Of a stretch of DNA of 64,000 bases, positions 1 through 64,000 are shown piece after piece. Location: positions 124,001 through 188,000 of the IMG/VR virus record IMGVR_UViG_3300047472_000309; one strand, written 5' to 3'. The notes under the pieces are model-generated. The model made no database searches, was not told the origin of the DNA, and was given only the letters and a program-made list of their open reading frames with translations. The translations under genes and the position numbers were made by a program. How positions within the stretch are numbered: position 1 is the first letter of the stretch; the number at the start of each line of letters is the position of its first letter.

Positions 1-14
1 TCGAAGCGCATCTG

Positions 15-266
15 GTGTCCATGACCTTCGATGGCCGCATCATCGATCGTTATCTGGACGCGCTGGATGAATTCGCGTATCGCTATCGCAACTTCAAGTC
101 GCTGTCGCGCGAAGACCAGACACTCGCTTCGCGTCTGTATGCCTGGGGCCAGCTCATCATGCAGCACGACACGACTTTCCTGCCGACGGCTTTTAGCAAC
201 CACCTGGTGAAGGTGATGTTGAGCTACGTCGAGAAGTCGATGCGTCGCATTGAAGTCGATCAGTAA
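15..266 (+). CDS. 3' part of a hypothetical (probably virion) protein
   Basis: ORF running in from the window edge; followed by AGGAG RBS of the next gene. Confidence 0.6.
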   Translation: MSMTFDGRIIDRYLDALDEFAYRYRNFKSLSREDQTLASRLYAWGQLIMQHDTTFLPTAFSNHLVKVMLSYVEKSMRRIEVDQ

Positions 267-278
267 AAGGAGTCCCTC

Positions 279-1601
279 GTGGAAGAAGTCAATCAAGAAG
301 CGACGATCGTCACCCTGAGTGATGACGTCGAATGCAATCGCCTGAACGATGCGCTCGATAAGCTGGGCGAGTTGGGTACGCGACTGCAAGCAGACGGTCA
401 ACTGACAGTCGACGTGGCGCTCGAACATCAGGCCCTCACCGGTAGCAATACCCTGGTGAATACCTACTACAGCACGCTCGGCAAGCAACAGAAGCTCAAA
501 GTGGCTCAGGAAGGCCTCTACGAGCAAGCCAAGAGCCTGCTGAAGAAGGCGATGGACCTGCTGTGGGAAATGATCGTCAAGGTCTGGAAGTGGCTGCAAA
601 AGCTCTTTGTGAATGGCGTGCCCATGACCGAAGCAGCCCTCGCCCGCGAGAACGAGAAGTTTAAGTCCTTCGTGATGCCGGTGCAAAAAGCCGAACGGGT
701 TCCGAGTTCACGCACTGCCATCATCCAGGCTGTCCGGGAAGAAGGCCTGAACGAAGCGTTCGTGAGCAAGCTCACTCCGGAAGAGATGGACATCTACAAC
801 GAGGGTCCGTACCATCAGGCAGTGCAGCGCATGATTCCGGCGCTGGATGGCTTCAATGTGGCGAGTGTCGTCGAGACGCTGGTGAAGTGGCACGAGAAAT
901 GGTTGCCTGCCGGTCGCCAGTTTGATCAGGACAACGCAGGGGCTGATCCCCATGCGCTTCAGGACAAGCTGGAACGCTTCCAGAAGGACGCTCAGACCGA
1001 TCTGGAGCACGCGACCTCCATGGCTACCAAGCTCATGCAGATCCGCCTGGAGAGCTACCAGACGGCTGTGGAAGCCCGTCGAAAACTGAAGGTCGATCCG
1101 AACTTCCATCTCGGTACCGATCTCTCGGGCATCATGGCGCGTGGTGTGCGCATCTACGACCAGTCGGGCTACAAGAAGATGGGTTCGGCCCTGACCGATG
1201 TCTTCAAGTCCCTCGACTCAACGGTCAAGAAGATGGAGTCGATTCGCACCAAGGCCTACCAGAATCCGATGCCCAACGACCATGGCGGGGCCAAAGCGGG
1301 CGAGGAGTGGATCGAGCAGATCTACATGAAGGAAGTCAATCGGATCATTTCGACGCTGCATCAGTGCGTCTCGATGATTCAGTTGATCAACAACTACTAC
1401 TCGTTCGTGGTTGGCTCGGGCAAAACCATCATGAAGTACGTGATGACGGTGGCGCAGAAGGCCATTCAGCACGGTGGTGATGCTGCCTCGCTGCAAGAAA
1501 TCGTGCGTAGCGGTAGTTCGGCACTGATGGGCATGGCTGCAGATGGTTCGCAAATGGCAGCGCAGCAACAAGCTGCCGGTATGCAAACCGACATGGGTTA
1601 A
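279..1601 (+). CDS. phiKZ-like internal head/virion structural protein
   Basis: 440 aa; acidic N-terminal propeptide with A-x-E prohead-protease-type motifs (VALE, AQE) followed by the GLYEQAKSLLKKAMDLLWEMIVKVWKWLQKLF amphipathic helix typical of phiKZ-like head proteins. Confidence 0.6.
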   Translation: MEEVNQEATIVTLSDDVECNRLNDALDKLGELGTRLQADGQLTVDVALEHQALTGSNTLVNTYYSTLGKQQKLKVAQEGLYEQAKSLLKKAMDLLWEMIVKVWKWLQKLFVNGVPMTEAALARENEKFKSFVMPVQKAERVPSSRTAIIQAVREEGLNEAFVSKLTPEEMDIYNEGPYHQAVQRMIPALDGFNVASVVETLVKWHEKWLPAGRQFDQDNAGADPHALQDKLERFQKDAQTDLEHATSMATKLMQIRLESYQTAVEARRKLKVDPNFHLGTDLSGIMARGVRIYDQSGYKKMGSALTDVFKSLDSTVKKMESIRTKAYQNPMPNDHGGAKAGEEWIEQIYMKEVNRIISTLHQCVSMIQLINNYYSFVVGSGKTIMKYVMTVAQKAIQHGGDAASLQEIVRSGSSALMGMAADGSQMAAQQQAAGMQTDMG

Positions 1602-1627
1602 GCGTAAACGACGCTAGAACGGCATAC

Positions 1628-1651
1628 GAGGCCAGGGTTTCCCCTGGCCTC
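1628..1651. terminator. bidirectional hairpin terminator
   Basis: GAGGCCAGGG-TTTC-CCCTGGCCTC between convergent genes, with CATA upstream and TATG downstream. Confidence 0.75.
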
Positions 1652-1661
1652 TATGACGCTG

Positions 1662-2018
1662 TTACTGCGGGGTCAGTGGACTGATCGTCACGATCCACTC
1701 ACGCGTATTGGTGAAGTCAAACGCGCAGTCCAGGACGATGTGTTGATACAAACAGTCTGGGTCGCTGCCGTCGGAAATCAGAATGTCAATTCGTCCCTGC
1801 TTGCCGGGGGCGAGTGAGGGGTCGTTTTGGTAAGGCAACGTCGTCAGACGCACCTGCACGATCTTGATGTACAGGTTAAAGGTGTACTTGATCAGGGCCA
1901 TGATCGAGTACGCGGTGGTTTGCGTTTGCGTGTTGGCGAGCAGCCAAGTACGCAGGCCGTCGAGATCCACGGCGGTGTCCGGGACTACGATGGGCGTCGG
2001 GGTGGTCGTGGTCGACAT
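1662..2018 (-). CDS. hypothetical protein
   Basis: 118 aa ORF with AGGAGG RBS. Confidence 0.7.
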   Translation of the reverse strand: MSTTTTPTPIVVPDTAVDLDGLRTWLLANTQTQTTAYSIMALIKYTFNLYIKIVQVRLTTLPYQNDPSLAPGKQGRIDILISDGSDPDCLYQHIVLDCAFDFTNTREWIVTISPLTPQ

Positions 2019-2084
2019 GAACTTTCCTCCTTGGTTGGTTCATGCAATAAGCCGAATCAACAAAAAAAAAGAGCACGGGACATA

Positions 2085-2106
2085 GGGAGAGGCCGAAGCC
2101 TCTCCC
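2085..2106 (-). terminator. hairpin terminator
   Basis: GGGAGAGGC-TTCG-GCCTCTCCC on minus strand, then TATG and a T9 tract. Confidence 0.75.
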
Positions 2107-2125
2107 GTCTATGCTCTTGAGCCGA

Positions 2126-3532
2126 TTAGCTCAGGAAGATCGGTTGCGCGAAGATGACTTCGCCGTAGCCGTTACGCACTTGGAACACCAGTGCTTTGCC
2201 CGGCACGTACTCGGCGACGAAGCTCATCACACCGGCTCCCGTGTTACGGAAGCTGGTGTTCAGTTGCAGCAAGACCTGATCGGCCGAACCGCGTGCCATC
2301 GGCGGCAGCTCGTCTTCCATCAACATCCCGATGTACGCCGAGAAACGCGACAACGAGTTGGTGGTGAAGATGGTCTTTTCCGGATAGCCACCCGGATAGG
2401 ACGGCGACGGACGTTGACCGTAGAGGCCCGGTGCCTTACCGTAGGGCGAGAGACCGCCCTGGTCCGGACGAGCGAACGGTTCCGTCATGTCTGCACCCCA
2501 AGCCGCACGCGGTTCGCCGATACCCACCATCGGCGGCATCGCCCGCAGCGGTTGTTGACGACCGCTGTTATCCCACACCCCCGACGGCGTGCCCCAGCGC
2601 TGCGGGTGACCGCCACCCAAGGGCGCGGACACCGTCAGTTCCGGCATGACTTCCACGATCTCGTCGTAGCCGCCAGCATTGCGCTTGGTCGTCAGATGCA
2701 CCACCCCCACCGGAATCGCACCAGCACGTGCGCCGACGAAGAGCTGCAAATCCACCGAGCCTTGCGCCGAGGAGTCCGTCGTGGCGATGCCGACTTGCGT
2801 TTGCACCACGCAGTCGAGTTGGTTCATGAGGTCGTCTGTCGACTCTGTCCCGCGCCTCCAGACATGGACCGTCATCTGCCGCACGGCTTGCAGCAGCTTG
2901 TCGTTCACCGCCGCAACGGTGATGTGCGCACGCAGTACTTCGTAGGCTTGCGGCCAGGGCTTGTGGAAGATGTTCGGAATCGTCAGATTTTCATTGCTGA
3001 CAGTTTCCGCAGGCGCAGTCGCTTCGATCAGCTTCGCGTCGACCCCCAGCCCGACGTGGATCGCTTGCTTGCGTTCCTTGGCATCAGCTTCGCGCACGCC
3101 CGCGAAGTATTCGATGGTTTTCGGACCCCGACGCACCGTATCGACCTTCAGGACAAAGGCGCTATCGGCACGACCCGGCACGATCTGATAGACCAGTACT
3201 TCGTCGCCACGACGCTGGAAGACGTAAGTGCCTTCGCCGTCCGGATCGGGATGCTTGCCGAAATGCTCGCCCAGCGCGTTCTTGAACATCGTATTCTTGA
3301 TGTCAACGTTCTTGCTGAGCTTGCCAAACGGCGGCATCACATTGCGATGGATGAAGTTCAACGCCTCGTGGTGCGAGCGCGGGATCATCGGCAGATCCAA
3401 CACTTGCGTGCTGAACTGGATGGTGGCACGCGGCTTCACTTCCTTCATCGCCTTCGTGCGCTTCACCGCAACCGACGTACGCGAGGGCTTCTTGGTAGCC
3501 GGTTTCTTTTGAATGATCTTCTTAGCGTTCAT
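2126..3532 (-). CDS. hypothetical protein, basic N-terminus
   Basis: 468 aa ORF, ACAAGGA RBS. Confidence 0.75.
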   Translation of the reverse strand: MNAKKIIQKKPATKKPSRTSVAVKRTKAMKEVKPRATIQFSTQVLDLPMIPRSHHEALNFIHRNVMPPFGKLSKNVDIKNTMFKNALGEHFGKHPDPDGEGTYVFQRRGDEVLVYQIVPGRADSAFVLKVDTVRRGPKTIEYFAGVREADAKERKQAIHVGLGVDAKLIEATAPAETVSNENLTIPNIFHKPWPQAYEVLRAHITVAAVNDKLLQAVRQMTVHVWRRGTESTDDLMNQLDCVVQTQVGIATTDSSAQGSVDLQLFVGARAGAIPVGVVHLTTKRNAGGYDEIVEVMPELTVSAPLGGGHPQRWGTPSGVWDNSGRQQPLRAMPPMVGIGEPRAAWGADMTEPFARPDQGGLSPYGKAPGLYGQRPSPSYPGGYPEKTIFTTNSLSRFSAYIGMLMEDELPPMARGSADQVLLQLNTSFRNTGAGVMSFVAEYVPGKALVFQVRNGYGEVIFAQPIFLS

Positions 3533-3594
3533 GACCTTGTTTCCTTGTAACGAGTTTATATTTAACTACGCTGTTTAACTGCAGGGGGCGCTGC

Positions 3595-3975
3595 TTACTT
3601 CGAAAAACCTACGTTCATGGCCGATGACGCCGAAGCGCCATCGTGCGTCATGATGTTGACAAACAGACAGGCGTGGGAGACGTTGAGGAATTCCAGCCCC
3701 TGACAGAACATCCGCCACGACAGCGTGGGCTGGAGGAGCGCCCGTTCGAAGTTACTTCGCTCGAGCTTTTCCATGTCAGGGTCCATCAGGTGTTTCATGG
3801 GGTGTCGTGCCATGAAACGATCCATCAGAGCTTCCCACTTTTCCGGAGTCATCTCCACGCCGCGAACCAGGGCGCGGAATTGCACCGCCAGAATCTGGTC
3901 CGTGGCCATCGGTTGCTTTAGGGGCTCTAGCAACTGCTCAATCACGTGCGGTTTAGACACCTGCATCCTCCGCAT
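3595..3975 (-). CDS. hypothetical protein, paralog of 3953..4357
   Basis: shares ILA..FR, KW..LM..F and W.....GL.FL motifs with its neighbour. Confidence 0.7.
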   Translation of the reverse strand: MRRMQVSKPHVIEQLLEPLKQPMATDQILAVQFRALVRGVEMTPEKWEALMDRFMARHPMKHLMDPDMEKLERSNFERALLQPTLSWRMFCQGLEFLNVSHACLFVNIMTHDGASASSAMNVGFSK

Positions 3976-4357
3976 CAGGCTTGCGCGGCCCGGTCCAGTC
4001 GATCCGGCTTGGGATCGGCACCAGCTCCTTGCCGTTGATCACGCCCGTCACGACGATGTTAGCCGCAGTGAGACCGAGAAAACGCAGGCCGATCAGATAC
4101 GTCTTCCAGGTCATCGAGGGTGCCGTGAGCTCCTTCGTCACGTTCGCGGTCAGTGCATCCCGCGTGGTTTCGTCGGGCTTCTCGACCAGCTGCATTTCTT
4201 GCTGCACGAACTTAACCATCAGTTCGTCCCATTTCTGCTCATCGACCTGGAGTGAGAGCAACATCCGGCGGAAATTGTCGGCTAAGATGCCGCCACCCGT
4301 CAGTGCTGCTGCTTCACTGGTACCGGCCAAGAGGGCTTTCACTGTATCGTTGCTCAT
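3953..4357 (-). CDS. hypothetical protein, paralog of 3595..3975
   Basis: 134 aa, AAGGAG RBS, shared motifs. Confidence 0.75.
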   Translation of the reverse strand: MSNDTVKALLAGTSEAAALTGGGILADNFRRMLLSLQVDEQKWDELMVKFVQQEMQLVEKPDETTRDALTANVTKELTAPSMTWKTYLIGLRFLGLTAANIVVTGVINGKELVPIPSRIDWTGPRKPDAEDAGV

Positions 4358-4416
4358 GATACTCTCCTTGTTAAAAAGAGGAGCCCAGTCGGATAGCTGG
4401 ACTCTACCGTTACAAC

Positions 4417-7026
4417 TTACTTCAAGTTCAACACGAGTTCGACCACTGCCTCCACCGAGCCTGCTTCCTTGACACGGATCACCAGTTTGTCGTGCTCGAC
4501 GTAGTGCACGTCGTAGATCTCGTCGTTCACGCCCTTGTGGTGATACATCTGGTCGATGTATTTCACCATGTTGCGAGCGCGCTCCTGCCTCTCCTCGTCA
4601 TCGAGGAGTTCGATGATCACGGCCATGGCGTGATTGAAGAAGACCCACACCGGCGTGGCGAAGCAGGTGCCCGGCAAATACGCGGTCGATGCCGTCACCG
4701 GCGGCGGGGGCGGTGCTTTCTTTGTTTCCGGTGAACCCAATACCCCCACTTGAATCACGTTCTCCTGCCACATGAGTGGATTAGAGGTTTCCATCACCGC
4801 AGTCGTCACTACCAGCATGACTTCCGAATCACTGCGGTCCGGATCGAAAACCCTGACGTGATAGGTGCCCGGAATCACTTGCGAGGCTTTCTTCGTCGTT
4901 GCGTCCATCACTGGACGCTGTTGCTTAACGATTTCGAAAAAGTGATAGGCCGTCACACCGGGATAAACGGAGGTGATCGAAACCGGACCTTCATTGAAGG
5001 CGAGCCAGCTCGTGAACTCCTCATACCCCACCACGTCATCCAACAGCGTCATGAAGCGCAAGGAAACCCCGGACTGCATCATGTTGACTGCAGGGGCTTC
5101 GCCGACTTTCGGACCTTCTTTCCAGTTCTGGCGCACGATCACTGGTTGCCGGATGGTTTCCGATTCGCCCATAGCACGAATACCCTTCATGCTCGTGGGC
5201 GTTTCGTACTTGCTAGTGTCCTTGAAGAGCATCGTCGGATCAGTCTTCGGGGCTCCCGTATCCGGAATCGGGTTCGCTGCCGAGCCCACATCCACGCTCT
5301 TACCGCCCATTGCTTGAGTACGTGCCGAAAGCGGTTCGAAGACCGGCGGCGGTCCCATCTTCGGCATCTCGACTTCGAACGCACCGATGCATTCCGAGAG
5401 TTTGCCTTGGTCAATCGATTCGAGTTCCGTGTACACATCGAAACCAAACAGCAGCTTCGAGTCTGCACCCGGCGAATAGACCTTGCCCTTGATGTGGCCG
5501 CGCTCCAGCGTGTGGTTACTGCGCAAGCTCGGCGAGATGACCCGTTCGAACTTGATCACCACTTGGCTGGCCAGACGACGATCCAGATCCCGGATGAGCG
5601 CGTAGCGCCGCTGGATGTCATTCCACAGCCGCTCGATGTCCTGGACTTCGCGCGCACTGGCCGTGTTCGTGAGCACCATCAGTGCACTAGCGCCGAAGCT
5701 CAGCGAGTCGACACGGTTGACCGCCAGATGTTGATTCTGACGCAGCGTCGGGTCCGTCAGGTACAGGATCTTTTCCACTTGCTGGGGCTTGCTGCCGATC
5801 CGATACTGAGTTTCCCATTCCGCCGTGGTCGTGAACGTGAGCATACTGCCGAGCTGCATCACGCCGAGCGGCTTACCCACAACTGGTACGAGCACAGCCA
5901 TGTCGACCAGACCCAACTCCGACGAGAGTTCATCCGAATGCGGGTTCTTCGTGCCAAGCAAGCTCGCACGCTTAACTGAGACGAAAGCGAACCGGATCAG
6001 GTCCGGCTCCACATCGTGCATTTTGCAGACCTTGTTGAGCAGCGTCTTGAAGTACTCGCAATCGCGCCGCTCCACCGACTGACCTTCCAGCCATTCTAGC
6101 GCGCACTCCAGGGTCGTCGGTCCGCCGCCCTCGAGCGGGACCAACACCGGCGCCGGTTCTTCTTTCTTTTGTTCCGGCCGAGCAGTCGCCTCGGCCGCCT
6201 TGGTGTCGTTTGCTGCTGCGTTGTTTTGTTCGAGTGCCATCTCTGCCTCCTGAGCAGGTTGTTCGGTGTGGGCTGCCGTATCGACAGGCGTGGGTGGCGT
6301 GTTCATCTCGTACAGCAGACGTGTTGCCTCGATGATGAACCCGTCAGCTTCCAGAATCTGACGCTGATCAAAGGTCAGAAAGCTGGTTTCAAAACGCAGG
6401 GTTGCCAGCACCATGTCCCTCGCGCCCTTAGGGCGCATATAGAGCTTGATCAGACCCCCGCGGCCTTCACGCGGATGACGCAGTGCATTACCTCGCACGA
6501 ATTCCACTTGCTGAGGCGTGAGGTTGTGCAACTTCAGGAAGTCCCGCAACTGCCTGAAGAGGACCTCACCCTGACTACCGTCGCCGCGATACACCGACAT
6601 CCACATGCGCAGATCGTCGATCGTCGCTGCGTTCTCTTTCGAGAACTCCGACAGGTCGATCCGCTTGATGTCGTAGTCCGTGCCGAACACGATGTATTCC
6701 TTGCCGTCGACCATCATTGTCCGCAACGCGTTGTGGTGCACGGTTTCAGCCGGGCGTCCAAGAGTGATCCATCTCAGTTCGATCATGAACATCCCGGCGA
6801 GCGCGGCTGCTTCTTGCGGCCGATAGCAATGATAGACTTGCCCCCAAAGTTCACCCGCTGGTGCCTTGCTATTGACGATACATTCCGCGACGTGATCCGC
6901 CACGACGCTCTTACGCAAATAGGTGTTCGACTTGATCCAGTCACCGAGTGTCTGTTCCTCGCCCGGATTCGCGACGATCGGAAAACTGGTTTGCCCTTGT
7001 TCGTGGGCTTGTTCGAGGGTAATCAT
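4417..7026 (-). CDS. large hypothetical protein
   Basis: 869 aa ORF, no recognisable motif. Confidence 0.8.
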   Translation of the reverse strand: MITLEQAHEQGQTSFPIVANPGEEQTLGDWIKSNTYLRKSVVADHVAECIVNSKAPAGELWGQVYHCYRPQEAAALAGMFMIELRWITLGRPAETVHHNALRTMMVDGKEYIVFGTDYDIKRIDLSEFSKENAATIDDLRMWMSVYRGDGSQGEVLFRQLRDFLKLHNLTPQQVEFVRGNALRHPREGRGGLIKLYMRPKGARDMVLATLRFETSFLTFDQRQILEADGFIIEATRLLYEMNTPPTPVDTAAHTEQPAQEAEMALEQNNAAANDTKAAEATARPEQKKEEPAPVLVPLEGGGPTTLECALEWLEGQSVERRDCEYFKTLLNKVCKMHDVEPDLIRFAFVSVKRASLLGTKNPHSDELSSELGLVDMAVLVPVVGKPLGVMQLGSMLTFTTTAEWETQYRIGSKPQQVEKILYLTDPTLRQNQHLAVNRVDSLSFGASALMVLTNTASAREVQDIERLWNDIQRRYALIRDLDRRLASQVVIKFERVISPSLRSNHTLERGHIKGKVYSPGADSKLLFGFDVYTELESIDQGKLSECIGAFEVEMPKMGPPPVFEPLSARTQAMGGKSVDVGSAANPIPDTGAPKTDPTMLFKDTSKYETPTSMKGIRAMGESETIRQPVIVRQNWKEGPKVGEAPAVNMMQSGVSLRFMTLLDDVVGYEEFTSWLAFNEGPVSITSVYPGVTAYHFFEIVKQQRPVMDATTKKASQVIPGTYHVRVFDPDRSDSEVMLVVTTAVMETSNPLMWQENVIQVGVLGSPETKKAPPPPPVTASTAYLPGTCFATPVWVFFNHAMAVIIELLDDEERQERARNMVKYIDQMYHHKGVNDEIYDVHYVEHDKLVIRVKEAGSVEAVVELVLNLK

Positions 7027-7047
7027 TTCAATCCTTGTTTTCTTGGT

Positions 7048-8118
7048 TTAAACGAACCCGGTCTTCTTAGCGAAGCGGTTCACGACTTGTTGTTCAGCTA
7101 CGTCTTTCGCCAGCACTTCCGAGAGCGGCCACTTCTGCTTGAGTGACCAGTCCTTTTGCAACAGGCCCGCAGCATCGCAGGCCACGGATGCTTCATCCGG
7201 GCTGAGCTCCCGGAATTGCAGGATGTCAAAGCAACGACCCTTGCGCAACAAGGCCGGATCGATCCGGTCAATGCTAGGGAGATTGGTTGAGAACACGATC
7301 TTCTTATTCTCGTGCTTGACCACGCCTTCCGAGGCATTGAGAATCGGCGCCATCAGCGTGTTGCCGTCTTCCCGGCTTTTGAGGTAGTTATCGATATCCT
7401 CATACGCCAGGATCTTCGCCGACGAGCTCCGGAAGAAACGCCCGATCAATGACGGCGCGGCAACCACTTCCTTGTTGTAGGCCAGATACGTGTCGTAGTT
7501 ACCCGACATGATCAGTGAGCGCAGGAAGGTGCTTTTACCCACCCCCGGCGGCCCGAAGAGGACCAGGACTGATTCGTCCGACTCCATGTACGCCTTGAAA
7601 TAGTCTTCCAGCGAGACATTGAGCCACGGATAGAACGACTGCAGCGCCAGCTTGGTCGAGTCCTGCGTCATGTACTTACTGGCGAAGGTTGGCTCGCCCC
7701 GATCATTCAGACTCATGGCCGTATTGATCATGGCCCCCACCGCAGTGAAGTTCTCCTTCACCCAGTCTGTCACCACCTGCGCTTCCGTCAAATCCCCGTA
7801 AACGCCGACGCTGATGGTGCTATCCTGCGTGGAGAAGTCCACCAGCGCCTCGACATAGCCTTCGTCATTATCCTTGATGGCAAAATGAGCCCCACTCACT
7901 CGGTACGTGAAAAAGCCACGCTCTTGCAGGTAACGAATGAAGCGATCGCGATCGTCCAGTCCACTGATCGCGCGCGTCGCGGACTTACGGCCGCTATTGA
8001 GACCTGCTTTTAGACGCGTGGCCGTCACGATGGCGTCGAACTTCTGGATGGCGTCACGCACGCTCTGACCCGCGTCGAAGAATTGATTGATGTTCCAGTA
8101 CTTGAAATGTTCTTGCAT
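7048..8118 (-). CDS. AAA+ ATPase
   Basis: Walker A GPPGVGKS, Walker B ILAYEDID, sensor 1 STN, SRH IDPALLRKGRCFD; start set at MQEHF after ACAAGGA RBS. Confidence 0.9.
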   Translation of the reverse strand: MQEHFKYWNINQFFDAGQSVRDAIQKFDAIVTATRLKAGLNSGRKSATRAISGLDDRDRFIRYLQERGFFTYRVSGAHFAIKDNDEGYVEALVDFSTQDSTISVGVYGDLTEAQVVTDWVKENFTAVGAMINTAMSLNDRGEPTFASKYMTQDSTKLALQSFYPWLNVSLEDYFKAYMESDESVLVLFGPPGVGKSTFLRSLIMSGNYDTYLAYNKEVVAAPSLIGRFFRSSSAKILAYEDIDNYLKSREDGNTLMAPILNASEGVVKHENKKIVFSTNLPSIDRIDPALLRKGRCFDILQFRELSPDEASVACDAAGLLQKDWSLKQKWPLSEVLAKDVAEQQVVNRFAKKTGFV

Positions 8119-8222
8119 GATGACTGTTCCTTGTTTCAATTGTAACGATTGTAAGTTGCGCTATTTGAACCAACGGCATAGAGCGAAGAGAGTTACCTCC
8201 CTTCGCCCATCGCCCCGAATTA

Positions 8223-10070
8223 TTATTCGACGTCAACCTTGCACTGGTAGATGGCCAGTGCGGCCGACTGATTTTGGCCGAGCTTAACTGCCCGATCATA
8301 GACCGCGATAAACGCGTTGTTACCTTCGCGCAGGAAGTTCTGCGGCAGATGTGCACCACCGTCGCGCACCAAGGCAGCATGGAACGCCCAGTTTTCCACG
8401 TTAGCGAGACCTTCGCCATCGAGGATGTACTGACGGAACGCGATGAGTGCACGCTTGTCGCGCTCGCTAATCAACGACACGAGCAAGCGCTCGATGAAAT
8501 GATCGAGCATGTACTCGTCATTGCCGATGACTTCGACGTCCTTGATCGCGCGAATCGGCTGCGCATGCACGATCGTGTCCATGACGTTTTCCGCGAGGAT
8601 CTTGCCAGGCGTCTGGGCTTGCACCAACTCTTCTGCCTGCGCCAGCAATGCCCGCGCTTCTTCCGTCGTGGTCCCGACGGCTTCGTCTGGCGTCGGCTTG
8701 ACGTCGCGTACTTCGCTCCACGCGTCGTGCCGCTCGCTCAGTGCTTGGCTGCGCTCCAAGGTTGCTTGACGGCTTTCTTCTGACATGGTGAGCGCGAAGG
8801 CGCCGTTATGCGTGTCGACGTTCAGCACCAGCAGCTTGAGCAACGTGTCGTCTTCGCCCGGATCGCCCTTGCCCAGAGCTTCGACTTCGACTTCGTTGTC
8901 GTCCTTCTTCTGCATGCGGAAATACACCTTCGGATTGGGCACCCCGGCTTCAATGAGTGCCTGTTCCGGATCGCCCAACTCCATGCGGAAGCCCGTGGCC
9001 GTCCCATCGTGACCCGCCACCTCCATGACGAACGTCACGATCTGCTCGTGCGTCGTGAAGATCACAGCCTGGCCCGCTTGCAGTTCCTTGGTGATCTGCG
9101 CAAAGCTATCGAGCATGCGCGTCGTCACCATGCTTCCTTCAAGGCGCGGACGCACAGCGATGCCATCCTTGCCGTAGTCGGCAAAGAACATCTGCAGCTT
9201 CGGCGCACGCTCGCCTTCGTCCAGATCACTGCGCTCGAGCGTGACAGTGAGGATGCCGGGGCCGTTCTCGACGGAGTAACGCGGCGTGTCGATCGTTTGC
9301 TTCTTGTGCGTCGTGAGCACGAGATGCTTGGACCACAGGGCCGTCTTCTCGTCGATGAACTTGAGATTGTCCACCAGTTCGTCGTTCGCCGAATGCTCGC
9401 GCAGATATTCATCGAACTCTGCACGCGTATAGAACTTGATGCTGTTGTTTTCTTGCTCGGACACTACTTGCTCCTTCTTTTGTTCGAGTGATGGGTAAAA
9501 ATCTCGCACGATCAACTCCGCCCACCAGGGCGTCATGCGGTAATGTGGCTTCCAGTGCGCCGGTGCATCTTTGGCGTCGGCCAGCTTTGTAAGAGCAACT
9601 GGCTGACTCGTCACTGACGACCGGGACTGGTTCAGCCAGAAGCCGCGGACGCACGCTATGCCGTCCCGGAAGCTTTCGCATTCCAATGGCGGATCGTCGT
9701 TTTGATGTTCTTGCGCCTTCAGACGCAAGAAATCATTGATGCTGGGATGAGTGGCCTGTCGGCTCACCGCGGTGAACGTAACAAATACACCCATCGACGT
9801 GAGGTTATCGCGATACGCCTGGTAGAAGTCAATCTTCCAGTTTAGCTCGTAGAGCAATCGAATACTGCGATCCCAGTCGTCCACGTAGAAGTTGCCGATC
9901 TCTCGCACCATCTCGTTGACGGCTTCTGAGAGGGCGATCTCGGCGGTCTGACCCGTCGCGTACTCTCTCACAAAGGCACGCATGTAGTCCACTGTCTGCA
10001 AGCGCGTGCCGTTCAGGATCGCCATGCTGGTGGGTAAGTCTCGGGGGCGCCAGATGCTCAATTCACTCAC
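8223..10070 (-). CDS. large hypothetical protein
   Basis: long ORF; probable GTG start at 10070 after AAGGA RBS (track starts at 10154). Confidence 0.75.
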   Translation of the reverse strand: MSELSIWRPRDLPTSMAILNGTRLQTVDYMRAFVREYATGQTAEIALSEAVNEMVREIGNFYVDDWDRSIRLLYELNWKIDFYQAYRDNLTSMGVFVTFTAVSRQATHPSINDFLRLKAQEHQNDDPPLECESFRDGIACVRGFWLNQSRSSVTSQPVALTKLADAKDAPAHWKPHYRMTPWWAELIVRDFYPSLEQKKEQVVSEQENNSIKFYTRAEFDEYLREHSANDELVDNLKFIDEKTALWSKHLVLTTHKKQTIDTPRYSVENGPGILTVTLERSDLDEGERAPKLQMFFADYGKDGIAVRPRLEGSMVTTRMLDSFAQITKELQAGQAVIFTTHEQIVTFVMEVAGHDGTATGFRMELGDPEQALIEAGVPNPKVYFRMQKKDDNEVEVEALGKGDPGEDDTLLKLLVLNVDTHNGAFALTMSEESRQATLERSQALSERHDAWSEVRDVKPTPDEAVGTTTEEARALLAQAEELVQAQTPGKILAENVMDTIVHAQPIRAIKDVEVIGNDEYMLDHFIERLLVSLISERDKRALIAFRQYILDGEGLANVENWAFHAALVRDGGAHLPQNFLREGNNAFIAVYDRAVKLGQNQSAALAIYQCKVDVE

Positions 10071-10080
10071 TGCGGTTTCC

Positions 10081-10671
10081 TTATTGTTGGGTGAACGCCG
10101 TGATAACGCTATGGCGCTGGAAATCTTTGTACGCGATGAGCGTGAGACCTTCATCGTTCATTTCCAAATCAAAGGTGATCGCTGTCGGATACTTGTGGTG
10201 CAACATCTCGAAGTACTCGAGGCTGTGTGCCAGCAGGTCATTTTTCGGGTTATTCAGCGATACGTGACGAATACTGAGCGCCGTCTTCAGGTCCGCGAAG
10301 GTGAAGTGGGCATTCATCGCAGCGGTTTGTTGCACGCGCTTACGAATCACGAGCTGCTCGCTGACCTCGCTCGTCTTCTTCCACTTCAGATGGACCGTCC
10401 CCATCTGCGTGTTGGGCGTACCCGGCGCCATCACGTAGAGGTCGATCTTCTCGCTGCTACCTTCCACCCGGCCGAAGGCAAAGCGCGGTGCACTGTAGGG
10501 TTCGCGGGGGTTACGCGCCTGATACGACTCCATCACCTTATTCACTTCCGAGATGATGTCGGCAGCGATCTCTTCGCTTGTGTGATCCACCAGGTGAGAG
10601 TGGAGTTCAAGCGTTCCTACGAACAGTTTGGCACTGATGGCTTTGGTTGCAACGACGCTCATGGTAATCAC
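10081..10671 (-). CDS. hypothetical protein
   Basis: 196 aa ORF just downstream of an early promoter motif. Confidence 0.7.
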   Translation of the reverse strand: MITMSVVATKAISAKLFVGTLELHSHLVDHTSEEIAADIISEVNKVMESYQARNPREPYSAPRFAFGRVEGSSEKIDLYVMAPGTPNTQMGTVHLKWKKTSEVSEQLVIRKRVQQTAAMNAHFTFADLKTALSIRHVSLNNPKNDLLAHSLEYFEMLHHKYPTAITFDLEMNDEGLTLIAYKDFQRHSVITAFTQQ

Positions 10672-10723
10672 CTCATAGTCAGATTGGTCTACTAGATGAT
10701 GCTTTCTTATCTAGCTCTGACGG

Positions 10724-10740
10724 GTAATATAGGGCTGAAA
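10724..10740 (-). promoter_or_regulatory. phiKZ-type early promoter (TTTCA-N4-TATATTAC)
   Basis: minus strand TTTCAGCCCTATATTAC; TATATTAC is the phiKZ early promoter core and the motif recurs intergenically. Confidence 0.7.
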
Positions 10741-10750
10741 GTCGTTTCAA

Positions 10751-11158
10751 TCAGAAGGGAAGCAGCCAAGCCAGCACGACGGCAAGGATTCCCACTACAA
10801 CGAATGCCCCCAGGACTGTTGCCACGCCGGAGTCCCCTTTACAGGTGACGCTTACGTCACTCGCCCCGTGTTCTTCTGTCTTCTCGACCCCGCTCGGACA
10901 CAGGTCATGATAACTGCTGCCGTGTCCAACGTAATACGTGCGCGGCACCACATGCGCTTCTTCGTGGAAACTGCTGCTGTGGCCACCCTCGCTCCCATGG
11001 GGTGAACTGTGCCCTTCCCCACTGGCGTGACCACTCGCATGTCCGCCACCGCCGTGTCCACCTCCGCCCCCGCGCGCAAAGGCCAGCGGTATGCACACCA
11101 ACATGGCGATCATAAACGTGAGAATAAACCCCGCTATTACTATTTTGGTCTTTTTCAT
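10751..11158 (-). CDS. Gly/His-rich membrane protein
   Basis: N- and C-terminal hydrophobic segments around a GGGGGGHGGGGH low-complexity stretch. Confidence 0.7.
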   Translation of the reverse strand: MKKTKIVIAGFILTFMIAMLVCIPLAFARGGGGGHGGGGHASGHASGEGHSSPHGSEGGHSSSFHEEAHVVPRTYYVGHGSSYHDLCPSGVEKTEEHGASDVSVTCKGDSGVATVLGAFVVVGILAVVLAWLLPF

Positions 11159-11265
11159 TGCTTGTTATCCTAGTGTCAAAGCACGCCTACAATACATGCC
11201 CTCATCGTGTCAAAAAAAGATTGGCGGCATAAACGGGAGCCCGAAGGCTCCCGCAGATGCGCCGA

Positions 11266-11571
11266 TTAGGCGTTCTTCTTGATGAGCGCCCAGATGACAG
11301 TCCACTTGCCGGTCCGATACAGGAAATAGGCAGCAGCCGCCAACCAGAGCCACAGTGGCAAAGACGTCAGGAAGTACAGCGCCGTCACCACAGCCACGAT
11401 CACAACCTTCGTCGTGATGAGAGTGGGTGCCAGGCCGAACTTCGCAACCGCCTTTTGCAACCATTCCGAAGCATCCGCCATGCTATTCTTGAGAATTGCG
11501 TACTGGCCGAACGCGTCGGAGAATTGCAGTGCCACCACAGCCAAGAAGACGAAGAAGACGAGTTGCGTCAT
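11266..11571 (-). CDS. small membrane protein
   Basis: MTQLVFFVFLAV start after GAGG; about 3 hydrophobic segments. Confidence 0.65.
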   Translation of the reverse strand: MTQLVFFVFLAVVALQFSDAFGQYAILKNSMADASEWLQKAVAKFGLAPTLITTKVVIVAVVTALYFLTSLPLWLWLAAAAYFLYRTGKWTVIWALIKKNA

Positions 11572-11953
11572 GTTGACCTCGAGGAAAGGATTACCAGGGT
11601 ACTGCACATGATAATCCTTTTCTTTTTTCACCCTATCTTCACGCAGGTGAAACCCTCGAATGTCGTGTAGCCATTGTTCGACAGCCACTCATTGAGCTCG
11701 GCCAGCTCGTCATGCCAGTCCTGAGGGATCGCCTTCTTGGCCTCGAAGTAGCGTCCCATCGCCTCGACGATTTCTTGAGCACGCAGCTCAGCGACGATAA
11801 AACGCGGGCGCAAGCCCAGTGGCGGAGCTTTAGTCTCGGCTACCATGGTCATCCCCAAACAGATTGATACAGACGACGCAGTCGCCCTCGGCGGTATGCC
11901 AGCGCACACATCGACACACCTGACAGTACTTGCTGGTGGCCTTCTTCCAGATA

Positions 11954-12271
11954 CTAAACATTGCGATTCTCCTTGTTGGGCGCGGGACATTGCTCCAGCA
12001 GTGCCTTGAGCTGGCGCGTATAGTAGCGCACCAGTTCACCATTGAAATCGCGCACCGCAAGCATGCCCTTATCCACATACTCGACCACCAGGCCGTGGCT
12101 CTGCGGATCAGGGTACTTCATGTCGAGGGCTCGATTAGTCGTTTCGCGAAACTCTACGAGCGTTTCGATAAAGCGGTAGGTCTTCTTACCGGTCGGGCCG
12201 GGAAGGAGTTTGGCCCACCACTTCAGGAACGCGTAGTAATGCCGTTCGAAGAAGCTTACTTTCATGCTCAC
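11954..12271 (-). CDS. hypothetical protein
   Basis: 105 aa ORF in operon. Confidence 0.6.
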   Translation of the reverse strand: MSMKVSFFERHYYAFLKWWAKLLPGPTGKKTYRFIETLVEFRETTNRALDMKYPDPQSHGLVVEYVDKGMLAVRDFNGELVRYYTRQLKALLEQCPAPNKENRNV

Positions 12272-12285
12272 TCACCTTCCTGATT

Positions 12286-12705
12286 TCAAACGTTGGGTAA
12301 TGCGTCCAGGGCTTGACGATCTTTGTCCGAGAGCATGTAGTGCATGCGTGACAAGCCGCGCGCATCATTGGACTCAAACTCCTTGTCATGATCCTCGGTT
12401 TGGAGGGCAATTTTCATGATCCGGTCGGGCCCGAAGCGTAAACGGTCTATGCCGCGACTATGCGCCACCCAGACGGCCGCAAACACCTTGGGGGAGGTGT
12501 AGGGCTTACCATCATCGTACTCGACCGCATAGCCCTTCTCCTGGAGAATCTGACGGATCTCCCCATAGAACAAAGTAGCCAGCCGCTTGACACGAAAGTT
12601 GCGCAGATACTTCGGATTGCCCTTGATAATGATCGCGAGCTTGTGCTTGGCTTCTTCGGCCGCATCGAAAACTTTGAGTCGTCGATCGATTTCCACTTGT
12701 TCCAC
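12286..12705 (-). CDS. hypothetical protein (possible hydrolase-like, AHSRG motif)
   Basis: 139 aa; A-H-S-R-G resembles a nucleophile elbow. Confidence 0.55.
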   Translation of the reverse strand: MEQVEIDRRLKVFDAAEEAKHKLAIIIKGNPKYLRNFRVKRLATLFYGEIRQILQEKGYAVEYDDGKPYTSPKVFAAVWVAHSRGIDRLRFGPDRIMKIALQTEDHDKEFESNDARGLSRMHYMLSDKDRQALDALPNV

Positions 12706-12806
12706 TGTGCCCCCTATCGCGGCGGATACTTGTTACCCCAGACCAGTACCAGGATCAGCACACCTACGAAGATCCAGACCCGACTCACGGATTTCTTTTT
12801 CATGCT

Positions 12807-13160
12807 TTACTCCATGCGCACGATCTGATCGATCTTGCCATTATCGAGCTTAAAGCCCACGACCACTCGACTAACCGGGGTGTCGGGATCACTGGCTTTA
12901 GCAAAGTCCATGTGGTGAACGATCAACTCGCAGTGCACCGGCTCCTGAGTGTCGAGATGCTTGAGCACTGCAGCACGATCAATGCCGAGGCCAGTGCCGA
13001 TCTTGACCGGGCCATGACGATCCACTTGTCCTCGTACCGTATCGGCAAGATACTCGAACATGTCGGGCGTAGCACCGTAGTTGCGCAGGATGTCGTAGAT
13101 TTCATCCAGCGTATGCTCGTCTGTATCAGCCAGCGGTTCCAGGTATTTCTTTTCCTGCAT
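12807..13160 (-). CDS. hypothetical protein
   Basis: 117 aa, ACAAGGAG RBS. Confidence 0.7.
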   Translation of the reverse strand: MQEKKYLEPLADTDEHTLDEIYDILRNYGATPDMFEYLADTVRGQVDRHGPVKIGTGLGIDRAAVLKHLDTQEPVHCELIVHHMDFAKASDPDTPVSRVVVGFKLDNGKIDQIVRME

Positions 13161-13222
13161 GCTCGCTCCTTGTTTGATGTCATAAGCGGGAGAGGTTCCG
13201 CGCCTCTCCCGTCAGTCCTCGT

Positions 13223-13648
13223 TTACTGCAGTGTCAGTCCGGCTTGATTGGTCCGGCCCACACGACGCGGCGCCACCACTTCCTCGCCCCGGCGCGGGCG
13301 CAGCTTCACGCCTTCCAGCAGCCACGGCTGGTTATCCCGCAACCACGCCACGTCCTTGGTAATGGTGCCGGTGGAGAGCTTAAAGCACTTGGCGATGATC
13401 GTCTGCTTCATGCCCGCTTTCATCATCTTGGCAACAAACGCTCGGCGCGGCTCCACTGCCATCCAGTAGGCGAATTCCTCCACCCCATTGCGAAAGAGCT
13501 TTGCCTCGTAGCCCTTGTCAACCTGAACGACGACAAGCTTGAGAAACAGGAATTTGTGTATCGTAATCTGCACGTACTTTCGGCTGTTCTCGTACTTATC
13601 GTAGATTTCGTCGATGTACTGCTTCGCCCGGTCCATCTTCTTTGCCAT
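13223..13648 (-). CDS. HTH DNA-binding protein
   Basis: start MAKKMDR after ACAAGGA; C-terminal GMKQTIIAKCFKLSTGTITKDV helix-turn-helix. Confidence 0.65.
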   Translation of the reverse strand: MAKKMDRAKQYIDEIYDKYENSRKYVQITIHKFLFLKLVVVQVDKGYEAKLFRNGVEEFAYWMAVEPRRAFVAKMMKAGMKQTIIAKCFKLSTGTITKDVAWLRDNQPWLLEGVKLRPRRGEEVVAPRRVGRTNQAGLTLQ

Positions 13649-13809
13649 TTCAGTTCCTTGTAACAATTGTAGAGTAACGACTAATGCGGGGCTTTGCGCC
13701 CTCTCATCTACGGGTAGTAGCTTACCCATACGAAGTGCCCAGCGCGTAAAAATCACATTCCTTCGAAATAACGGCATAAGAGGAGAGCCGAAGCTCTCCC
13801 CCAATACCT

Positions 13810-14372
13810 GAAGCGTCGATTGCAAAGTCCTGTGGACAGGGATAAGCAAAAGCTTTGACTCTATGCGACTCGAATGCACTTCCGACTATACTTACCAGAC
13901 AGGGTGGCCATCCCAGCAAGTAAGTACACCCGGCTGCGCATTCCCAGCCCGACGTAGACGCAGCGGCCGCGGTGAAAACCGCAGGCGCCACTAGGCGAAC
14001 AAGTCCCGTAACGGCCGCACAAGGAAGACGGGCGTAACAACTCCGGGCTGGCACGTCGGGTTACCCCGGTTACCAACGAATCGCGAAGAAGCGAGACTAG
14101 ACGCAGTATCGGTACTGGAAACAAACAACTTACTGGTGTTTGCGTCACCAGTCGTACGATTCGTGGCACCCTTCGCGCGCAAACGCGATCTCGTCCACAC
14201 GTAGGTACCTCCGCTAATCGTGAGTCACGGAGTCACAGGCGAAACTCGCCTGAATCTTGCTTGCAGCAAGTCTGGAAGCACTATCGACTCGGTCTGATCC
14301 ACAAGGTCCAGTCAGCGGCAGGTCAGTGCATGCAAAGGAGAGGGCGTAGTTTCACGTCCGACAATGCTTCCA
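13810..14372. ncRNA. candidate large structured ncRNA
   Basis: ~560 nt with no credible ORF and many nested inverted repeats, between the tRNA-like cluster and a terminator. Confidence 0.5.
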
Positions 14373-14394
14373 AATTTGATGGCAGAAGAAAACT

Positions 14395-14520
14395 TGGTTC
14401 CGTCAGGTTGGTATCGAACCAACGACCTCCGTCTGGTTGGTGAGTGGGAGAGTCCACCCTACCTGGTCGGTAGGTGGGCCCACTCTGATGACGGCGCTCT
14501 ACCAACTGAGCTACTGCGGA
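14395..14520 (-). ncRNA. tRNA-like RNA 1 (anticodon loop replaced by a long hairpin)
   Basis: TCCGCAG-TA-GCTCAGTTGGTAGAGC-G-CCGTC-[insert]-GACGG-AGGTC-GTTGGTTCGATACCAAC-CTGACGGA-A-CCA. Confidence 0.8.
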
Positions 14521-14544
14521 CACTGAGGTACAACGGTAAAAGGA

Positions 14545-14677
14545 TGGTTCCAAGCGACACGAATCGAACGTGTGACCTCCCGTCTGTGTATACCAACTCC
14601 ACCACTTCCCAATACTGGGAAGCCCGGATTCGAACCGGGGGAACTACGGGCACTCTTCCAAACTGAGCTACGCTGGA
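14545..14677 (-). ncRNA. tRNA-like RNA 2 (anticodon loop replaced by a circularly permuted tRNA module)
   Basis: TCCAGCG-TA-GCTCAGTTTGGAAGAGT-G-CCCGT-[T arm, closed acceptor hairpin, D arm]-ACGGG-AGGTC-ACACGTTCGATTCGTGT-CGCTTGGA-A-CCA. Confidence 0.8.
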
Positions 14678-14702
14678 CACTGATACAACTACAACGAATT
14701 CT

Positions 14703-14787
14703 TGGTAGAGAGGGTGCGATTTGAACGCACGAAGGCAGAGCCACCGGATTTACAGTCCGGCCCTTTTAACCACTCAGGCACCTCTCT
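14703..14787 (-). tRNA. tRNA-Tyr(GTA)
   Basis: AGAGAGG acceptor, D loop with GG, CCGGA-CTGTAAA-TCCGG anticodon arm, long variable arm, GTTCAAATC T loop, ACCA end. Confidence 0.95.
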
Positions 14788-14799
14788 ATTGCTGCATAT

Positions 14800-15531
14800 C
14801 TATACCACGTTCTGATAAGACTTGCCGTTGATGATGTCAGAGATCAACGAATGATGAGCGCCGTACTGACGACCAATCTCCCGCATTCCCATCGTCCCCT
14901 TCAACTGGCGAATCTCTCGAACCTGTTCTTCTGTGAACCGAGAACTACCCACTTCTGTCCCCTGCAGAATAGGAACCAAGTTATTAGCATAGGCGTGCTG
15001 GGTATTCTCTTTGTACGTCGCCCATTCAAGATTCGTGTCGCGATTGTCGATCTTCACCGCGTTCAGGTGATTAACGATTGGCTTGTTATCTGGGTTAGGG
15101 ACAAAAGCTTTTGCGACTTCACGACTCGTCTTGATTGCGCGATTCACTCCATTGCGACCACCGATCTTGGTGATGTGATGGAGATAGTTGCCATCTACTA
15201 AATTTTGCGACACAACGCGATTTGTCCGCTTCGAATACAAATCTCCGTTTCGAGTGACCAGGAAATAATCTTCCAGGCCCTCAATCGGTTTCGCGTCGTT
15301 ATGAGGACTTGGGTCATCGGCGGTTCGCTTACGAATCTCGCCGTCCTCAATAATTAGGTTGAGAGGGAAAGGCTCCCCATCTTCCATTTCCTGCTCAAAC
15401 TGGTCCAGCGGGCGAAGCTCGTGCGTGTTACCCGATTCTTTCAAATGGGTGATCAACATGAATTCTTTGCCGTTCTTGTCTTTTGTTTGTCGCAGAACCC
15501 ATTCGTCCAAATTAGGCATTACCAAAGGCAT
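14800..15531 (-). CDS. HNH homing endonuclease (NUMOD4-HNH-HTH type)
   Basis: IEGLEDYFLVTRNGDLYS (NUMOD4-like), VAKAFVPNPDNKPIVNHLNAVKIDNRDTNLEWATYKENTQHAY (HNH), C-terminal HTH. Confidence 0.9.
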   Translation of the reverse strand: MPLVMPNLDEWVLRQTKDKNGKEFMLITHLKESGNTHELRPLDQFEQEMEDGEPFPLNLIIEDGEIRKRTADDPSPHNDAKPIEGLEDYFLVTRNGDLYSKRTNRVVSQNLVDGNYLHHITKIGGRNGVNRAIKTSREVAKAFVPNPDNKPIVNHLNAVKIDNRDTNLEWATYKENTQHAYANNLVPILQGTEVGSSRFTEEQVREIRQLKGTMGMREIGRQYGAHHSLISDIINGKSYQNVV

Positions 15532-15662
15532 GCTTTATCCTTCAAAAAGTGGGAACTACTAGAGAGGGCGTTGAGGACACGCACGACGTTCACACAAGCT
15601 TCTGGTTAGGAAGCTCATGCAAGCATCACCCTCTCTAATAGATGCTCAGACGCGGTAAAAAG

Positions 15663-16544
15663 TTACTTTACGTCGTAGTCTGGATCGAAACACATGTGGC
15701 TATAGTTCACCAGCATGTCCGTGAGATCGATGATTTGGAACTGCCAGTGTGAGCCAATATTCGCCGCAGGCGGCACGTAGTCTTTCCCCGCGATCTTCGC
15801 TTCACTGTCATCGAAGTCCACGTAGTGAAACACCCCGGCCAAAATCTGATCGAGTGTACGCCGCGCGCTTTCTGCGTCCACGAATGACTGGATCTTGTTG
15901 CCAAGCCTGGCCCACTGGACTGTATCCTTCTCAGGATTCTGAGAATGAAACTCGAACCCGGCAAAATAGAGAATCGTGTTTTCCAATACCAGCCGCAAAA
16001 CGAACATACCTGCCTCCTTTTTCGCGTTGACGTCTTTGTGGTGAGAACCTCCCGGCTCGAACTCCTTCACCGGCACGTACCATTTGCCCTCATTCACGCT
16101 CGCCAGGATCTTGGCTTTCATGGCCACGAAGCTGTGACCGTAAAGATGAGCGATCTTGCGAGCCATCGTATCGAGATCGGGATAAACTTCGGAGATCGGG
16201 GTGCCGAGGGTGACTTCTTCGTACACCTGCCAGGCGGTAGCTTCCTGGATCGTCCAGGCAGGTGTATAGTCGGTCGCTACCGGCCGCTCCCCGTAATAAT
16301 GTTCCATGCTCATGTCCAGCGCATGGCCGTCGCGTTTAGTCCAACCGTGTAAATCCCGACCATCCGAGCGCACCCCAACCAAGGTGTACACTTCGTTGGA
16401 TTCATCCCAGCGTCGCCGACACTCGTCCCAGTGCTGTTGGTGCGCACCTAACTTGGTGCCGTCCATTAGCGGGATGTAGCGACCCAGTGCGTCGCGCGGA
16501 TGTTGCCAATCCGGAGCCACTCGACGGTATGCAATCTTACCCAT
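15663..16544 (-). CDS. hypothetical protein, paralog of 18200..18718
   Basis: shared WQHP...Y.PL.DG and YE..TLGTP.S motifs. Confidence 0.75.
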   Translation of the reverse strand: MGKIAYRRVAPDWQHPRDALGRYIPLMDGTKLGAHQQHWDECRRRWDESNEVYTLVGVRSDGRDLHGWTKRDGHALDMSMEHYYGERPVATDYTPAWTIQEATAWQVYEEVTLGTPISEVYPDLDTMARKIAHLYGHSFVAMKAKILASVNEGKWYVPVKEFEPGGSHHKDVNAKKEAGMFVLRLVLENTILYFAGFEFHSQNPEKDTVQWARLGNKIQSFVDAESARRTLDQILAGVFHYVDFDDSEAKIAGKDYVPPAANIGSHWQFQIIDLTDMLVNYSHMCFDPDYDVK

Positions 16545-16939
16545 TAGAAACCTGCCTGTTTAACTTGATGTTGCAAAAGCGCGATGAAGCGATCGAGCTT
16601 GACATGGTCGACGTACGTGGGCCACGAACAGCCCAGAAAGAAATGCGTGAGCACGCCCAGCATCTCAGCGCGCATCATCGTGTCAATCGAGCCCGCCAAG
16701 ACGAGCGCGGTTCGCTCACGGATGTAGAGGGAGAGAATCTGTTCGGCTTGCGCAGGCAGCAGATCGACTTTGGCTTCCTCAGACCAAAGTTCAGCGACTT
16801 CCGCGTACGCTTCATCGGGCACCACCATGTAGCGATGATTCAGAAGCTCTATTGACTGTTGCCAGCGCGCATTGACGATAAAGCCCTGGTGCTCATCCTC
16901 GGCCATCTTCAAGGTATTCTGAGCGCTATCGATAAACAT
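16544..16939 (-). CDS. hypothetical protein
   Basis: 131 aa, translationally coupled. Confidence 0.7.
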   Translation of the reverse strand: MFIDSAQNTLKMAEDEHQGFIVNARWQQSIELLNHRYMVVPDEAYAEVAELWSEEAKVDLLPAQAEQILSLYIRERTALVLAGSIDTMMRAEMLGVLTHFFLGCSWPTYVDHVKLDRFIALLQHQVKQAGF

Positions 16940-17403
16940 CAGAATTCCCCTTCAGCCAGAAACTTGAGCAAGTAGGGTAGCAGATTCGACACCCCATCTT
17001 CCGTCAGATGCATGCGTGAACGGAGTTCCGAGCCCGGATGTGCTTGCAGATTGCGTTGCACCTGGTCCGGCTCCACGCCGAGCCATAACGCAGGTGCACT
17101 CGCCAGACTGCTTTCTTGCAAACTGCAATCTTGTCCGTACAAGTCCTTGAACAGCACGCGCGTGGCGCCGCGCCGAGTTTCAATCTCGATCTGGCGCCGC
17201 ACTGGGTGCTTCATCTGTGCCTCGAACTGCTCGTGTAGGACATTGATCGGATTGCGCTCTTGACCCGGCAAACCATCCAAGTCGCGTGTCGCTTGCAATT
17301 CCTGGATGTGGTGCTCCGGACCATTGAGAGCCCGTAACAGAGTACGCAAGGCTTCGGCATCGACGGCGACGTAACGGGTATATTTGAAAACGCTCATGCT
17401 CAT
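16939..17403 (-). CDS. conserved phage hypothetical protein
   Basis: FKDLYGQDCSLQESSLA...LWLGV...RMHLT motif, a common phage domain. Confidence 0.7.
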   Translation of the reverse strand: MSMSVFKYTRYVAVDAEALRTLLRALNGPEHHIQELQATRDLDGLPGQERNPINVLHEQFEAQMKHPVRRQIEIETRRGATRVLFKDLYGQDCSLQESSLASAPALWLGVEPDQVQRNLQAHPGSELRSRMHLTEDGVSNLLPYLLKFLAEGEF

Positions 17404-18080
17404 TTTCCTTGTACGTGAGTGTCAAACGTCCAGTTCTTGATGTCGCTGGCTTGGATGAAGGGGAATGCTTTACGCAACTCCTGCGTGACGTTCTTACGGG
17501 CGTCACTACCCGTCATCATCAGCGACAGGTCAAAGAGCGGGTGCTGCAACGAGAAGTAGTGATGCTGGCCGAAGATCGTCACTTCACCGGTCATGCCGCG
17601 CCGCCGGGAGGTCGTCTTGTTGTGGCAGTCCGTGGTGAACACCACGTCCGAATCCATCGCAAGTGTGATGGGCGTACAGCGCTTGACGGCAGCGCCGATA
17701 CGGCTTTCAACATGACGACCACGTCGCTGGAAGAAGTTGTGGAACTCCTTTGCTACGCGGTAGTTCTCGGACTCATTGGGTGCTTTCTGCATCCAACTAT
17801 TGAGGACGAGTTCACCGAACTGTGCGATGAAGTTTTCGTCTGTCAACATCGCCTTGATGTAATCGACTGTATTCTCGGCATCGCGGAGGTCCACAGGTCC
17901 GGCTTCGACATAGTGGGTCATCTGCAAATAAACCTTGACGGCTTTGTTGGTCTTCTTGTTGCCGAGCGTGATGAACCAGTTGGGTAGGTCCGCTACCTTC
18001 TTCACCTGCTTGGGAAGCGCGATGAAAGTGAACTTGCAATAGGAGTTTTCCAACGTGATCGGATTTGCGTTTGCAGTCAT
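17400..18080 (-). CDS. hypothetical protein
   Basis: probable start MTANANP; the longer track ORF overlaps the upstream gene. Confidence 0.65.
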   Translation of the reverse strand: MTANANPITLENSYCKFTFIALPKQVKKVADLPNWFITLGNKKTNKAVKVYLQMTHYVEAGPVDLRDAENTVDYIKAMLTDENFIAQFGELVLNSWMQKAPNESENYRVAKEFHNFFQRRGRHVESRIGAAVKRCTPITLAMDSDVVFTTDCHNKTTSRRRGMTGEVTIFGQHHYFSLQHPLFDLSLMMTGSDARKNVTQELRKAFPFIQASDIKNWTFDTHVQGK

Positions 18081-18199
18081 TGTAACGTTCTCTATAGTGG
18101 GGTCGGGCACGCATTCGTAGCGGGCTTGGACACCAAGGTCATAAACGGCGAGGGTATAACCCCTCGCCCAAAGTGCTCTACTGCGAGACGCATCTACCA

Positions 18200-18718
18200 T
18201 CAGGCGGGTTGGAGCAACACATCCTCGATAAGAATGGTGTTGATCTTCTCCCGCATCAGCTGGCCAAAGGTAAAGCCCTGGCACAACTGTAACCAACCGG
18301 TAAAGGTCAGTCGCCGAGTCGGACAGAGCGTGACATTGTGGGTCACACACCAATCCGCCAACTCGTTTTCGGTCGGAAACGCCGGGGATAAAGGCGTACC
18401 CAACGTGAGCGTTTCGTACAACATAAAGCTGGTGGCTTGCTCGGGTTTCCAGACGGGCATGTACTGGTCTTGATGGGGCACGTTGCCGTAATACTGGTGA
18501 AAACAAGTCTGACAGATACCTGCCTCACGCCGAGTGATCCACTCTTTCGCGTTCAGGGGGTCTCGTACCATCCCGAGCTCCCACATCCGGCGATTTTCTT
18601 CATACCGCTGGAGGTCACTTTCAAAGCGACTTCCGTCCAACAGTGGGACATACAGCTTGTCGTTTAACTTCGGGTGCTGCCAATCTACGGCTACCTTACG
18701 AACTTCGCGACTCATCAC
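18200..18718 (-). CDS. hypothetical protein, paralog of 15663..16544
   Basis: WQHP motif family. Confidence 0.75.
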   Translation of the reverse strand: MMSREVRKVAVDWQHPKLNDKLYVPLLDGSRFESDLQRYEENRRMWELGMVRDPLNAKEWITRREAGICQTCFHQYYGNVPHQDQYMPVWKPEQATSFMLYETLTLGTPLSPAFPTENELADWCVTHNVTLCPTRRLTFTGWLQLCQGFTFGQLMREKINTILIEDVLLQPA

Positions 18719-18742
18719 TTATCTCCTGTTGGTGATGCCTTG

Positions 18743-19234
18743 CTAGGTCGACAAGACAAGCTGATACTGCCTATACTCGACTTCGCCGGTGAGACAGTGC
18801 CGGAGAGCAACAGCGTCCCACATGGCGTTGTGTTGTACAGCGCCCTTAGGTGGATTCAAATACGGGTCCACCCGTTTAACTTCGAAAGCAATGCCCGGAA
18901 TGTCAATCATCTTGCCCGGTCCCGTAATCAGCAACTCGCTGAAATACTTCACGTCATCGGGCCAGTCGGTGACAATACAGACTTCGCCTTCTTCCTCTTG
19001 CAAAAATGCTTGCAGGAGGTCCTGAAACGCGCGATACGACTGGTGATGGCAGGTAATACCGCGCGGCACAGATCCGAGGTACGGCACCACGTTGTTCGTC
19101 ACCCACCCGTCTAACTGCTCTAGCGGGGGCGGAAACACGTTATATAGCGCAGTACCGTCTTCTTTGATGAGGCCGACGGAGATGACCTCACCCTTGTAAC
19201 TATTGAATTCAAAATCCGTGAATATGCGTTTCAT
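18743..19234 (-). CDS. DEDDh 3'-5' exonuclease (RNase AS/Rv2179c-like)
   Basis: IFTDFEFNS...ISVGLIKEDG (ExoI) and HNAMWDA (ExoIII). Confidence 0.8.
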   Translation of the reverse strand: MKRIFTDFEFNSYKGEVISVGLIKEDGTALYNVFPPPLEQLDGWVTNNVVPYLGSVPRGITCHHQSYRAFQDLLQAFLQEEEGEVCIVTDWPDDVKYFSELLITGPGKMIDIPGIAFEVKRVDPYLNPPKGAVQHNAMWDAVALRHCLTGEVEYRQYQLVLST

Positions 19235-19349
19235 TACTTCTTCCCTTTGTCTAAGTTATTGCCCTACTCAGAGAAGTAATATGTCGCCCAAACTGGTTTC
19301 ATTAGGGCATAAACCAGAGCCCCTGCTCTGGACAACTTTTATTCTGGTT

Positions 19350-19600
19350 AGGGTATAAAAAGCGGGGTAGCAGAGCTCGCGTATCGGTGGAGAACGAGCT
19401 GGCAGTCTGCACCCCGTGGACAAACAAAAAAGCAGGAGGGACTCTGATCCGGTGTTGGACAGACCAGCGCTGATAGCCCCTCCCGTCGGAGAACGGGTAA
19501 GAAAAAGCGAAGGCCAGGCAGCAGGCAGGAGGAGGTGAGCCGAGCCACCCGGCCTTCGAGAGGAGACCTCTACAATTGAACAAACAAGGAACAGTCTACT
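19350..19600. ncRNA. candidate structured sRNA
   Basis: several hairpins separated by A-rich linkers; G-U pairs favour the + strand; GGA-rich. Confidence 0.4.
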
Positions 19601-19640
19601 ACCGCACTAAAGCTGCATGCAAAAGACAGCAGCCCGAAAG

Positions 19641-20012
19641 TTAATCGTTAACCTGCCAGCGCTTAGCGGCCGCAATGACTTTGGCGGCGCGTTCTTCTAC
19701 CGGCAGCTCGAGGAGTCGGCGATGCGCAGCAATGTCCGCTTCGGTGTAGGGGATAATCGTTGACTTGCCATCGCCCCACACGGTGCGACCGGGTGCATCC
19801 TGACGGGCTTTGAACCAGCGACCCGCAAGCACTTCGATCGGTGAAAGTTCGTTCAACATCTCACACGCAGTGACCAAGAACGCATTTGATCCTTCCACGC
19901 GTTTTTCGTGTCGGTTCAGTGTCTCGAGCAATACCTCGGGTGACTGCTCAGCTGCCAAGGTGCCGTCTTCAAAAACCGAATGCATGAAAAGACCCATTGC
20001 CACACTCATCAC
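19641..20012 (-). CDS. hypothetical protein
   Basis: 123 aa, AGGAGG RBS. Confidence 0.7.
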   Translation of the reverse strand: MMSVAMGLFMHSVFEDGTLAAEQSPEVLLETLNRHEKRVEGSNAFLVTACEMLNELSPIEVLAGRWFKARQDAPGRTVWGDGKSTIIPYTEADIAAHRRLLELPVEERAAKVIAAAKRWQVND

Positions 20013-20020
20013 GTGCCTCC

Positions 20021-20353
20021 TTAGGCGAAGAATTGCACAGCCAGTAAACGAATCCGGTTAATACGCATGTTCGTACCCGCAGCGCCCATTTTCCAGTCCG
20101 ACAGGATTTGAGGCGAGGGATGCGACTTGCTGTGTTTGAGCAGCCCACACGCCAGGTACTCAATCGGAGCCAGTCCGCCTAAGGTATTCTGGGTGGAGGG
20201 CTTGGTCAGCGCCTGACGCGCAGTGTCCGGAATACCCGGCAAGCTACAGAGCTCATTGAGCAATGTATCCGGATCGCCAATATTCGCATTGGTGAGTTGC
20301 GTGAGCACTTGCGCGCTCTTCCCTACAAACATCTGTTGCCAAGCCGTACCCAT
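20021..20353 (-). CDS. hypothetical protein
   Basis: 110 aa, AAGGA RBS. Confidence 0.65.
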   Translation of the reverse strand: MGTAWQQMFVGKSAQVLTQLTNANIGDPDTLLNELCSLPGIPDTARQALTKPSTQNTLGGLAPIEYLACGLLKHSKSHPSPQILSDWKMGAAGTNMRINRIRLLAVQFFA

Positions 20354-20412
20354 GATCGTGTCCTTGAAAGAGAGGATGAACTACACAAGATTTCATCCTC
20401 CCCCGACGGCCT

Positions 20413-20595
20413 TTAGCGCTCTTTCGGGAACCGACGATTGAGTTCGTTGAACTCCAGATTCAATTGCATTCCCAATTGATGGCGAATCCGCAACAGTCCT
20501 TCTTTGATGATTGTACGGCCTTGTTCGATCTGTTCATCGGAAAGACCTTCGTCATCCAAAAGGTTTGCTGCAACACGTTCGATATCGGCGGCCAT
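20413..20595 (-). CDS. small hypothetical protein
   Basis: 60 aa, AAGGAGG RBS. Confidence 0.6.
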   Translation of the reverse strand: MAADIERVAANLLDDEGLSDEQIEQGRTIIKEGLLRIRHQLGMQLNLEFNELNRRFPKER

Positions 20596-20604
20596 GTCGC
20601 CTCC

Positions 20605-21582
20605 TTAATGCTGCTGGTGGGTACCTTCGACTTCGCGTGCAATGCGCGCTCGCGTACGACGTTGCAAGGCATCGATCGCCGCGTTGATGTGATCCAGCGC
20701 TTCCTGGTTTTCGTCACAGGCGAACTTGCCGTCCTGGAAACCTTGCAGACGATGACCGCACACGGCGAGCAACGATTCGAGCGTCACGCCGTTCTGACCG
20801 ACCTCCGGCACCACACCGTTCTGGAACAGCACGTGCAGATACATGCGCTGACCTGCCCAGTGCTCGCCTGCTGACGCGTTGCTTTCCGTGTCGAAGCCGG
20901 AGAGCTGGTAGCTGTGGTTCGCACCGCTGATTTCGTTGGCGCCATCGCCGACCACCACGACCAATTGCGTATCGGCGCCTTCGACGAGATGCCGAGTAAT
21001 CACAGCGCCGCGTTGACGACCCAGCGCGCGTGCTTCGGCTGCTTCTTCCGTGGCCGGATCACCTTGACGATAATTGGCTTCCGCGTCCGTTTCGTACGCG
21101 GCCGTGACGATCACGTCTTCGAGCGGCACGTCTTGATGAAAGCCCTTGCTACCCGTACGCATACGACGAATTTCGTCGATCACTTCTTGACCGGCCACGA
21201 CTTGGCCGAACACGCAGTAGCCCCAGCCTTGTGGCGTGGCCGACGTATGGTTCAGGAACTCGTTGTCGCGCACGTTGATAAAGAACTGCGCGCTCGCCGA
21301 ATGCGGATCGTTGGTGCGTGCCATCGCGATCGAATACGCGATGTTCTTCAGACCGTTGTCCGCTTCGTTGCGAATCGGCGCGTCCACCGTCTTTTGCTTC
21401 ATGCCGGGTTCGAAACCGCCGCCCTGGACCATGAAGCCATCGATCACGCGATGGAAGATCGTGTTGGTGTACTGACCCTTGTGCACGTAAGCGAGGAAAT
21501 TTGCGACAGTCTTGGGGGCGCGCTCATCGTCGAGCTCGACGAGGAAGTTACCCTTGTTGGTTTCGAATAGGACGTGTTTCAT
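20605..21582 (-). CDS. ppiB: cyclophilin-type PPIase fused to a Tad1-like anti-Thoeris/CBASS sponge domain
   Basis: aa 1-163: [40 protein letters not shown]; C-terminus: GANHSY...FQNG...[36 protein letters not shown]...[14 protein letters not shown], matching the Tad1 pattern. Confidence 0.85.
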
Positions 21583-21626
21583 GACGGAGTGTTATGGTTG
21601 TAAGTGTAGCGTGTGGCCGAGAGGCC

Positions 21627-22385
21627 TTAAACCGGGTGATACTCGGGCGAAGTCCGATAGCGCGAGGCGAGCGTGTCAGCTGCAACAGCCTGCAGGTTTT
21701 CCTGCGAGACATACTTGGGTGCACGCAATTCGTTCACGCGATCTGCGTCCAAATCGTAACCGACCAGTCCCACCTGTTCCAGCGCGATCCGGGTCAGGTC
21801 CTGGTGGATCTGTTTACGAATCGCTTCTTCTTGTAGCGAAGGCGCATCGGGAAACGTAAAGAGTGCCTCGATGTGCGACGTGTAAAAGAAGGTGTCGGCG
21901 AGTTCGAGGTTGATACTGCCGCCGATCTTGGCTTCCAGCGTGATCTTGATCCCAGCAGATGTAAACGGGTCAAGCACGTTCAGGATCTTCCCATGCACAT
22001 CGCGCGTGTAGCTATCGATGGTCGTCGAGAACGTCACGCCGCCTTCAAGCTCAACCGTGCGGTAATTACTGCGCGTGTACTTGAGCGGCGCATTGACTTC
22101 TGCGCGGATGTACTGATCGCCGACTTTCACGTAGACGTTTTCCAACAGCGCCTTGTGACTGATAGCGTCCGTCACACCCAACGGCGATGTCTCCAGCAAA
22201 CTTTCTGTTTGGCCCACGCCGAGAATCGAGAACTGTTGGCCGAACCGATACGGCGCCGTCGACAACGAGTCGTTGTCGATTTGAACGATGTGTTGCAATT
22301 CTCCCACCAAAAGTCGCTCGACTTCCGGCCGATACAACGGAACAATCCGCACCGCGCGGAACCGTTTAAAATGTTGCGCTTCCAT
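21627..22385 (-). CDS. truncated paralog of phiKZ-like major capsid protein (putative)
   Basis: IVPLYR, TAPYRFGQQFSILGVGQTESLLET...TDAI, GSINLELADT, VGYDLDADRVN resemble, from memory, the central part of Chimalliviridae major capsid proteins. Confidence 0.5.
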   Translation of the reverse strand: MEAQHFKRFRAVRIVPLYRPEVERLLVGELQHIVQIDNDSLSTAPYRFGQQFSILGVGQTESLLETSPLGVTDAISHKALLENVYVKVGDQYIRAEVNAPLKYTRSNYRTVELEGGVTFSTTIDSYTRDVHGKILNVLDPFTSAGIKITLEAKIGGSINLELADTFFYTSHIEALFTFPDAPSLQEEAIRKQIHQDLTRIALEQVGLVGYDLDADRVNELRAPKYVSQENLQAVAADTLASRYRTSPEYHPV

Positions 22386-22426
22386 TTACTGTCCTTCTTC
22401 TTGGTTTTAGTGACGCACTCCACAGA

Positions 22427-22901
22427 TCGCTCTTTGACACTTCTCTGTCTTACCGTCCTTCTTTCGATTAAAGCGGTAGTCCTCAACAGAGTCGTCGACA
22501 CGTGAGGACGTGTCGTTTGGACCAAAGAACTTTCTGCAGGCTGCGTCCCTTACTTAGTCATCGACTTATCGTTGGCTTGCGAGTCCAACCTTACGTCGCC
22601 TTTTCGTTTCAGGGTACAACTTGCCTTAACTCCGGTAGCACCGTAAGTCTTAGCCGTACGATTTGATTCAACGTATCAACTTGGCGGTATCTCGCTGATG
22701 TGAAGGCGCCACACGGGCGACACCTCACCTCCTAGTAGGATCGTGAACCTACTGCTCTGAGGGGGAGTGAGAGCTTCCCCCTTTCGCGGGCGTTACACCC
22801 ACGAATTACCAATCGTCCCTTGAGAAGGGTGTCTTAACAGATGGACGATTGATAACCGTTGCCGACTTGCACGGCTCATCAGAGAGCTTACTACAGAGCG
22901 A
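22427..22901 (-). ncRNA. candidate large structured ncRNA (~475 nt)
   Basis: ends pair (TCGCTCT/AGAGCGA); many internal stems with minus-strand G-U pairs; no credible ORF. Confidence 0.6.
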
Positions 22902-23207
22902 CTACGCAACCCGGAAAATGGGATTGTCTGCGTCACGCATGCGCTTCAGAAAATCGCGATGACCGTGACGCTTGAGTTGACCTTCCAAGAGGTCAGCCGC
23001 TTCAAAGCACTCGATCATCTTGCTTTCAATGACCGTTGCCACCGAGCCCTTGCACTTCTCATCGGACTCCAACGACGTGCGCAGCTGATACGCTTCAGAG
23101 CGCGTCGTTTCAATCGCAATCCACAGTGCTTCTGAATAAGCACGTGAATATTCGATCGGTTTAAAGTTGTTGTCGTTCACGATTATCCTGTTTGATCTGA
23201 ACAGCAT
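22902..23207 (-). CDS. hypothetical protein
   Basis: 101 aa ORF. Confidence 0.6.
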   Translation of the reverse strand: MLFRSNRIIVNDNNFKPIEYSRAYSEALWIAIETTRSEAYQLRTSLESDEKCKGSVATVIESKMIECFEAADLLEGQLKRHGHRDFLKRMRDADNPIFRVA

Positions 23208-23324
23208 GACTCTTCCAGATTATGCCGCACCTCAGTAAGTTTTCCTATTCTATTGTTTTCTTTAATAAATCACCATTCTTACGGCATAAAGGCAGGACCG
23301 TAGCCCCGCCTTTATCAGAGGCGC

Positions 23325-23684
23325 TTAGGCGCCTGCTTGTGCTTCGCCGCCTTCCGAGGACGGCGTGCCGTTGGCAGCATGCGTGGTGCTGTCAGCCGGA
23401 ACCGCGTAGCCGACTGCCGTCACGAACGGACCCGATGCCGGAGGTGCTTCACCCGCGTCGACGAACGGAACGTTGTTGGTCGCCCACGCGCCCGACGGGG
23501 TCTGCTTCGTTTGTGCCGGGTTCTTGATCGCGACGTTCACGCGCGAGCCGCCGGTCAGGACCTTGACGATCGTGCAGGGCAGCGGTGCGATGTTGGTGAC
23601 GGTAGCACCCGTGCCGTCCAGACCCAATGCGGGCGACGTGAATTGCGGGAAGTACTGAGCGGCGGTGTTATTTGCTGCGGGCAT
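23325..23684 (-). CDS. hypothetical protein, paralog of 23742..24203
   Basis: shared PL..TI..V....VN and NVP(F/Y).D motifs. Confidence 0.7.
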   Translation of the reverse strand: MPAANNTAAQYFPQFTSPALGLDGTGATVTNIAPLPCTIVKVLTGGSRVNVAIKNPAQTKQTPSGAWATNNVPFVDAGEAPPASGPFVTAVGYAVPADSTTHAANGTPSSEGGEAQAGA

Positions 23685-23741
23685 GGATCACTCCAGTTAA
23701 GAATGGGAAAAGGCTACTGCATGTGTGCCGAACCGAAAAGC

Positions 23742-24203
23742 TTAGTTCGGATCTTGCGCGACCGGGGTTTCCGGAGCCTCGACGGGCGTACCCGTCTCGT
23801 CGGCCATGATCTTGACCGGTGCGTAAGGCTGCGCACTGTCTTCCGGGTTGGCCGGGGGATTGATCGGCGAGAGCGGCATGTTCCAGCCTGCCTTCTGATA
23901 CGGCACCGTCTTGGGCGGCGGGAAGGCCGGAGCGTCGTTCGGGTCCACACAATAACCACCCACGCCAGGGATGATGTTTGTGTAGGGACGCGCTGCGTAT
24001 TCGCTATCGAAGTACGGCACGTTCTTCAGCATATACTGGCGACCCGTGGGGCCCGTGACCGTCAGGTTCACTTTGAGCGTCGGACCCACGTAACGGATCG
24101 TAGCGCTCAGCGGCGTGATCGCTTCGATCGCATTGAGGTCAGCCAGCTGACCTCCGCGTTCCGGATAGAACTGGACCGCTTGGCCGATTGTCGGTGCACC
24201 CAT
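23742..24203 (-). CDS. hypothetical protein, paralog of 23325..23684
   Basis: PTIGQAVQFYP...PLSATI...VNLTV phage family. Confidence 0.7.
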   Translation of the reverse strand: MGAPTIGQAVQFYPERGGQLADLNAIEAITPLSATIRYVGPTLKVNLTVTGPTGRQYMLKNVPYFDSEYAARPYTNIIPGVGGYCVDPNDAPAFPPPKTVPYQKAGWNMPLSPINPPANPEDSAQPYAPVKIMADETGTPVEAPETPVAQDPN

Positions 24204-24316
24204 CAGATCCCCCAGAGCAGAAACGGGTTGAACAACGCCATCGATTGGAGCATGGCGCGCTGTGTGACGCCATTCATTAGCATGGCGTACGTCATGAAAG
24301 ACATGTCAGATTCCTT

Positions 24317-24661
24317 TTATTGACCACCGCGAAACTCGGGCGGCGGCATGGGGACTTCGGAGTTTTGCTTCAGCCTCACGCCCCAGGCTGCAGCGAGTGC
24401 TTGGCCCGAGATCGCTACGCAGCCACCCGAGAAGGCGAGGCTGTTAAACGAGTGATTCTTCAGCGTGTCGTAGATCGTGAGCGCGATGAAGACAAAGCCA
24501 CACAGCAGCACAAATCCGTAACCAATCAGACGGGCCGGGTCGTAGTCACCGTTCCAGTTCTGGAACATGTCGCCGAATGTCTTGGCGATCAAGGCGCGCG
24601 TTTGTTTCATCGTGAGCTTGTCACGCAGCCATTTCAAGAAGGCCAGGAATTTGGCGCTCAT
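24317..24661 (-). CDS. small 2-TM membrane protein (holin-like)
   Basis: two hydrophobic segments, 114 aa. Confidence 0.55.
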   Translation of the reverse strand: MSAKFLAFLKWLRDKLTMKQTRALIAKTFGDMFQNWNGDYDPARLIGYGFVLLCGFVFIALTIYDTLKNHSFNSLAFSGGCVAISGQALAAAWGVRLKQNSEVPMPPPEFRGGQ

Positions 24662-24672
24662 GTTAGTTTCCT

Positions 24673-25089
24673 TTATTGATCGTGCGGCGGAAAGTCCTCG
24701 AGCGGAATCGTGACTCCTGCCAGCTTATGGGTCGAATCACCACAGTACACGAGATAGCCGCCAGTGATAAAGTAGTGGCATACCACATCCACTATTTGCT
24801 CATAATGATCGGGCTTTCGCGTGGGCAAGTCGAGCCGCTCGTCAAAGCGTCGCGTATACCGTAGCAGCAGCGACGGATGGCAGGTAAGTTGTTCGTTAAA
24901 TTGACCATTCCACGTCCAGACCGGATGCGGGTGGGCTTGAAGCTGCTGCGCAATATAAACCACATGGTTCATATCACACGCAGGACAGTGGTGAACAATT
25001 CCGATTCGATGATTCGGATCTTTCGAATCGACCAGCCAGCGCAACTTCTTCGAGTCAGTCATGATCCTCCGTCCATACTGCGACGCCAT
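24673..25089 (-). CDS. DUF6527-like Cys/His metal-binding protein
   Basis: HCPACDMNH...WTWNG...PSLL...CHYFITGG...CGDSTHKLAG. Confidence 0.7.
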   Translation of the reverse strand: MASQYGRRIMTDSKKLRWLVDSKDPNHRIGIVHHCPACDMNHVVYIAQQLQAHPHPVWTWNGQFNEQLTCHPSLLLRYTRRFDERLDLPTRKPDHYEQIVDVVCHYFITGGYLVYCGDSTHKLAGVTIPLEDFPPHDQ

Positions 25090-25165
25090 AAAGCCAAAAA
25101 AAAAAAAGATGGGGTAAGAGGAGGTGAGTCAGAGACCCGAAGGCATCTGACTCACAGAATGAAGC

Positions 25166-25522
25166 TCACGCTGGCATGCAGCAAAGCTCCTGGCCTAAGA
25201 GGATGTGATTAAAGCGCTGAGCCACGCTGTCTTGCGCTGCATACAGCCACTGGATGCACTGCAAACACATGTAACCCAGCACTGCCATCGCGGTAATGGG
25301 TAGGCCCACGAACCAGGCGCCAAAGGCGAGGAAGGTGTAGACGAGCACCGCGATGACCATCTCCGTACCAGGGATGAGGTTTGCCGAGAGGAAGGACTTT
25401 TGGAGCCAGACCGTCAGCTTGCTTTGGGGATCTTGGATCGTGAGCGAGACGAGCGCCCTCACGACCCAGAACGCGACCAGCGCAACGAAGACGACCAGAC
25501 CGATTGCGTATGCGATGGCCAT
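25166..25522 (-). CDS. small membrane protein
   Basis: about 3 hydrophobic segments. Confidence 0.7.
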   Translation of the reverse strand: MAIAYAIGLVVFVALVAFWVVRALVSLTIQDPQSKLTVWLQKSFLSANLIPGTEMVIAVLVYTFLAFGAWFVGLPITAMAVLGYMCLQCIQWLYAAQDSVAQRFNHILLGQELCCMPA

Positions 25523-25530
25523 GATAATGT

Positions 25531-25884
25531 TTAGTGAACAGTGGGGGATTGGGGGCTAACCGGTTGAATCGTGAGGGTAGCGGCCTCATCGAGGATAGCC
25601 TTCAGGTCTTTCTCGGTGTCTTTAATCACGGCTTGCATCATGAGGTCCAGAAAACCCATGCCGAGATCCAGCGTCGCATTGATGGCCTTTTCAGCGAAGA
25701 TGCGATCCTGAGCCGTCGAGTCGTACTCGCAGGTGCCGTGCACGAGCGTGAGTTCACGACGATTCGCTTCGGCCTTCTTTTCGTTGGCGTAGGACACGTT
25801 CAAGTAGATCACGTAGGCAAACATACCCACGAGCATGGCGCTCGGAACGATGGCGGAAAGGTTAGCGTGGATGAAGTTCAGCAT
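25531..25884 (-). CDS. small membrane-anchored protein
   Basis: N-terminal TM segment, AGGAG RBS. Confidence 0.7.
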   Translation of the reverse strand: MLNFIHANLSAIVPSAMLVGMFAYVIYLNVSYANEKKAEANRRELTLVHGTCEYDSTAQDRIFAEKAINATLDLGMGFLDLMMQAVIKDTEKDLKAILDEAATLTIQPVSPQSPTVH

Positions 25885-25984
25885 GATAAGACTCCTGACA
25901 AAGATTGATCAACTCATGGAAAACGCAGGGGAGCCCGAACTCCCCTGCGGGCACTACCGCACTACTGTACTACTGCCGCAACCC

Positions 25985-26191
25985 TTAGGCTGCCGCGGCT
26001 TGTGCGCCATTGGCGTCGTTGCCTGCTTCCTTGACCGACGACATCTTCGAGTCGATGGTCTTGGCGGCTTTCTTCGCTGCGCTACGGCGACGCAGGGCCT
26101 GGATGCCCTTGTAGCCACCGAAGCCGACGCCTGCGCCACCGATAACACCACCAGCGATGATTGCGATCTTGATTGCGAGTGCTTGATTCAT
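25985..26191 (-). CDS. small membrane-anchored protein
   Basis: Gly-rich TM segment then basic tail. Confidence 0.65.
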   Translation of the reverse strand: MNQALAIKIAIIAGGVIGGAGVGFGGYKGIQALRRRSAAKKAAKTIDSKMSSVKEAGNDANGAQAAAA

Positions 26192-26416
26192 GGTAAAGCT
26201 CCTATAACGGTTTAAAGTAACTACCTGTTGTACTACGGGGGTGCACGCTCTTAAGCGACGTGCTTACTGTCGCCGAGTCATCAGCGAAAACCAGACCAGC
26301 AAAGTCAAAACCAGAAAGACAGTCCACTTGCCACTACGTTTCTTGGCCATGATTACATCACGATCAAGATGTAGATGATCGCGGCCAGAAAGAGGATCTT
26401 CTTCATGATGCGCTCC

Positions 26417-26752
26417 TTAGAAGGAGAAGCTCGCGAACTTCTTGGAGGTGCTTTCCTTAAGTTCACCGAGCTTACGGTTAAGAATCATCACGGCCCCGAC
26501 GACGACCGTGAACCCCATCACTGCGGCGAAGATGCGATAGTCGGCATGCACGAGCGAGATGATCGCCGCACCCACAATACCGGCGTTCAGGATCTCGCTT
26601 TCGCCTGCGGTCTTTTGTGCGTGGTGAAACATAGCGCGCACACGCTCCACGCTCGGGTTCTTCGCAGAACGGGTATGGAAGTTGTACCACACGCCCATGG
26701 CGAACGAGATCATGCCGATGATTTGCAAAACGATGAAGAGGGTTTCGAACAT
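26417..26752 (-). CDS. small membrane protein
   Basis: start MFETLF after AAGGAG. Confidence 0.7.
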   Translation of the reverse strand: MFETLFIVLQIIGMISFAMGVWYNFHTRSAKNPSVERVRAMFHHAQKTAGESEILNAGIVGAAIISLVHADYRIFAAVMGFTVVVGAVMILNRKLGELKESTSKKFASFSF

Positions 26753-26807
26753 GACGTTCTCCTTTAAGCGATGTGGAATGAAGGGCAGCTCATAACCGCC
26801 CGAAAGT

Positions 26808-27185
26808 TTACTGCGCGAAGTCTTCCCCTTTCGGCCAATGCCAGGCCGGGGGATCATTCGGTTGATGGTCGACATCTCGCTCCGCAATATCGATCCAGTT
26901 CTGAATCGTCACGTACGAGATAAGGCAGCACACCAGTGCCAGTCCCAGGAAGATCGCGAGCAGATGCAGCTCGACGTACACGGCACCCGCGAAGAGCACC
27001 ATGAGGAGTAACGTGGTGAGTACCGACGGACGGCGCGTCACGTTGTAGTCCTCCAGGTTCTTCTGGGCGCTGGCGTAACGCCGGGCGAGTTCTTCGTTGG
27101 ACATCTCGTCTTCAGACTTGATCAAGCCCAGCCATGTGGCGACACGCACGACTACCTTTTTCAAGGCACGGAAAATATGCTTCAT
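26808..27185 (-). CDS. small membrane protein
   Basis: two TM segments, AAGGAGG RBS. Confidence 0.7.
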   Translation of the reverse strand: MKHIFRALKKVVVRVATWLGLIKSEDEMSNEELARRYASAQKNLEDYNVTRRPSVLTTLLLMVLFAGAVYVELHLLAIFLGLALVCCLISYVTIQNWIDIAERDVDHQPNDPPAWHWPKGEDFAQ

Positions 27186-27212
27186 GATAACCCTCCTTAG
27201 GGTCGAGTGAAG

Positions 27213-27590
27213 TTAAGCAACCGCAGCTTCCGCCGCGAGATCCATCGGCACGGCATTCTTGCCAGCGATGTGCATCGTAATGGCGTGCTCGATACCGCGC
27301 GCGAGCGCCCCTGCAGCAAAGAGGCCGATGAACGCGGCTGTGAAGGCCCAGCCTGCTGCGAGGACCAGACCCATGATCAGATACAGAACGGCCGCACGCA
27401 TAAACGCCGGGGAGAACTTACGGCCACGCAATCGCTCGCGATCCATCTTGACATTCGCTGCTGCAATCTCCACCACGCGCTTGTGAATCGGCGCCTTCTT
27501 GAACTTATCGAGGCCTGTGATGGCGCTCCAGGCAAAGATCACCGCGAGAATAACGAAGACCACAAAGTAATAGACGACGAGTGCGACCAT
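27213..27590 (-). CDS. small membrane protein
   Basis: TM-basic linker-TM-TM layout. Confidence 0.7.
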   Translation of the reverse strand: MVALVVYYFVVFVILAVIFAWSAITGLDKFKKAPIHKRVVEIAAANVKMDRERLRGRKFSPAFMRAAVLYLIMGLVLAAGWAFTAAFIGLFAAGALARGIEHAITMHIAGKNAVPMDLAAEAAVA

Positions 27591-27624
27591 GGTGTTCTCC
27601 TAGACCAACGAAAAAGTGAGTGAC

Positions 27625-27990
27625 TTAGTACGCGTACACGCCTGCTTGATCGACAGCGTCGTTGTGACGCACGACGCGATGCATGAGCAGCTTGCGGATC
27701 AGCGCCGAGGTCGCATCACCCGCATACCAGACACACAGCGCAGCGGCGCCGTAAAAGCCCACCAGGCCGAGGAACACGCCGAACACAAAGAAGAACGAGG
27801 CGAAGCCCAGATCGAAGTCGATCGAACCCGCTACCGAAAGACGCTCTTTGGTGCGCTCGATTTCACGGGCTTGGTCAGCCGGGTCTTTCTTCAAGAACTT
27901 CTTGTAGGCAGCGATAGCGCCGCGCGCTTTGATCGCGCCGATGATCAACATGGTGAGAGCGAGGATAGCAACGAAGAGAGCGACGGACAT
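27625..27990 (-). CDS. small membrane protein
   Basis: start MSVALF after ACAAGGA; same layout. Confidence 0.7.
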   Translation of the reverse strand: MSVALFVAILALTMLIIGAIKARGAIAAYKKFLKKDPADQAREIERTKERLSVAGSIDFDLGFASFFFVFGVFLGLVGFYGAAALCVWYAGDATSALIRKLLMHRVVRHNDAVDQAGVYAY

Positions 27991-28019
27991 GATGGGTTCC
28001 TTGTAATCAGTAATGTGGG

Positions 28020-28397
28020 TTAAGCGGCAGCGACATTCAAGCCACGACCCGTTTGCCAGAAGCGGATCAGGTGGATGTCCTTGAGTTGCTCCAGGAAATC
28101 CGCGAAGCAGCAGGCAAAGCAGAAGGTGAAGAAAAGCGAGGTGAGCGTGAAACCACCCATCGCACACACCAGGGCGAGCGCCGCCGCGATCATGAAGTAG
28201 CTCGCGTCAGGCAGCGGATCGTTGTCGATCTGCACCGACAGACCCTTCGCAGCCAGGCGCACTTTCTTGATCTCGATGTACGACTCGCAGAATTCTTGCG
28301 ACTGCACGGCCAACAGTTTCTTGGCTTCTTCCATGTTGAAAGCGAAGAGCACGAGCAGCAGCGCTGCGATCACGAACAAGGCGAAGAGAACGATCAT
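28020..28397 (-). CDS. small membrane protein
   Basis: same TM-linker-TM-TM layout. Confidence 0.7.
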   Translation of the reverse strand: MIVLFALFVIAALLLVLFAFNMEEAKKLLAVQSQEFCESYIEIKKVRLAAKGLSVQIDNDPLPDASYFMIAAALALVCAMGGFTLTSLFFTFCFACCFADFLEQLKDIHLIRFWQTGRGLNVAAA

Positions 28398-28411
28398 GGT
28401 GCTGCTCCTAA

Positions 28412-28585
28412 TTAGTAGGCGGTGGACTGGTAGCCGGATTCAGCAGCATACGCGTCGAGGAAGGTTGCCGTATTGCGGATGGCGTTATCGATCATCCACA
28501 ACACAAGCGAGATCGTCAGGCACACAGCCAGCGGCAGAATGACCATCAGTGCGAAGAGCACCAGAATGAAACCGAGGACTTCCAT
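28412..28585 (-). CDS. 57-aa membrane peptide (not in ORF track)
   Basis: MEVLGFILVLFALMVILPLAVCLTISLVLWMIDNAIRNTA..., AGGAAG upstream. Confidence 0.6.
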   Translation of the reverse strand: MEVLGFILVLFALMVILPLAVCLTISLVLWMIDNAIRNTATFLDAYAAESGYQSTAY

Positions 28586-28615
28586 GGCAGTTGCTTCCTA
28601 GAAAGAGTGAGAGAG

Positions 28616-28960
28616 TTAAGCAGCGACAAAGCCATTCATTGCATCGCGCTTAGCGCTGCGGCGCAGCGTGAGCTTAGCGATCACGAACTGAACGAGCTCG
28701 CCACCGATGACTTGCGTCGTCATGGCGAAGACGACGGTCGGGAATACGCAAGCGAGCAAGCCCAGCGAGCAGCCGAACACCGTCAGCGCCAGCATCGCTG
28801 CCGAAGCCGCGAAGTAAACGAAGAGGTCGTTGGAAAACTTGCTGACGACGGCTTGTGCTGCGCCTTCCGTGCCCAGCATCTTTTCGTGCTTCTTGAATTC
28901 CAGAGCGCCGATGAAGAGAGCAACAAAGAGAACGATAGCAGCGATGATGAGTGCGAACAT
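28616..28960 (-). CDS. small membrane protein
   Basis: same layout; first gene after a promoter motif. Confidence 0.7.
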   Translation of the reverse strand: MFALIIAAIVLFVALFIGALEFKKHEKMLGTEGAAQAVVSKFSNDLFVYFAASAAMLALTVFGCSLGLLACVFPTVVFAMTTQVIGGELVQFVIAKLTLRRSAKRDAMNGFVAA

Positions 28961-29014
28961 GGTGAGGCTCCTTTCAGGTGTTTGGGTAGAAGCTATTTGC
29001 TTCTATTCACACGA

Positions 29015-29031
29015 AGAATATATGTTTGAAA
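29015..29031 (-). promoter_or_regulatory. early promoter motif
   Basis: TTTCAAACATATATTCT on minus strand. Confidence 0.55.
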
Positions 29032-29106
29032 TCTTTTTCAATCCACTTTTAAGTGGGCTCAAAGAGATTCCAGACCAGGGAGCCGAAGCCCCTGGTGCTT
29101 ACTCAC

Positions 29107-29460
29107 TTACATCCAGTGGCACAGCGGATGCAGCTGCTTCGGACGATAGGTGCGTCCAGGCAATGCCGTCATGAGAGCGTTGCGCAAGATGCAGGCGATC
29201 GCACCCAGGAAGGTAAAGAACGCTGCAGCTTGCCAGCCAACGTGATAGAGCAGTGCTGCAACGGCGATATAGACGACCGGGATCACCCAGGCCTGCCAGA
29301 TTTCCAGCACGCGCCGTGTGGGTGCCACGAACACGACACGCCGACACCAGTCCGTCGCCGGATGCTGGAGGGGGCCGACTGCTGCCACCACCGTGGTGAC
29401 AAAGTGGAAGACGAAAGCGTAAGCCATCAGACCCGACACGATCATTTCGAATTTGCTCAT
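29107..29460 (-). CDS. small membrane protein
   Basis: about 3 TM segments, AGGAG RBS. Confidence 0.7.
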   Translation of the reverse strand: MSKFEMIVSGLMAYAFVFHFVTTVVAAVGPLQHPATDWCRRVVFVAPTRRVLEIWQAWVIPVVYIAVAALLYHVGWQAAAFFTFLGAIACILRNALMTALPGRTYRPKQLHPLCHWM

Positions 29461-29523
29461 GTGTAACTCCTAGTTGGATTTAGTAGAGGGTTTTGAGTTC
29501 GATACTGGTTTGAACTCATGCGC

Positions 29524-29540
29524 GGAATATATACTTGAAA
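29524..29540 (-). promoter_or_regulatory. early promoter motif
   Basis: TTTCAAGTATATATTCC on minus strand. Confidence 0.55.
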
Positions 29541-29607
29541 AAATCTAGGATCGAGCCCAAAGAAAAATCGACGTCATAAAGGCGAGCCCGAAGGCTCGCC
29601 TCTGGGT

Positions 29608-29964
29608 TTACAGACGGTGGTTGGAAGTGAGGCGCCGAATCTCCTCACTCTGATGCTCAATCACTTCGGCAGGCACATCGGACTCAGGCGGATAGAGGAT
29701 GTAGTTACCGTCACTTGGTTCCTCCACCTCGACACGCTTGCCGCTGTTGCGAGCGCGACACTCGCCTCGCTGACAATGTACGAGTTGCCCGCCCAGTTTT
29801 TCCACATCCGACAGTACCGCCTCCACACTGTCGTACTGGTGCGTCGCCACGTACTTTAACTGGACGTACCGGTGATACTTCATCGCCAACAACGTTATCG
29901 CCACCAGTACAACTAGGAGGGCGATAATGACTTTCTTGGACCTTTTGGTCTCTCTAACTGGCAT
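29608..29964 (-). CDS. membrane-anchored hypothetical protein
   Basis: N-terminal signal anchor. Confidence 0.65.
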   Translation of the reverse strand: MPVRETKRSKKVIIALLVVLVAITLLAMKYHRYVQLKYVATHQYDSVEAVLSDVEKLGGQLVHCQRGECRARNSGKRVEVEEPSDGNYILYPPESDVPAEVIEHQSEEIRRLTSNHRL

Positions 29965-29985
29965 GATCTTCCTGAGGTAAGCCGG

Positions 29986-30330
29986 TTAATCTTTCAGACT
30001 GTCGAAGTACGCCCCATCAACACAACCTTGCGGATCAAGGGTGACGAGAAAGGTTGAAAGGTGGTGTACTGTAAAACGCCGCTGAGTGGGCGGGGCGGTC
30101 ACTTGTCGTACTCGAACGATGCGGCGATTCTCTTTACCGGTGTAAACGAGCTCGAACGCGATGTCAAAGTGAAGTTCTCCGCGCGGAGTGAATTCCCGCG
30201 CCTTGGACTGACCAGCCCACACATGGCTTAATACTTGATGAAACACGGTACTGCTGACACAGTTGCGACGGATGTACTCCAGCCCACGACGCTCGTCAAT
30301 CTCCTCGTTCACGTACATCATCAGGCTCAT
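29986..30330 (-). CDS. hypothetical protein
   Basis: 114 aa, AGGAG RBS. Confidence 0.65.
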   Translation of the reverse strand: MSLMMYVNEEIDERRGLEYIRRNCVSSTVFHQVLSHVWAGQSKAREFTPRGELHFDIAFELVYTGKENRRIVRVRQVTAPPTQRRFTVHHLSTFLVTLDPQGCVDGAYFDSLKD

Positions 30331-30339
30331 CGCTGTCTC

Positions 30340-30702
30340 CTAGGCGTAGTGTGTCTCCCAGACCGGATTGCGCAAGCGTACGGTCTCCTGGACAGTGAGC
30401 GCGTGCGTGTGCACAACCTGGGCTTTGATAACGTCATCCATGTCCACCAGCATGCCTTCCACCTGGTCATCCCAGGTCGATCCAAAGAGCCGGATCAAGA
30501 AGAGCGTGCGTTCAGTGAATTCGAAAGCCCGCTTCGGGATGACGGTCTGTTGAATCGCTTCGATGGTCTGTTTAACGGCCTCCGCTGACCCGAAGGCGCG
30601 TGCATGACCCATGTGCACCGTGAGATCCCAGTCTCGACTGTGTTGCGCCACAGTCAGGTACAAGGGGTTTTGCTTGTGACGCTTAAAACGCAACACATAC
30701 AT
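30340..30702 (-). CDS. hypothetical protein
   Basis: start MYVLRF after AAGGAG. Confidence 0.65.
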   Translation of the reverse strand: MYVLRFKRHKQNPLYLTVAQHSRDWDLTVHMGHARAFGSAEAVKQTIEAIQQTVIPKRAFEFTERTLFLIRLFGSTWDDQVEGMLVDMDDVIKAQVVHTHALTVQETVRLRNPVWETHYA

Positions 30703-30713
30703 CACGACTCTCC

Positions 30714-31217
30714 TTAGGCGGCCACGGGAACCTTGAGCGTGCGCAGGAACCGTTCCATGTCTTCCATGGGTTCGGCCATGTTGCCCCACTGCACCGGCGC
30801 GATGTCGCCGTAAGTGGTCTTCAGGAACAGCTCGACCGCCTTCTTGCTCATCTCGCTCTTGGCCCGCAAGAACCAGTACGCGGTGAGGAGCGACATCTCC
30901 TTGATTTCGCCGTGCTTGAGCAACAGCACCCGGCTCGGTTCGGGCGTATGCACCGAGGTGGTTTCCGCGAAGATGATCGGCGAGAAGAGCAAGCCCGTGA
31001 CCTGGTAGCGGTTGTTCAAGAACTCCATCTTCTCCTGAATGGAGACGGCAAAACGACGCTCCATGTCAAAGAGGATAAAGCTCGGTCCCAACGGCGTGCG
31101 CGAGAGGATCGGCGGCATGGCCGACTCCACGAAAAGGTCACCCCCGATGTGACGTAGCTGCAAGTCGGTGAGCAACCGGTGCATGGTCGTGATGATTTGT
31201 GCGTTCTGAATGTTCAT
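30714..31217 (-). CDS. hypothetical protein
   Basis: 167 aa ORF. Confidence 0.7.
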   Translation of the reverse strand: MNIQNAQIITTMHRLLTDLQLRHIGGDLFVESAMPPILSRTPLGPSFILFDMERRFAVSIQEKMEFLNNRYQVTGLLFSPIIFAETTSVHTPEPSRVLLLKHGEIKEMSLLTAYWFLRAKSEMSKKAVELFLKTTYGDIAPVQWGNMAEPMEDMERFLRTLKVPVAA

Positions 31218-31220
31218 GTT

Positions 31221-31694
31221 CTATATTTGATACTGATAATGGTCAAACACGTGGTAGGTCCCGAACTGGAGAAAATCCAGTCCACTTTCTGTGCCCTGTT
31301 TAATCAGAACATCTATTTTTTCCGTAAACTCCAGGCTTGAATCCCGAAAGCTCAGGCTTTTAAACACTTCCCACATCCAGAGCGCCAACTGCTGCTTGGT
31401 GCGAATACTCGCCTTTTCTTTGGGAATGTCCACGTACCAGCAAGGGTCCGCAGGCAGTGGGGCAATCCGTGCGCAGGTGATCAACAGGTTAAACGGATGA
31501 ATCGGTGACTCTTGGCGCACCAACACATGGCCGCCCGTATCCGGCGAAATGAGGGTCAAGCACTTACGGTTCTCATACACCGAATGCAAGTAGTCGAGCG
31601 AAAACTTTACATCCTCGTCGTGCGAACCCACATCGAGCATAAAGCGCACGAGTGAGTCACCAAACTGGGTCAAGCTCGACTGGCGGATCTGCAT
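31221..31694 (-). CDS. hypothetical protein
   Basis: 157 aa, AGGAG RBS. Confidence 0.7.
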   Translation of the reverse strand: MQIRQSSLTQFGDSLVRFMLDVGSHDEDVKFSLDYLHSVYENRKCLTLISPDTGGHVLVRQESPIHPFNLLITCARIAPLPADPCWYVDIPKEKASIRTKQQLALWMWEVFKSLSFRDSSLEFTEKIDVLIKQGTESGLDFLQFGTYHVFDHYQYQI

Positions 31695-31803
31695 GTTGTA
31701 CTCTCCTGTTTAAAAGTGAGGGCCTACTCCTTATTTCAATTGATGGGGCAGTGCGGTCAAAAAGACTTAGCCAGCATAAAGACGGGACCGAAGTCCCGTC
31801 ATG

Positions 31804-32406
31804 CTAAGCCTCTTCCGTCTGGACGGTGGTCCGATAGATTTCCATGCCCCGAATGAGTCCAGCAGGCGTTACATCCAGATTCAGGCGCGCGCAGGCACGA
31901 TGCTCGCGCGTGACACGCTGGCCAGCGGGAAAGTCAAACAGCACCACAAAGACACGATCGAAGATGTCGCGCCCGACCCGCCAGGCGGCCGTGCGGGCCC
32001 GTAGGTTCGCCATGCCTTCAAACTGCACCTCCCCCATCTCGTCCATCTTGCGAGCGAGTTTTAACTGAGTCGCCTCGTTCTTACAGAAGGGACCTAAGAG
32101 ATTTAAAATCTCCTGGTACGAATGGGTTTCCCCTTGCACTGAGCGCAAGTCGTATACACCGCCGCTCTTGCTGGCTTTGATCCGTGTCGGGCAAAAGCCT
32201 TCCTTCAGATAAGTGCACAATTCGCGGTAGAGCTTTATGCCGTAGTATTCGCGAGTGATCTGGTCGCGGTACTGGCGATGGGTATATTGATCCTTGCCGA
32301 CTTCCTTGGCACGCACCTTAGCAGCGCGCACAATCCAGGATTTAATCTTCTCGGCTTCTTCTTGCGTTACTGCAATCATGCTGCCTGCTCCAAAATTTTT
32401 TGCCAT
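31804..32406 (-). CDS. hypothetical protein
   Basis: 200 aa ORF between two hairpins. Confidence 0.7.
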   Translation of the reverse strand: MAKNFGAGSMIAVTQEEAEKIKSWIVRAAKVRAKEVGKDQYTHRQYRDQITREYYGIKLYRELCTYLKEGFCPTRIKASKSGGVYDLRSVQGETHSYQEILNLLGPFCKNEATQLKLARKMDEMGEVQFEGMANLRARTAAWRVGRDIFDRVFVVLFDFPAGQRVTREHRACARLNLDVTPAGLIRGMEIYRTTVQTEEA

Positions 32407-32468
32407 CTCATAAGTGCTGAGGGTAAAAAATGATGGTCATAAGAGAGGACCCGAAGGCCCTCTCGGTG

Positions 32469-32894
32469 TTACTCGTAGGGTACTGACGGGGCAGGATGCA
32501 CCACTCCCACACTGCCAAAGGTCCAGCGGGAAAACAGATGCACGCCAAAGTCCGCAATCATGCCGCTCGTCGGATCGAGCTTGTACGACATCCGTGCATA
32601 GCGCGGTTGCTTAAGCGCAGTAGCGTCCAACGCAACAGCCGATGCGATCACCGCGAGGTCCAGCGACGGATCGCTCGTGTAGTACATGATGAACTGCTCG
32701 GGCGTCAAGACCTGGTTGTGCTCAGCAAACTTACGCTGCGCAAACGAGAGGAAACGGTAATAGCTGTCCCGTGCTTGCCAGCCCACTAGCGTAGTCTGAT
32801 CCGAGTACATAATCAGATCGTTCCCAAAGCTTGCTGCATCCGTTGCCACTAAGGAGCCGTCGCGCGGCACCTTACTCCAAAAACCTGCTGCCAT
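32469..32894 (-). CDS. hypothetical protein
   Basis: 141 aa, AAGGAG RBS. Confidence 0.7.
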   Translation of the reverse strand: MAAGFWSKVPRDGSLVATDAASFGNDLIMYSDQTTLVGWQARDSYYRFLSFAQRKFAEHNQVLTPEQFIMYYTSDPSLDLAVIASAVALDATALKQPRYARMSYKLDPTSGMIADFGVHLFSRWTFGSVGVVHPAPSVPYE

Positions 32895-32936
32895 GTTCGC
32901 GCTCCTTATTTCCTCACACAGGATGAGGCGCAGGCC

Positions 32937-33455
32937 TTAGGGCTGGATGTCGCCGTCTTCAGGTACGTCGGGCAGTGGTGTAGTGGCGTAGGACTTCACC
33001 CGGTTTGGATCGATGGTGTTGGGTGTCACCTCCTCCTTGGGCGGCACCGCCAGTCCATACGCCGGATACATCAGCTCGATGCCCTGTCGATCGGTCTTGA
33101 TGTGGCCACAAAGCTCGAGAAACTTCTTCACGAGTTCGAACGATAGGTTGGCGAGCCGCTTCGGATCAAAGGTCCATTCCTGCGACCACTTAGCCTCCCC
33201 CTTGAGCATCATGACGACCATCAGCACACAACCGCCCGGCACACCTTCCTTAGCCGTGACGAAGGCATGCAATTCCCGGCCATCTTCGGGCAGTGAGCAC
33301 GAGAGCGTCTCAATGGGCTTGCCATTCCACTGCAGCGCCCCCAGGGTCGTATAGAGCCCGCAGTCAGGCAGCTCCCGACGCTCGATGTCCAGCAAGAGAC
33401 GAAGAAAGAACTGCCGCTCCAGCGGCGTGTCCATCCCACAGTTTCTGATGCGCAC
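32937..33455 (-). CDS. hypothetical protein
   Basis: 172 aa ORF. Confidence 0.7.
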   Translation of the reverse strand: MRIRNCGMDTPLERQFFLRLLLDIERRELPDCGLYTTLGALQWNGKPIETLSCSLPEDGRELHAFVTAKEGVPGGCVLMVVMMLKGEAKWSQEWTFDPKRLANLSFELVKKFLELCGHIKTDRQGIELMYPAYGLAVPPKEEVTPNTIDPNRVKSYATTPLPDVPEDGDIQP

Positions 33456-33470
33456 TACTTCTCTCCTAGG

Positions 33471-34064
33471 TTATTGCGAAGCCGGACGCAGGTTCACTGC
33501 ATGCGACTTGCCAGTAGCGAATTGCTTCGAGACGTCCCCGTCCACGAGCGGCTTGTACTTGTCCAGGTCCAGATGCGGGTAGCCGACGATGTGCATGGCC
33601 ACGCCACCAGGGAATGAACCGAGCGCCGTCTTGTAGGAGCGCGTGGCATCGATGAGCGCCGTCTGGTTGTTCTGAAACTCATCCCGACCTGCCTGGATGA
33701 TTTCCTGGAGCTTGCGATAGACGCTCGAATCGATCTGCGGGTTCTGTTCGTGAATCGCCTGGAACACCGCTTTCGCACCGTCCTTGCCGTAGCGATTTTG
33801 CAGCGCCGCCGTGATGACTTCCTTGATGTCGGACTTCTGCATGTCGGTCACCTGCGCGGCTTCCTGGACCTTTTGCGTATAGTTCGACAGGATGTTCTGG
33901 TTGTTCTGGTAGACCGCATCGATGTGTTGCTCGAAACGGTTACCAGAGTTGTACGCGCCGATCAGCGTGCCGCCGACCACCGCGATAGCGCCCAGGATAA
34001 GTCCGACAGTGATCGCCAGTGCCAACACCAGGGTTTTGTTCGAGTTGCTTTGTGTGGTTGCCAT
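33471..34064 (-). CDS. LemA-like membrane-anchored protein
   Basis: N-terminal TM, YN....E..I.A, helical body, ..Y...L..FPG C-terminal motif. Confidence 0.6.
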   Translation of the reverse strand: MATTQSNSNKTLVLALAITVGLILGAIAVVGGTLIGAYNSGNRFEQHIDAVYQNNQNILSNYTQKVQEAAQVTDMQKSDIKEVITAALQNRYGKDGAKAVFQAIHEQNPQIDSSVYRKLQEIIQAGRDEFQNNQTALIDATRSYKTALGSFPGGVAMHIVGYPHLDLDKYKPLVDGDVSKQFATGKSHAVNLRPASQ

Positions 34065-34081
34065 GTTCTGTTACTTCCTTG

Positions 34082-35161
34082 TTAGTAGCGATAGCGCCGA
34101 CGGCGCGGTTTGTTGAGAAAGAGGACGATGCCCCCGGCCGTAGCGGCCAGTGAGAGCAACGCAATGATGACGCAGGCTGACATCGAAGGGGTCGATTCCC
34201 AAGCGAGGTAGCTAAAATCCTTCATGTGCTTGCGCTGAAAATCGCGGTTGACCCAGCCGCCGATTAACGTCGTCGTATCGACAGGGTCAAGCGTGCCTTT
34301 GTCTTGGATCGCGTCAGCCACCTGAATCTTGAAGGCTTCGTTATCCGACCAACTAAAGACACGGGTCCAATCGACTGTCGGATAGTGACTCGTCCCGATG
34401 ACCGCGACCACATCGTTTTTCTTGCCGCCCAACCAAGCCGCCCGAAGAGCATTGGCAAAATTAGGATCTTGAACAGTCGTAAGCACAAGGATGACATTGA
34501 CTTGTTTCCTCGGTCCAAGGGGTCGCAGCATCAACGCGAGCTGCTGATTCCACGCATTAAGGGTGAGTTCATTCATCGGTACGTTACCCACGAGCAAGAC
34601 CCGTCGGATCTTGTAGTAGTCGTAGATGCCATCCGGATAGGACGGAATCATCGACTTGTAGGTACCGATGAGGGTCTTTTGCTCGCGCGTGTTAAAGAGC
34701 GAGTCTTTCGCCCCCATCACGTAGTTGATGAAGCGATGCGTTTGCGCCACGGGGTCACCGATATGAATCTGGCTCCAGCGGGGTGGCTCGTAGAGGCCTT
34801 GCGCATCGATGCGACGGATCTTGATGTCGTCACCCGCGGTGTTTTCTACCTTCCAGTCCACATCGTAGTCGTGCTCGTAACAGGTGTCACAGGTCGTGGT
34901 CTTGCCTTGAGTGCGACAGTTGCACGAGTAGCTGTGTTCACACGACACGTGCTCCGAATACTTTTTGGTCACCTCGCCATTCCACACTTCGGTGTCGACC
35001 CGATTGTGAAAGAGTACGCCCCCATAGCCAATCAGCACTACCAGTGGCCCCACCACCGCCAGCACAATCAAGGCAGCACGCTCAAACTTCTTACGATGCC
35101 AAAAGAGCGCGCCTGCCGTGAACCCGCCACTTAAGGCGAGCAGATAGAGAAGAGATTCCAT
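34082..35161 (-). CDS. membrane protein, partner of the LemA-like gene
   Basis: 2 N-terminal TMs, CEHSYSCNC...CDTCYEH Cys cluster, W.GGKKND motif, C-terminal TM. Confidence 0.65.
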   Translation of the reverse strand: MESLLYLLALSGGFTAGALFWHRKKFERAALIVLAVVGPLVVLIGYGGVLFHNRVDTEVWNGEVTKKYSEHVSCEHSYSCNCRTQGKTTTCDTCYEHDYDVDWKVENTAGDDIKIRRIDAQGLYEPPRWSQIHIGDPVAQTHRFINYVMGAKDSLFNTREQKTLIGTYKSMIPSYPDGIYDYYKIRRVLLVGNVPMNELTLNAWNQQLALMLRPLGPRKQVNVILVLTTVQDPNFANALRAAWLGGKKNDVVAVIGTSHYPTVDWTRVFSWSDNEAFKIQVADAIQDKGTLDPVDTTTLIGGWVNRDFQRKHMKDFSYLAWESTPSMSACVIIALLSLAATAGGIVLFLNKPRRRRYRY

Positions 35162-35172
35162 TTTCTTTCTTG

Positions 35173-35466
35173 TTAAATCCCGAGAATCATGAGGAGGATC
35201 ATCAGTGCAGCCCCGATGACGATATACAGCCCGACGAGTGCGTACATAAACCGCCGCCAGTAGCGCGCTTGTTGCTTGCGCTTGGGCGTATCCTCAAAGA
35301 GCGGGATGCGGTTCCAAGCGAGATTGAGCGCGACGAGCAACGGTAAGAACAACAACAGCATCGTACCCTGCCAGATGACCGGTCCTGCATGCGAGCCGCT
35401 GATGGGCGCCGACATGGCGGAGATAGACACGGCCGTCGCCAGCCCCGTGGCGATTGCGATACTCAT
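35173..35466 (-). CDS. small membrane protein
   Basis: hydrophobic segments. Confidence 0.6.
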   Translation of the reverse strand: MSIAIATGLATAVSISAMSAPISGSHAGPVIWQGTMLLLFLPLLVALNLAWNRIPLFEDTPKRKQQARYWRRFMYALVGLYIVIGAALMILLMILGI

Positions 35467-35529
35467 GATGGTCCTTTCTGGAACTATGAATTAACTCACA
35501 CCGTAAGATAACGGCGATGGGTAAATTTA

Positions 35530-35937
35530 CTAGACCAATTTAGGCTGTTCGTCATCAGTGAGGTTCGCCGCTTTGGAGAGCACGAGGTTATCCACGACGC
35601 CTTGTGCGTTGATGATGAAAAGCGCATCCACGTCAACCGTAGGATGGTGCGGCTCTTGGCCCAGGATACTGAGCTTAAGCTGGTACGCCAGCATCTCAGC
35701 GTCTTCGCCGTGAAAGTCAAACACGGCCTTGACCTTTTGCAGCTCCACCGTGCATTCGACTGCGTCGGTGTTGTAGCTCTTGCCATAGAGCGAGAGTTCT
35801 TGCGCGACCCACTCACGAGCGAGCCGGAACATGTGGGGTTTGCGCTCGGGGTCCGCCTGCGGCTCGAGAAACGCAAAGATCGCGTCGAGCTGACCCGTGC
35901 TTGCAGTGGCGTTCAACATGATCTGGTTATTGGCCAT
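35530..35937 (-). CDS. hypothetical protein
   Basis: 135 aa, AGGAG RBS, follows an early promoter motif. Confidence 0.7.
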   Translation of the reverse strand: MANNQIMLNATASTGQLDAIFAFLEPQADPERKPHMFRLAREWVAQELSLYGKSYNTDAVECTVELQKVKAVFDFHGEDAEMLAYQLKLSILGQEPHHPTVDVDALFIINAQGVVDNLVLSKAANLTDDEQPKLV

Positions 35938-35964
35938 ACAGTTCTCCTGATTGATGACATAGCA

Positions 35965-35981
35965 GTAATATAGGTGCGTAA
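35965..35981 (-). promoter_or_regulatory. early promoter motif
   Basis: TTACGCACCTATATTAC on minus strand. Confidence 0.6.
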
Positions 35982-36060
35982 TCTTTTTCGGTAAGTAAAA
36001 AAATATTGGATCGTATGAAGTGTATTTTTTTCGCTTCGATCACTACCGAAAGGGGTTAGC

Positions 36061-36852
36061 ATGAGCAACAGTAAGTACAAGCGTAAACGCAAGACGCATG
36101 ATGCGCGCGACTTCGTTTACCACGGTCACAAGACCTTCGGGGCGGCCCTGATTCCGCCCAAAGCGGACTTGACGCCTTACCTCGGCCCGGTCTTCGATCA
36201 AGATCAGCTCGGTAGCTGCACCGCCAACGCCTGCGCAGGCGCACTTGAATACGAACAGAACATCCAGAACAACAATCACAACGCCGTGCCACTCTCGCGG
36301 CTATTCCTGTACTGGAATGAGCGTAATCTGGAAGGCACGGTCGATCAGGATTCGGGTGGTCAGATTCGTGATGTGGTGAAAGCCGCAGCCCAGTACGGCG
36401 CGCCGCTCGAAACCACCTGGCCGTACAATGAACGGGCGTTTCGTCAGAAGCCTTCGCTCGAAGCATATACTGAAGGGCTGCAACATCGGGCACTGAAGTA
36501 CGAAGCCGTGCCGCAGGACATGACGGCCTTCAAGCACGTGCTGGCGGTGCTCAATCGTCCGATTCTGATCGGCATCATGGTGTTCGATTCGTTCGAGTCG
36601 CAAGAAACGATCGCCTCCGGGGTCGTTCCGATGCCGGGTGCGAATGAAACCTGCCAGGGCGGTCACGCCGTGCTGTGCGTGGGTTACGACGATCAGAAGC
36701 AAGCATTTCTCGTGCGGAACTCCTGGAACGAAATCTATCCTCCGGCTTGGCCGGGTTCGAAGGAGCGAGGCTCGTTCTGGTTGCCCTACGAGTACATGAT
36801 GAATCCGGAACTCGCTGAAGACTTCTGGGTGATCACAAGCGTGAACGGCTAA
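36061..36852 (+). CDS. papain-family (C1A) cysteine protease
   Basis: DQDQLGSCTANA (Gln/Cys), GGHAVLCVGYDD (His), VRNSW (Asn). Confidence 0.92.
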   Translation: MSNSKYKRKRKTHDARDFVYHGHKTFGAALIPPKADLTPYLGPVFDQDQLGSCTANACAGALEYEQNIQNNNHNAVPLSRLFLYWNERNLEGTVDQDSGGQIRDVVKAAAQYGAPLETTWPYNERAFRQKPSLEAYTEGLQHRALKYEAVPQDMTAFKHVLAVLNRPILIGIMVFDSFESQETIASGVVPMPGANETCQGGHAVLCVGYDDQKQAFLVRNSWNEIYPPAWPGSKERGSFWLPYEYMMNPELAEDFWVITSVNG

Positions 36853-36877
36853 GCAAAAAAAGAAGGACAGCATAGAC

Positions 36878-36900
36878 GCCCTCCCCGTCGCGGGGAGGGC
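36878..36900. terminator. bidirectional hairpin terminator
   Basis: GCCCTCCCCG-TCG-CGGGGAGGGC between convergent genes, flanked by CATA and TATG. Confidence 0.75.
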
Positions 36901-36920
36901 TTATGTCGCTTGAGCCTTGA

Positions 36921-37286
36921 TTACGCAGCGAAGAGTTCCACCGCTTCGTACCTCGCCGTGGGTGTGTCCTCGATCAGCTTCGACATGATTGCGTCCTTGA
37001 ACTCGACCGGCAGCAGCGTTGCGTTGTGCTGGCTATTGGCCCAGCTAAACGACGTCGGCTTTTCCTCATCCGCGAAGTAAACCTGGCTGAGATACTGATA
37101 CTTCTTCTCACCCCGTTCATCATACGCACGACGAATCACCCAGCCGAAGCTCTTGGAGTCCACTGTCTTTTCAAGGATCTCCGCTGCGTGTCGTACCCCA
37201 TTATCGTACGCGCGCATGGTGTCCAAGTGAGCGGGCTTCTGCGGAACTTCCTTGAGGATAAGAGCCACCAGGGGATGCTTATTCAT
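36921..37286 (-). CDS. hypothetical protein co-transcribed after the Tas gene
   Basis: 121 aa, GAGGAG RBS, starts 22 bp after the Tas stop codon. Confidence 0.7.
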   Translation of the reverse strand: MNKHPLVALILKEVPQKPAHLDTMRAYDNGVRHAAEILEKTVDSKSFGWVIRRAYDERGEKKYQYLSQVYFADEEKPTSFSWANSQHNATLLPVEFKDAIMSKLIEDTPTARYEAVELFAA

Positions 37287-37308
37287 TTACCACTCCTCTT
37301 TTAAACAG

Positions 37309-38574
37309 TTATGCCGTGTAGCGTGGATGCTGCCAACCGGCTTCTTTCGCTTGACCGTGGACCTTACCCAGCACGCCTTCCGAATACTCCGGTGCGACCA
37401 CCAGACCTTCCAGCGCACGCCACTTGTTGTACAGATCAACCAAGAAGCGCTTGACCATGTAGCGGATGGCCATGTTGTGTTTGTGCAGGTCCGTCTTCTC
37501 GGCGTGGCGCGGATCGTTCTTCAGGCGGTTCTTGTAATTGTTGTAGATGACCGCATACGGGCTCGGCTCAACCACCACCGTGTGACCCTTGGCGCGCAGG
37601 TAGATGATGACGGCCTGATCTTCGTCCATCTCTGCGTAGTCCTTCGGATCAAAGCCTTCTTCCTTAGCGAGCTCCAGCCGACGCAGTGCACCGACTTTCT
37701 TGCCATCCACCGTGGAGATGCCCGCACGCAAGAACGAGGTCCCTGCCACGCCGATCAGCTTGGTCTTCAGGAACGGGTTGAAGGTAATCGAATCACGCAG
37801 GGCGAGTTCACCTTCGCGGTTGGTGTATTCCTTCTGCACCAAACAGAAGTCACGCCGTGAACGACCGACCGCTTCGAAGGTCACCGGATACTTGCCTTCA
37901 GCGAGCATCGGCTGATCGAAGTTCTTGCTGTCGGCGTACCAGGCGTCGATTTCCTGACCCCGCACCGTCTGCTCACGACCCTTATCGTCGATGTACTTGC
38001 CGATGTGCACTACGTCCAGGCCTGCGAGCTTCCAGAGGCTTGACGGATATTCCGCCTTGGTGATGTCGATCTCAGAGACGATGATGCCTGCCAAGGCCGG
38101 ACCAATCCCGCGCACGCTCGACAAGAACTCGGTATAGATCGGGATCTTCTTCAGAATCCGTTCCATGTCCTTGAAGTGGTGCTCTTCGTTCTTGAGCGTG
38201 TTCAGGTAGTTATCCACCAGCAACAGTTCGCTGTAGTGCGTGATGAGCTCATCGCCCTTGAACTTCTTCTCCGTGGGGAGCTTAGCTGTCACGGTTTCAG
38301 CGGCTTCAGCCGTGTCGTCGTGGTGCTCGTCGATGATACCATCGGTGATGCGGCGATAGGACTTGCGCAGCTGCTCGAGCAGGTTCTTTTCCTGCTTCTC
38401 GAGTTCCGCCTCGCTCATGCCGTCCTGACGCAGACCGAGCTTGGCTTTGAAGCTCGCAGTCACGCGGTTACCCATCTGGATTCGCAGCCCTTGCATGTCA
38501 TAGGCCGAGCGCACCATGGTGCGAATCACTGCGAGGTTGGGGTTGTAGGTCGGAGCGATGATCGGGGTATTCAT
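37309..38574 (-). CDS. tasA: TIGR-associated Nop-domain protein (TasA-like; IS110/Nop5-related, no nuclease domain)
   Basis: starts at the IS110-type coiled coil (IRTMVRSAYDMQGLRIQMGNR); VRGIGPALAGIIVSEIDI..EYPSSLWKLAGL, FNPFLKTKL, Y..YK.R, H.HNMAIRYMVKRFLVDLY..WR.LEGL; no N-terminal RuvC/DEDD or HNH; abuts the dual-repeat array. Confidence 0.85.
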   Translation of the reverse strand: MNTPIIAPTYNPNLAVIRTMVRSAYDMQGLRIQMGNRVTASFKAKLGLRQDGMSEAELEKQEKNLLEQLRKSYRRITDGIIDEHHDDTAEAAETVTAKLPTEKKFKGDELITHYSELLLVDNYLNTLKNEEHHFKDMERILKKIPIYTEFLSSVRGIGPALAGIIVSEIDITKAEYPSSLWKLAGLDVVHIGKYIDDKGREQTVRGQEIDAWYADSKNFDQPMLAEGKYPVTFEAVGRSRRDFCLVQKEYTNREGELALRDSITFNPFLKTKLIGVAGTSFLRAGISTVDGKKVGALRRLELAKEEGFDPKDYAEMDEDQAVIIYLRAKGHTVVVEPSPYAVIYNNYKNRLKNDPRHAEKTDLHKHNMAIRYMVKRFLVDLYNKWRALEGLVVAPEYSEGVLGKVHGQAKEAGWQHPRYTA

Positions 38575-38620
38575 GATTCGGTTTCCTTGTTTCAATTGTA
38601 AGTGGTTGTATACGCGTTAA

Positions 38621-40071
38621 TGTTACACTAGCTGCTCTTGGGTGAGACTCTACTGGTTTGATACACTAAGACAATCTGGATGAATCGTTGAGGTTGATAC
38701 ACTGTGCGAATATGGATGAATAAAGGTCGCTGATACACTACTCTACGCTGGGTGATTTCTGTATTGTGATACACACAGACCTGATGGATGAATAACCGTC
38801 CTTGATACACTAACCAACATTGGGTGGCTTTTGCGCCATGATCCACTATTTTCAACTGGGTGAATTGAATACGTTGATGCATTTTCCACGTTGGGTGGTT
38901 TAACTTCGCTGATACACAGTCCTTCGTTGGAGGACTCCAGGATAAAGATACACTAACCGGAATTGGGGGACTGTTTGACCGTGATACGTTACTGCACGTT
39001 GGGTGACTGCAAACATGTGACGCACTGCGAATTGATGGGTGGTTCAAGACTTTTGATACGTTGAGGGATACTGGAGGCCTAATGCACGATGACTCAATCA
39101 TCCTACTGGGCGACTTGATCGATGTGCTACACATACCTCGCATGGATGAATCCAATGTCTCGGTACGCTGATATTCATCGAGTGAAGGCGTCTTTCATGG
39201 CACACTTCATGCTTTGGGTGTCTCTTGCCTCTGATCCATTCTATCACAATGGGTGGCTGGAGCAGATTGATACACTCGAGATCGTGGGTGACATTCGTCC
39301 TACCTTGATACATTAACTCATGACGGATGCATAGACGTCTTTGATACACTTACGATGCATGGGTAATTAGCGTGCTTTGATGCACTAACTCTTTTTGAGT
39401 GCGCTTCCCGAAGTGGTACACTAAAAATTTTTGGGTGTCTGCGTATTTTTGATGCGGTTGATTGCGTGGGTAACTTCCATGTTTTGGCCCGTATTACTCA
39501 TTTGGGCGACAACACCTTTTGACGCACTTCTCCTCCATGGGCGAAATTAAACCGGTGGTACGATTTCGACTCTCTGGGGGACTATGTCAGTCTGACACAC
39601 TAGACTACAATGGGGGACTTTTACTCATTGATGCAATTATCCGGTTTGGGCGAATAACAAAAACATGGTACATTCATCTCTCCTGGGTGCTTCAACATGC
39701 CTGATGCGCAAGTGTAGTATGGGTGGCTTCATCTTCTCTGACGCACTGTTCGACAATGGGTCACTTAGTTACTGTGATACACATTTCCCCTATGGGTGCG
39801 ATACCGATGTGATACATTTATTGCAATTGGGTGACTGGTCCGGATTGATACGCTGACTACGCCTGGATGAATTAGCGCTCGTTGGCACACTGGCATAGGG
39901 TGGGTGAATCTTGAGTTTTCTGATGCGCTTGGCGCAACTGGATGCCAATGATACTGTGCCACACTTCGACAACTGGGTGACTTAACTTCCTTGGTCAACT
40001 ATGCGGGACTGGGTGACATCGATACTCTGATACACTAAATCAGTTGGGTGACTGGTGGTTCTTGATGCGTA
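38621..40071 (-). repeat. TIGR array (tandem interspaced guide RNA array), ~40 units of ~36 bp
   Basis: alternating 9-mers TGATACACT and TGG(G/A)TGA(A/C)T separated by unique 8-12 nt (mostly 9 nt) spacers; unit starts at 38659, 38695, 38731, 38767, 38803, 38839, 38875 ... 40028, 40063; strand assigned by inference. Confidence 0.9.
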
Positions 40072-40076
40072 CTACG

Positions 40077-40105
40077 GCCCGAGGTTTGCCTCGGGCTTTA
40101 TGCCG
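40077..40105 (+). terminator. hairpin + TTTATGCCG at the distal end of the array
   Basis: GCCCGAGG-TTTG-CCTCGGGC-TTTATGCCG. Confidence 0.6.
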
Positions 40106-40113
40106 CACAGGTG

Positions 40114-40413
40114 TTAATGCACTGTATCATTACCGCGGTGCAACACCGTCAGGTTCTCCTTCACCTGCTCGACCCTGATCGTCGTCTTCGCGATGATATC
40201 GTCGACATAGGCAAGCACTTCAGTAGCCTCGTCGATCAGGACCAGATCGTTATCCGCCATGCGCTGACCTGCTTCGCAGAACGGTTTCACGCGCCCGGTG
40301 ATCTTGCCGATGCACTGGCTCAGCTCTTCAAACGTCGCGAACGAATTCGGTGGGTTATTGACAAACGCCACAAGTTCTTCACGTTCTTCGGGGGTGAGTT
40401 CAAAACGTTCCAT
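40114..40413 (-). CDS. hypothetical protein
   Basis: 99 aa, AGGAG RBS. Confidence 0.65.
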   Translation of the reverse strand: MERFELTPEEREELVAFVNNPPNSFATFEELSQCIGKITGRVKPFCEAGQRMADNDLVLIDEATEVLAYVDDIIAKTTIRVEQVKENLTVLHRGNDTVH

Positions 40414-40435
40414 CGTCTACTCCTGGTGATGTTCT

Positions 40436-40801
40436 TTACTGCGTGACTTCCACGACCTCGCCCGGAATCACACGAATCGAATCCGGCTCGTAGACATCCT
40501 TGTAACCTTGCGGGTACTTCCGGCCGATCTCGCTGTCGTCGTTACGCGGGTCCCAGTGCACCACGTACGGGCAGCGATTGCCGTCGTAAAAGCCGCTCAC
40601 CATAGCACCCATCATGGCGCTTTGCAACGCCGCATCCTGAATGGTCGCAATGGCTTGCGCCGCTGCGCGCGGATTTTCCTTCGCGTAGCTATTGGGCGTG
40701 ATGTTGTTGTAGCCGACGATGGTGCCTTTACCATGCGAGTGCGGACCACCGTCGAAGTGCGTGACGCGTTGGCCGATCGGCAGCAGCTGTATTGGTTGCA
40801 T
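40436..40801 (-). CDS. hypothetical protein (SH3-like)
   Basis: PIGQRVTH...GKGTIVGY...YVVHWD pattern. Confidence 0.65.
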   Translation of the reverse strand: MQPIQLLPIGQRVTHFDGGPHSHGKGTIVGYNNITPNSYAKENPRAAAQAIATIQDAALQSAMMGAMVSGFYDGNRCPYVVHWDPRNDDSEIGRKYPQGYKDVYEPDSIRVIPGEVVEVTQ

Positions 40802-40802
40802 A

Positions 40803-41150
40803 TTAGTGTTTCACAATTAGGTTGGTAGGGAGCTCGGGGTCTTGCTCAGCAATCCGGATAATGCGATCCTGCTCATTCACGAAGAGCGCCCACTTGGTGA
40901 CCAGATGGTCAGCGCGTGTCATGGTGAGCAGGTACGCGGGATTGGAGTGACCGTCGAGTGTCTTAATCATTCCGTAGACCAGACTGTAGCGCAAGGTCTG
41001 GCCATTGAAACGCCGCAAGATCGTTTCAAAGTAGGGCCGCGCCAACAAATGCAACTGGTGCTTCGCTTCCAGATCGTGGCACTGTGCATAGATGGCCTGG
41101 ACCATATCGCCGATATTACCTCGAGCAGCCACGTCGAGTAGCGACGCCAT
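40803..41150 (-). CDS. hypothetical protein
   Basis: start MASLLD after AGGAGG. Confidence 0.65.
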   Translation of the reverse strand: MASLLDVAARGNIGDMVQAIYAQCHDLEAKHQLHLLARPYFETILRRFNGQTLRYSLVYGMIKTLDGHSNPAYLLTMTRADHLVTKWALFVNEQDRIIRIAEQDPELPTNLIVKH

Positions 41151-41176
41151 GACTAACCTCCTGGAACATAGAAACC

Positions 41177-41677
41177 TCAATTGCTCGCAAGGAGCATTGG
41201 AATATGCGGGGGTGGAAGAGATGCTACGCGCACAGTTTGCTGCTTAGCTGCAAGAATCGTCTTGACGGCTTGACGAACCTTGGTGGCGTACACTGCGCGC
41301 TCTTTAGGCGTGTTCGAGTGATAGCCGCCGACGGCAGCCCAAGTATTGCCGTACCGGTTCATCGAGCGACGCAGCAACCAGGCTGCGACGTATATGTTCT
41401 TGCAGCTCTGCATCAAGTCCCGACGGCCGATCTTGTACCTCTTCAGTTCCGGGAGATGGATCGAATTCACTTGCATGATGCCAAAGTCAATCGAACCATT
41501 CTTGTTGCGATTAATGGCCTTGGGGTCCATTTGGCTTTCTACCGTGGCGATCCCTTTTAGGATCGTCGGATTCACGCGCTGGTAAGCCGCAGCATCCGTA
41601 AAGCAGTCAGCCTGTGTAACCCCGGAAAACAGCATAGTTGCAGCGGCGAGGGTGGTGAGGAGTGTTCTTCTAACCAT
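41177..41677 (-). CDS. soluble lytic transglycosylase (SLT, IagB-like)
   Basis: signal peptide, DCF..AA, IATVES (catalytic Glu), D.GIMQVNS, AVGGYHS. Confidence 0.9.
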   Translation of the reverse strand: MVRRTLLTTLAAATMLFSGVTQADCFTDAAAYQRVNPTILKGIATVESQMDPKAINRNKNGSIDFGIMQVNSIHLPELKRYKIGRRDLMQSCKNIYVAAWLLRRSMNRYGNTWAAVGGYHSNTPKERAVYATKVRQAVKTILAAKQQTVRVASLPPPHIPMLLASN

Positions 41678-41738
41678 CGTTCTTATTTCCTATTGTAATC
41701 AGCGTTGATGAAGGTATTGCGTTCCTAATGCTAAGTTA

Positions 41739-41755
41739 GTGATATAGGGCTGAAA
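41739..41755 (-). promoter_or_regulatory. early promoter motif
   Basis: TTTCAGCCCTATATCAC, near-identical to 10724-10740. Confidence 0.7.
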
Positions 41756-41816
41756 TCAGATTGACGTCATAGAGCGAGGAAGCTCTCCTCCCCGCTTTTT
41801 GACGTTGCTTGTTGTT

Positions 41817-42119
41817 TTAGTGATGCACTGCAACGAACTGGTCCGTCACCGTCCAACCATAACGTGCCGCCAGCTGATTGGACCACGCGAGGCATTCGGC
41901 GTGGGTGCCAACATCACACAACGCCAAGGCGCGGCCGTCCTTGTGACGCGCGTAGGCCGAGAAGAATTCCGGATTCTCGTTATCGACCACGCATGGATGC
42001 GAACCGTCTTCGACCGTGCCAGTAGCGGTACGCACGCCACAGATTTCAATGCCAGTAAAGTTCTCCGGCTGATCCTTGATCACTGCGGCTGCGAAGAACT
42101 CGTTCTTAAAGCCTTCCAT
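41817..42119 (-). CDS. hypothetical protein
   Basis: start MEGFKN after AGGAG. Confidence 0.65.
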   Translation of the reverse strand: MEGFKNEFFAAAVIKDQPENFTGIEICGVRTATGTVEDGSHPCVVDNENPEFFSAYARHKDGRALALCDVGTHAECLAWSNQLAARYGWTVTDQFVAVHH

Positions 42120-42148
42120 GGTATTGCTCCTGTAGTGAAACGTTATAG

Positions 42149-42499
42149 TTAGCGTAACTGCGGCGGGACTGCGTTGGTGACAATCGTGCCGTGATGCATG
42201 AGGTAGTCCGACGGGACAGGCCAGTGATGCAATTGGTAGACCACGTCCCGGCATCCAAAACAAAAGACTTTGTGCCTATGGATGTCGTACCAACCCGTGC
42301 GTGCACCGCACTTAGGACAATTAGGGTTCGCACCCCAAGTCTTACGAGGCGGGGGAGGAGGTTGCTTCTCCCAAACCTTCACCCACTCGCCTTTCTTCTT
42401 GACATAGATCTTGTTGACCGGAACCTTTTGCCAAGTACTGCGCCGCAGGCTAAAGAGCCGCTTAAATAGCCACGTAAGCATGCGCACCGTCAACCTCAA
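42149..42499 (-). CDS. Zn-ribbon protein
   Basis: CPKC...CFGC. Confidence 0.55.
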   Translation of the reverse strand: MRLTVRMLTWLFKRLFSLRRSTWQKVPVNKIYVKKKGEWVKVWEKQPPPPPRKTWGANPNCPKCGARTGWYDIHRHKVFCFGCRDVVYQLHHWPVPSDYLMHHGTIVTNAVPPQLR

Positions 42500-42911
42500 C
42501 GCGAAACCACAGCTCGAGCATGGCAGACAATCTGGCCAATACGTCCAGCGAAATCGGGTCGTCCAGATTCCTGAACTTGGTCATCGGGTACTGGAGAGGC
42601 CGAAGTCGTCTTGCCACCTCGGCGGGCTTGATACCCTTCTTCACCATGGCGTTCCAGATCAACACCTTCGCCTCGACGTTCAGACTGAGCGTCATGGCCA
42701 TTTCGTCGGCTTGCGGGTTTGAGGGCATCGGGATCGGCTTGCCTTGCTCCATCAGCAGCTCCGCGATCACCTTGAACGCCTCGTAACCCATCTTCACCGC
42801 GTACTCTCGGGTCGAGCCGCGCGGCGCGCCAGTGGTCAATTGCGGAATATCGCGCGATTGGACTAGCCAGCCCGGATCGTCGACCGTTACCTTAAGCGGA
42901 TAAATCAGCAT
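42462..42911 (-). CDS. hicB: HicB-like antitoxin (orphan)
   Basis: YP....DD.GWLV...DIP...T.....E.A.....EA...G.PIP.PS, then AKVL.WN.M...GI..AE.ARRL HTH. Confidence 0.8.
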   Translation of the reverse strand: MLIYPLKVTVDDPGWLVQSRDIPQLTTGAPRGSTREYAVKMGYEAFKVIAELLMEQGKPIPMPSNPQADEMAMTLSLNVEAKVLIWNAMVKKGIKPAEVARRLRPLQYPMTKFRNLDDPISLDVLARLSAMLELWFRVEVDGAHAYVAI

Positions 42912-42929
42912 TTCCTTGTTTCCTTCTTG

Positions 42930-43322
42930 TTAGTCGAACTTAATATCACGCAGGCGCTGCCTAGCTGGGGCACGTAACCAACCGAAGCTCAGTACGTAGC
43001 GTGAACCTTGCTCAATCGGCGTGACCATGTGCAAGCACTGATCGGGCCGAAAGAGTGCAATGCGCCACCAGCGAAAGATACACTTTTCCACCACAAAGAA
43101 ACCACCGACTTTGGGTCGCTTCACCTCGATGTTAAGTCGATAGTGACGCTGATCAAAATTGGCTTTGTCCTTGTGAGGTGGAATCGAGGAACCCGTCGGG
43201 TACTGGATCAAGTGCATGTCGAACTTGAACCGGGAGTTGTTGATGAACGTCATGATGCGATAACCGCTCTTCTGACGTCCCTCTTCCCACTTAGGCAGCA
43301 GGCGCCTGAGTGCGATTAGCAT
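42930..43322 (-). CDS. 2OG-Fe(II) oxygenase
   Basis: Y..GS.IPPHKD (HxD), LHMVTPI..GSRYVLSF (His, Arg). Confidence 0.8.
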   Translation of the reverse strand: MLIALRRLLPKWEEGRQKSGYRIMTFINNSRFKFDMHLIQYPTGSSIPPHKDKANFDQRHYRLNIEVKRPKVGGFFVVEKCIFRWWRIALFRPDQCLHMVTPIEQGSRYVLSFGWLRAPARQRLRDIKFD

Positions 43323-43608
43323 TCTTCAGTAGCTCCGTATCGAAAACGGTTTCGAAAACATCCGGCGCAATACCACGATAGTAGGTGACCCGCAGTGTTA
43401 GGCGGCCGTTATCCTTTCCCCAGATGTCTTCAACCTCTCTCACGTGCTCGGAGATCGAGGACAACCTTCCGTAGAAATCCAGAAATTCATCCTTGAAGCT
43501 CGGTGCCAGCACTTCGATCATCGACAGAATGCCTGACAGCTTTAGACCGAGTGCTTCGATGAACTCTACGTGTGGTCGGTCCGAATTAGGACGGGTGAGT
43601 TTTGGCAT
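43291..43608 (-). CDS. hypothetical protein
   Basis: 105 aa, coupled. Confidence 0.6.
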   Translation of the reverse strand: MPKLTRPNSDRPHVEFIEALGLKLSGILSMIEVLAPSFKDEFLDFYGRLSSISEHVREVEDIWGKDNGRLTLRVTYYRGIAPDVFETVFDTELLKNANRTQAPAA

Positions 43609-43898
43609 TACTCCACCCGATCGAGATCTTTCTCGGTGACACGCGGCTCAGTCTTGGGTGGTTCCGGCGGGATGTCCTGCAGCCAGTCTTCGGCCACCGT
43701 GACGTACATGCCCGTCGCACCATACTGGGAGACGAACTCCTTGCCATCCGCCGACTCGACATACCAGAGTGGGCCGTGCTCGATGTGATCCAGCGGTTGA
43801 CGATGGATCGTCTTACACTTGCGACCCACTGCCAGACCGTTGGGACCATTGGCCGAACCAATGATCAGATAGACTTTCCCCGGAACGACGTTTGCCAT
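43608..43898 (-). CDS. hypothetical protein
   Basis: 96 aa, coupled. Confidence 0.65.
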   Translation of the reverse strand: MANVVPGKVYLIIGSANGPNGLAVGRKCKTIHRQPLDHIEHGPLWYVESADGKEFVSQYGATGMYVTVAEDWLQDIPPEPPKTEPRVTEKDLDRVE

Positions 43899-44302
43899 TA
43901 TGCTGCTTCCTTTGCTTCTGCGCCTGTATTCAGGCGTCCTTTGATAGGGAGGGCCAACAGACGCATCACGTCGAGCAGACGCGGCACATCGGTGACGGAA
44001 TCGATTTCCAGCAGGCGATGCTCTTCGCTGCGCGACAGACGCAGCGACAGACGAATGCCGCAGTAAAACGGCTTGCTCGGATCAGTCTGCTGACAGATGG
44101 GCCGCAGCGTATAACGGGCACCATGGTGCGTGATGAACTCATGGATATTCGCACCTTGCTTCCACTGCTTGAAACCCAGATGCTTCACCGCACCTTGCAT
44201 CGCTTCGATGAAGGGCAGGATATACTTCGCGTGATGATCCGCGTTCGCGACCGTGCCTTTGATACCTTTACCGCCTTTACGCAACAACGTTACTTCAGTC
44301 AT
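43898..44302 (-). CDS. hypothetical protein (ADHHA motif)
   Basis: 134 aa; G....ADHHA recalls the integron cassette protein VCH_CASS14 family (weak). Confidence 0.6.
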   Translation of the reverse strand: MTEVTLLRKGGKGIKGTVANADHHAKYILPFIEAMQGAVKHLGFKQWKQGANIHEFITHHGARYTLRPICQQTDPSKPFYCGIRLSLRLSRSEEHRLLEIDSVTDVPRLLDVMRLLALPIKGRLNTGAEAKEAA

Positions 44303-44368
44303 TTACTCAGCTCCTTTAAGCTTGAGATTGAGCCGACCTCAAAGTCTGGCTCGGGTTGGATAAAACGT

Positions 44369-44731
44369 TTAGCCTGCTCTCGCCAAGGAGAACAGGTTGT
44401 AGCAAGCAAACAGAGCCCACGGAATCACGATGATGGCGCCGATGACTCTGCGAATGCTTGCTCGACGAGTGGCCGCCAGCGCGATCAACAACACGCCCGT
44501 CACCCCCATCATGAAAATGAAGACGGTGAAATCAGTCGACAGCGGCTTTTCTTCCGGCAGCGGCAACTGATGCGGCGGTTGCACCACCTGAACCGTCGTG
44601 CCTGCCGGAGCCTGCACGATGATAACTTGGGGTTGGGATTGCTGACTCGCCGAATGCGAATTGCTGTCATCCATGGCCGCACTCAAAGCGAGGTTTACCC
44701 CGACATTGTTAGTGAGGGGGACGTAGCTCAT
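44369..44731 (-). CDS. membrane protein
   Basis: two C-terminal TM segments. Confidence 0.6.
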   Translation of the reverse strand: MSYVPLTNNVGVNLALSAAMDDSNSHSASQQSQPQVIIVQAPAGTTVQVVQPPHQLPLPEEKPLSTDFTVFIFMMGVTGVLLIALAATRRASIRRVIGAIIVIPWALFACYNLFSLARAG

Positions 44732-45057
44732 TCGGGCTCCGGCACGTAGTTGATGGTGAACTGACGGATCTCCGAAGCGCTCGGACCCAGCTTGACCCAC
44801 TTGAGGATCACTTGGTCCTTGCTCACCGTGATGGTCTTGGAGTCCGACTGGAGCATCTCGTCGATCTCGTCCTTGCAGAAGAGGCCGCTCTCGCGCATTT
44901 CACGCAGCGTCGCGTCGATACCGTATTTCGCTACGACGACGAGTGTGGCTGCTTCCGGATTCTGCAGGTGACTCGTCAGGTTACGGCTCGTGTCGAGCTG
45001 CTTATCCGGAATCGGGTTCCGACCTTCTTTGAATTCCATCTTGGTAAAGTCTGCCAT
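44728..45057 (-). CDS. hypothetical protein
   Basis: 109 aa, ACAAGGAG RBS. Confidence 0.7.
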   Translation of the reverse strand: MADFTKMEFKEGRNPIPDKQLDTSRNLTSHLQNPEAATLVVVAKYGIDATLREMRESGLFCKDEIDEMLQSDSKTITVSKDQVILKWVKLGPSASEIRQFTINYVPEPE

Positions 45058-45258
45058 CTTGTTCTCCTTGTTATTAAACCTACGCTATCGTGATGGGGAA
45101 GAAATCTGCATCAACGTGCTTGACAGCGTGCTTGCGCTGACCCGGATGTGGACGACTGCTCGCCGTGGTTACATTGAAGGCCACAGACAGAACGTATGCG
45201 CCCATCTTGTTGCGCCAGCGACGAGAATTCTCGCTTTGGCGTTTGATGAGCTTACGCA

Positions 45259-46131
45259 TTAGACTCTCGCTGTCGTAATGCCCATCTGGCCTTGATACTT
45301 GCCTGCGCGCTTGGCATAGTCGACTTCACAGTGGTCGCCCTGCAAGAACATGAACTGCGCGATGCCCATGTCCGCGTAGACTTTCATGGGCAACGGCGTT
45401 TGATTGGCGATCTCGATGACCACCTGACCCTTGAAGCCGGGTTCGATCGGTGTCACGTTAATCGCACAACCTGCGCGCGCGTACGTCGACTTGCCGACGC
45501 AGATGGCCACCACGTCGGTCGGCATGTTGAAGTACTCGATCGTGTGGCCCAGCACGTAGCTATTGGGCGGAATGACCACGTAGTCGCCTTCGTGATCGAC
45601 ATAAGCCTTCTCCGGCATATTCAGCGGATCGATGACTTCCGAGAACACGTTGGTGAAGATCTTGAACTTGCGACCGAGCCGAACATCGTAGCCCATGCTC
45701 GATGTGCCGTACGAGATGATCTTCTGGCCGGGATTCGTTGCAATGGCGCCGTCCTTAGTACCGAAGCGCCAGATTTGCTTGTCATCATCCCAGTATTTGT
45801 CGGCAGTGCGAACCTGCCCCGGCACGAAGGGTGTGATCATGCGCCCCCATTGGCCGTCCGGTTGACCGACCACCAAACCCTGATCCGGGTCCGGAACGAA
45901 ACAAGCGCCGCCTGCGAAGCCGACGGCCTGCTCGATCGTGAGTTCCTTCAGGTGCCGCATGGCTTCTTCCAACCCGCCCTTCCAGCGCGTGTCGTCCCGA
46001 TACCCGTCCCCGAGGCAATAGAGCTCATCACCGACCAGTGCGTAAAGCGTCCGGCGCAGGTTGTTATCGACGCGCTGATGCGTGGGCATCAGCGAGAGCT
46101 TTCTGATGGCGCGGTCATTCAAAATGGTCAT
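45259..46131 (-). CDS. dcd: dCTP deaminase with N-terminal insertion
   Basis: [44 protein letters not shown]. Confidence 0.93.
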
Positions 46132-46240
46132 TTCACTCTTCCTTGTTTTAAGGTCATACTTGCATACCGTGAGGCTGCGCAGTAAGCTTTATCCTGCAAC
46201 GGCATAAAGCCCAGAGTAGCTGTACCACCCTGGGTCTCTA

Positions 46241-46543
46241 TTAGCCTTTCCCCGTTCGAGCCAAGTATTCCTGCACCCGAGCAATCTCTTCGGGCGTAGG
46301 GTCCTGGGGTAATTCGTCATGGATCACGGGTTTCAGACGGATCTCTTTTACGAAACCAATCTTGGTGCTGCAATAAGAGCACCAGCACTGACCGTTGGTA
46401 TTCTCTTCGAATAGTTCATCCATGACGATACCTTCGCCCACGTCCTCGAGATTGACATCGTGCTCACTCAAGCGAGTCTGGTAGCGAACGTAGTTCCCAC
46501 ACTTCGGGCACTCAAACTTCACATCCCAGCAAACGCCCATCAT
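46241..46543 (-). CDS. Zn-ribbon protein
   Basis: CPKC...CSYC. Confidence 0.65.
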   Translation of the reverse strand: MMGVCWDVKFECPKCGNYVRYQTRLSEHDVNLEDVGEGIVMDELFEENTNGQCWCSYCSTKIGFVKEIRLKPVIHDELPQDPTPEEIARVQEYLARTGKG

Positions 46544-46926
46544 TCACCCCTTTGCAGCGTGAGTGCTGCTTCGTGAATGACTTGTGAATAAGTAACGAGC
46601 AGGGTCGCCGAGAGGTTCAGATGAAAGTCCACATCCGAGAAGCCTGCTTTCTGCTCAGTCGGAATCTTCTCCTGATCGAGCCCGGCCAGATACTCCTTCA
46701 GATTTTTCAGACCCGGACCCACTTCGCCATGTAGATAGGTCGAGAGCACGGTGAGCGCAAGGACCTTCTCCTTGCGCGTCGGCGCTACCAGAACCTTCGC
46801 CGTCATGGTAGCAGCGATCTGGGAAATGGTGCCCGCCCACAGCTCCAGGGGAATTTCAGGCGGCACTTGGTGCTTGGTGTCTTCGAAGAACTTGCCGAGG
46901 TTGTTAATGTCAAACGCCGCGCTCAT
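46540..46926 (-). CDS. hypothetical protein
   Basis: 128 aa, coupled. Confidence 0.65.
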   Translation of the reverse strand: MSAAFDINNLGKFFEDTKHQVPPEIPLELWAGTISQIAATMTAKVLVAPTRKEKVLALTVLSTYLHGEVGPGLKNLKEYLAGLDQEKIPTEQKAGFSDVDFHLNLSATLLVTYSQVIHEAALTLQRGE

Positions 46927-47894
46927 TCTTCCTCCTTCTTGGGAAAAGTCTCGACACTGTGGAGCTGGTCGCCGTTACCGATCACGACCTTCGTCACCTT
47001 CGGGAACTTGTGGCCCGGTGGATCGATGATGTGTGCTTCGTCGAGAATCACGAAGTCCTTCTCGATCTGGGCACGTTGCTCCGGCATCAGGTCGCCCGGA
47101 ATGATCACCTGCCCCGGATAGAGCTTATTCACACCTTGGTCACGGATGTGTGCGGTGAGGTCCTCGATACCCTTCGTGAATTCCGCCACGTCGAACTTCT
47201 TACCATCGCCCAAATGCATGTCGTTGAAGAGCCGCGGGATCGAGCTCGGATACATTAGCGAGAGCTCCTTCGCGCTCTCTCGCTGGAAATACTCGACCGT
47301 GCTCTGTGGCGTATCCTGATCCATCACCATGCCACCCATGAGAAACTCGGTGGGACGTAGATGCAGCCAGGGACGATGGCTGTTGGTCCGGGTAGGGATG
47401 TCACCGTAGACAGCGCGGCGGCCGTTGTAGAGCGTGCTGACGCGTTTACGAAGGCCTGTAGGCTTCCACTGTGCCGGATGCTCGAAGAGCGTCTGGTAGT
47501 TCGCCGACTTGACGTGCTCGAAGTAACGTTGCGCGGCCTTCTTGGTGACGAAGATGAACGTCGCCTGCACTTGCGGATGTTCCGGTGTCGGAATGCCGTA
47601 GCTGCTGCAATCATAGACGAGCTCTTCGATGTGCTCGTGCTCGAAATACACGCGTGCCCTGAACGACCAGTCGGGGGTTGGATTCGACACCGCGCTCGGA
47701 CTGTAGTCCGTCATCGACCGCCAGGGTCGCTCGAGGATTTCCATGCGTTCGGGCCGATGGCACCAGGTCAGCGCCAGACGATTGCCACCCTTGCCATTAT
47801 CCACCATCGCTTTACCCCAGCCTGCCCGCACAAGCCAGAACGTCTTCCCTGCTTTCAGATCCTTCAGTGTTGCACGACCTGCTTTTGAAGCCAT
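46923..47894 (-). CDS. hypothetical protein, K(A/S)GR paralog family
   Basis: MASKAGRATLKDLKAGKTFW. Confidence 0.75.
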   Translation of the reverse strand: MASKAGRATLKDLKAGKTFWLVRAGWGKAMVDNGKGGNRLALTWCHRPERMEILERPWRSMTDYSPSAVSNPTPDWSFRARVYFEHEHIEELVYDCSSYGIPTPEHPQVQATFIFVTKKAAQRYFEHVKSANYQTLFEHPAQWKPTGLRKRVSTLYNGRRAVYGDIPTRTNSHRPWLHLRPTEFLMGGMVMDQDTPQSTVEYFQRESAKELSLMYPSSIPRLFNDMHLGDGKKFDVAEFTKGIEDLTAHIRDQGVNKLYPGQVIIPGDLMPEQRAQIEKDFVILDEAHIIDPPGHKFPKVTKVVIGNGDQLHSVETFPKKEEE

Positions 47895-47899
47895 GGTAA

Positions 47900-48223
47900 T
47901 TACTCCTTGTCAACCGCGATGAATTCGACGATCTGGCCGCTGTCATTAACCCGCAGCAGTGCGCGATAGGCGACACTCTTACGCCCGTCGTCCCAGTTAA
48001 AGATCAGACCGTAAACGTGCGCACGCATGCTCGGACTACCCACCCTCACGCGCTGCTCTTTCGCCTCGTGAATAATCGTGCCAAGATGAGCACAGTCGTC
48101 TTCATCCACTTTATCAATGATGCGACGCGCCCAAGCCTGAAAGGACGGGATGAGATGTGGGGGAACGTTTTTATCCACCCACTCAATTGCAGCCGTGTTG
48201 CGCGCCAGTTCGACGATTTCCAT
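47900..48223 (-). CDS. hypothetical protein
   Basis: 107 aa, ACAAGGAG RBS. Confidence 0.65.
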   Translation of the reverse strand: MEIVELARNTAAIEWVDKNVPPHLIPSFQAWARRIIDKVDEDDCAHLGTIIHEAKEQRVRVGSPSMRAHVYGLIFNWDDGRKSVAYRALLRVNDSGQIVEFIAVDKE

Positions 48224-48249
48224 CTGGTTCTCCTTGTTTCAATATTCCG

Positions 48250-48810
48250 TTAAGACAGCTGCGCTTCCGCAAACGCTTCCTGTGCTGCCTTAGCCGCCTC
48301 GAATAGATTAAAGGCGTGTTTCGGATGCCGCTCGTACTTGGCTTCGTTCACCAACCACTGCTCCGTCATGACAAACTGGTTATCTGCCAGATTGATGAGG
48401 TCAATGCCGGAACGACGCATAAAGTGCGAACCGTGCTTGAACACCCGGCGATCTTCGCAGAGCGTCTCGACTCGATTGCTTTCGTAGCGCTTGATCCAGC
48501 GCAGCACAGCCGAGCGACTGACAAAGCACTTGTCGAAGGACGGTTCCCCTTTGTGATTCAGGGGGAAGTTCTTGATGTAAATCAAGCGACCGCTGAGTTT
48601 GCCGCGGCGATACTCGTAGAAAACCCAGAAGGCTTCGGGCGAGGCGCTACCAGCTGGCAACTCAAGCTGACTGATAAGCTTTCTGGCCCATGTCCCTACC
48701 AGCGTCGGTAGCGGATAACGCTTACCCGTAGCGTGATCGATCGCTGCATACCACAGTGTTTTCCCCGCGCGGACATCACTGACTTCGGCGCGGCCTGCTT
48801 TAGTTGCCAT
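48250..48810 (-). CDS. hypothetical protein, K(A/S)GR paralog family
   Basis: MATKAGRAEVSDVRAGKTLW. Confidence 0.75.
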   Translation of the reverse strand: MATKAGRAEVSDVRAGKTLWYAAIDHATGKRYPLPTLVGTWARKLISQLELPAGSASPEAFWVFYEYRRGKLSGRLIYIKNFPLNHKGEPSFDKCFVSRSAVLRWIKRYESNRVETLCEDRRVFKHGSHFMRRSGIDLINLADNQFVMTEQWLVNEAKYERHPKHAFNLFEAAKAAQEAFAEAQLS

Positions 48811-48997
48811 CTTCTTTTTTCCTTTCGTTAATCTTCTTCAGGCGTGCTTCGAGTTCTTCTTTAGGCACATACACCAGCAGGTGCTGCCAGGCGCGAGAGT
48901 CGACCGATTTAGTTTCGGCAGGAAACGCTGCGAGCACGTCGACCAGCTCCATCACCTTGTCGCTGATGTGCTCTCTCATGGGTTTGCGCTGGCTCAT
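48800..48997 (-). CDS. small hypothetical protein
   Basis: 65 aa, AGGAG RBS. Confidence 0.6.
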   Translation of the reverse strand: MSQRKPMREHISDKVMELVDVLAAFPAETKSVDSRAWQHLLVYVPKEELEARLKKINERKKEDGN

Positions 48998-49006
48998 GGC
49001 TTACTC

Positions 49007-49360
49007 CTAATGCAAAGTCGGTTGGAATTGCAGCAACTCCACAATCTTCCCCGATTCAGAAGTGCGCAGAAAAAGCTGCGCACGTTTGTACTCTTCGGGT
49101 TTCAAGAGCGGATCTTCAAACAGCATCGTGAACACATGCCCGTATTGCTTGAGCGTATAGCCGGGCACCTCCAGCCAAGCTCGCTCGGTGAGCGAGACCG
49201 TCACTCCTTCAGCCAGATCACATGCGTCGTAGATCGCAAACTGTTTGCGACACCAGGCATGGAACTTCTGGAGCAACAGCTCCTCCTCGACGTTGTTCTC
49301 AATGTACACATGCGCAAACCCGTTCATGGCAATGCGCGAGAGGCGATCAACGTCCATCAC
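49007..49360 (-). CDS. hypothetical protein
   Basis: 117 aa, AAGGAGG RBS. Confidence 0.65.
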   Translation of the reverse strand: MMDVDRLSRIAMNGFAHVYIENNVEEELLLQKFHAWCRKQFAIYDACDLAEGVTVSLTERAWLEVPGYTLKQYGHVFTMLFEDPLLKPEEYKRAQLFLRTSESGKIVELLQFQPTLH

Positions 49361-49366
49361 ACCTCC

Positions 49367-49615
49367 TTAGAGCGGCCACTTGAGCACATCGTAGCGACCG
49401 GTGAATACACCCCAGGCCAGCTTCAGACGGCGCCGCAGGCACAGACCTGGATAACCCATCGGCCGAGCAGGTACGTAGTGTTGGCCATCGGCCGAGACGG
49501 ACATCTCCCAGTGGCGGAGCTGCTCGGGTGTAAAGACATTCGGTGCGCCGCCACCATTGGTTTGTTCCACACGGGGACGGGAGGTTTTACCACGCACCAT
49601 TCCTACAGTCGACAT
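49367..49615 (-). CDS. conserved small phage protein
   Basis: YVPARP.G......RLKLAW.VFTG..D.L.W motif. Confidence 0.7.
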   Translation of the reverse strand: MSTVGMVRGKTSRPRVEQTNGGGAPNVFTPEQLRHWEMSVSADGQHYVPARPMGYPGLCLRRRLKLAWGVFTGRYDVLKWPL

Positions 49616-49627
49616 TTCTTCTACTCC

Positions 49628-50155
49628 TTAGCGGATATAAGCAGTCATGAGTTGGGTGTATTCGACATCCAGCGCCTGATAGTCTGGTGTGCCGGACTTG
49701 TTGCCTTTGACCCACGTGGTGATGAGCGAGCGCAGCCATTTGCCTGCGATGCGGATCTTCCAATCACGCGGGTAATGTGTGTGATCCAGCCGCCCGAGTT
49801 CACGGTTAAGCAGGGCCACGAAATTTTCGTGTTCCACGATGGCATCCAGATGGGCTTTGCCACCTGCCAAATCCGCACCCTCGACCAGAAACAACGCGTC
49901 ACTATTGAGTTTGGAATAGGGCGTGTATTTGACGGCCTTGGGCACACGGATGGTTTCCCATTCGAACGACACACGGGTCTTGCACCAGTAGCACACGACT
50001 TGCTCAGTCAGCGACATCAGTGCCGTCGTCATCGCCGCGTTGGCGTTGTGCAGCGTCGCATGGCTGACAACGGTGTCGCCATTGTCCAGTTCGAGGCGGT
50101 CGGACTTACCGCACTTTTCGTTGGGACACGTATAGTAAAGCAAACTCTTCGTCAT
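49628..50155 (-). CDS. Zn-ribbon protein
   Basis: CPNEKC...CYWC; first gene after an early promoter motif. Confidence 0.7.
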   Translation of the reverse strand: MTKSLLYYTCPNEKCGKSDRLELDNGDTVVSHATLHNANAAMTTALMSLTEQVVCYWCKTRVSFEWETIRVPKAVKYTPYSKLNSDALFLVEGADLAGGKAHLDAIVEHENFVALLNRELGRLDHTHYPRDWKIRIAGKWLRSLITTWVKGNKSGTPDYQALDVEYTQLMTAYIR

Positions 50156-50198
50156 GATTCCTTTACGTCGGATTTAAGCGCTACACTACTCACTAGGG

Positions 50199-50215
50199 GT
50201 AATATAGGTTTTAAA
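50199..50215 (-). promoter_or_regulatory. early promoter motif
   Basis: TTTAAAACCTATATTAC on minus strand. Confidence 0.7.
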
Positions 50216-50292
50216 TCATCTTCAGTGCCAAAAAAAGAAAGGCTGTCACAGAGCGGAGCCCGAAGGCTCCGCTCGTATGCCGTTCGACGACG

Positions 50293-50682
50293 TTACAGCT
50301 TGACTGCGATGGCGCCCGTCTTCTTGGCGCTGCCGTACATCGGCGACTGCTTCGGACGACCGTCGGCGGCCTTGCGCGTTTCAGCCTTCGGTGCTGTCGC
50401 GGTTTTGGCCGGGACTTCGACCTTTTGGGTGCGCTTCTTGCCGAGGGCGGCGAGCTGGTCGGTCGCTTGCGCAGCCAGAATGTCGTGCGCATCGACGCCC
50501 ATGGTCTGCTCGAGCTTGAGCGCCAGGGCCGGGCTGATTTCCATCTCACCATCCAACACGAGCTGGAAGTCTTCATCCGACAGACCGCAGTCGGACGCGA
50601 TACGGTGCTTGTGGTTGCCCAGGGCCGGGGCAGTCATCTTTTCGAAACCGTTGCACAGCAAGTTAACAATGTTCTTGATCAT
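50293..50682 (-). CDS. HigA-like HTH (antidote-type) protein
   Basis: IASDCGLS......LDG..EISPALALKLEQTMGVDA...LAAQ..DQL. Confidence 0.7.
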   Translation of the reverse strand: MIKNIVNLLCNGFEKMTAPALGNHKHRIASDCGLSDEDFQLVLDGEMEISPALALKLEQTMGVDAHDILAAQATDQLAALGKKRTQKVEVPAKTATAPKAETRKAADGRPKQSPMYGSAKKTGAIAVKL

Positions 50683-50749
50683 GATGAGATACCTTTTCCT
50701 CGTTTATTAACGGAGCACTGCTTCTAGTTGTGGGTACTGCAAAAAAGCC

Positions 50750-51652
50750 TTACTTCTTCACCGTAGTGGTTTTCACCTTGCCACTGGGTGTCGTGTAGGG
50801 AAGCGTCTTCGACTTGGCCTTCGTCTTCGTCTTCGTCTTCGCGATGACTTGCTTGACCGTGGTAGTGGGGACCAACGGAATCGCCACACCTTGCTTGCGC
50901 AGGATGTCGAGCTGCTTTTTCAGGCGTTTGTTCTGCTGAAAGAGCTTCTCGTTCATCGTGGAGATTCGGATGATGTCCTGCGTGTTCTTCGCATTACGCA
51001 CGAATTGCAGCGGGATCTCCTCCATGTCAGCATGGAACTTCTCCATGACGGGACGGATCAGATCCGTCGGAATCGGTTCACACAACCCCACCCGGCGAAA
51101 GCGCTTTAAGCCATCGTCTTCTCGCAGCGCCCAGCAATCGATCCAGCCACCTGATGTCGTATCGGTGATGAAGGTTTCCATCATCGCGCGAATCGGATCG
51201 CGATGGTGCGTGATATTGCGAATCACGTCTTGCGCGCCACTACCGAGCGCCACGGTTTGATCCAGCTCGTAGCGCGTGTAGACAAAACCTTGGTGGTCCA
51301 ACCGAAAACTGTGGTTGGCTTTCTCGCCGATGAAGAAGATTTCGAACGTGTTGCCTGGCACGATCATGTTGGAGGTGGAGACCATGTCGTAAAAAGCAAG
51401 CGTCAGCTTGCTGTCCTCGCGCTCCTTGATATTGCCTTGCAAGTGCTCAGCAAAGGCTTCCATCGCGTCCTGGCTGCCCGTGCCCGAGTAGCCGTAGACG
51501 ATGTCATCGAACTCAAACTCCGGCCTGTCTGAGAGGATTTTAAACGGCGGGTTCAGCAACACGATCTTTTCCAGACTGTTGATGCGATCACTACCTTTGT
51601 AGATAGTGGAGTCAGCAAAGAGTCGGCCGTCGTGGTAGAGGATGGTAGTCAT
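50750..51652 (-). CDS. Ntn-hydrolase (HslV/proteasome-beta-like) protease
   Basis: N-terminal MTTI...ADS, LEKI, GTGS, ALGSGA, D..SGG. Confidence 0.75.
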   Translation of the reverse strand: MTTILYHDGRLFADSTIYKGSDRINSLEKIVLLNPPFKILSDRPEFEFDDIVYGYSGTGSQDAMEAFAEHLQGNIKEREDSKLTLAFYDMVSTSNMIVPGNTFEIFFIGEKANHSFRLDHQGFVYTRYELDQTVALGSGAQDVIRNITHHRDPIRAMMETFITDTTSGGWIDCWALREDDGLKRFRRVGLCEPIPTDLIRPVMEKFHADMEEIPLQFVRNAKNTQDIIRISTMNEKLFQQNKRLKKQLDILRKQGVAIPLVPTTTVKQVIAKTKTKTKAKSKTLPYTTPSGKVKTTTVKK

Positions 51653-51688
51653 GTCAGCGACCTGTAATGTGAAATCTAGTTATTATGC

Positions 51689-52018
51689 CTATTCGCTCTC
51701 GACCAACAGGATCGAGCCAAACTCCGGCTCAAAGAAGTCAGTGAAGTAGCGCTTACCTGTTCTTTCAAACATCTCTTCTGCCAAAGGTAAGAAACCCTGC
51801 AGCAGTTCAAACGTACCTTTGCTGTCGTGTACCGTAATGGTCACCACAGTTCCGAGTTCTTTATTGTTGTACCTGCCCTCTGACACCGACATCACGAACG
51901 GCCGCTCGTTGATTTTGCTAAAGAAGGCTGCAAACTTATCGACCGATTCGGGATTGGCAATCAGGCCATACAAGAGTTCGACTGTCTCCCTTACTGAACT
52001 CCGAACCAAATCAGACAT
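51689..52018 (-). CDS. hypothetical protein
   Basis: probable start MSDLVR. Confidence 0.6.
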   Translation of the reverse strand: MSDLVRSSVRETVELLYGLIANPESVDKFAAFFSKINERPFVMSVSEGRYNNKELGTVVTITVHDSKGTFELLQGFLPLAEEMFERTGKRYFTDFFEPEFGSILLVESE

Positions 52019-52225
52019 GGTGAATCCCCGGCTATACGCGTGTGGGTCGCCAATCACCTGAGTGCTGGGGGTTGGATTCAGGCAGAGAGGTTTCCACACC
52101 CCTCATCCCTACCAACGGGCCTTTTCCCACCGACTTGATAATCCGGCCAAACCTGAAAACCGGCACGATGGACCACTCCCCGTGAGTGCCGCGCCCAGCA
52201 CTCAGGTGACTAGCACTAGTACGTC

Positions 52226-52654
52226 TCAAATACCGTGTGGCGCTGCGAGCCGTTCTTCGACGGCTGTTACGGCTTCTTGGGTGACATCCGGTAAACCAAA
52301 ACCAGACGGTAAGACAGGCGTCTGATGTTTCGGCACAATGTTCATTATTGCGCCCATCGAGGCGAAGTCGTTCAACCGCATCCTCTTATGGACGAACTCT
52401 CCAGTGCGTGTCTTAAGATAACCCTCCTCGAGCAAAATTTGCTCGACGATGGCTTCTCGTTCTGGCGCGATAGTCGCTTCCAAGGAGAACGACGTGTCTT
52501 GCATGAATTTCACGTGATCCCAGCCGACCGTCGTAATGATGCGCTTCACCGTACGCAGGGCAATCAAGTCCATCTGCTGCCGATAGGTCAGCCGTTTAAC
52601 ACCAATGCCTCGCATGACTTGACGCCGTCTGCGGATTTCACTTCGCCTGCTCAT
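52226..52654 (-). CDS. hypothetical protein
   Basis: start MSRRSE after GGAGG. Confidence 0.65.
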   Translation of the reverse strand: MSRRSEIRRRRQVMRGIGVKRLTYRQQMDLIALRTVKRIITTVGWDHVKFMQDTSFSLEATIAPEREAIVEQILLEEGYLKTRTGEFVHKRMRLNDFASMGAIMNIVPKHQTPVLPSGFGLPDVTQEAVTAVEERLAAPHGI

Positions 52655-52907
52655 CACTTTTCCTCCGTGGTGGAAAGAGCAGCAGTTGCTGGGGAGCAGT
52701 TCCGTCCTGAAGATGGAGCATGACGCGATCACCCTTATCCGTCGCCTCCAAGACAGCGGTGACGGCTTTCACGCAGCGCCGGATGACTTCACCCATGCTG
52801 TCTGCGTTGAGGCGCTCCTGTAAGGCCTGAATCTCGGCTTTCACTTCCGGATGCATGTCCAGATTCAGGCGGACCTTTTCAACGGTATGAGCCGGTCGCG
52901 GCATCAC
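52638..52907 (-). CDS. ribbon-helix-helix (CopG-like) DNA-binding protein
   Basis: RLNLDM..EV...I..LQ......SMGEVIRR. Confidence 0.65.
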   Translation of the reverse strand: MMPRPAHTVEKVRLNLDMHPEVKAEIQALQERLNADSMGEVIRRCVKAVTAVLEATDKGDRVMLHLQDGTAPQQLLLFPPRRKSDEQAK

Positions 52908-53446
52908 GCCTCCTTCTTATTCATGATACGTTGCAGTTCCGAGGACGCGATGGCGGCGGCTTCGTCAGGCGACGGCGCATTCATGCACATGAGGGCTTGC
53001 GTCACTGTCACCGCCATGTCAAACGTGGTGCTGCCGACAAAGTACGCCCGTGCCATCAATTGCACTGCTCGATTACGCAACAACACGCTGATCTTGTCGT
53101 CGACGAGCTTGTGCTCGACGCATACGAAGCTGAGTGCGTCGTGCAGCACTTGACCGAGCGTCAACTCTTCGCGCTCAAAAGCAGCATGGGCGGAGTTCTC
53201 GACCAGGCAGAAGAAATCCCCCTCTTCAGTCACGACGCCTTTGCTGTTGACGCCGATCGGACCGCCGTACGGAAACGCCATCACAAAGAAGTCCGCGATC
53301 GGCTTGTCCACGCGCGGCAAAACAAAGTTAATCTCGCGTTGCATGTTCAACAGTTTACCGATCATGGGCAACGCCCGTGCCACCACCGGCCGCATGCGCT
53401 TTTCGTTGAACGAGACGATCGCCGGGATTGCTTTTTCTTCTGCCAT
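52904..53446 (-). CDS. hypothetical protein
   Basis: 180 aa. Confidence 0.7.
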   Translation of the reverse strand: MAEEKAIPAIVSFNEKRMRPVVARALPMIGKLLNMQREINFVLPRVDKPIADFFVMAFPYGGPIGVNSKGVVTEEGDFFCLVENSAHAAFEREELTLGQVLHDALSFVCVEHKLVDDKISVLLRNRAVQLMARAYFVGSTTFDMAVTVTQALMCMNAPSPDEAAAIASSELQRIMNKKEA

Positions 53447-53473
53447 TTGTCCTACTCCTTTTAATTAGCCTAT

Positions 53474-53782
53474 TTACTCTTCTTCGTCGAGCACACACCC
53501 CGTCACGTCAAAGAGCATGAACGGTGCCCAGTACTTGCCCTTGGAGGTGGCAATGTAGCGTGCGAGCTCCGGCACATTCGTCTCGTTATCGTTGACCTGA
53601 TAGAAGCAGAGCTTACGCGTTTCGAGCTCATCGCCCATGTTCTCCGGCTCGAGGATCACCAACTGCACGGTGCTTTCGCCCGTATGGTCGATAAAATCCA
53701 ACACCTTCGTGCCTTTATCGAGCACGACTTCGAACGGCCTTAACTTGCCGTTCATGAGGATGTCAAACGTTTTGAGCTTCAT
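53474..53782 (-). CDS. hypothetical protein
   Basis: probable start MKLKTF. Confidence 0.6.
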   Translation of the reverse strand: MKLKTFDILMNGKLRPFEVVLDKGTKVLDFIDHTGESTVQLVILEPENMGDELETRKLCFYQVNDNETNVPELARYIATSKGKYWAPFMLFDVTGCVLDEEE

Positions 53783-54350
53783 CGGCGATCCCCAGATCTT
53801 TGGCCATTTGGGTGAGCAAGGCACGCATGTTCAGATCCTGCTCGGGCGTGGCACGCAGTTGCTCGTACGTGACGAACTTCATGAAGTCGGCGTGATCCGG
53901 CGAAGGCAACACGTACTCGCTGCTCACCGGCTTGCCCTCATTCCACGGGTAGCGCACGGATGACCAGCTCTTGCCTTGCAGGTTCTCCTGCACGGCCACC
54001 TTCCATTCGGCACACAGCGCGCCGATCTTGAGCGACAGTTCAGTGGACACGTAGGTAAAGAGTGCTGCACCGTACGCGACTTCCTTGAACGGATTCGACT
54101 CGTGCAACGCGTGCAGTGCGTCACGGAACGGCTTTTGTTTCATCACAACCTGACGACGGTTCTCCAGATAGTTCAGGTAGAACTCGTCAGTTACGGGCGC
54201 GGCGAGCTGTTGCTCGCGACCTTCCTTGCTGTAGATCGGGACGTTCCCTGGCGTATGCGCACCGTGGTGGCCATTGGCCAACATCCGTTGCAGCGCCAGC
54301 GGCAGCTTCTTCTGAGCGGTGCGGCGTTGTTCAGCGTTGGACTTACTCAT
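53763..54350 (-). CDS. hypothetical protein
   Basis: start MSKSNA after ACAAGGA. Confidence 0.65.
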   Translation of the reverse strand: MSKSNAEQRRTAQKKLPLALQRMLANGHHGAHTPGNVPIYSKEGREQQLAAPVTDEFYLNYLENRRQVVMKQKPFRDALHALHESNPFKEVAYGAALFTYVSTELSLKIGALCAEWKVAVQENLQGKSWSSVRYPWNEGKPVSSEYVLPSPDHADFMKFVTYEQLRATPEQDLNMRALLTQMAKDLGIADEAQNV

Positions 54351-54775
54351 GACTTGATTTCCTTGTTGTCGTTGGTGATTTCCAGCCCCATGCTCTTGCA
54401 GGCTGCTTCGAAGCGTTCTTGGTCGTACGCCGACCACTCGTTTTCGAAGTGGAAGACGGGCTTGTAATTCGGATCTTCCGCCATGCGCTTAAGCACCATG
54501 TGGAACGTGAGGTTCGACTTGCACTCACTCGGACGAGGGGTCGACGCAAACAGCACGAGCTCGCCTGGCTTAAAACCCCCTTTCGGGATCATTTCCTCGA
54601 AGCGCTTGAAGTTCGTCGGAATGACCGGCGGGAATTCGTGGTCCTTCAGCATGTTGCGGATCTGATCACACAGCTGCTGGGTCGCCCTCGGATTGGGGTC
54701 CGGTTTGCGCGGGATCAGATCGAGGTAATCAACGATTTTAAACGGCTCAGCCGCTGTGTCCTTATTCGGTTCCAT
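54347..54775 (-). CDS. hypothetical protein with DnaB-like motif fragment
   Basis: IPTNFKRFEEM..GGFKPGELVLFAS.P....KS and F.FENE. Confidence 0.55.
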   Translation of the reverse strand: MEPNKDTAAEPFKIVDYLDLIPRKPDPNPRATQQLCDQIRNMLKDHEFPPVIPTNFKRFEEMIPKGGFKPGELVLFASTPRPSECKSNLTFHMVLKRMAEDPNYKPVFHFENEWSAYDQERFEAACKSMGLEITNDNKEIKS

Positions 54776-55001
54776 ATTCTTTCCTCGGGAAAAACGTCAG
54801 TTGTACGGCACGACCACCCAGCGGGCGGTTCCCTTTGGCCTCCGGATTCTTGCGTGTTTCCAGATAGCTGAAGTTGCGATTGGTGCGATAGCGGCACTCT
54901 TCGCACTGAATCACGGTGTTGTACCCGCAGACGTACACAATACCTTCGGGTGAGTCCCGGTACTCACCCCGGCAGCAAGGATGGCGTTCAGAAGGCGCCA
55001 T
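54762..55001 (-). CDS. small Cys-rich protein
   Basis: CC...C...CEEC. Confidence 0.5.
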   Translation of the reverse strand: MAPSERHPCCRGEYRDSPEGIVYVCGYNTVIQCEECRYRTNRNFSYLETRKNPEAKGNRPLGGRAVQLTFFPRKEYGTE

Positions 55002-55509
55002 AGTTCGGGGTGGGGTCAGAAGGCACCCACTTGAGATCGTTGAAATCGACCTGCTCGAACTGCGCGGCCGGTTTGGCGTGCTTGGCGACGGACTCGCGCG
55101 CAGGCGTGCCGAGGGTCACCCCTAGCGGCGCGAAATTGGGCAGCCGACCTGCTTGCACGTCGTTGATATAACGCTGACACGCTTTCTGGCTGGTAAAGCC
55201 ATTCCACTGGCAGAGCGAGCCATCAGGCAATTCCACGATCGCCAAGTTGCGTGTCGGATGAAACGTCGAGAGCGCCGGGCCTTGGTAGTGACTCATGGTG
55301 CGGGGCTTACCGATCGAATACATCGGCAGGCTGTAGCCCACCAGCTGACCCTGCTCGTTTTCCACCAGTCCGACCAAGCGGTAGGTGAAACCGAGGGTGA
55401 TCAGAAAGGGCTTGGCGACCATCTTGCCATCGCGACCGACTGCGGGTTGCCAGATGGTTTTACCTTGACGAAGATCTTCGAGCTTGATGCGACCTGATTT
55501 GGTGGGCAT
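54988..55509 (-). CDS. hypothetical protein, K(A/S)GR paralog family
   Basis: MPTKSGRIKLEDLRQGKTIW. Confidence 0.75.
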   Translation of the reverse strand: MPTKSGRIKLEDLRQGKTIWQPAVGRDGKMVAKPFLITLGFTYRLVGLVENEQGQLVGYSLPMYSIGKPRTMSHYQGPALSTFHPTRNLAIVELPDGSLCQWNGFTSQKACQRYINDVQAGRLPNFAPLGVTLGTPARESVAKHAKPAAQFEQVDFNDLKWVPSDPTPNYGAF

Positions 55510-55591
55510 GATTTATCCTTGTATGGGTACTCAACCGATGGGGTGACGGCGTAAAAACGGCATAGAAGGCAGCCCGCAGGCCGCCGTCTAC

Positions 55592-55954
55592 TCACATTGC
55601 TGCTGAGAGCTTTAAGACAGGACTGCTTGTGCGTTGTTCCAGCGCATAGGTGTCAATAATGCGATGACGGAAGGTGCGTACCTGCCCGTCCACCACCCGT
55701 GCTGCCCCCAATTCAAAGAGGCGGGCCTTTTGTTGCAGTGTTTTCAAGAGGTTCGGATCAAATAGCGTCCGACCAGTCTTGTATTGCACGTGCGTACAGA
55801 GTGCATCGAAAAGTGACGAGAGATCTCCCTCATTAGGGAGGATTTCAGCGCGGTCCAATTCACCATACCAATCTCCCAGCTTTCCTGAACTCGCTCTACC
55901 GAGATACAACATCTTCCCCGTATAAAGCCGTGCAGTAATAACATTTGACGGCAT
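55592..55954 (-). CDS. hypothetical protein
   Basis: 120 aa, GAGGAG RBS. Confidence 0.65.
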   Translation of the reverse strand: MPSNVITARLYTGKMLYLGRASSGKLGDWYGELDRAEILPNEGDLSSLFDALCTHVQYKTGRTLFDPNLLKTLQQKARLFELGAARVVDGQVRTFRHRIIDTYALEQRTSSPVLKLSAAM

Positions 55955-56028
55955 GTTTCTTCTCCTCTATATTACAAGTAGACAATACTCCTGGTTAGGT
56001 TACTGGTTTTCTCCAACTACTCTCTTTA

Positions 56029-56580
56029 CTACTGCTTATGCATGTGTGCCACTAACAACTCTGATACTCTCTTCCAGCTTTCCACCGACGGCATCTTCAA
56101 GATCGGCAAGTTCTCGATGTGCGCGAACGACGGCTGCACGCTGAGCTCATTGCGATCCTTCTCGGCATCAAGAAGTCGTTGTTCAGCAGAGCGAATGCCT
56201 GTCGGTTCCAACGGACCATGGAACTCCGGTGGCGGTCCGAACATCGGAATGAAATGCTCGACAGTACGTGTGCGCGGAATCCTGATATCGTCCAGGATTT
56301 CGGCAAGCGGCTTGGGCAGCGTCAGCACAAACCGGAAGAAGTCAGCATCGTGAACGCGCGTATAGACGTCGCAATCCACCATGCGTTCTTGCAACTCGCG
56401 CGCCCAACCGTAGCCGACTGCCATATGCCAACGCTCGGTGAGTGAGAGCGAGATCTTTTCGGACCAGACTTCACCCGGCCGAGTCCTAAGCCCAGGATGC
56501 CAGCAACGCCACTCTTCACCTTTAGGCGCATAGCCGATTTGCCACAGCTTCGGGCGCCAGCTCATCTCACCTAAATTCAT
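56029..56580 (-). CDS. hypothetical protein
   Basis: 183 aa. Confidence 0.65.
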   Translation of the reverse strand: MNLGEMSWRPKLWQIGYAPKGEEWRCWHPGLRTRPGEVWSEKISLSLTERWHMAVGYGWARELQERMVDCDVYTRVHDADFFRFVLTLPKPLAEILDDIRIPRTRTVEHFIPMFGPPPEFHGPLEPTGIRSAEQRLLDAEKDRNELSVQPSFAHIENLPILKMPSVESWKRVSELLVAHMHKQ

Positions 56581-56867
56581 ACCGCGTCCTTATAACGAAG
56601 TTCCAACACGTCCACCTCCCATTTGGTGCCGCCGACACGCCGCTTCGCATCGGCGTCGTGGCGCATGCGCATGAGGAAATGATGCGTGAATGATTTGCGC
56701 GTAGCGGTTTCCACCAGCGTCTGTTGAGCTCCCGGTGCGTAGATCGCGGAGCGCTCGATTTCGACGACGGTGTTGAAGTTCTCAGGCCGCGTGAGCTCCT
56801 GGCGTTTGATCTTACCAATGACTCGCACGCGTGCCTGGACTTCAATCTTCTTTTTTGTTCTGTCCAT
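56577..56867 (-). CDS. hypothetical protein
   Basis: probable start MDRTKK. Confidence 0.6.
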   Translation of the reverse strand: MDRTKKKIEVQARVRVIGKIKRQELTRPENFNTVVEIERSAIYAPGAQQTLVETATRKSFTHHFLMRMRHDADAKRRVGGTKWEVDVLELRYKDAV

Positions 56868-56887
56868 TGTAATGACCTTTTTCGCAG

Positions 56888-57172
56888 TTAGAGACGCACC
56901 GCTGCACTCGTGACTGCTTCGCCGTGACCGAACTGTTCCACAGTGAGATGACCTGTGACAGGCTTCCAAGTCGGCCGGATCAATGCATTACGAACCAACG
57001 ACTGACCCTGTAGCGTCGAGCGCAACATTCCAAAATCATGACTCGCTGCTTCTCCATGCGGATACAACGTGGCGTCCTGGATGTTCTCATGGAAGCCCTG
57101 CGGCGTGCGTTGTCCGTTGGAATAGTAGAGCTTGCGACCATCGTCGCAGTTGAGTATGATCAGATTAAGCAT
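56888..57172 (-). CDS. hypothetical protein
   Basis: start MLNLII after GGAGG. Confidence 0.6.
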   Translation of the reverse strand: MLNLIILNCDDGRKLYYSNGQRTPQGFHENIQDATLYPHGEAASHDFGMLRSTLQGQSLVRNALIRPTWKPVTGHLTVEQFGHGEAVTSAAVRL

Positions 57173-57242
57173 ACAACCTCCCCTAGGGAAACACATATCT
57201 GATGAACCCCCACACCGGTCCTCTTTCCTGGAGCGCATTATA

Positions 57243-57638
57243 ATGACTGCTGATACCCCAGTGACCACCATCCTCAGTGTGGTTCAAACAACTTCCAGCG
57301 GTGATCGTCCTAACAATCCCGGCATTATCCAGGAAGCCCAGCGTCTGGGTGTTCTGGAAGCAACCAATCCGACTAAACTCGGTGCTGCAGTCCTTGCGAA
57401 TCCGCAAGGGGTAGTGCTGAACTTTGCGCACGCGATCTTTGCGGCGATTGCGTTCACGAAAGAACGCGAAGAGCATGATGCGACGCAACCCAAACCGGTG
57501 ACCAGTGAGCAGGATCTGTGGCAGTACATCGAGCGCATGATTGCGAAGTGTAATGCCGCGGGTCTGGCCTTTACGATCACCCTGGATGAAAACGGGAAAA
57601 TGATTCCCGCCATCCAAAAAGCAGCGCCCACCGCGTAA
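57243..57638 (+). CDS. hypothetical protein (isolated + strand gene)
   Basis: start MTADTP after GGAG; followed by hairpin + TTTATGCC. Confidence 0.7.
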   Translation: MTADTPVTTILSVVQTTSSGDRPNNPGIIQEAQRLGVLEATNPTKLGAAVLANPQGVVLNFAHAIFAAIAFTKEREEHDATQPKPVTSEQDLWQYIERMIAKCNAAGLAFTITLDENGKMIPAIQKAAPTA

Positions 57639-57684
57639 CGCGAGGCAGACGCTTTCCCCCGGCCGCTGCCGGGGGTTTATGCCG

Positions 57685-58278
57685 TCAATAGTCCGGCTGA
57701 ATCAGACGCTTGGCAGGCAACTGCTTGAAACCTTGCTTACCATTAATGCGCGGTTCATGCGCGAGGTGTTCGCGATACAGCGTAAAGTTAAACGTGCCAT
57801 CGCTGATGTGGTTATACACGTCGACTGCGGCCTTCTTCATGTTGTTCATGCCAGGATGTGCGTTCAGCGAATAATCCACTTCCAGCATATCGAGCAGTTC
57901 TTGGGCGATAGGGTGCGCACGACCATGCGGGCCACGAACTTTGCGCCAGACCAGGTAACGAATCCGGACCTTCGTGCGATCATCATCGAAACAGATGACT
58001 TTCGCCAGATGGTACGTGCTCGAGGCCTGGGTGCGTTTGGTCACCAGATCGCCGTGGAGCTTAAATTCAAATGCGACGTAACCGTCACCCGCTTCCTGTC
58101 CGTAAGTGAGCGCTTGCGGGTTCTGGGGATTGTTCAAGTTATGGCCCCGTACCCACGACAACAAAGTGAGTGCGAGGTCATGTAGATTCCGTTCAATCAA
58201 CGGCGTCAGCGATTGGGGCTGCTGCGTCTTTTCGTCGATACAGTTCCAGTCACGCAGCGTTTCCGTTGGGATCATCAC
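57685..58278 (-). CDS. hypothetical protein
   Basis: 197 aa, ACAAGGAG RBS. Confidence 0.7.
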   Translation of the reverse strand: MMIPTETLRDWNCIDEKTQQPQSLTPLIERNLHDLALTLLSWVRGHNLNNPQNPQALTYGQEAGDGYVAFEFKLHGDLVTKRTQASSTYHLAKVICFDDDRTKVRIRYLVWRKVRGPHGRAHPIAQELLDMLEVDYSLNAHPGMNNMKKAAVDVYNHISDGTFNFTLYREHLAHEPRINGKQGFKQLPAKRLIQPDY

Positions 58279-58382
58279 CTAACTCCTTGTTATTGTTGAC
58301 ATCTCGGCCATATACAGCATAAAAGGAGGCTACCCCGTTAGTTTTACCTAGCGGGAATAGCGCTCCTTATGCTCGTTGTGAA

Positions 58383-59474
58383 TTAGAGCTTCACTTCTTC
58401 CATGTAAAACGGCTGCTTCAGGTACACCGAACCCACCGCCTTCTGGTCTTCGATGTCAATCAACTCCGCCCACACTTCTTCACTGCCCCGAACCAACTGC
58501 GACTTCAACGCCTGGAACGGCAAGGGTTCTTCACCCTGCGCCAGGTCCTTCACGTCGCTCATTTCCATCAGACTGCGCAACAACTCCACGCCCTCGTTCA
58601 TGCTGACGATGAGCGCTTCATCGGGTACGTAGTCTTCACTGGTCTGCCCATCGGCGGTGAGCCAGAGGTCCGCCATCGGTTCCCGCACGATGCGTACGGT
58701 GAAATGATGGGCGTCACTGATCTTCACTACCGTGCGCAGCAAATGCGTCTCGACGGTCTCCTCTCGATTCACGTCGACGATTTCGAGCACCACCTTCTCG
58801 TACCACCACAGCCCTTTGGAGGGGCTGCCGTCGGCGTCCTGGGGTACTTCTTCGGTATAGTCGGCCGGACGCCTACAGAGGTGCAGCTTGAGCTGCGACC
58901 AGCCATCGCTTTGCTCGAGTGCCGTGTCTGCGCTTTCCACCGACTCATGGTCCACACCGATTTCACCAATCGTCGCATCCTGCAATTGCTGGATGATCTG
59001 TCGCACTAAGTTAATGTGCCCGTAGAGGGTTGCTTCCTCCTTGTTCACGGTGAGGTTGATGTTGGCATCTTCGTCGACGTTGATATACACGTCATCCTGG
59101 CCTTCGCGCACGACTTTCAGCTGAAAAGCATCGGAGTCTTGCGAGCTGGCAGGCGCCTTGGCGCTATCGTCCATGTAGGCGATGCTGTGCATGATCGCAT
59201 CGTCATCGGTGCGCACGACGTACAGTGCTGCCACGTCCCCATCGAGTTGCTCTTTCAGACTGATGAAAAGCCCGTCGCCGATCTCATCATTGGCAATCGC
59301 CTCCAGCTTCGTAATCGCCATGGCCAGATCACTGAACTGGGCCGCCTGGTCGCGTTGCGCCCAGAATTCCCGATCGAACAAGAACGCGTAAAAGGCCTCT
59401 GCGGTGTTGCCGGACTTCACGCATTTGATCATGTACTGCGACTGCATCGGGCTGGTCGCTTGCAACTCATTCAT
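58383..59474 (-). CDS. acidic hypothetical protein
   Basis: 363 aa, Asp/Glu-rich, hints of three repeated modules. Confidence 0.75.
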   Translation of the reverse strand: MNELQATSPMQSQYMIKCVKSGNTAEAFYAFLFDREFWAQRDQAAQFSDLAMAITKLEAIANDEIGDGLFISLKEQLDGDVAALYVVRTDDDAIMHSIAYMDDSAKAPASSQDSDAFQLKVVREGQDDVYINVDEDANINLTVNKEEATLYGHINLVRQIIQQLQDATIGEIGVDHESVESADTALEQSDGWSQLKLHLCRRPADYTEEVPQDADGSPSKGLWWYEKVVLEIVDVNREETVETHLLRTVVKISDAHHFTVRIVREPMADLWLTADGQTSEDYVPDEALIVSMNEGVELLRSLMEMSDVKDLAQGEEPLPFQALKSQLVRGSEEVWAELIDIEDQKAVGSVYLKQPFYMEEVKL

Positions 59475-59488
59475 CTCACTGCTCCTCG

Positions 59489-59821
59489 TTAAGAACGGTT
59501 AAAAGAACCCAGGTCAAACGTGCTCTCCGCGTGAGCACCATCGCTCAGGGCTCGTTCGAGCGCCGAGGAGTTCGACATGAGATCGTCCATCTGTTTGATC
59601 TTCTCTTGCAGGAATGCATCCGGGTACTCGCCGCGGTTGATACGTTCGAGCACCACCGTGTAGTTCGCATCCATGAAATACTTCGCCAAGCGACGGCGGT
59701 AAAACTGGCGACGATCCTGCATGATCGCCCCCGACCCGCGCACCTTTTCGGCCTCCAGCGCTAGGTTATTGAGTTTCCGCACGAACTCTTGACCCAGCTC
59801 TTTCTGTGTGGTATCGGTCAT
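59489..59821 (-). CDS. hypothetical protein
   Basis: 110 aa, GGAGG RBS. Confidence 0.7.
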   Translation of the reverse strand: MTDTTQKELGQEFVRKLNNLALEAEKVRGSGAIMQDRRQFYRRRLAKYFMDANYTVVLERINRGEYPDAFLQEKIKQMDDLMSNSSALERALSDGAHAESTFDLGSFNRS

Positions 59822-59946
59822 AATACTTCCTCCAAAGTTAACGACCTCGGTTGCATTGCTACTTGATGATATATGTTTATTTTGTCCTTCAATAGAAAAG
59901 AAAAAGGAACCGGAGGACTCGGGAGCCCGAGGGCTCCCGATGCACC

Positions 59947-60672
59947 TTAGTGCAAGTCCAGCTCCGCCAATGCACGCGAACCGAAGGCGGTCACGCCGCC
60001 TGCCAGCCCGTCACGCTGCACTTCGCTCACCAGTTGAATGGTTTGCCGGGCGTAGCACAACTCCTGGACGTCGGTTTTAATCGGCGCCTGGGTAAAACCC
60101 ATGCGCTGCCACTCCCGCAGAATTTCCTCGGCCTTCTGCGTCGCGACGAGCTTGCTCACCCAGCAGCAATGCGCGTCGAACATCGGGTCACCCACGCCTG
60201 ACCACTCTCCCCCGACAAAGTGGTAGACCGGCATGTCGCTACCGCCGTACCAGAGGGACTCGTGTTCGCGTCCTTCCAGTGTGAGCTTGATCCCAAAGCG
60301 TCTCGATGGCTTACCTGCGATACGGTCCGATGCGGTTGTGATGATCTGGAAGGTGCTTTCCTTTGTCACCCGAATCACATCGGAGACGGCGTGCGGCGGC
60401 AAACCATCAATCTTGGAGCGGATCACTTCTTTGATGATGAGTTCGCGGATCTTGTCGTAATCCCCCGGATCACGGTAGTCAAAATCCACCAACCCGAGAC
60501 TGTCCATCGACGGTGTCAGCATGCCATCGGGTACGTGCACGGTGTCGGACACGACGAGCGTCCGCACGAGCTTATTGTCCTTATACGCTGGGTGGCGAAG
60601 TTCAAAGGTAATCTTCTTCACCCAGGTCGGTGCATTGTTCATTTCAATCCTCTTAGTGGCTGTAATAGCCAT
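59947..60672 (-). CDS. hypothetical protein
   Basis: 241 aa. Confidence 0.7.
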   Translation of the reverse strand: MAITATKRIEMNNAPTWVKKITFELRHPAYKDNKLVRTLVVSDTVHVPDGMLTPSMDSLGLVDFDYRDPGDYDKIRELIIKEVIRSKIDGLPPHAVSDVIRVTKESTFQIITTASDRIAGKPSRRFGIKLTLEGREHESLWYGGSDMPVYHFVGGEWSGVGDPMFDAHCCWVSKLVATQKAEEILREWQRMGFTQAPIKTDVQELCYARQTIQLVSEVQRDGLAGGVTAFGSRALAELDLH

Positions 60673-60881
60673 TTATCATACCGCCTATCAATGCACCCAG
60701 ACACAAGAGTGCAAAAATAAGATCGGCTATTGTTATTTTCAATTTACTCATGGCGCATCGTCGATTTTGAACGGAGAGAGGGCGAACGCTTAGCAGAGCG
60801 TGTGTCGCTTGCGAGCACAACGGTCTGTGCCCTCCCCCGTTCATGGAACAGTACTCACTCGATGATGCCACTACGTTAATT

Positions 60882-61619
60882 TTACCAACCGGTCCCGACT
60901 GACCAGCCACGGCCCCGAATGACGGCGTAACCACTGTCCCGATACACGGGATAGGGCTGGTAGTAACGCGGCTGTGAGCGCACCACATAACCCGGCTGGA
61001 CATAGACTGGTTGCGGGGCGATATACACCGGCCGGGGCGGCGGTTGATAGCCAGGCGGCGGATACGGGTCGTAGCCATACTCTTCCATGGCTTCTTGCCG
61101 ATTGCGCCAGCTCGGTGCACGCCCAAAGTCCGTAGCAGGCTGGTAGTAGCGCGGGTCCGGCTGCACGACATTCACCACAACCGGCGGCTGAGCAGCACGT
61201 ACGTACTGTTGCGGTTGCGGCTGATAGGCGACCTCAGCTTGTTGTTGGGGCGCAGCATAGACGGGCGCTGGCGCTTGACGCACAACAGGTTGAGGGATGG
61301 CAGCCACTTGGGCGGCTTGGGGGTAGCCTGCGTAAGCTTTCGGTAACGGCGGCAGGGGCGGATAGTTTTGGGCATCTTTTTCTTTTTGTTCTGCGGCGCC
61401 TTGTATCCGACCATTACGGAAGGCACGGGCGGTTCCCGTCATCGGGGCGGCAGGGTCTTCCTGCGCGCCGTCGATGTTGTACTGGCTTTCGGGGATGACG
61501 CGCTCATTCGGGGCGAGCGCAAGATCCTCAGTGCCATCATAGGCGCTGAGCGGGCCGTCTGCGAGCGCCGTGCTCGAGACACTAACAAGCAATGCAGCTG
61601 CTAACAGATGCTTAATCAT
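60882..61619 (-). CDS. secreted Pro/Gln/Tyr-rich protein
   Basis: signal peptide MIKHLLAAALLVSVSSTALA; PPPPRPVY and QPVYVQP repeats. Confidence 0.75.
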   Translation of the reverse strand: MIKHLLAAALLVSVSSTALADGPLSAYDGTEDLALAPNERVIPESQYNIDGAQEDPAAPMTGTARAFRNGRIQGAAEQKEKDAQNYPPLPPLPKAYAGYPQAAQVAAIPQPVVRQAPAPVYAAPQQQAEVAYQPQPQQYVRAAQPPVVVNVVQPDPRYYQPATDFGRAPSWRNRQEAMEEYGYDPYPPPGYQPPPRPVYIAPQPVYVQPGYVVRSQPRYYQPYPVYRDSGYAVIRGRGWSVGTGW

Positions 61620-61694
61620 TACGTTCTCCTGAAAGAAAGCGACGTCATAAACGCCCGAGGGGAAACCCTCGGGCCGTATGCTGCTTAATGCTAC

Positions 61695-63359
61695 TTAACG
61701 CTTGACAGCGTGGCTACCAAAGCCTTCGGCGATCAGCGACTTGACGATGTCATCGAGCTCGTTCTTCTCGAACACGATGCCCTTGATGGTGACTTGCTGA
61801 TTCACCAACGACAGTTGCGAGACGGCGCCCGACTCACGGCCGTAGCCGAGCGCCCGCAGTTCTTCAACGAGCTGACGGCATTCGGCGAAGCTGAACTTCT
61901 CGCCCTTGATGGGAATGGCCAGTTCGATCAGAGGGGCGGCGATCGGCGCAGCCTTCGGGGTGACTTGCACGAGCGAGGGGGTGGCGTTGTACTTCGAATT
62001 GGTTGCGGCAGACATGTCTTCGGTTTCCTTGTTGTCGGCGATTTCGGGTTGTGCTGCGGGCTGCTCAGTTTGCACCGGCAGTTCTTGTTGCGGCGACTTC
62101 GCTTGGGCTGCTGCGCGCTGAGTGGCGTGATACGCCGCCAGCGGTTCGTTCACTTTCAGCTTCGGGTTGGCAATACCGGGCTTCAGTACCCAGACATTCG
62201 CGCGGCCTTCCTTGGAGATGTCGAACCACCCTTCGATGCCCAATGCCGAGAGACGATTGGTGATGCTCTTGGCTGACTGGCTTGGACGCACCAACTGCAC
62301 CAGCGTGATCACGTCCTCCGACTTGTACGGCTTGTGGTCGGACATCACCTTCCAGATGAGCGTGTTCAAATGGTCGTCTTCCGCCATCGTCGGGGCAAGG
62401 TCAATCACGGGATTCATCGGTGCTTCCGGGGTTGTGTTCACTTTCTCGACGGCTTCAGCCGAGGCCTCTTCCTGCGCCAGGACGCTCGCGCCGTCCACCT
62501 TCTCAGCACGCTCAGCATTGAGCGCATCGGAGACGATCGAGAACACTGAACCGACTTCGCGCGACGCCGAATGCAGCGGCGCGAAGTTGCCCTGCGCGCT
62601 GGATTCATACATCGCACCGACACGCACTTCGCGTTGGCTCTCGGCCGCGGACGCCGTGAGATTGCCACGGATCTGGGCGAGCGCCGTTTGCTCTTCCAGG
62701 AGCACCTGGTTCAGCGGCTTGGGCATCGGCACGTGCTTCTTCATCGAGTAGCGCATGCCGCCCGAACCACCATCGCGACGGTCGAAGTAGTTACGCGAGT
62801 TGATCATCGAATCGACCCGACGATTGATCTGCACGCGATCGAACTTGTACTCGGCCAGCATCGCACAGATTTCGTTCTTGGTGCGGGCCTTGTTATCGGA
62901 CATCACCTTCCAGATCGCCACATCCAGACCTTCTTCGAGGACGATGACGCCCTTGGGGTCCGGGGCTTGGCGAGTGCCCACTGGGTCAGTGAGCTTGAAC
63001 GCAGCGGCTTTGTTGCGGGCACTGGTGATGGTTTCCACCGGCTTACGCTTGAGGGTGTAAGTTGCGGGACGACCTGTAATAGTCATGATTTCGAATTTTC
63101 CTTCATTGACGAACTTGTTCATGAGAGCCGGAATCTGATCTGCGTCCGGATGCTTGGCCAAACAGCGCTGCACATCGCCTACCGTCCAACCCCGGTAGTT
63201 AGTCATCAGTGCGAGCATCGCCACGTCGATGTCTTCGAGTGCGGTCGGTGCGTTCTCAGCTGCCGCCAGTTGTTGCGCAAAAGGTTTCTCAGGCTTCGCC
63301 GGAGTGAACAATTGGTGAATGTTACGCAGATCTTTCAGGGCACGACCTTTAGCCATCAC
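61695..63359 (-). CDS. protein with three winged-helix-like repeats
   Basis: AMLALMTNYRGWTVGDV / AIWKVMSDNKARTKNEI / LIWKVMSDHKPYKSEDV, each ending Y/W.LK. Confidence 0.7.
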   Translation of the reverse strand: MMAKGRALKDLRNIHQLFTPAKPEKPFAQQLAAAENAPTALEDIDVAMLALMTNYRGWTVGDVQRCLAKHPDADQIPALMNKFVNEGKFEIMTITGRPATYTLKRKPVETITSARNKAAAFKLTDPVGTRQAPDPKGVIVLEEGLDVAIWKVMSDNKARTKNEICAMLAEYKFDRVQINRRVDSMINSRNYFDRRDGGSGGMRYSMKKHVPMPKPLNQVLLEEQTALAQIRGNLTASAAESQREVRVGAMYESSAQGNFAPLHSASREVGSVFSIVSDALNAERAEKVDGASVLAQEEASAEAVEKVNTTPEAPMNPVIDLAPTMAEDDHLNTLIWKVMSDHKPYKSEDVITLVQLVRPSQSAKSITNRLSALGIEGWFDISKEGRANVWVLKPGIANPKLKVNEPLAAYHATQRAAAQAKSPQQELPVQTEQPAAQPEIADNKETEDMSAATNSKYNATPSLVQVTPKAAPIAAPLIELAIPIKGEKFSFAECRQLVEELRALGYGRESGAVSQLSLVNQQVTIKGIVFEKNELDDIVKSLIAEGFGSHAVKR

Positions 63360-63432
63360 AAACAGCTCCTTTATCTTCTTCGTTGATCAATTCAAGCCTA
63401 GGAGAAGAATGTACTACAACCTTCTCACTCCT

Positions 63433-63449
63433 GTTATATAGGGCTGATT
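63433..63449 (-). promoter_or_regulatory. early promoter motif
   Basis: AATCAGCCCTATATAAC on minus strand. Confidence 0.55.
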
Positions 63450-63551
63450 TTATCTGGAATCCTTGATCTGGGTCCTCATTCCACCATAGACAGATCATGG
63501 CGAGCACGAGTAAAAACGGCATAGACCCAGGGCCGTAGCCCTGGGCATCGA

Positions 63552-64000
63552 TTAGGTCGGGTTCGACCAGACGATCTTGGCAATGGCCGCTGGATCGCTC
63601 AGCATCATCACCTGCACTTCGAGCTGGGCCTTTTGGGCGATGCACTTGCTAATCCAGTTAAAGCCATCGATGCCGACTTGCTGGATTTGCGCAGCGTTGT
63701 GACCGCGCATTGCCCAGTTGCTGTAGCGGTCCGCACACCAGAAGAGCACCGAGGTGAACCCCGGCAACATCGAGCGCTGCACCGCTGCATTCAGGTTCGC
63801 CTGATCCGTGCTTTTGGCCGGATAGTGGTAGACTGCCCCCAGCGCACTGGAATTGAAGCCACCGACAATAGCGGCTGCACAAGCGTCGTCGATTTGCTGG
63901 ATTTGCAGGTTCTGGATTTCCCCCAACGGCGTGGGGATGTCCGCCAGCGCTTCCGCATCACTGATCACCGTAGCACCGGCAGGCAGATCATGCGCGAACG
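63552..64000 (-). CDS. tail-fibre assembly / DUF4376-like protein (5' end beyond window)
   Basis: AC..AI.GGF.S.ALG..YHYP....DQANL, FWCAD...W....H.AAQIQQVG.D. Confidence 0.75.
   Translation of the reverse strand, partial: FAHDLPAGATVISDAEALADIPTPLGEIQNLQIQQIDDACAAAIVGGFNSSALGAVYHYPAKSTDQANLNAAVQRSMLPGFTSVLFWCADRYSNWAMRGHNAAQIQQVGIDGFNWISKCIAQKAQLEVQVMMLSDPAAIAKIVWSNPT

What the first reader, a model, noticed from the sequence alone, without database searches (positions are those of the whole stretch)
22427..22901. ~475-nt end-paired, highly structured intergenic RNA candidate
Seen: it fills the gap between two genes, and its termini are complementary (TCGCTCT 22427-22433 / AGAGCGA 22895-22901). 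Internal stems include 22806-22818/22843-22855 (13 bp), 22783-22790/22798-22805, 22760-22767/22775-22782, CGACACGT/ACGTGTCG, AGTAGG/CCTACT and GTTGG/CCAAC. Mismatches read as G-U on the minus strand and linkers are A-rich there. Inference: a large ornate phage ncRNA (size class of ROOL/GOLLD-like RNAs, family not recognised) or a complex leader for the capsid-paralog/PPIase-Tad1 operon.
Basis: partly seen in the sequence, partly recalled or inferred. Interest (0 to 1): 0.6.

Follow-up and report, generated by a model that had tools for sequence, protein, structure and literature searches.

The report
Hammerhead-headed structured RNA of jumbo phages
The gap holds a real, conserved, about 480-nt phage RNA whose first third has every core feature of a hammerhead self-cleaving ribozyme in an unusual five-way form, apparently cutting free a large structured RNA that is found in soil RNA libraries.

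Summary
It folds far better than shuffles (z -4.9, against -1.4 for the plus strand). It is more conserved than both flanking genes and shows abundant compensatory changes across 15 homologues from jumbo-phage contigs.

New result: the 5' domain (22754-22887) has the full hammerhead type I core and topology.
- Order: stem I, CUGAUGA, stem II, GAA, A15.1-U16.1 stem III, H17 (C, A or U, never G), stem I.
- One or two extra hairpins sit between stem II and G12, which probably explains why Rfam models miss it.
- The core is invariant in 15 sequences, and stems I, II and III covary between lineages.
- Predicted cleavage is between 22759 and 22758.

Two metatranscriptomes hold contigs only downstream of that site (22411-22743) and none on the flanking genes.

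The released ~350-nt RNA has conserved CAAGUUGU and GCAGCC...GGRRUGC motifs and a strongly covarying 3' arm. It runs into the next gene here. In a distant lineage it follows tRNA genes and ends at a terminator. Its function is unknown. Self-cleavage is inferred, not shown.

The parts
22883..22887 (-). Hammerhead stem I, 5' strand (GCUCU). It starts 1-15 nt after the stop codon of the upstream ORF in all FLC9-like homologues.
   Evidence: It pairs with 22754-22758. It covaries between lineages: GCUCU/AGAGC, GCUGU/ACAGC, GCGGA/UCCGC, ACCC/GGGU.
22876..22882 (-). Hammerhead core strand C3-A9 (CUGAUGA).
   Evidence: Invariant in 15 of 15 homologues. Left unpaired in the MFE folds of five lineages.
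22861..22875 (-). Stem II hairpin GCCG-UGCAAGU-CGGC (G10.1-C11.1 closing pair). The loop fits the T-loop pattern U-N-C-R-A.
   Evidence: It covaries to GUGG/CCAC in L057. Loop variants are UUCGAGU and UUCAAGU. The T-loop reading is inference.
22807..22854 (-). Hairpin B: optional insertion between C11.1 and G12, a 12-bp stem plus a conserved apical ACACCCUUCUCAAG.
   Evidence: 7 of 12 pairs changed on both sides. Absent in L055 and replaced by a GGC-GAAA-GCC hairpin in L057.
22786..22803 (-). Hairpin C (GGGUGNAANGCCC type): the insertion hairpin present in every member, directly 5' of G12.
22783..22785 (-). Hammerhead core G12 A13 A14.
   Evidence: Invariant.
22760..22782 (-). Stem III hairpin, A15.1 (22782) to U16.1 (22760).
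   Evidence: One G-C to A-U double change inside the clade. Entirely different stems occur in L056, L057, L058 and L059.
22758..22759 (-). H17 (C at 22759) and N1.1 (A at 22758): the predicted self-cleavage site lies between them.
   Evidence: H17 is C, A or U and never G in the 15 homologues. Cleavage itself is inferred.
22754..22758 (-). Stem I, 3' strand (AGAGC).
22734..22753 (-). Hairpin E with an invariant loop (GGUUCACGAUCC). It would be the first structure of the 3' cleavage product.
   Evidence: Two pairs changed on both sides.
22666..22733 (-). Variable hairpins F and G. Holds an SD-like AGGAGGUGA and a 15-codon mini-ORF that FLC9 does not keep.
   Evidence: This is the most variable part of the element.
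22547..22664 (-). Middle domain, with the universally conserved CAAGUUGU at 22616-22623 and hairpin H.
22412..22547 (-). 3' arm: long helix with a three-way junction. Its base GCAGCC...GGAGUGC is invariant in all lineages that have the downstream RNA.
   Evidence: 23 of 41 pairs changed on both sides in 7 sequences. Model R1 finds L049, L050, L053 and L054 at E 1e-13 to 4e-31.
22386..22411 (-). A-rich unpaired linker with the SD GAAGGA (22392-22397) of the downstream ORF (ATG at 22385).
   Evidence: It is not sequestered in the consensus fold.
22891..22901 (-). 11-nt imperfect tandem duplication found only in this window.
   Evidence: The global MFE pairs it with the cleavage-site strand.
22902..23207 (-). 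Upstream ORF: conserved 92-101 aa helical-hairpin protein of unknown function. Its stop codon abuts the ribozyme.
21627..22385 (-). Downstream ORF: 252-aa partial paralogue of the phiKZ-type major capsid protein, hypervariable among relatives.

Best explanation
The element is a phage RNA module transcribed on the minus strand together with the upstream ORF. It has two parts.

1. Positions 22754-22887 form a type I hammerhead ribozyme variant. It has a canonical core and stems I-III, with one or two extra hairpins (B and C) inserted between C11.1 and G12, which makes a five-way junction. It most likely self-cleaves between C22759 and A22758. This is inferred from the motif, not shown.

2. Cleavage would release a ~350-nt highly structured RNA (22408-22758) with a 5'-OH end. 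That RNA accumulates as a stable species.

The hammerhead lets a cassette without a promoter of its own get a defined 5' end from any upstream transcript: an ORF here, tRNA genes in a distant lineage. In this phage the released RNA continues into the mRNA for the capsid paralogue and PPIase-Tad1. In the L056, L058 and L059 lineage it stops at a terminator. I therefore judge that the structured part has a function of its own, as a stable ncRNA or RNP scaffold in an accessory, counter-defence gene neighbourhood. That function is not identified.
For: Real structured RNA:
- Folding z is -4.94 on the minus strand against -1.39 on the plus strand.
- Of 143 pairs, 97.5% of cells are canonical, with 12 double and 13 G-U-compatible single changes in 5 sequences.
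- 23 of 41 pairs in the 3' arm changed on both sides.
- In the 5' domain, 0 of 500 shuffles reach the observed covariation, and slid controls collapse.

Conservation above the flanks:
- The RNA is 82% identical to FLC9. The flanking proteins are 38.6% and 57.9% identical.
- Sliding identity peaks at 0.92 inside the element.

Hammerhead:
- The core CUGAUGA / GAA / A15.1-U16.1 is invariant, H17 is C, A or U, and G10.1-C11.1 and N1.1-N2.1 are paired. These are the criteria listed in PMC3088659.
- Stems I, II and III covary between five lineages.
- MFE folds of five independent members give the hammerhead topology.
- A hammerhead descriptor hits the 310-kb genome once, at this locus. Thirty dinucleotide shuffles of the genome give a mean of 0.067 hits.
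- Model R2, built from 5 close sequences, finds L056, L058, L059 and L055 at E 4e-5 to 0.017.

Expression and processing:
- Two metatranscriptomes from different studies hold contigs only at 22411-22743 (depth 12-36). They hold none on the hammerhead domain or the flanking phage genes.

Cassette behaviour:
- Neighbours differ between lineages: ORF stop codon, tRNA-Asn, different downstream genes. A terminator sits at L059:4437-4472.
Against: - No Rfam hammerhead model matches any member, even at E<=10.
- I know of no described natural hammerhead with a 19-76 nt insertion between C11.1 and G12, and it might disturb the core.
- Thermodynamic folds extend hairpin C so that G12 pairs with a C. One substitution in L050 (U-G to U-A) supports that extension.
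- Within the FLC9-like clade, stems I and II never vary, so their covariation rests on four other lineages.
- L055 has G-C at 15.1-16.1.
- Contigs cannot show RNA ends, and absence from contigs is weak evidence. No raw reads of an infection were available.
- Nothing here identifies what the 3' product does. No terminator separates it from the next gene in this phage.
Confidence: 0.55

Rival explanations
1. Purely structural, non-catalytic RNA. The whole ~480 nt is one ornate ncRNA or 5' leader, and the hammerhead-like junction is a structural five-way junction or an inactivated relic that no longer cleaves.
For: - Rfam hammerhead models are silent.
- The insertion next to G12 and the alternative C-G12 pair could disable the core.
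- The element runs straight into the RBS of the next gene with no terminator.
- One RNA contig (X23, record 14) maps to the stretch over only 96 of its 193 nt, at the 3' end of the arm. Its unmapped half may continue into the next gene.
Against: - All 13 core positions are invariant over lineages whose stems and insertions have diverged completely, and H17 avoids G. This is hard to explain without selection for catalysis.
- RNA contigs cover only the 3' side of the predicted site, although the 5' domain is the most stable and most conserved part.
Confidence: 0.22
2. After hammerhead cleavage the structured RNA acts only in cis. It is a 5'-OH, compactly folded leader that protects and tunes the mRNA of the variable capsid paralogue and the PPIase-Tad1 gene.
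For: - It is contiguous with the downstream ORF and the SD is left free.
- In DNA relatives X4 and X5 and in L050 and L053, the downstream gene is swapped or fused while the RNA, the RBS and the first ~15 codons stay.
Against: Homologous RNAs of L056, L058 and L059 end in a terminator-like hairpin before the next gene and follow tRNA genes. The conserved domains are therefore kept without a downstream cistron.
Confidence: 0.25
3. Self-splicing intron (group I or II) that splits a capsid-like gene into the 101-aa and 252-aa ORFs.
For: The downstream ORF matches only positions 146-365 of the 635-position PhiKZ_MCP profile, and the gap is highly structured.
Against: - There is no intron model match at E<=10.
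- The true MCP (744 aa) lies elsewhere, and a second paralogue covers the same profile part within one ORF.
- The upstream ORF has no similarity to that paralogue.
- Both ORFs have their own stop or start codon and RBS, and no frame joins them.
- The flanking coding sequence is far less conserved than the RNA.
- Upstream and downstream genes differ between lineages.
Confidence: 0.02
4. Unannotated protein-coding sequence or a DNA-level element (origin, packaging site).
For: One frame stays open through the near-invariant 3' arm in five sequences.
Against: - Single-base indels between homologues break any frame.
- Substitutions are compensatory in helices, and G-U wobble changes fit one strand only.
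- Folding excess is strand-specific.
- The RNA is found in metatranscriptomes without its flanks.
Confidence: 0.03

Closest known systems
Type I hammerhead ribozymes (Rfam RF00163), including phage intergenic examples such as Bcep176, PaP3 and halovirus HF1/HF2 HHphage (PMC3088659)
   Same: - Same strand order: stem I, CUGAUGA, stem II, GAA, stem III, H17, stem I.
- Same 13 core nucleotides, with paired positions next to the core.
- Same setting between genes of a phage polycistronic transcript. For HHphage, the mapped 5' end of an mRNA lies at the ribozyme site.
   Different: - A conserved hairpin (plus an optional second one), 19-76 nt in all, sits between C11.1 and G12 and makes a four- or five-way junction.
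- The sequence of stem II and its T-loop-like loop is almost fixed.
- Stem I is only 4-5 bp.
- No Rfam model detects it.
- It is fused to a 350-600 nt conserved structured RNA.
Non-circularly permuted hammerheads (types SGC, CSG, GCS; PMC10085705)
   Same: They show that natural hammerheads tolerate unexpected connectivity outside an unchanged core, and that sequence models miss such forms.
   Different: Here the order of the core strands is the classical one. The novelty is an inserted hairpin, not a permutation.
ROOL and GOLLD large ornate RNAs (PMC12286853, PMC5737381)
   Same: - Several hundred nucleotides, many helices, phage-borne, function unknown.
- In one lineage (L058, L059) it sits next to tRNA genes.
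   Different: - No sequence or structure match (Rfam, E<=10).
- Found in jumbo phages of Burkholderia-like soil hosts.
- Carries a hammerhead at its 5' end.
- Oligomerisation was not tested.
HDV-like ribozymes that free the 5' end of R2 retrotransposon RNA from an rRNA co-transcript (from my own knowledge, not checked here)
   Same: A self-cleaving ribozyme gives a promoter-less passenger RNA its 5' end out of a host transcript.
   Different: Different ribozyme class, different kingdom, and the released RNA there is an mRNA.

Membership tests
Hammerhead ribozyme | Core nucleotides C3 U4 G5 A6 N7 G8 A9, G12 A13 A14, A15.1, U16.1 and H17 not G (criteria of PMC3088659). | tested here: met
   All are present in the window and invariant in 14 of 15 homologues. 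L055 has G-C at 15.1-16.1. H17 is C, A or U.
Hammerhead ribozyme | No mispair next to the core (10.1-11.1, 1.1-2.1, 15.1-16.1). | tested here: met
   G-C, A-U and A-U in the window.
Hammerhead ribozyme | Three helices I, II and III supported by covariation. | tested here: met
   - Stem I has four different complementary versions.
- Stem II is GCCG/CGGC or GUGG/CCAC.
- Stem III differs in every lineage.
- Inside the FLC9-like clade only stem III varies.
Hammerhead ribozyme | Three-way junction: stem II joined directly to G12. | tested here: not met
   19-76 nt (hairpin C, with or without hairpin B) lie between C11.1 and G12 in every member.
Hammerhead ribozyme | Match to the curated covariance models (RF00163, RF00008, RF02275-7). 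| tested here: not met
   No match at E<=10 on the window, L055 or L056.
Hammerhead ribozyme | Site-specific self-cleavage 3' of H17, giving 2',3'-cyclic phosphate and 5'-OH ends. | not testable with these tools
   Only indirect: RNA contigs lie solely 3' of the site.
ROOL / GOLLD / OLE / HEARO large RNAs | Match to the family covariance model. | tested here: not met
   No Rfam match at the gathering threshold or at E<=10.
Group I / II intron | Intron model match, and exons that join into one conserved reading frame. | tested here: not met
   The flanks are independent ORFs and vary between lineages.
Riboswitch / translational leader | Alternative structure that sequesters the SD or forms a terminator. 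| tested here: inconclusive
   - The SD is unpaired in the MFE and in the 4-sequence consensus.
- A UCCU-to-SD pairing proposed by one consensus fold competes with hairpin E, which is supported by covariation.
- No terminator is present.

The most novel reading that the evidence does not exclude
This is a new architectural class of hammerhead: a four- or five-way junction with an obligatory extra hairpin between stem II and G12 and a T-loop-like stem II. It serves as the built-in 5'-end maker of a mobile, promoter-less, 350-600 nt ornate ncRNA cassette of jumbo phages. The released RNA acts in trans, for example as a decoy or scaffold in counter-defence, or as a self-assembling RNA like ROOL or GOLLD, rather than as a leader.
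Probability: 0.3. Interest if true: 0.85.

Novelty: new variant of a known kind. Interest (0 to 1): 0.7.

Why it matters
- It would add a natural hammerhead architecture that current models cannot find, which suggests more are hidden in phage genomes.
- It would be the first ribozyme and the first large conserved ncRNA family tied to phiKZ-like jumbo phages in the searched literature. Two full-text searches found none.
- It gives a concrete case of a ribozyme acting as a portable 5'-end generator for a large structured RNA that is abundant enough to appear in soil metatranscriptomes.
- FLC9 and Burkholderia glumae are cultivable, so cleavage, RNA stability and the phenotype of a deletion can be tested directly.

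Tried and rejected
rejected, because the 11-nt 5' arm is unique to the window.
- **Rfam:** six runs, on the window at the gathering threshold and on the window, L055 and L056 at E<=10, gave only a tRNA elsewhere and chance miRNA-like rows. ARAGORN found no tRNA or tmRNA in the gap.
- **Intron or split capsid gene:** rejected.
- **More copies in the genome:** none. Models R1 and R2 found nothing in RP12, FLC1-1B, LucasX or RTH11.
- **Metagenome pattern scans:** no hit, or only 19-nt chance hits.
- **Genome-contig scan:** 16 hits. Eleven lie in one conserved protein gene, which looks RuBisCO-like from memory. None resembles the RNA outside the pattern, so there is no sign of a host origin.
- **The search for related loci with the 252-aa protein:** nothing.
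- **First hammerhead model:** a 2-bp stem II closing three hairpins. I replaced it with the model in which stem II is the hairpin directly after CUGAUGA, once L055 and L057 showed that hairpin to be conserved and covarying.
- **Anti-SD pairing of hairpin E's 3' arm:** judged a chance UCCU/AGGA match, against the covariation that supports hairpin E.
- **Upstream 101-aa protein:** no Pfam, PHROG or PDB sequence match. The Atlas rows scored below 0.8. The AlphaFold model (pLDDT 78) is a helical hairpin with no Foldseek match at E<=0.001.
- **Literature:** no paper linking jumbo phages with hammerheads or with this RNA.
- **Promoter and terminator scan of the locus:** nothing on the minus strand within the element.

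Full report
**Setting.** The window is bases 124001-188000 of a 310,654-bp IMG/VR phage record with terminal repeats. Its major capsid protein is of the phiKZ type. That protein is 90.7% identical to the one in Burkholderia glumae jumbo phage FLC9, and the next relatives (Ralstonia RP12/RP31) stand at 46%. The finding lies between two minus-strand ORFs, 22902-23207 (101 aa, no family) and 21627-22385 (252 aa). The 252-aa ORF is a partial paralogue of the capsid protein (PF25620 positions 146-365). The true capsid gene and a second paralogue lie elsewhere in the genome. The next gene, 20605-21582, is a cyclophilin fused to a Tad1-like domain (PDB Tad1 chains at E 1e-8).

**Observation.**
- The minus strand of 22386-22901 folds at -185.9 kcal/mol, z -4.94, and no shuffle of 100 does as well. 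The plus strand gives z -1.39.
- The terminal pairing exists in the letters, but its 5' arm (22891-22901) is an 11-nt imperfect tandem duplication that every relative lacks. Its 3' arm belongs to a covarying helix of the 3' arm.
- The conserved element is about 22408-22887.

**Homologues.**
- BLAST found the element in FLC9, between gp133 and gp132, at 82% identity.
- Pattern scans of IMG/VR gave three close relatives at 92-97%.
- Searching with the upstream protein gave six proteins. Their contigs supplied five more divergent copies, L049, L050/L051, L052, L053 and L054, at 71-85% identity or only partly alignable.
- Degenerate scans built on the invariant 5' motif then found distant members in other large phage contigs: L055, L056, L057, L058 and L059.
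- The element is single-copy in its own genome.
- Covariance models did not find it in RP12, FLC1-1B, LucasX or RTH11.
- Metagenome and bacterial-genome pattern scans gave only chance hits.

**It is a selected RNA.**
- Against FLC9 the RNA is 82% identical, with 100-nt windows reaching 92%. The flanking proteins are 38.6% and 57.9% identical, and flanking DNA is about 50%.
- On five sequences, a curated structure of 143 pairs has 97.5% canonical cells, 12 pairs changed on both sides and 13 one-sided changes that stay paired. Most of those pass through G-U, which works on the minus strand only.
- Unpaired columns vary twice as often as paired ones.
- With the divergent homologues, 23 of 41 pairs of the 3' arm and 7 of 12 pairs of hairpin B changed on both sides.
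- In the 5' domain no shuffle of 500 reaches the observed covariation, and sliding the partners drops pairing from 96% to about 40%.
- Single-base indels exclude a coding frame.

**The 5' domain is a hammerhead-type motif.** In RNA sense the order is:
- GCUCU (22887-22883);
- CUGAUGA (22882-22876);
- hairpin GCCG-UGCAAGU-CGGC (22875-22861);
- hairpin B (22854-22807) and hairpin C (22803-22786);
- GAA (22785-22783);
- a hairpin that opens with A and closes with U (22782-22760);
- one nucleotide, C22759;
- AGAGC (22758-22754), which pairs with the first GCUCU.

This is the strand order of a type I hammerhead. It meets the published acceptance criteria: the core C3 U4 G5 A6 N7 G8 A9 G12 A13 A14 A15.1 U16.1 H17, with no mispair next to the core (PMC3088659).

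Evidence across the 15 homologues:
- The core is invariant, and position 17 is C, A or U but never G.
- Stem I appears as GCUCU/AGAGC, GCUGU/ACAGC, GCGGA/UCCGC and ACCC/GGGU.
- Stem II appears as GCCG/CGGC and GUGG/CCAC.
- Stem III is different in each lineage and carries a 100-nt insertion in L056, L058 and L059.
- MFE folds of five members from different lineages, made independently, all give this topology. For the compact L057 copy the fold holds 43% of the ensemble.
- A descriptor that asks only for stem I, CUGANGA, GAAA, stem III and H17 hits the 310-kb genome once, at this locus. Thirty dinucleotide shuffles of the whole genome give 0.067 hits on average.
- The model built from the five closest sequences finds L056, L058, L059 and L055 at E 4e-5 to 0.017.

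**How it departs from known hammerheads.**
- Every member has a hairpin of the form GGGUGNAANGCCC (hairpin C) between C11.1 and G12. Most also have another hairpin (B), giving 19-76 nt in all.
- The junction therefore has four or five arms rather than three.
- This is probably why no Rfam hammerhead model scores it, even at E<=10 on short stretches.
- The stem II loop (UGCAAGU, UUCGAGU, UUCAAGU) fits the T-loop pattern. That would explain its near invariance if hairpin C or another loop docks there. This point is inference.

Caveats:
- Thermodynamic folds extend hairpin C by a pair that takes G12, and one substitution in L050 supports the neighbouring pair.
- L055 has G-C at 15.1-16.1.
- Stems I and II are invariant inside the FLC9-like clade.
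- Cleavage has not been seen.

**Expression.**
- Of 23 public runs that hold part of the stretch, two are metatranscriptomes from different studies.
- Laid on 3.7 kb, they give contigs only inside the element. Run X21 has one 232-nt contig at 22466-22697, depth 36, with 3 differences. Run X23 has contigs at 22411-22506 and 22512-22743.
- Nothing lies on the upstream ORF or the capsid paralogue. The pile at 21195-21513 is cross-mapping of cellular cyclophilin genes, with many loose ends.
- Nothing lies on the hammerhead domain either, although that is the most conserved and most stable part of the element.
- DNA contamination would cover the flanks equally, so the RNA is enriched.
- The pattern fits cleavage at 22759/22758 followed by accumulation of the 3' product. 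Contigs cannot show ends, and their absence is weak evidence.

**The released RNA.**
- It begins with hairpin E, which has an invariant loop, followed by two variable hairpins. Next come a middle domain holding the universally conserved CAAGUUGU, and a 135-nt 3' arm whose base GCAGCC...GGRRUGC is invariant in all lineages that have it.
- In this phage an A-rich linker and a free SD follow directly, and there is no terminator.
- In L056, L058 and L059 the RNA is about 650 nt and ends in a GC-rich hairpin with a U tract. In L058 and L059 it lies downstream of tRNA-Ser and tRNA-Asn genes, directly after tRNA-Asn in L059.
- In L055 and L057 only the ribozyme is clearly present.
- In DNA relatives, and in L050 and L053, the downstream gene is replaced or fused while the RNA stays.
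- The RNA is therefore a module that keeps its identity while its neighbours change. The ribozyme would let it be cut out of whatever transcript it sits in.

**Mechanism, with status of each step.**
- Shown: a conserved, strand-specific, covarying structure; the complete hammerhead core and stems; presence in RNA libraries without the flanks.
- Inferred: self-cleavage at 22759/22758; a 5'-OH on the product that favours stability; possible coupling to termination of the upstream ORF, whose stop codon lies 0-15 nt from stem I.
- Unknown: what the 350-nt RNA does.
- Neighbourhood: the surrounding genes are accessory and look counter-defence-like. They include a Tad1 fusion, a variable capsid-fragment paralogue, and cpYpsA-like and BubE genes in relatives. 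A trans-acting role in the arms race is a reasonable guess and no more than that.

**Verdict.** The finding is real and more interesting than first described. It is a new variant of a known ribozyme class, fused to a new family of large phage RNAs.

Noticed in passing
window 22891-22901 (-): 11-nt imperfect tandem duplication (GUAGUCGCUCU next to GUAGUAAGCUCU) found only in this phage. Its GCUCUG can pair with the cleavage-site strand CAGAGC in place of stem I, as the global MFE does, so it might damp the ribozyme.
   Followed up: partly
window 21627-22385 (-): 252-aa ORF that matches only positions 146-365 of the phiKZ major capsid profile. It is hypervariable: 38.6% aa identity to FLC9, replaced by 628 or 1519 other letters in DNA relatives X4 and X5, and fused with PPIase-Tad1 into one 511-530 aa ORF in L050 and L053. 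The first ~15 codons and the RBS stay conserved. A second paralogue lies at G000:105154-105807.
   Followed up: partly
window 20605-21582 (-): Cyclophilin PPIase fused to a Tad1-like domain: PDB 7uav and 8kbb families at E about 1e-8, phiKZ gp184 (8y6v chain I) at E 1e-16, and PF24729 on homologues. This would be a candidate anti-Thoeris sponge tethered to a prolyl isomerase.
   Followed up: partly
window 22721-22733 (-): Strong SD-like AGGAGGUGAGGUG inside the variable hairpin, followed by a 15-codon GUG-started mini-ORF. Four close relatives keep it in frame, but FLC9 does not.
   Followed up: no
L059:3545-3810 and L059:4437-4472; L058 likewise: In a distant lineage the homologous RNA lies downstream of tRNA-Ser and tRNA-Asn genes (in L059 directly after tRNA-Asn) and ends in an intrinsic-terminator-like hairpin. 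This recalls the tRNA neighbourhood of GOLLD and ROOL.
   Followed up: partly
window about 23261-23282; L048-L052, L056: Relatives carry a 179-182 aa cpYpsA-like gene (PF12694, faint) just upstream of the 92-aa ORF. The window lacks it. Some relatives also have a BubE (PF20137) gene nearby, which suggests a plastic accessory or counter-defence island.
   Followed up: no
window 22902-23207 (-): The upstream ORF is a well-conserved 92-aa core with an invariant EAADLLEGQLKRHGHRDFLKR block. It is predicted to be a helical hairpin with no known relatives. Its stop codon touches the ribozyme in all FLC9-like phages.
   Followed up: partly
window 14703-14787 (-): tRNA-Tyr (GTA), the only Rfam or ARAGORN hit in the 64-kb window.
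   Followed up: no

Follow-up and report, generated by a model that had tools for sequence, protein, structure and literature searches.

A nuclease-free TasA-type protein with two structured insertions, encoded beside a dual-repeat TIGR array in a chimallin-encoding jumbo phage

A 64,000-nt stretch of viral DNA (the window; positions 124,001 to 188,000 of IMG/VR record IMGVR_UViG_3300047472_000309) carries a gene, tasA, that is probably the nuclease-free effector of a dual-repeat TIGR-Tas system: an RNA-guided binder of non-self DNA, serving a chimallin-encoding jumbo phage as an accessory module. We give this reading a probability of about 0.65. Judged by sequence and predicted structure, the product of tasA is a TIGR-associated protein of the dual-repeat TasA type, nuclease-free and built on a Nop/CTD core. 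The sequencing runs that hold the locus are all DNA, from soil and rhizosphere metagenomes, and none is RNA. The features of the locus are collected in Table 1.

Table 1. Features of the tasA locus, in window coordinates
Feature	Position	Strand	Basis
Terminator-like hairpin and T run, closing the tasA-orf121 unit	36860..36886	-	Terminator scan
121-aa gene, 22 nt downstream of tasA	36921..37286	-	ORF
tasA coding sequence, 421 aa	37309..38574	-	ORF call
C-terminal loop; Y397 and H406, candidate tigRNA-processing dyad	37345..37404	-	Alignment to SpTasH
Insertion 2, residues ~286-337, ~52 aa; strand, three helices, strand; between SFLRAG and SPYAVIY	37564..37719	-	Absent from compact relatives
Conserved beta-hairpin (residues 237-262) and junction helix (263-285, ITFNPFLKTKLIGV)	37720..37866	-	Homologue alignment
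Insertion 1, residues ~188-236, ~49 aa; beta-rich, one helix; between LWKLAGLD motif and GRSRR	37867..38013	-	Absent from compact relatives
Coiled-coil dimerisation hairpin, residues 12-141 (helices 12-78 and 114-141; disordered acidic tip 81-96)	38152..38541	-	AF2, dimer prediction
Dual-repeat TIGR array, 40 units of ~36 nt	38621..40071	-	Repeat families, unit parse
GC-rich hairpin (inverted repeat I2), between upstream 99-aa gene and first array unit	40066..40107	.	Inverted repeat search

The TasA protein and its relatives

The start codon of tasA (ATG at 38574) follows a ribosome-binding site, AAGGAAAC, and the same start is used in homologues. It lies only 45 nt from the array. In both the open reading frame and the AF2 model (pLDDT 85.9) an N-terminal extension is absent and the protein begins at the coiled coil. 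The model divides the outgoing arm of the coiled coil into helices 12-46 and 55-78, followed by the tip and the return helix. Pfam gave no RuvC or HNH match in TasA; its sole signal was a weak one to the helix-hairpin motif of Transposase_20 at residues 149-189, below the cut-off (E 0.013). The first-pass annotation had described a TasA-like protein starting at the coiled coil with no RuvC/DEDD or HNH region. The open reading frame, Pfam and the model agree with that description, and the Nop/CTD core and the adjoining TIGR array also point to the TasA type.

When the PDB was searched with phmmer, TasR (9mty) was matched with an E value of 4.6e-9 from residue 120, that is, over the second coiled-coil helix and CTD1, and SpTasH with 2.9e-5 from residue 151. 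Foldseek with the TasA model placed TasH and TasR chains at ranks 1-11, all with probability 1.0, and gave weaker matches to IS621 and Nop5 (E of at least 0.4 for Nop5). IS110 transposases and archaeal Nop5 share the CTD/Nop fold with TasA. Unlike IS110 transposases, however, TasA has no DEDD RuvC domain (Pfam, AF2 model) and no transposon ends, and unlike archaeal Nop5 and the Nop5/Nop56/58 proteins of box C/D RNPs it has no fibrillarin-binding N-terminal domain in the AF2 model. K-turn RNA is missing too, since the array repeats, at 9 nt, cannot form K-turn stems. Pfam found no Hint or LAGLIDADG match in TasA or its insertion segments. Separately, we observed that in six long relatives an intein (Hint and LAGLIDADG) interrupts the core at the position of residue ~183.

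The coiled coil is predicted to hold a homodimer. The predicted ipSAE was 0.67, against 0.04 for the best control. Of 30 solved homodimers 21 scored that high, and of 23 monomers none. The predicted interface comprises residues 7-45 and 112-143, which belong only to the coiled-coil helices; across runs the contact agreement was at least 71% and the partner pLDDT at least 72. In the junction helix, I263, N266, P267, L269, K270, T271, K272, G275 and V276 are invariant. F265, ahead of the invariant K270 and K272, aligns with W203 of SpTasH in a stretch where the alignment is gapped; W203 sits in the alpha4 helix of SpTasH (bioRxiv 10.64898/2026.08.11.744272). F265 is thus a candidate for the aromatic residue of the aromatic-basic pair on this helix, and either lysine may be its basic partner. 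The Tyr/His loop near the C terminus, a hallmark of the dual-repeat clade, is also present. SpTasH processes its RNA with Y289 and H296 (PMC13421893); in the pairwise alignment Y397 of TasA aligns with Y289, and H406 is offset, two residues past H296. Across the family H406 does not vary and Y397 hardly does.

Among known systems, FpTasA of Flavonifractor plautii is alike in having a solo coiled coil and Nop/CTD with no nuclease, and an array in which two short repeats alternate, with 9-nt spacers and a 36-nt unit (PMC12045711). TasA differs from dual-repeat TasA proteins in being ~120 aa longer than its compact relatives (285-303 aa) through two structured insertions, a comparison made for FpTasA by description only; in an array of 40 units with loosely conserved repeats, where 5-15 units are usual; and in its carrier, a chimallin-encoding jumbo phage. 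The best structural match is SpTasH of Salicola phage CGphi29 (PDB 9w03, 9w04, 21kl), which shares the Tyr/His loop and the repeat grammar but differs in its N-terminal HNH nuclease, in its spacers of 8 nt and repeats of 10 nt, and in lacking both insertions. TaTasR (PDB 9mty), the best sequence match among solved structures, likewise has 9-nt spacers, but it carries an N-terminal RuvC domain. The stem-loop proteins PlTasA and MbTasA are also nuclease-free, and their DNA binding and repression have been shown experimentally (bioRxiv 10.64898/2026.08.11.744272, 10.64898/2026.09.09.750476); unlike TasA, they use stem-loop guides and have no Tyr/His loop. Only one homologue of TasA was found in 50,697 deposited phage genomes, ORF034 of Ralstonia phage phiRSL1, annotated as a 'transposase' (28% identity over 95% of the TasA query). 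phiRSL1 is also a jumbo phage with a dual-repeat array on the same strand as its tas gene; however, ORF034 has 345 aa and neither insertion, its array lies downstream, and the phage has no chimallin.

The TIGR array and its guides

The array lies directly upstream of tasA on the same strand, and the genome contains no other array of this kind. Each unit consists of an edge-type repeat (AGTGTATCA), a 9-nt spacer A, a loop-type repeat (AGTCACCCA) and a 9-nt spacer B. Box C takes the form CCA in loop-type repeats and UCA in edge-type ones. At the 5' end, where box D would read UG, the repeats have a variable AGU; SpTIGR repeats start with AG too. A stretch with 36-nt periodicity was present in 64 of the 71 listed related loci (80 in all), and one more had a period of 35; the scan accepted periodicity anywhere in the ~13-kb locus, and adjacency to tas was judged by eye for some loci.

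All 19 arrays inspected have repeats of the form AG...CCA in the sense of tas, as in the experimentally studied SpTIGR, which suggests that the array here is read in the direction of tasA. A reading on the + strand, prompted by the GC-rich hairpin upstream of the array, was considered and dropped: related arrays on either side of tas run in its sense, like the transcribed SpTIGR. The hairpin has a short T run on the + strand only and more closely resembles a + strand terminator; the terminator scan called none there on either strand. No promoter was found for the array and tasA, the sigma-70 scan giving one site against 3.1 expected. Such phages transcribe with polymerases of their own.

In comparisons of phages with flanks of 82-90% identity, 18 of 18 guide units were kept whole while the 5' parts of the repeats varied. 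That the guide units stay the same as the repeats around them change argues that the guides are under selection.

The two insertions and the phages that carry them

After GLDVV, TasA has 50 residues between fixed alignment columns where the compact relatives have ~7, and after SFLRAG it has 58 where they have 6-7. The same is seen against the solved structures: residues 189-344 (155 aa, from the AGL motif to the YxxYKxRL helix) correspond to 42 aa in TasR, and residues 195-362 (167 aa) to 67 aa in SpTasH. The insertions noticed at first pass, of 50-70 and about 60 aa, are thus real and close to those lengths, but they are not peculiar to this protein and define a large lineage. Both were found, with conserved length, in all 45 aligned homologues (47-84% identity) but one, which lacks the first. 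Of 138 family representatives, 31 have both insertions, 31 an insertion at the first site only and 10 at the second only. The two sites are recurrent hot spots, and the two-insertion form is one lineage within a family of more than 1,400 members.

Both insertions are predicted with confidence (AF2 pLDDT above 90) and neither resembles a known fold. Searches gave a best E of 0.55 against the PDB (Foldseek), a best Z of 3.4 against 48,161 chains (VIA-align, with weak WWE-like and SAP-like rows), only a Tas relative among AFDB clusters, TM of at most 0.32 in the ESM Atlas, and nothing in Pfam across 45 members. Conserved residues of a nuclease kind are absent from both. The insertions are not catalytic domains; a nuclease or other known domain was rejected on these PDB, AFDB, ESM Atlas and Pfam searches, and a nuclease fold in them, the outcome that the first-pass annotation had named as telling against its view, failed to appear. 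Embedded tigRNA units were also considered and rejected, the best score in the coding sequence equalling the median of shuffles. Both insertions are net acidic (mean net charge of insertion 1 across the family, -3.3), and their conserved positions are mostly glycine and hydrophobic (in insertion 2, V289, G291, R299, A303, G307, L326 and G330), so they appear poorly suited to contact with nucleic acid.

Insertion 1 lies on the wedge side of the junction helix, the placement of both insertions relative to DNA being taken from the order of secondary-structure elements. PlTasA and MbTasA have accessory hairpins at the same two sites flanking the junction helix, but of ~10-25 residues rather than ~50, and hairpins B/A and C of PlTasA touch the guide on its box D side and the place where the strands part (bioRxiv 10.64898/2026.08.11.744272, 10.64898/2026.09.09.750476). 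The insertions of TasA are most plausibly accessory modules of this lineage, placed at the junction where DNA is unwound; there they could widen the footprint or present a surface for protein binding.

The two-insertion TasA occurs almost only in chimallin-encoding giant phages. Chimallin is encoded on 10 of 11 two-insertion contigs, including that of this 310-kb phage, compared with 0 of 16 contigs with a compact TasA. The genome here gives a chimallin match of 186 bits and also encodes a tubulin-like protein. FLC9, the closest relative in culture, also encodes chimallin yet has no TIGR-Tas system at all, indicating that the system is dispensable for this type of phage.

The insertions might instead be docking surfaces, with which TasA recruits another protein of phage or host origin (a nuclease, a polymerase factor or the phage-nucleus import machinery) to the guided site, or which set the side of the chimallin shell on which the RNP resides. 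We consider this possible but rather unlikely. Their acidic, structured character with no nucleic-acid-binding signature, their orphan folds and the association of the lineage with chimallin are consistent with docking. So is the guide, which stays at 36 nt, indicating that the insertions do not track a longer RNA as they do in the stem-loop clades. However, the chimallin association may reflect only common phage ancestry, neither segment was linked to chimallin or import factors, and no neighbouring gene is conserved in the loci compared, the genes downstream of tas differing in all of them.

This last point bears on the 121-aa gene, which had been put forward as a candidate partner and is probably co-transcribed with tasA. 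It has no Pfam or PHROG match, and tblastn found no homologue of it in the 80 related viral tas loci or in L005-L007. In three phages with near-identical Tas it is replaced, and only three homologues were found among 5.8 billion proteins. In locus L106 the gene stays beside tas. With adjacency alone in its favour and no conservation, the gene was rejected as the TasA partner; it is a strain-variable accessory outside the conserved system.

Mode of action and alternatives

TasA proteins bind 36-nt RNAs and repress transcription (PMC12045711; bioRxiv 10.64898/2026.09.09.750476; 10.64898/2026.08.11.744272). For the present system we infer processing, DNA binding, repression, the nature of the target and the role of the insertions as follows. 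Transcription of the array would run the same way as tasA, and a TasA dimer held by the coiled coil would bind the box C/D-like repeat ends. The Tyr397/His406 loop would cut the precursor in the edge repeat to give 36-nt tigRNAs, and each tigRNA would recognise 18 bp of DNA, its two 9-nt spacers pairing with one strand apiece. Lacking a nuclease, the complex, once bound, would reversibly block transcription or replication of non-self DNA, that of the host or of a competing mobile element. A block of this kind had been suggested at first pass and, by analogy, gains support from the published activity of other TasA proteins (bioRxiv 10.64898/2026.09.09.750476).

Spacer matches were sought inside and outside the phage. 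In its own genome, with both site geometries and both pairings scanned, the 40 true spacer pairs had the same mismatch distribution as 120 mis-paired controls. The external scan used one geometry, with spacer B ahead of the reverse complement of spacer A, which we deduced from published 8-nt 3' overhangs. Units 10, 12, 13, 23, 29 and 31 carry guides that are conserved from phage to phage. Of these, unit 23 had 4 scattered matches across 596 Gb of genomes but no match in viral contigs, unit 31 matched one virus, sampled three times, and unit 29 had no external match. These external matches are at chance level.

The self-match result weighs on the proposal that TasA regulates the phage's own genome (temporal transcription, replication or packaging) through partly matching guides. 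Imperfect sites can be bound, as TasR acted on an E. coli site with only 6 of 9 bases matched in one spacer (PMC12045711), and DNA bending by TasA might aid phage processes, as Faure et al. propose. But the self-matches are no better than the controls, and FLC9 manages with chimallin and no such system, so that we hold own-genome regulation to be very unlikely. The earlier suggestion that host or competitor DNA is the more likely target if the phage is nucleus-forming applies here, given the chimallin and tubulin-like genes and the lack of self-matches above controls.

In Chimalliviridae, foreign RNA is accessible in the cytoplasm. An RNP that targets RNA as box C/D snoRNPs do, perhaps host or competitor transcripts there, would be in keeping with this and with the Nop-domain ancestry that Tas proteins share with box C/D RNPs (PMC12045711). 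However, TasR was inactive on both single- and double-stranded RNA (PMC12045711), no fibrillarin-type or L7Ae-type partner was found, the repeats have no K-turn, and the residues of the DNA-unwinding junction helix are invariant. RNA targeting, also raised at first pass, found no support here and is highly improbable. That the locus is a decaying relic, with an inactive protein and a degenerating array, is scarcely credible: degenerate repeats in the 5' and middle array, low scores for several units and a length of 8-12 nt for some spacers would fit it, but the frame is intact, 35 positions are invariant and 59 nearly so across 46 homologues, the family is very large and guide units are conserved between phages.

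The preferred reading, an RNA-guided binder of non-self DNA, concerns a class of protein that is no longer new: TasA was named in 2025 and transcription repression was shown in 2026. What appears to be novel is, first, the recurrent insertion at two sites with a guide that keeps its 36 nt, in contrast to stem-loop clades, and second, the tie between the two-insertion lineage and chimallin-encoding jumbo phages; in the literature searched, no paper mentions TIGR-Tas jointly with jumbo phages or nucleus-forming ones. The insertions also point tool builders to two positions in the core that tolerate domains of ~50 residues. It is conceivable, if unlikely, that the insertions fit TasA to compartmentalised infection, as surfaces that set its side of the shell or couple it to a phage partner, so that host or rival DNA would be silenced in the cytoplasm while the phage's own genome is shielded. 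The finding raises a testable question for these phages: where does a DNA-targeting RNP encoded by the phage act, when the phage's own DNA is behind a protein shell?

The tasA product as a dual-repeat Tas protein

The window covers positions 124001-188000 of a virus record from rhizosphere and soil metagenomes, which is 310,654 bp long and has direct terminal repeats. Directly upstream of tasA, on the same strand, lies ~1.45 kb without a long ORF, which is occupied by the TIGR array; the tasA start codon is 45 nt beyond the end of the final array repeat.

Features of the tasA locus (window positions) and insertions in its product (residues)
Feature	Position	Strand	Detail
Papain-like peptidase gene	36061-36852		convergent; PF00112
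Terminator-like hairpin	36860..36886	-	closes tasA-orf121 unit; terminator scan
orf121, 121-aa ORF	36921-37286	-	22 nt past tasA stop codon
tasA, 421-aa ORF	37309..38574	-	ORF
TIGR array	38621-40071	-	~40 units of 36 nt, two alternating short repeats; repeat analysis
GC-rich hairpin	40066..40107		between stop of 99-aa gene (40114) and first array unit; short T run on + strand only; may be a terminator, processing signal or stabiliser
Insertion 1	residues 188-236		~49 extra residues, between GLDVV and GRSRR; alignment
Insertion 2	residues 286-337		~52 extra residues, between SFLRAG and SPYAVIY; alignment

The only Pfam match of the 421-aa protein was a sub-threshold Transposase_20 (residues 149-189), and PHROGs assigned it to phrog_4285, labelled 'transposase'. 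A sequence search of solved structures returned TasR (9mty, E 4.6e-9) and SpTasH, the Tas protein of Salicola phage CGphi29 (E 2.9e-5). When an AF2 model built from 46 homologues (pLDDT 85.9) was submitted to Foldseek, TasH and TasR chains filled ranks 1-11 with probability 1.0, and the IS621 recombinase and archaeal Nop5 ranked far below them. The model begins with a coiled coil, in which helices 12-46 and 55-78 lead to a disordered acidic tip and helix 114-141 runs back. No N-terminal RuvC or HNH was detected in the protein, and the model leaves no space for one, which upholds the first-pass annotation's claim that the nuclease is missing.

A homodimer was predicted with an ipSAE of 0.67, against 0.04 for the best control. 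Of 30 solved homodimers, 21 reached the value of 0.67, and of 23 monomers none did. Contact agreement between runs was at least 71% and pLDDT at least 72, and the predicted interface was limited to residues 7-45 and 112-143.

In the C-terminal loop, Y397 aligns with Y289 of SpTasH, and H406 lies two residues past H296; across the family H406 is invariant and Y397 nearly so. Y289 and H296 were shown to process pre-tigRNA (PMC13421893), and the Tyr/His loop is reportedly a hallmark of dual-repeat systems that is absent from stem-loop systems (10.64898/2026.09.09.750476). The tasA product is therefore a dual-repeat TasA. The earlier proposal of a TasA-like, nuclease-free binder was thus right in kind, while its suggestion of RNA targeting found no support.

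Array, guides and the downstream slot

Read on the minus strand, an array unit consists of AGTGTATCA, 9 nt, AGTCACCCA and 9 nt. Plus-strand transcription of the array was first suggested by the T run of the GC-rich hairpin, but three observations on related arrays count against it. In SpTIGR, an array with sequenced transcripts, the repeats lie downstream of tasH and are AGACAACCA and AGCGAGCCA when read in the sense of that gene. In Ralstonia phage phiRSL1, the repeats downstream of the tas gene are AGTCACCC and AGTGnnCC. Finally, the frequent words AG...CCA or AG...TCA occur in the tas sense in every related array examined, whether upstream or downstream of the gene. Homology with these arrays therefore points to the minus strand as the sense strand, in which case the A/C-rich AGTCACCCA would be of the loop type and AGTGTATCA of the edge type. 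An edge-type repeat also closes the array, as has been described for TIGR arrays (PMC12045711).

The unit length of 36 nt is shared by two classes of array that differ in composition. Those of compact TasA relatives (L018, L026, L048, L051, L063, L080) and SpTIGR have nearly invariant 10-nt repeats and 8-nt spacers, whereas those of the two-insertion lineage (window 38621-40071, L011, L017) combine 9-nt spacers with 9-nt repeats whose 5' positions are loose. A second 36-nt-periodic stretch in the phage genome, outside the window (G000:C1:306426-306660), lacks TIGR repeat motifs and is probably a coding tandem repeat.

All 40 spacer pairs were compared, in two pairings and both half-site orders, with the 310-kb genome after masking of the array; the distribution of mismatches was the same as for 120 mis-paired controls. 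Relatives with flanks 82-90% identical to those of the window phage carry partly collinear arrays in which units have been gained, lost or moved. Between related phages (L008, L009, L010, L012) many whole units keep 18 of 18 spacer bases while neighbouring units differ. Inside such conserved units the loop repeat varies more in its 5' part than the spacers do, and unit 23 (window ~39240-39276) is intact even in a phage whose Tas has diverged to 77% identity, a pattern that argues for selection on the guides. Three conserved guides scanned against public genomes and viral contigs gave chance-level results.

The product of orf121 had been put forward as a candidate partner of the Tas protein. 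This is wrong: the gene has no family matches and no homologues among 80 related loci, and three phages whose Tas is near-identical have other small ORFs in its place. Only three homologues were found in 5.8 billion proteins, and one of these lies in the corresponding place in the closest strain. The small ORF between tasA and the peptidase gene differs from phage to phage, with 121 aa here, 136 aa in one relative (L008), and 76 and 67 aa in two others (L009 and L010). In the window phage and L008-L012 this is a hypervariable accessory slot, and orf121, although probably co-transcribed with tasA, is a strain-variable gene within it and no conserved component.

Two insertions and their proposed place beside the unwinding junction

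Alignment with compact relatives (285-303 aa), phiRSL1 ORF034 and SpTasH set the insertion boundaries and bore out the two large Nop-domain insertions noted in the first-pass annotation, both missing from the compact relatives. Between fixed columns, the tasA product has 50 residues against 7 at the first site and 58 against 6-7 at the second. Confidence was high for both insertions, in the full-length AF2 model as well as when residues 184-342 were modelled separately (pLDDT 90.5); insertion 1 is predicted as beta-rich with one helix, insertion 2 as a strand, three helices and a strand.

As modelled, these folds resemble nothing known. Foldseek against the PDB gave no match (best E 0.55), an exhaustive VIA-align pass no known fold (best Z 3.4), the AFDB clusters nothing beyond a Tas relative, whose similarity lay in the common core, the ESM Atlas TM values of at most 0.32, and Pfam no matches across 45 members; none of these searches returned a nuclease fold. 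The insertions are net acidic and less conserved than the core (mean top-residue frequency ~0.5 against 0.65-0.84). Their conserved positions are glycines, hydrophobic residues and R299, and nothing suggests a catalytic centre.

The best-conserved stretch of the protein, residues 263-285 (ITFNPFLKTKLIGV), lies between the insertions and aligns with the SpTasH helix bearing W203. This helix, alpha4, is the element that parts the two strands of DNA at the unwinding junction in published structures (10.64898/2026.08.11.744272). In the stem-loop PlTasA, short accessory hairpins precede alpha4, hairpin B beside box D and hairpin A capping the displaced strand, and hairpin C follows it and touches the backbone where the strands separate. 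By the order of elements, insertion 1 together with the conserved hairpin 237-262 would correspond to the B/A side and insertion 2 to the C side.

Lineage and carrier phages of the insertion pair

The Tas family is large: over 1,400 of the candidate proteins scored at E 0.001 or below, and a 50%-identity library contains 1,975 representatives. Scoring of 138 representatives gave 31 with both insertions, 31 with the first site only (heterogeneous, 35-143 aa), 10 with the second only and 66 with neither. In a tree from core columns alone, obtained by a quick search, 26 of the 31 two-insertion proteins fell in a single clade (SH-aLRT 81), and the two-insertion label changed 4 times, against 28 in shuffles. 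The insertion state changed 22 times at the first site and 13 times at the second, so on this tree both sites are recurrent insertion hot spots; the tasA product itself groups with one lineage that retains a fixed pair. Six long relatives (P0121, P0138, P0176, P0181, P0186, P0198; 672-879 aa) carry an intein with Hint and LAGLIDADG modules; it interrupts the conserved LWKLAG|LD motif where residue ~183 would lie, just ahead of the first insertion site.

The phage genome encodes chimallin (PF25677, 186 bits against a cut-off of 27; genome 3132-5042, minus strand, outside the window) and a tubulin-like protein just below the Pfam cut-off (PF00091, 32.1 bits; about 17.5-18.5 kb, minus strand). 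The phage is probably nucleus-forming, a possibility raised in the first-pass annotation. Genes for a DHFR and for a divergent DNA polymerase of family B also lie outside the window. Chimallin was found in 10 of 11 two-insertion TasA contigs, the lone exception being a fragment 26% complete, and in none of 16 compact-TasA contigs, the 231-kb phiRSL1 among them; because the latter are mostly 35-75-kb phages, in which chimallin is not expected, this contrast largely means that the two-insertion lineage occurs in chimallin-type jumbo phages alone.

FLC9, a Burkholderia phage and the closest relative in culture, encodes chimallin but lacks a Tas homologue. In its syntenic slot (L001, record 152387-154507), whose flanks are ~79% identical to the window phage, four unrelated hypothetical genes, gp164-gp167, replace orf121, tasA and the array. 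The TIGR-Tas system is therefore accessory. Among deposited phage genomes, a Tas homologue was found only in phiRSL1 (L003, record 13180-15640), where ORF034, labelled 'transposase', is a compact TasA followed by a dual-repeat array of ~1.3 kb in a gap unannotated in the record.

The tasA product is of interest for two structured orphan insertions, which in this dual-repeat TasA would sit at the unwinding junction, and for the apparent restriction of the insertion pair to chimallin phages.

What the first reader, a model, noticed from the sequence alone, without database searches (positions are those of the whole stretch)
37309..40071. TIGR-Tas-type RNA-guided system: ~40-unit dual-repeat guide array plus Nop-domain gene in a jumbo phage
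Seen: a 1.45 kb stretch, visibly AT-richer than the flanking genes, with ~36-bp periodicity. Two conserved 9-mers alternate (plus strand TGATACACT and TGG(G/A)TGA(A/C)T; minus strand AGTGTATCA and A(G/T)TCA(C/T)CCA), separated by unique, mostly 9-nt spacers, e.g. 38659 TGATACACT-aagacaatc-TGGATGAAT-cgttgaggt-38695 TGATACACT-gtgcgaata-TGGATGAAT-aaaggtcgc. It starts ~45 bp upstream of a 421-aa gene carrying the IS110/Nop5 RNA-binding fold. Known: this is the TIGR-Tas architecture (36-nt tigRNAs with edge and loop repeats and two 9-nt spacers that read opposite DNA strands). Inference: the phage encodes about 40 programmable guides. CRISPR finders would miss the array and annotators would call the gene an IS110 transposase.
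Basis: partly seen in the sequence, partly recalled or inferred. Interest (0 to 1): 0.95.

Follow-up and report, generated by a model that had tools for sequence, protein, structure and literature searches.

The report
TIGR guide-RNA array with nuclease-free Tas gene
A 310-kb phage genome carries a known kind of RNA-guided DNA-targeting system (TIGR-Tas): about 40 tiny two-part guides sit next to a guide-binding protein that has no DNA-cutting domain, so it is a further example of a system described in 2025 rather than a new kind.

Summary

**Array.** Window 38621-40071 holds 41 edge repeats (AGTGTATCA) alternating with 40 loop repeats (AGTCACCCA / ATTCATCCA), read on the minus strand. That gives 40 units. 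24 units are exactly 36 nt; the other 16 have spacers of 8 or 10-12 nt.

**Gene.** The array lies 47 bp upstream of a 421-aa gene (37309-38574, minus strand) and is co-oriented with it.

**Protein.**
- Its predicted fold matches only solved TasH and TasR structures with confidence.
- It just passes NCBI's TIGR-Tas model and fails the IS110 model.
- It starts directly at the coiled coil, so it is TasA-type with no nuclease domain.
- It keeps an invariant Tyr/His pair in the C-terminal loop.
- It carries about 115 residues in three insertions that compact 283-aa relatives lack.

**Relatives.** 27 of 30 related viral loci carry a 36-bp array beside the gene. So does the cultured Ralstonia phage phiRSL1.

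**Evolution.** Shared spacers change about 5 times more slowly than synonymous sites of tas. Whole units turn over, mostly at the tas-proximal end.

**Context.** The module is an accessory cassette absent from the closest cultured phage, Burkholderia phage FLC9.

**Open question.** No target was found.

**Verdict:** new member of a known kind, moderate interest.

The parts
37309..38574 (-). tas gene, 421 aa, TasA-type (Nop domain plus coiled coil, no nuclease domain). It has three clade-specific insertions at about residues 80-97, 193-236 and 285-336. Tyr397 and His406 sit in the C-terminal loop.
   Evidence: Translation. NCBIfam NF052498 scores 100.1 bits against a cut-off of 100. A profile of homologs hits TasR 9mty_A at E 6e-17, aligned from TasR residue 123 onward, and TasH at E 7.5e-9. 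The AF2 model has pLDDT 88. The top 10 PDB fold hits are all TasH or TasR. Insertions were defined against 283-aa relatives. Y397 and H406 are invariant in 57 homologs.
38584..38588 (-). ribosome-binding site AAGGA, 9 nt before the ATG
   Evidence: Read from the sequence. The leader is conserved in L002 and L003.
38621..40071 (-). [quoted passage not shown] Edge consensus is AGTGTATCA. Loop consensus is AGTCACCCA, with an ATTCATCCA variant. The first edge (40063-40071) is degenerate at its 5' side. The last edge (38621-38629) is degenerate at its 3' side.
   Evidence: Strand and edge/loop assignment come from comparison with the SpTasH array and 25 related arrays.
38603..38611 (-). loop-like 9-mer ATACAACCA after the last edge repeat, conserved in close relatives. 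It may be a vestigial repeat inside the tas leader.
   Evidence: the same 9-mer plus 'cttacaat' occurs in L002 and L003.
40077..40096 (.). G+C-rich hairpin (8-bp stem, 4-nt loop) between the stop codon of the upstream ORF and the first repeat. It has no U-tract on the array strand and only TTTAT on the + strand. Its role is unresolved.
   Evidence: Sequence. It is conserved in L001-L003 with a loop substitution. Hairpins also sit between the tas stop and the first repeat in phiRSL1 and SpTIGR; in the window it follows a different upstream ORF.
40114..40413 (-). 99-aa ORF of unknown function directly upstream of the array. It lies inside the 3.5-kb stretch that has no counterpart in phage FLC9.
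36921..37286 (-). 121-aa ORF of unknown function 22 nt downstream of tas. It is found only in this phage among the fetched loci, so it is probably not part of the system.

Best explanation
This is a dual-repeat TIGR-Tas system of the TasA (nuclease-free) type, carried as an accessory cassette by an FLC9-like jumbo phage.

**Shown:**
- A 40-unit array of alternating edge and loop repeats with 9-nt spacers lies on the same strand as a Nop-domain Tas gene, just upstream of it.
- The gene is under strong purifying selection.
- Spacers shared with close relatives are also conserved.

**Inferred from published work on TasA, TasH and TasR:**
- The minus strand is transcribed through the array, probably on into tas.
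- A Tas dimer binds the precursor.
- The conserved Tyr397/His406 loop cuts inside each edge repeat and releases about 36-nt tigRNAs. Each would run from the 3' half of an edge repeat through spacer A, the loop repeat and spacer B to the 5' half of the next edge repeat.
- Each ribonucleoprotein binds an 18-bp DNA site that reads spacer A followed by the reverse complement of spacer B. The two spacers pair with opposite strands.
- With no nuclease domain, the likely outcome is DNA binding that blocks transcription or replication of the target, in the host or in a competing mobile element.

The targets are not known.
For: **Protein**
- Sequence and profile hits to solved TasR and TasH.
- The fold search returns only TasH and TasR entries with probability 1.00. 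Nop5, Prp31 and IS110 follow far behind.
- The NCBIfam TIGR-Tas model is passed.
- The alignment to TasR starts after its RuvC domain, and the model begins with the coiled coil at residue 12.
- Y397 aligns with the catalytic Y289 of SpTasH. Y397 and H406 are invariant in 57 homologs (PMC13421893).

**Array**
-.

**Orientation**
- The experimentally processed SpTasH array reads AAGCGAGCCA / AAGACAACCA on the gene strand and ends with a truncated edge repeat plus a terminator.
- All 25 related arrays read A(G)...CCA on the gene strand, whether upstream or downstream of tas.
- L011 has a terminator after its array on that strand.
- L005 has a terminator plus an AT-rich stretch before its array.

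**Linkage**
- 27 of 30 related loci carry a 36-bp array next to the gene, as does phiRSL1.

**Selection**
- tas codon positions 1+2 diverge 0.012-0.024 per site, against 0.26-0.38 at four-fold sites.
- Retained spacers diverge 0.05-0.06 per site; the repeats in the same units diverge 0.10-0.11.

**Published function**
- TasA and dead TasR act as RNA-guided repressors (bioRxiv 10.64898/2026.09.09.750476).
Against: - No RNA data exist for this locus, so transcription, processing and strand are inferred.
- No target was found. There is nothing within 2 mismatches in the 64-kb window.
- Three guides gave no exact hit in the viral contig collection, which includes this phage's own 310-kb contig.
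- One guide gave four scattered hits in the genome collection, in unrelated taxa, with no clustering.
- phiRSL1's guides do not match its own complete genome.
- 16 of 40 units depart from 36 nt, whereas published dual-repeat guides are described as uniform.
- His406 lies two residues after the position that aligns with the catalytic His296 of SpTasH.
- The function of the roughly 115 inserted residues is unknown, so an added activity or partner cannot be excluded.
- No promoter was identified. The hairpin at 40077-40096 looks more like a terminator on the opposite strand.
Confidence: 0.88

Rival explanations
1. The Tas protein works with another effector. The clade-specific insertions (residues about 193-236 and 285-336) form a docking or catalytic module, so the system cuts or modifies its targets rather than merely binding them.
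For: Three insertions totalling about 115 residues are absent from the compact 283-aa relatives. They fold with high confidence into strands and helices. They match nothing in Pfam or PDB by sequence. Published surveys describe dual-repeat Tas proteins as having a compact core (bioRxiv 10.64898/2026.09.09.750476, section 6).
Against: The inserted segments contain no invariant acidic or histidine residues; the invariant ones are A303, G307 and L326. No neighbouring gene is linked to tas across relatives. Neighbours have no recognisable domains.
Confidence: 0.12
2. The guides act on RNA, as box C/D guide RNAs do, rather than on DNA.
For: The Nop fold is shared with Nop5, Nop56/58 and Prp31 (probability 0.4-0.75). 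Both repeats share box C/D-like ends.
Against: TasR showed no activity on RNA substrates (PMC12045711, section 7). TasA binds DNA in vitro and represses genes in vivo (bioRxiv 10.64898/2026.09.09.750476). None of the window ORFs scanned against Pfam or PHROGs matched fibrillarin or L7Ae. This protein also lacks the Nop5 N-terminal domain.
Confidence: 0.04
3. The array is a decaying relic and no longer makes functional guides.
For: 16 of 40 units have off-size spacers and many repeats are degenerate. No targets were found.
Against: Tas is under strong purifying selection. Retained spacers are more conserved than the repeats and far more than synonymous sites. New units keep appearing in close relatives. 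24 units are canonical.
Confidence: 0.04
4. It is an IS110-family insertion sequence with a guide RNA, a CRISPR array, or a gene for a 12-residue repeat protein.
For: There is a weak Pfam Transposase_20 hit (E 0.013, below cut-off). PHROG 4285 and phiRSL1 ORF034 are annotated 'transposase'. A 175-aa ORF lies inside the array.
Against: The IS110 NCBIfam model scores 21.7 bits against a cut-off of 140, and there is no DEDD/RuvC domain. Two different 9-nt repeats alternate, unlike CRISPR. The internal ORF covers one third of the array and is not conserved in L002, L003 or L005. Stop-free stretches are within what shuffled sequence gives, and unit lengths break the frame.
Confidence: 0.01

Closest known systems
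TIGR-TasA, dual-repeat type (Faure et al. 2025, Science; e.g. Flavonifractor plautii FpTasA)
   Same: A solo Nop-domain protein with a coiled coil. An adjacent array of alternating edge and loop repeats with 9-nt spacers and a 36-nt unit. A single-gene module with no adaptation genes. Phage-borne.
   Different: About 115 extra residues in three insertions. 40 units, against a mean of about 16 per dual-repeat array (65,635 guides in 4,126 arrays). 40% of units are off-size. The array lies upstream of the gene with no terminator between them.
SpTasH of Salicola phage CGphi29 (solved structures 9w03, 9w04, 21kl)
   Same: Best fold match. The repeats have the same shape on the gene strand: edge AGCGAGCCA and loop AGACAACCA there, AGTGTATCA and AGTCACCCA here. 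A Tyr in the C-terminal loop aligns with the catalytic Y289.
   Different: SpTasH has an N-terminal HNH nuclease and cuts DNA, and its spacers are 8 nt. Here there is no nuclease domain, spacers are 9 nt, and the conserved His lies two residues further along. Identity is only 28% over 94 residues.
TaTasR (PDB 9mty)
   Same: Nop domain and coiled coil; profile E 6e-17. 9-nt spacers and a 36-nt unit.
   Different: TaTasR has an N-terminal RuvC nuclease. Its repeats begin with UG and end with CCA, whereas here they begin with AG.
ORF034 plus the unannotated gap of Ralstonia phage phiRSL1 (NC_010811, 13180-15643)
   Same: A homologous Tas (28% identity) beside an array of about 36 units with edge AGTGAGCC(T) and loop AGTCACCCA. 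Also a jumbo phage.
   Different: The array lies downstream of the gene. The protein is 345 aa and lacks most of the insertions. It is annotated as a transposase, and the array is not annotated.
IS110 bridge-RNA recombinases and archaeal/eukaryotic box C/D RNPs (Nop5, Nop56/58)
   Same: A distantly related Nop RNA-binding fold (ISCro4 probability 0.60, Nop5 0.54-0.75).
   Different: This protein has no DEDD/RuvC domain, no serine recombinase-type domain, no fibrillarin-binding domain and no K-turn guides. The IS110 model fails.

Membership tests
TIGR-Tas | Tas protein with a Nop domain related to characterised TasA/TasR/TasH | tested here: met
   phmmer gives 9mty_A E 4.6e-9 and TasH E 2.9e-5. 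The profile gives E 6e-17 and 7.5e-9. The Foldseek top 10 are all TasH or TasR with probability 1.00. NCBIfam NF052498 scores 100.1 bits against a cut-off of 100.
TIGR-Tas | Array of two distinct alternating 8-12-nt repeats separated by about 9-nt spacers, with a unit of about 36 nt | tested here: met
   41 edge and 40 loop 9-mers. 62 of 80 spacers are 9 nt. 24 of 40 units are exactly 36 nt. The lag-36 autocorrelation has z 13.5.
TIGR-Tas | Edge and loop repeats share box D-like 5' ends and box C-like 3' ends (pseudo-symmetry for a protein dimer) | tested here: met
   Both repeats start with A(G) and end with C-A; C8 is invariant and A9 is present in 39/41 and 38/40 copies. SpTasH's processed array and 25 relatives show the same pattern. 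Box D here is AG, not the UG of TasR arrays.
TIGR-Tas | Array next to tas, with the pairing conserved in relatives | tested here: met
   27 of 30 viral loci with a homolog have a 36-bp periodic array beside the gene. Orientation relative to the gene is constant. phiRSL1 has the same arrangement.
TIGR-Tas | [quoted passage not shown] | tested here: inconclusive
   The first edge is TACGCATCA and the last is AGTGTAACA, each degenerate on the expected side. No terminator follows, because tas comes next. The hairpin at 40077-40096 precedes the array instead.
TIGR-Tas (dual-repeat clade) | C-terminal loop with a conserved Tyr/His pair that processes the precursor | tested here: met
   Y397 and H406 are invariant in 57 homologs. 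Y397 aligns with SpTasH Y289. H406 lies two residues after the column of H296. Catalysis itself was not tested.
TIGR-Tas | Array transcribed and processed into about 36-nt tigRNAs bound by Tas | not testable with these tools
   This needs small-RNA sequencing of an expression strain or of infected cells.
TIGR-Tas | Tandem-spacer recognition of an 18-bp DNA target on opposite strands | not testable with these tools
   No natural target was found. Binding assays are needed.
TasA subtype | No N-terminal HNH or RuvC nuclease domain | tested here: met
   The alignment to TasR starts at TasR residue 123, after its RuvC domain. The model is helical coiled coil from residue 12. No nuclease family appears in Pfam.
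IS110 family RNA-guided transposase | DEDD/RuvC-like N-terminal domain plus C-terminal Tnp domain; passes the family model | tested here: not met
   NF033542 scores 21.7 bits against a cut-off of 140. Pfam Transposase_20 scores 16.3 bits against 21.3. There is no DEDD domain.
CRISPR array | One repeat of 25-36 nt alternating with spacers of similar size; cas genes nearby | tested here: not met
   Two different 9-nt repeats alternate with 9-nt spacers. No Cas family was found in the neighbours.

The most novel reading that the evidence does not exclude
The arrays of this jumbo-phage clade hold two classes of guides. The first is a core set kept under purifying selection, which implies fixed targets, most plausibly in the Burkholderiaceae-type host or a recurrent competitor. 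The second is a fast-changing set that is gained and lost as whole units, mainly at the tas-proximal end. That would be the first sign of polarised acquisition in TIGR arrays, for which no adaptation mechanism is known. The clade-specific insertions in Tas might take part in that process or recruit a partner.
Probability: 0.2. Interest if true: 0.8.

Novelty: new member of a known kind. Interest (0 to 1): 0.45.

Why it matters
TIGR-Tas systems are well characterised biochemically, but their natural role, their targets and the way arrays gain spacers are all open questions, as the 2025 and 2026 papers state. This locus adds four things.

1. **A long array in a jumbo-phage lineage.** The lineage has a syntenic cultured relative, Burkholderia phage FLC9, which lacks the cassette. 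That gives a natural with/without comparison.
2. **A cultured phage that carries a related system.** phiRSL1's array is unannotated in GenBank and its gene is labelled 'transposase'. It offers a native phage-host pair in which the biology could be tested.
3. **Comparative evidence.** Retained spacers are under selection, while units turn over at one end of the array.
4. **A structural exception.** This dual-repeat TasA clade has large insertions, against the published generalisation of a compact core.

None of this changes what kind of system it is.

Tried and rejected
- **Tandem Repeats Finder** found nothing in the array.
- **Promoter and terminator scans.** The generic scan gave no usable signal. 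My own terminator scan across 21 loci found only sparse and conflicting sites. Strand was therefore settled by comparison with the SpTasH array instead.
- **Megablast** of the locus against GenBank phages found no match.
- **Rfam** found no family. **PADLOC** found none.
- **Supplements** of the 2025 paper, as held, do not mention this contig or phiRSL1.
- **Self-target search in the window.** None within 2 mismatches; 3-mismatch hits equalled the controls.
- **Exact 18-mers.** Guides 22, 28 and 38 in the geometry implied by 3' overhangs gave 0 hits in viral contigs. Guide 22 gave 4 scattered hits in the genome collection, in Paenibacillus and three archaeal MAGs, with no taxonomic clustering.
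- **phiRSL1 self-targeting.** Its 18 regular guides against its own 231-kb genome gave one hit at 2 mismatches, with controls similar. Self-regulation through near-perfect sites is therefore not supported there.
- **Repeat quality along the array.** There is no significant gradient in this window (rho 0.07).
- **Polarity of turnover in the compact-Tas clade.** The picture is a mosaic; one pair suggests the tas-proximal end is again the variable one, but this is too little to conclude.
- **The insertion region alone** has no Pfam or PDB sequence match. Weak WWE-domain fold hits (E about 1.4) are not trustworthy.
- **FLC9 genome.** I did not fetch the rest of it to test the window's guides against it.
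Full report
- The stretch 38600-40100 has autocorrelation peaks at lag 36 (z 13.5 against shuffles), 18 (z 6.3), 72 and 108. Its GC is 0.46 against 0.55 for the window.
In the array they alternate every 18 bp on one strand.
- A chain parse gives 41 copies of one repeat and 40 of the other between 38621 and 40071, that is 40 units.
- 62 of 80 spacers are 9 nt. 24 of 40 units are exactly 36 nt. The rest are 34, 35, 37 or 38 nt.
- No other such array exists in the window.
- Tandem Repeats Finder missed it and Rfam has nothing there.
- The region is not a repeat-protein gene. The 175-aa ORF at 38628-39155 covers a third of the array and is absent from close relatives. Stop-free runs are within what shuffled sequence gives.

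**2. The gene.**
- The minus-strand ORF 37309-38574 (421 aa; ATG preceded by AAGGA) starts 47 bp after the last repeat.
- Pfam gives only a sub-threshold IS110-type hit. PHROGs calls the family 'transposase'.
- NCBIfam's model 'TIGR-Tas system RNA-guided endonuclease' is matched at 100.1 bits against a cut-off of 100. The IS110 model scores 21.7 bits against 140.
- Against solved structures, the protein and a 57-sequence profile hit TaTasR (9mty, E 6e-17) and SpTasH (E 7.5e-9) and nothing else of note.
- An AlphaFold model (pLDDT 88, pTM 0.83) matches ten TasH or TasR chains with probability 1.00. Nop5, Nop56/58, Prp31 and an IS110-family recombinase follow as weak matches.
- The alignment to TasR begins at its residue 123, after the RuvC domain, and the model is coiled coil from residue 12. 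The protein is therefore TasA-type, with no nuclease domain.
- Tyr397 aligns with the catalytic Tyr289 of SpTasH. His406 lies two residues beyond the column of His296. Both are invariant in 57 homologs (PMC13421893). This fits the self-processing loop reported for dual-repeat systems (bioRxiv 10.64898/2026.09.09.750476).
- Compared with 283-aa relatives, the protein has three insertions at about residues 80-97, 193-236 and 285-336. They match nothing by sequence.

**3. Strand and anatomy of the array.**
- The experimentally characterised SpTasH locus (NC_020844) has its array just after the gene and on the same strand. Its edge repeat is AAGCGAGCCA and its loop repeat AAGACAACCA. It ends with a truncated edge repeat and a clear terminator.
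- In 25 arrays next to homologs of the window's protein, the repeats read A(G/A)YG..YCA and AG..A.CCA on the gene strand, whether the array is upstream or downstream.
- One downstream array is followed by a terminator on that strand. One upstream array is preceded by a terminator and an AT-rich stretch.
- I therefore read the window's array on the minus strand. The edge repeat is AGTGTATCA and the loop repeat AGTCACCCA, with an ATTCATCCA variant.
- The first edge is degenerate at its 5' side and the last at its 3' side, as described for TIGR arrays (PMC12045711).
- The conserved positions are A1, G4, C8 and A9 in the edge, and A1, C4, C7, C8 and A9 in the loop. Both repeats thus share AG-type 5' ends and CA 3' ends.
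- A conserved G+C hairpin (40077-40096) sits between the upstream ORF and the first repeat. It lacks a U-tract on the array strand, and its role is unresolved.

**4. Relatives and context.**
- The window is part of IMGVR_UViG_3300047472_000309, a contig of 310,654 bp.
- The protein family is large: 1,975 clusters at 50% identity with E of 1e-3 or better. The full-length, insertion-bearing form occurs on many contigs of 200-285 kb.
- 27 of 30 viral loci with a homolog have a 36-bp array beside it.
- The cultured jumbo phage phiRSL1 has a homolog annotated 'transposase' (ORF034). It is followed by an unannotated 1.4-kb gap that holds an array of about 36 units.
- The window's other genes are syntenic with Burkholderia phage FLC9 (322 kb). 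The exception is a 3.5-kb stretch with the upstream ORF, the array, tas and one private ORF; FLC9 has unrelated small genes there. The system is an accessory cassette.
- No neighbouring gene travels with tas. No ParB, Cas or nuclease family was found nearby.

**5. Evolution of the array.**
- Three phages with 98% identical Tas have arrays of 41, 46 and 36 units. The arrays are collinear but differ by whole units, with 13 and 9 units identical to the window's.
- Units found in only one phage are concentrated in the ten units nearest tas (Fisher p 0.03, 0.07 and 0.006).
- In homologous units, anchored on one spacer, the other spacer differs at 0.05-0.06 per site. The repeats differ at 0.10-0.11, and four-fold sites of tas at 0.26-0.38. 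Retained spacers are therefore under purifying selection.
- A phage with 79% identical Tas shares no unit.
- The sample is three arrays, so the polarity is a lead and not a result.

**6. Targets.**
- The 3' overhangs reported for TasR (PMC12045711, section 7) imply a target strand that reads spacer A followed by the reverse complement of spacer B.
- In that geometry I found no site within 2 mismatches in the window.
- Three guides gave no exact site in the viral collection, which includes the phage's own contig.
- One guide gave only scattered hits, in unrelated taxa, in the genome collection.
- phiRSL1's guides do not match its own complete genome.
- The literature reports the same difficulty.

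**7. Mechanism.**
- Shown: the anatomy, the homology and the selection.
- Inferred from published work: minus-strand transcription; Tas-dependent cutting within the edge repeats into about 36-nt guides; a Tas dimer that binds an 18-bp site through both spacers; and, lacking a nuclease, repression or blockage of the target rather than cleavage.
- The main rival is that the insertions add an activity or a partner.

**8. Verdict.** This is a TIGR-TasA locus, a new member of a known kind. Secondary points of interest are the long, partly irregular array, the enlarged dual-repeat TasA, the jumbo-phage cassette, selection on spacers with turnover at one end, and an overlooked system in a cultured phage. 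No paper in the searched library links TIGR-Tas with jumbo phages, phiRSL1 or FLC9.

Noticed in passing
L031 4975-6400 (= NC_010811.2 about 14217-15643): Ralstonia phage phiRSL1 has an unannotated 1.4-kb gap after ORF034 ('transposase'). The gap is a TIGR array of about 36 units (edge AGTGAGCC(T), loop AGTCACCCA). Only 18 of the units have 9+9 spacers. Its guides do not match its own genome.
   Followed up: yes
window 38621-39000 against L002 and L003 5540-5972: Units private to one phage cluster in the ten units nearest tas in all three close relatives. The very last unit is shared. This may mean that units are gained or exchanged near the tas-proximal end.
   Followed up: partly
window 38621-40071; L002, L003: In homologous units the spacers are about twice as conserved as the repeats, and about five times as conserved as synonymous sites of tas. 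Some homologous units differ by one or two spacer bases between phages, for example gcgaccttt/tattcgcac against gcaaccttt/tattcccac.
   Followed up: partly
window 40077-40096; L031 about 4988-5007; L032 15331-15350: A G+C-rich hairpin without a U-tract on the array strand sits just before the first repeat in this phage, in phiRSL1 and in the Salicola phage locus. It may be a processing or stability element, or a terminator for antisense transcripts.
   Followed up: partly
window 36909-40445 against L037 4797-7274: The tas cassette replaces five unrelated small genes (gp164-gp168) of Burkholderia phage FLC9 in an otherwise syntenic region. This looks like a hot spot for accessory genes.
   Followed up: partly
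window 36061-36852 (+): This plus-strand 263-aa ORF is the real gene here: it is 81% identical in translation over 294 codons to the region of FLC9 gp163, which has the same length. The overlapping minus-strand ORFs 36301-36873 and 36056-36493 are probably spurious.
   Followed up: partly
window 14703-14787 and 14800-15531: A tRNA-Tyr gene lies directly next to an HNH endonuclease ORF (PHROG 59).
   Followed up: no
window 42462-42911 (-), 45259-46131 (-), 41177-41677 (-): A HicB-like antitoxin-family ORF, a dCTP deaminase-like ORF and an SLT-domain transglycosylase lie close to the cassette.
   Followed up: no
proteins P0121, P0138, P0176, P0181, P0186, P0198: Some relatives are 670-880 aa, with the Tas part at one end. 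These are fusions to unknown extra domains.
   Followed up: no
L007 2521-4501: The locus with a 48%-identical, 446-aa Tas shows periodicities of 42 and 33 bp upstream, not 36 bp. It may be a variant array with a different unit length.
   Followed up: no
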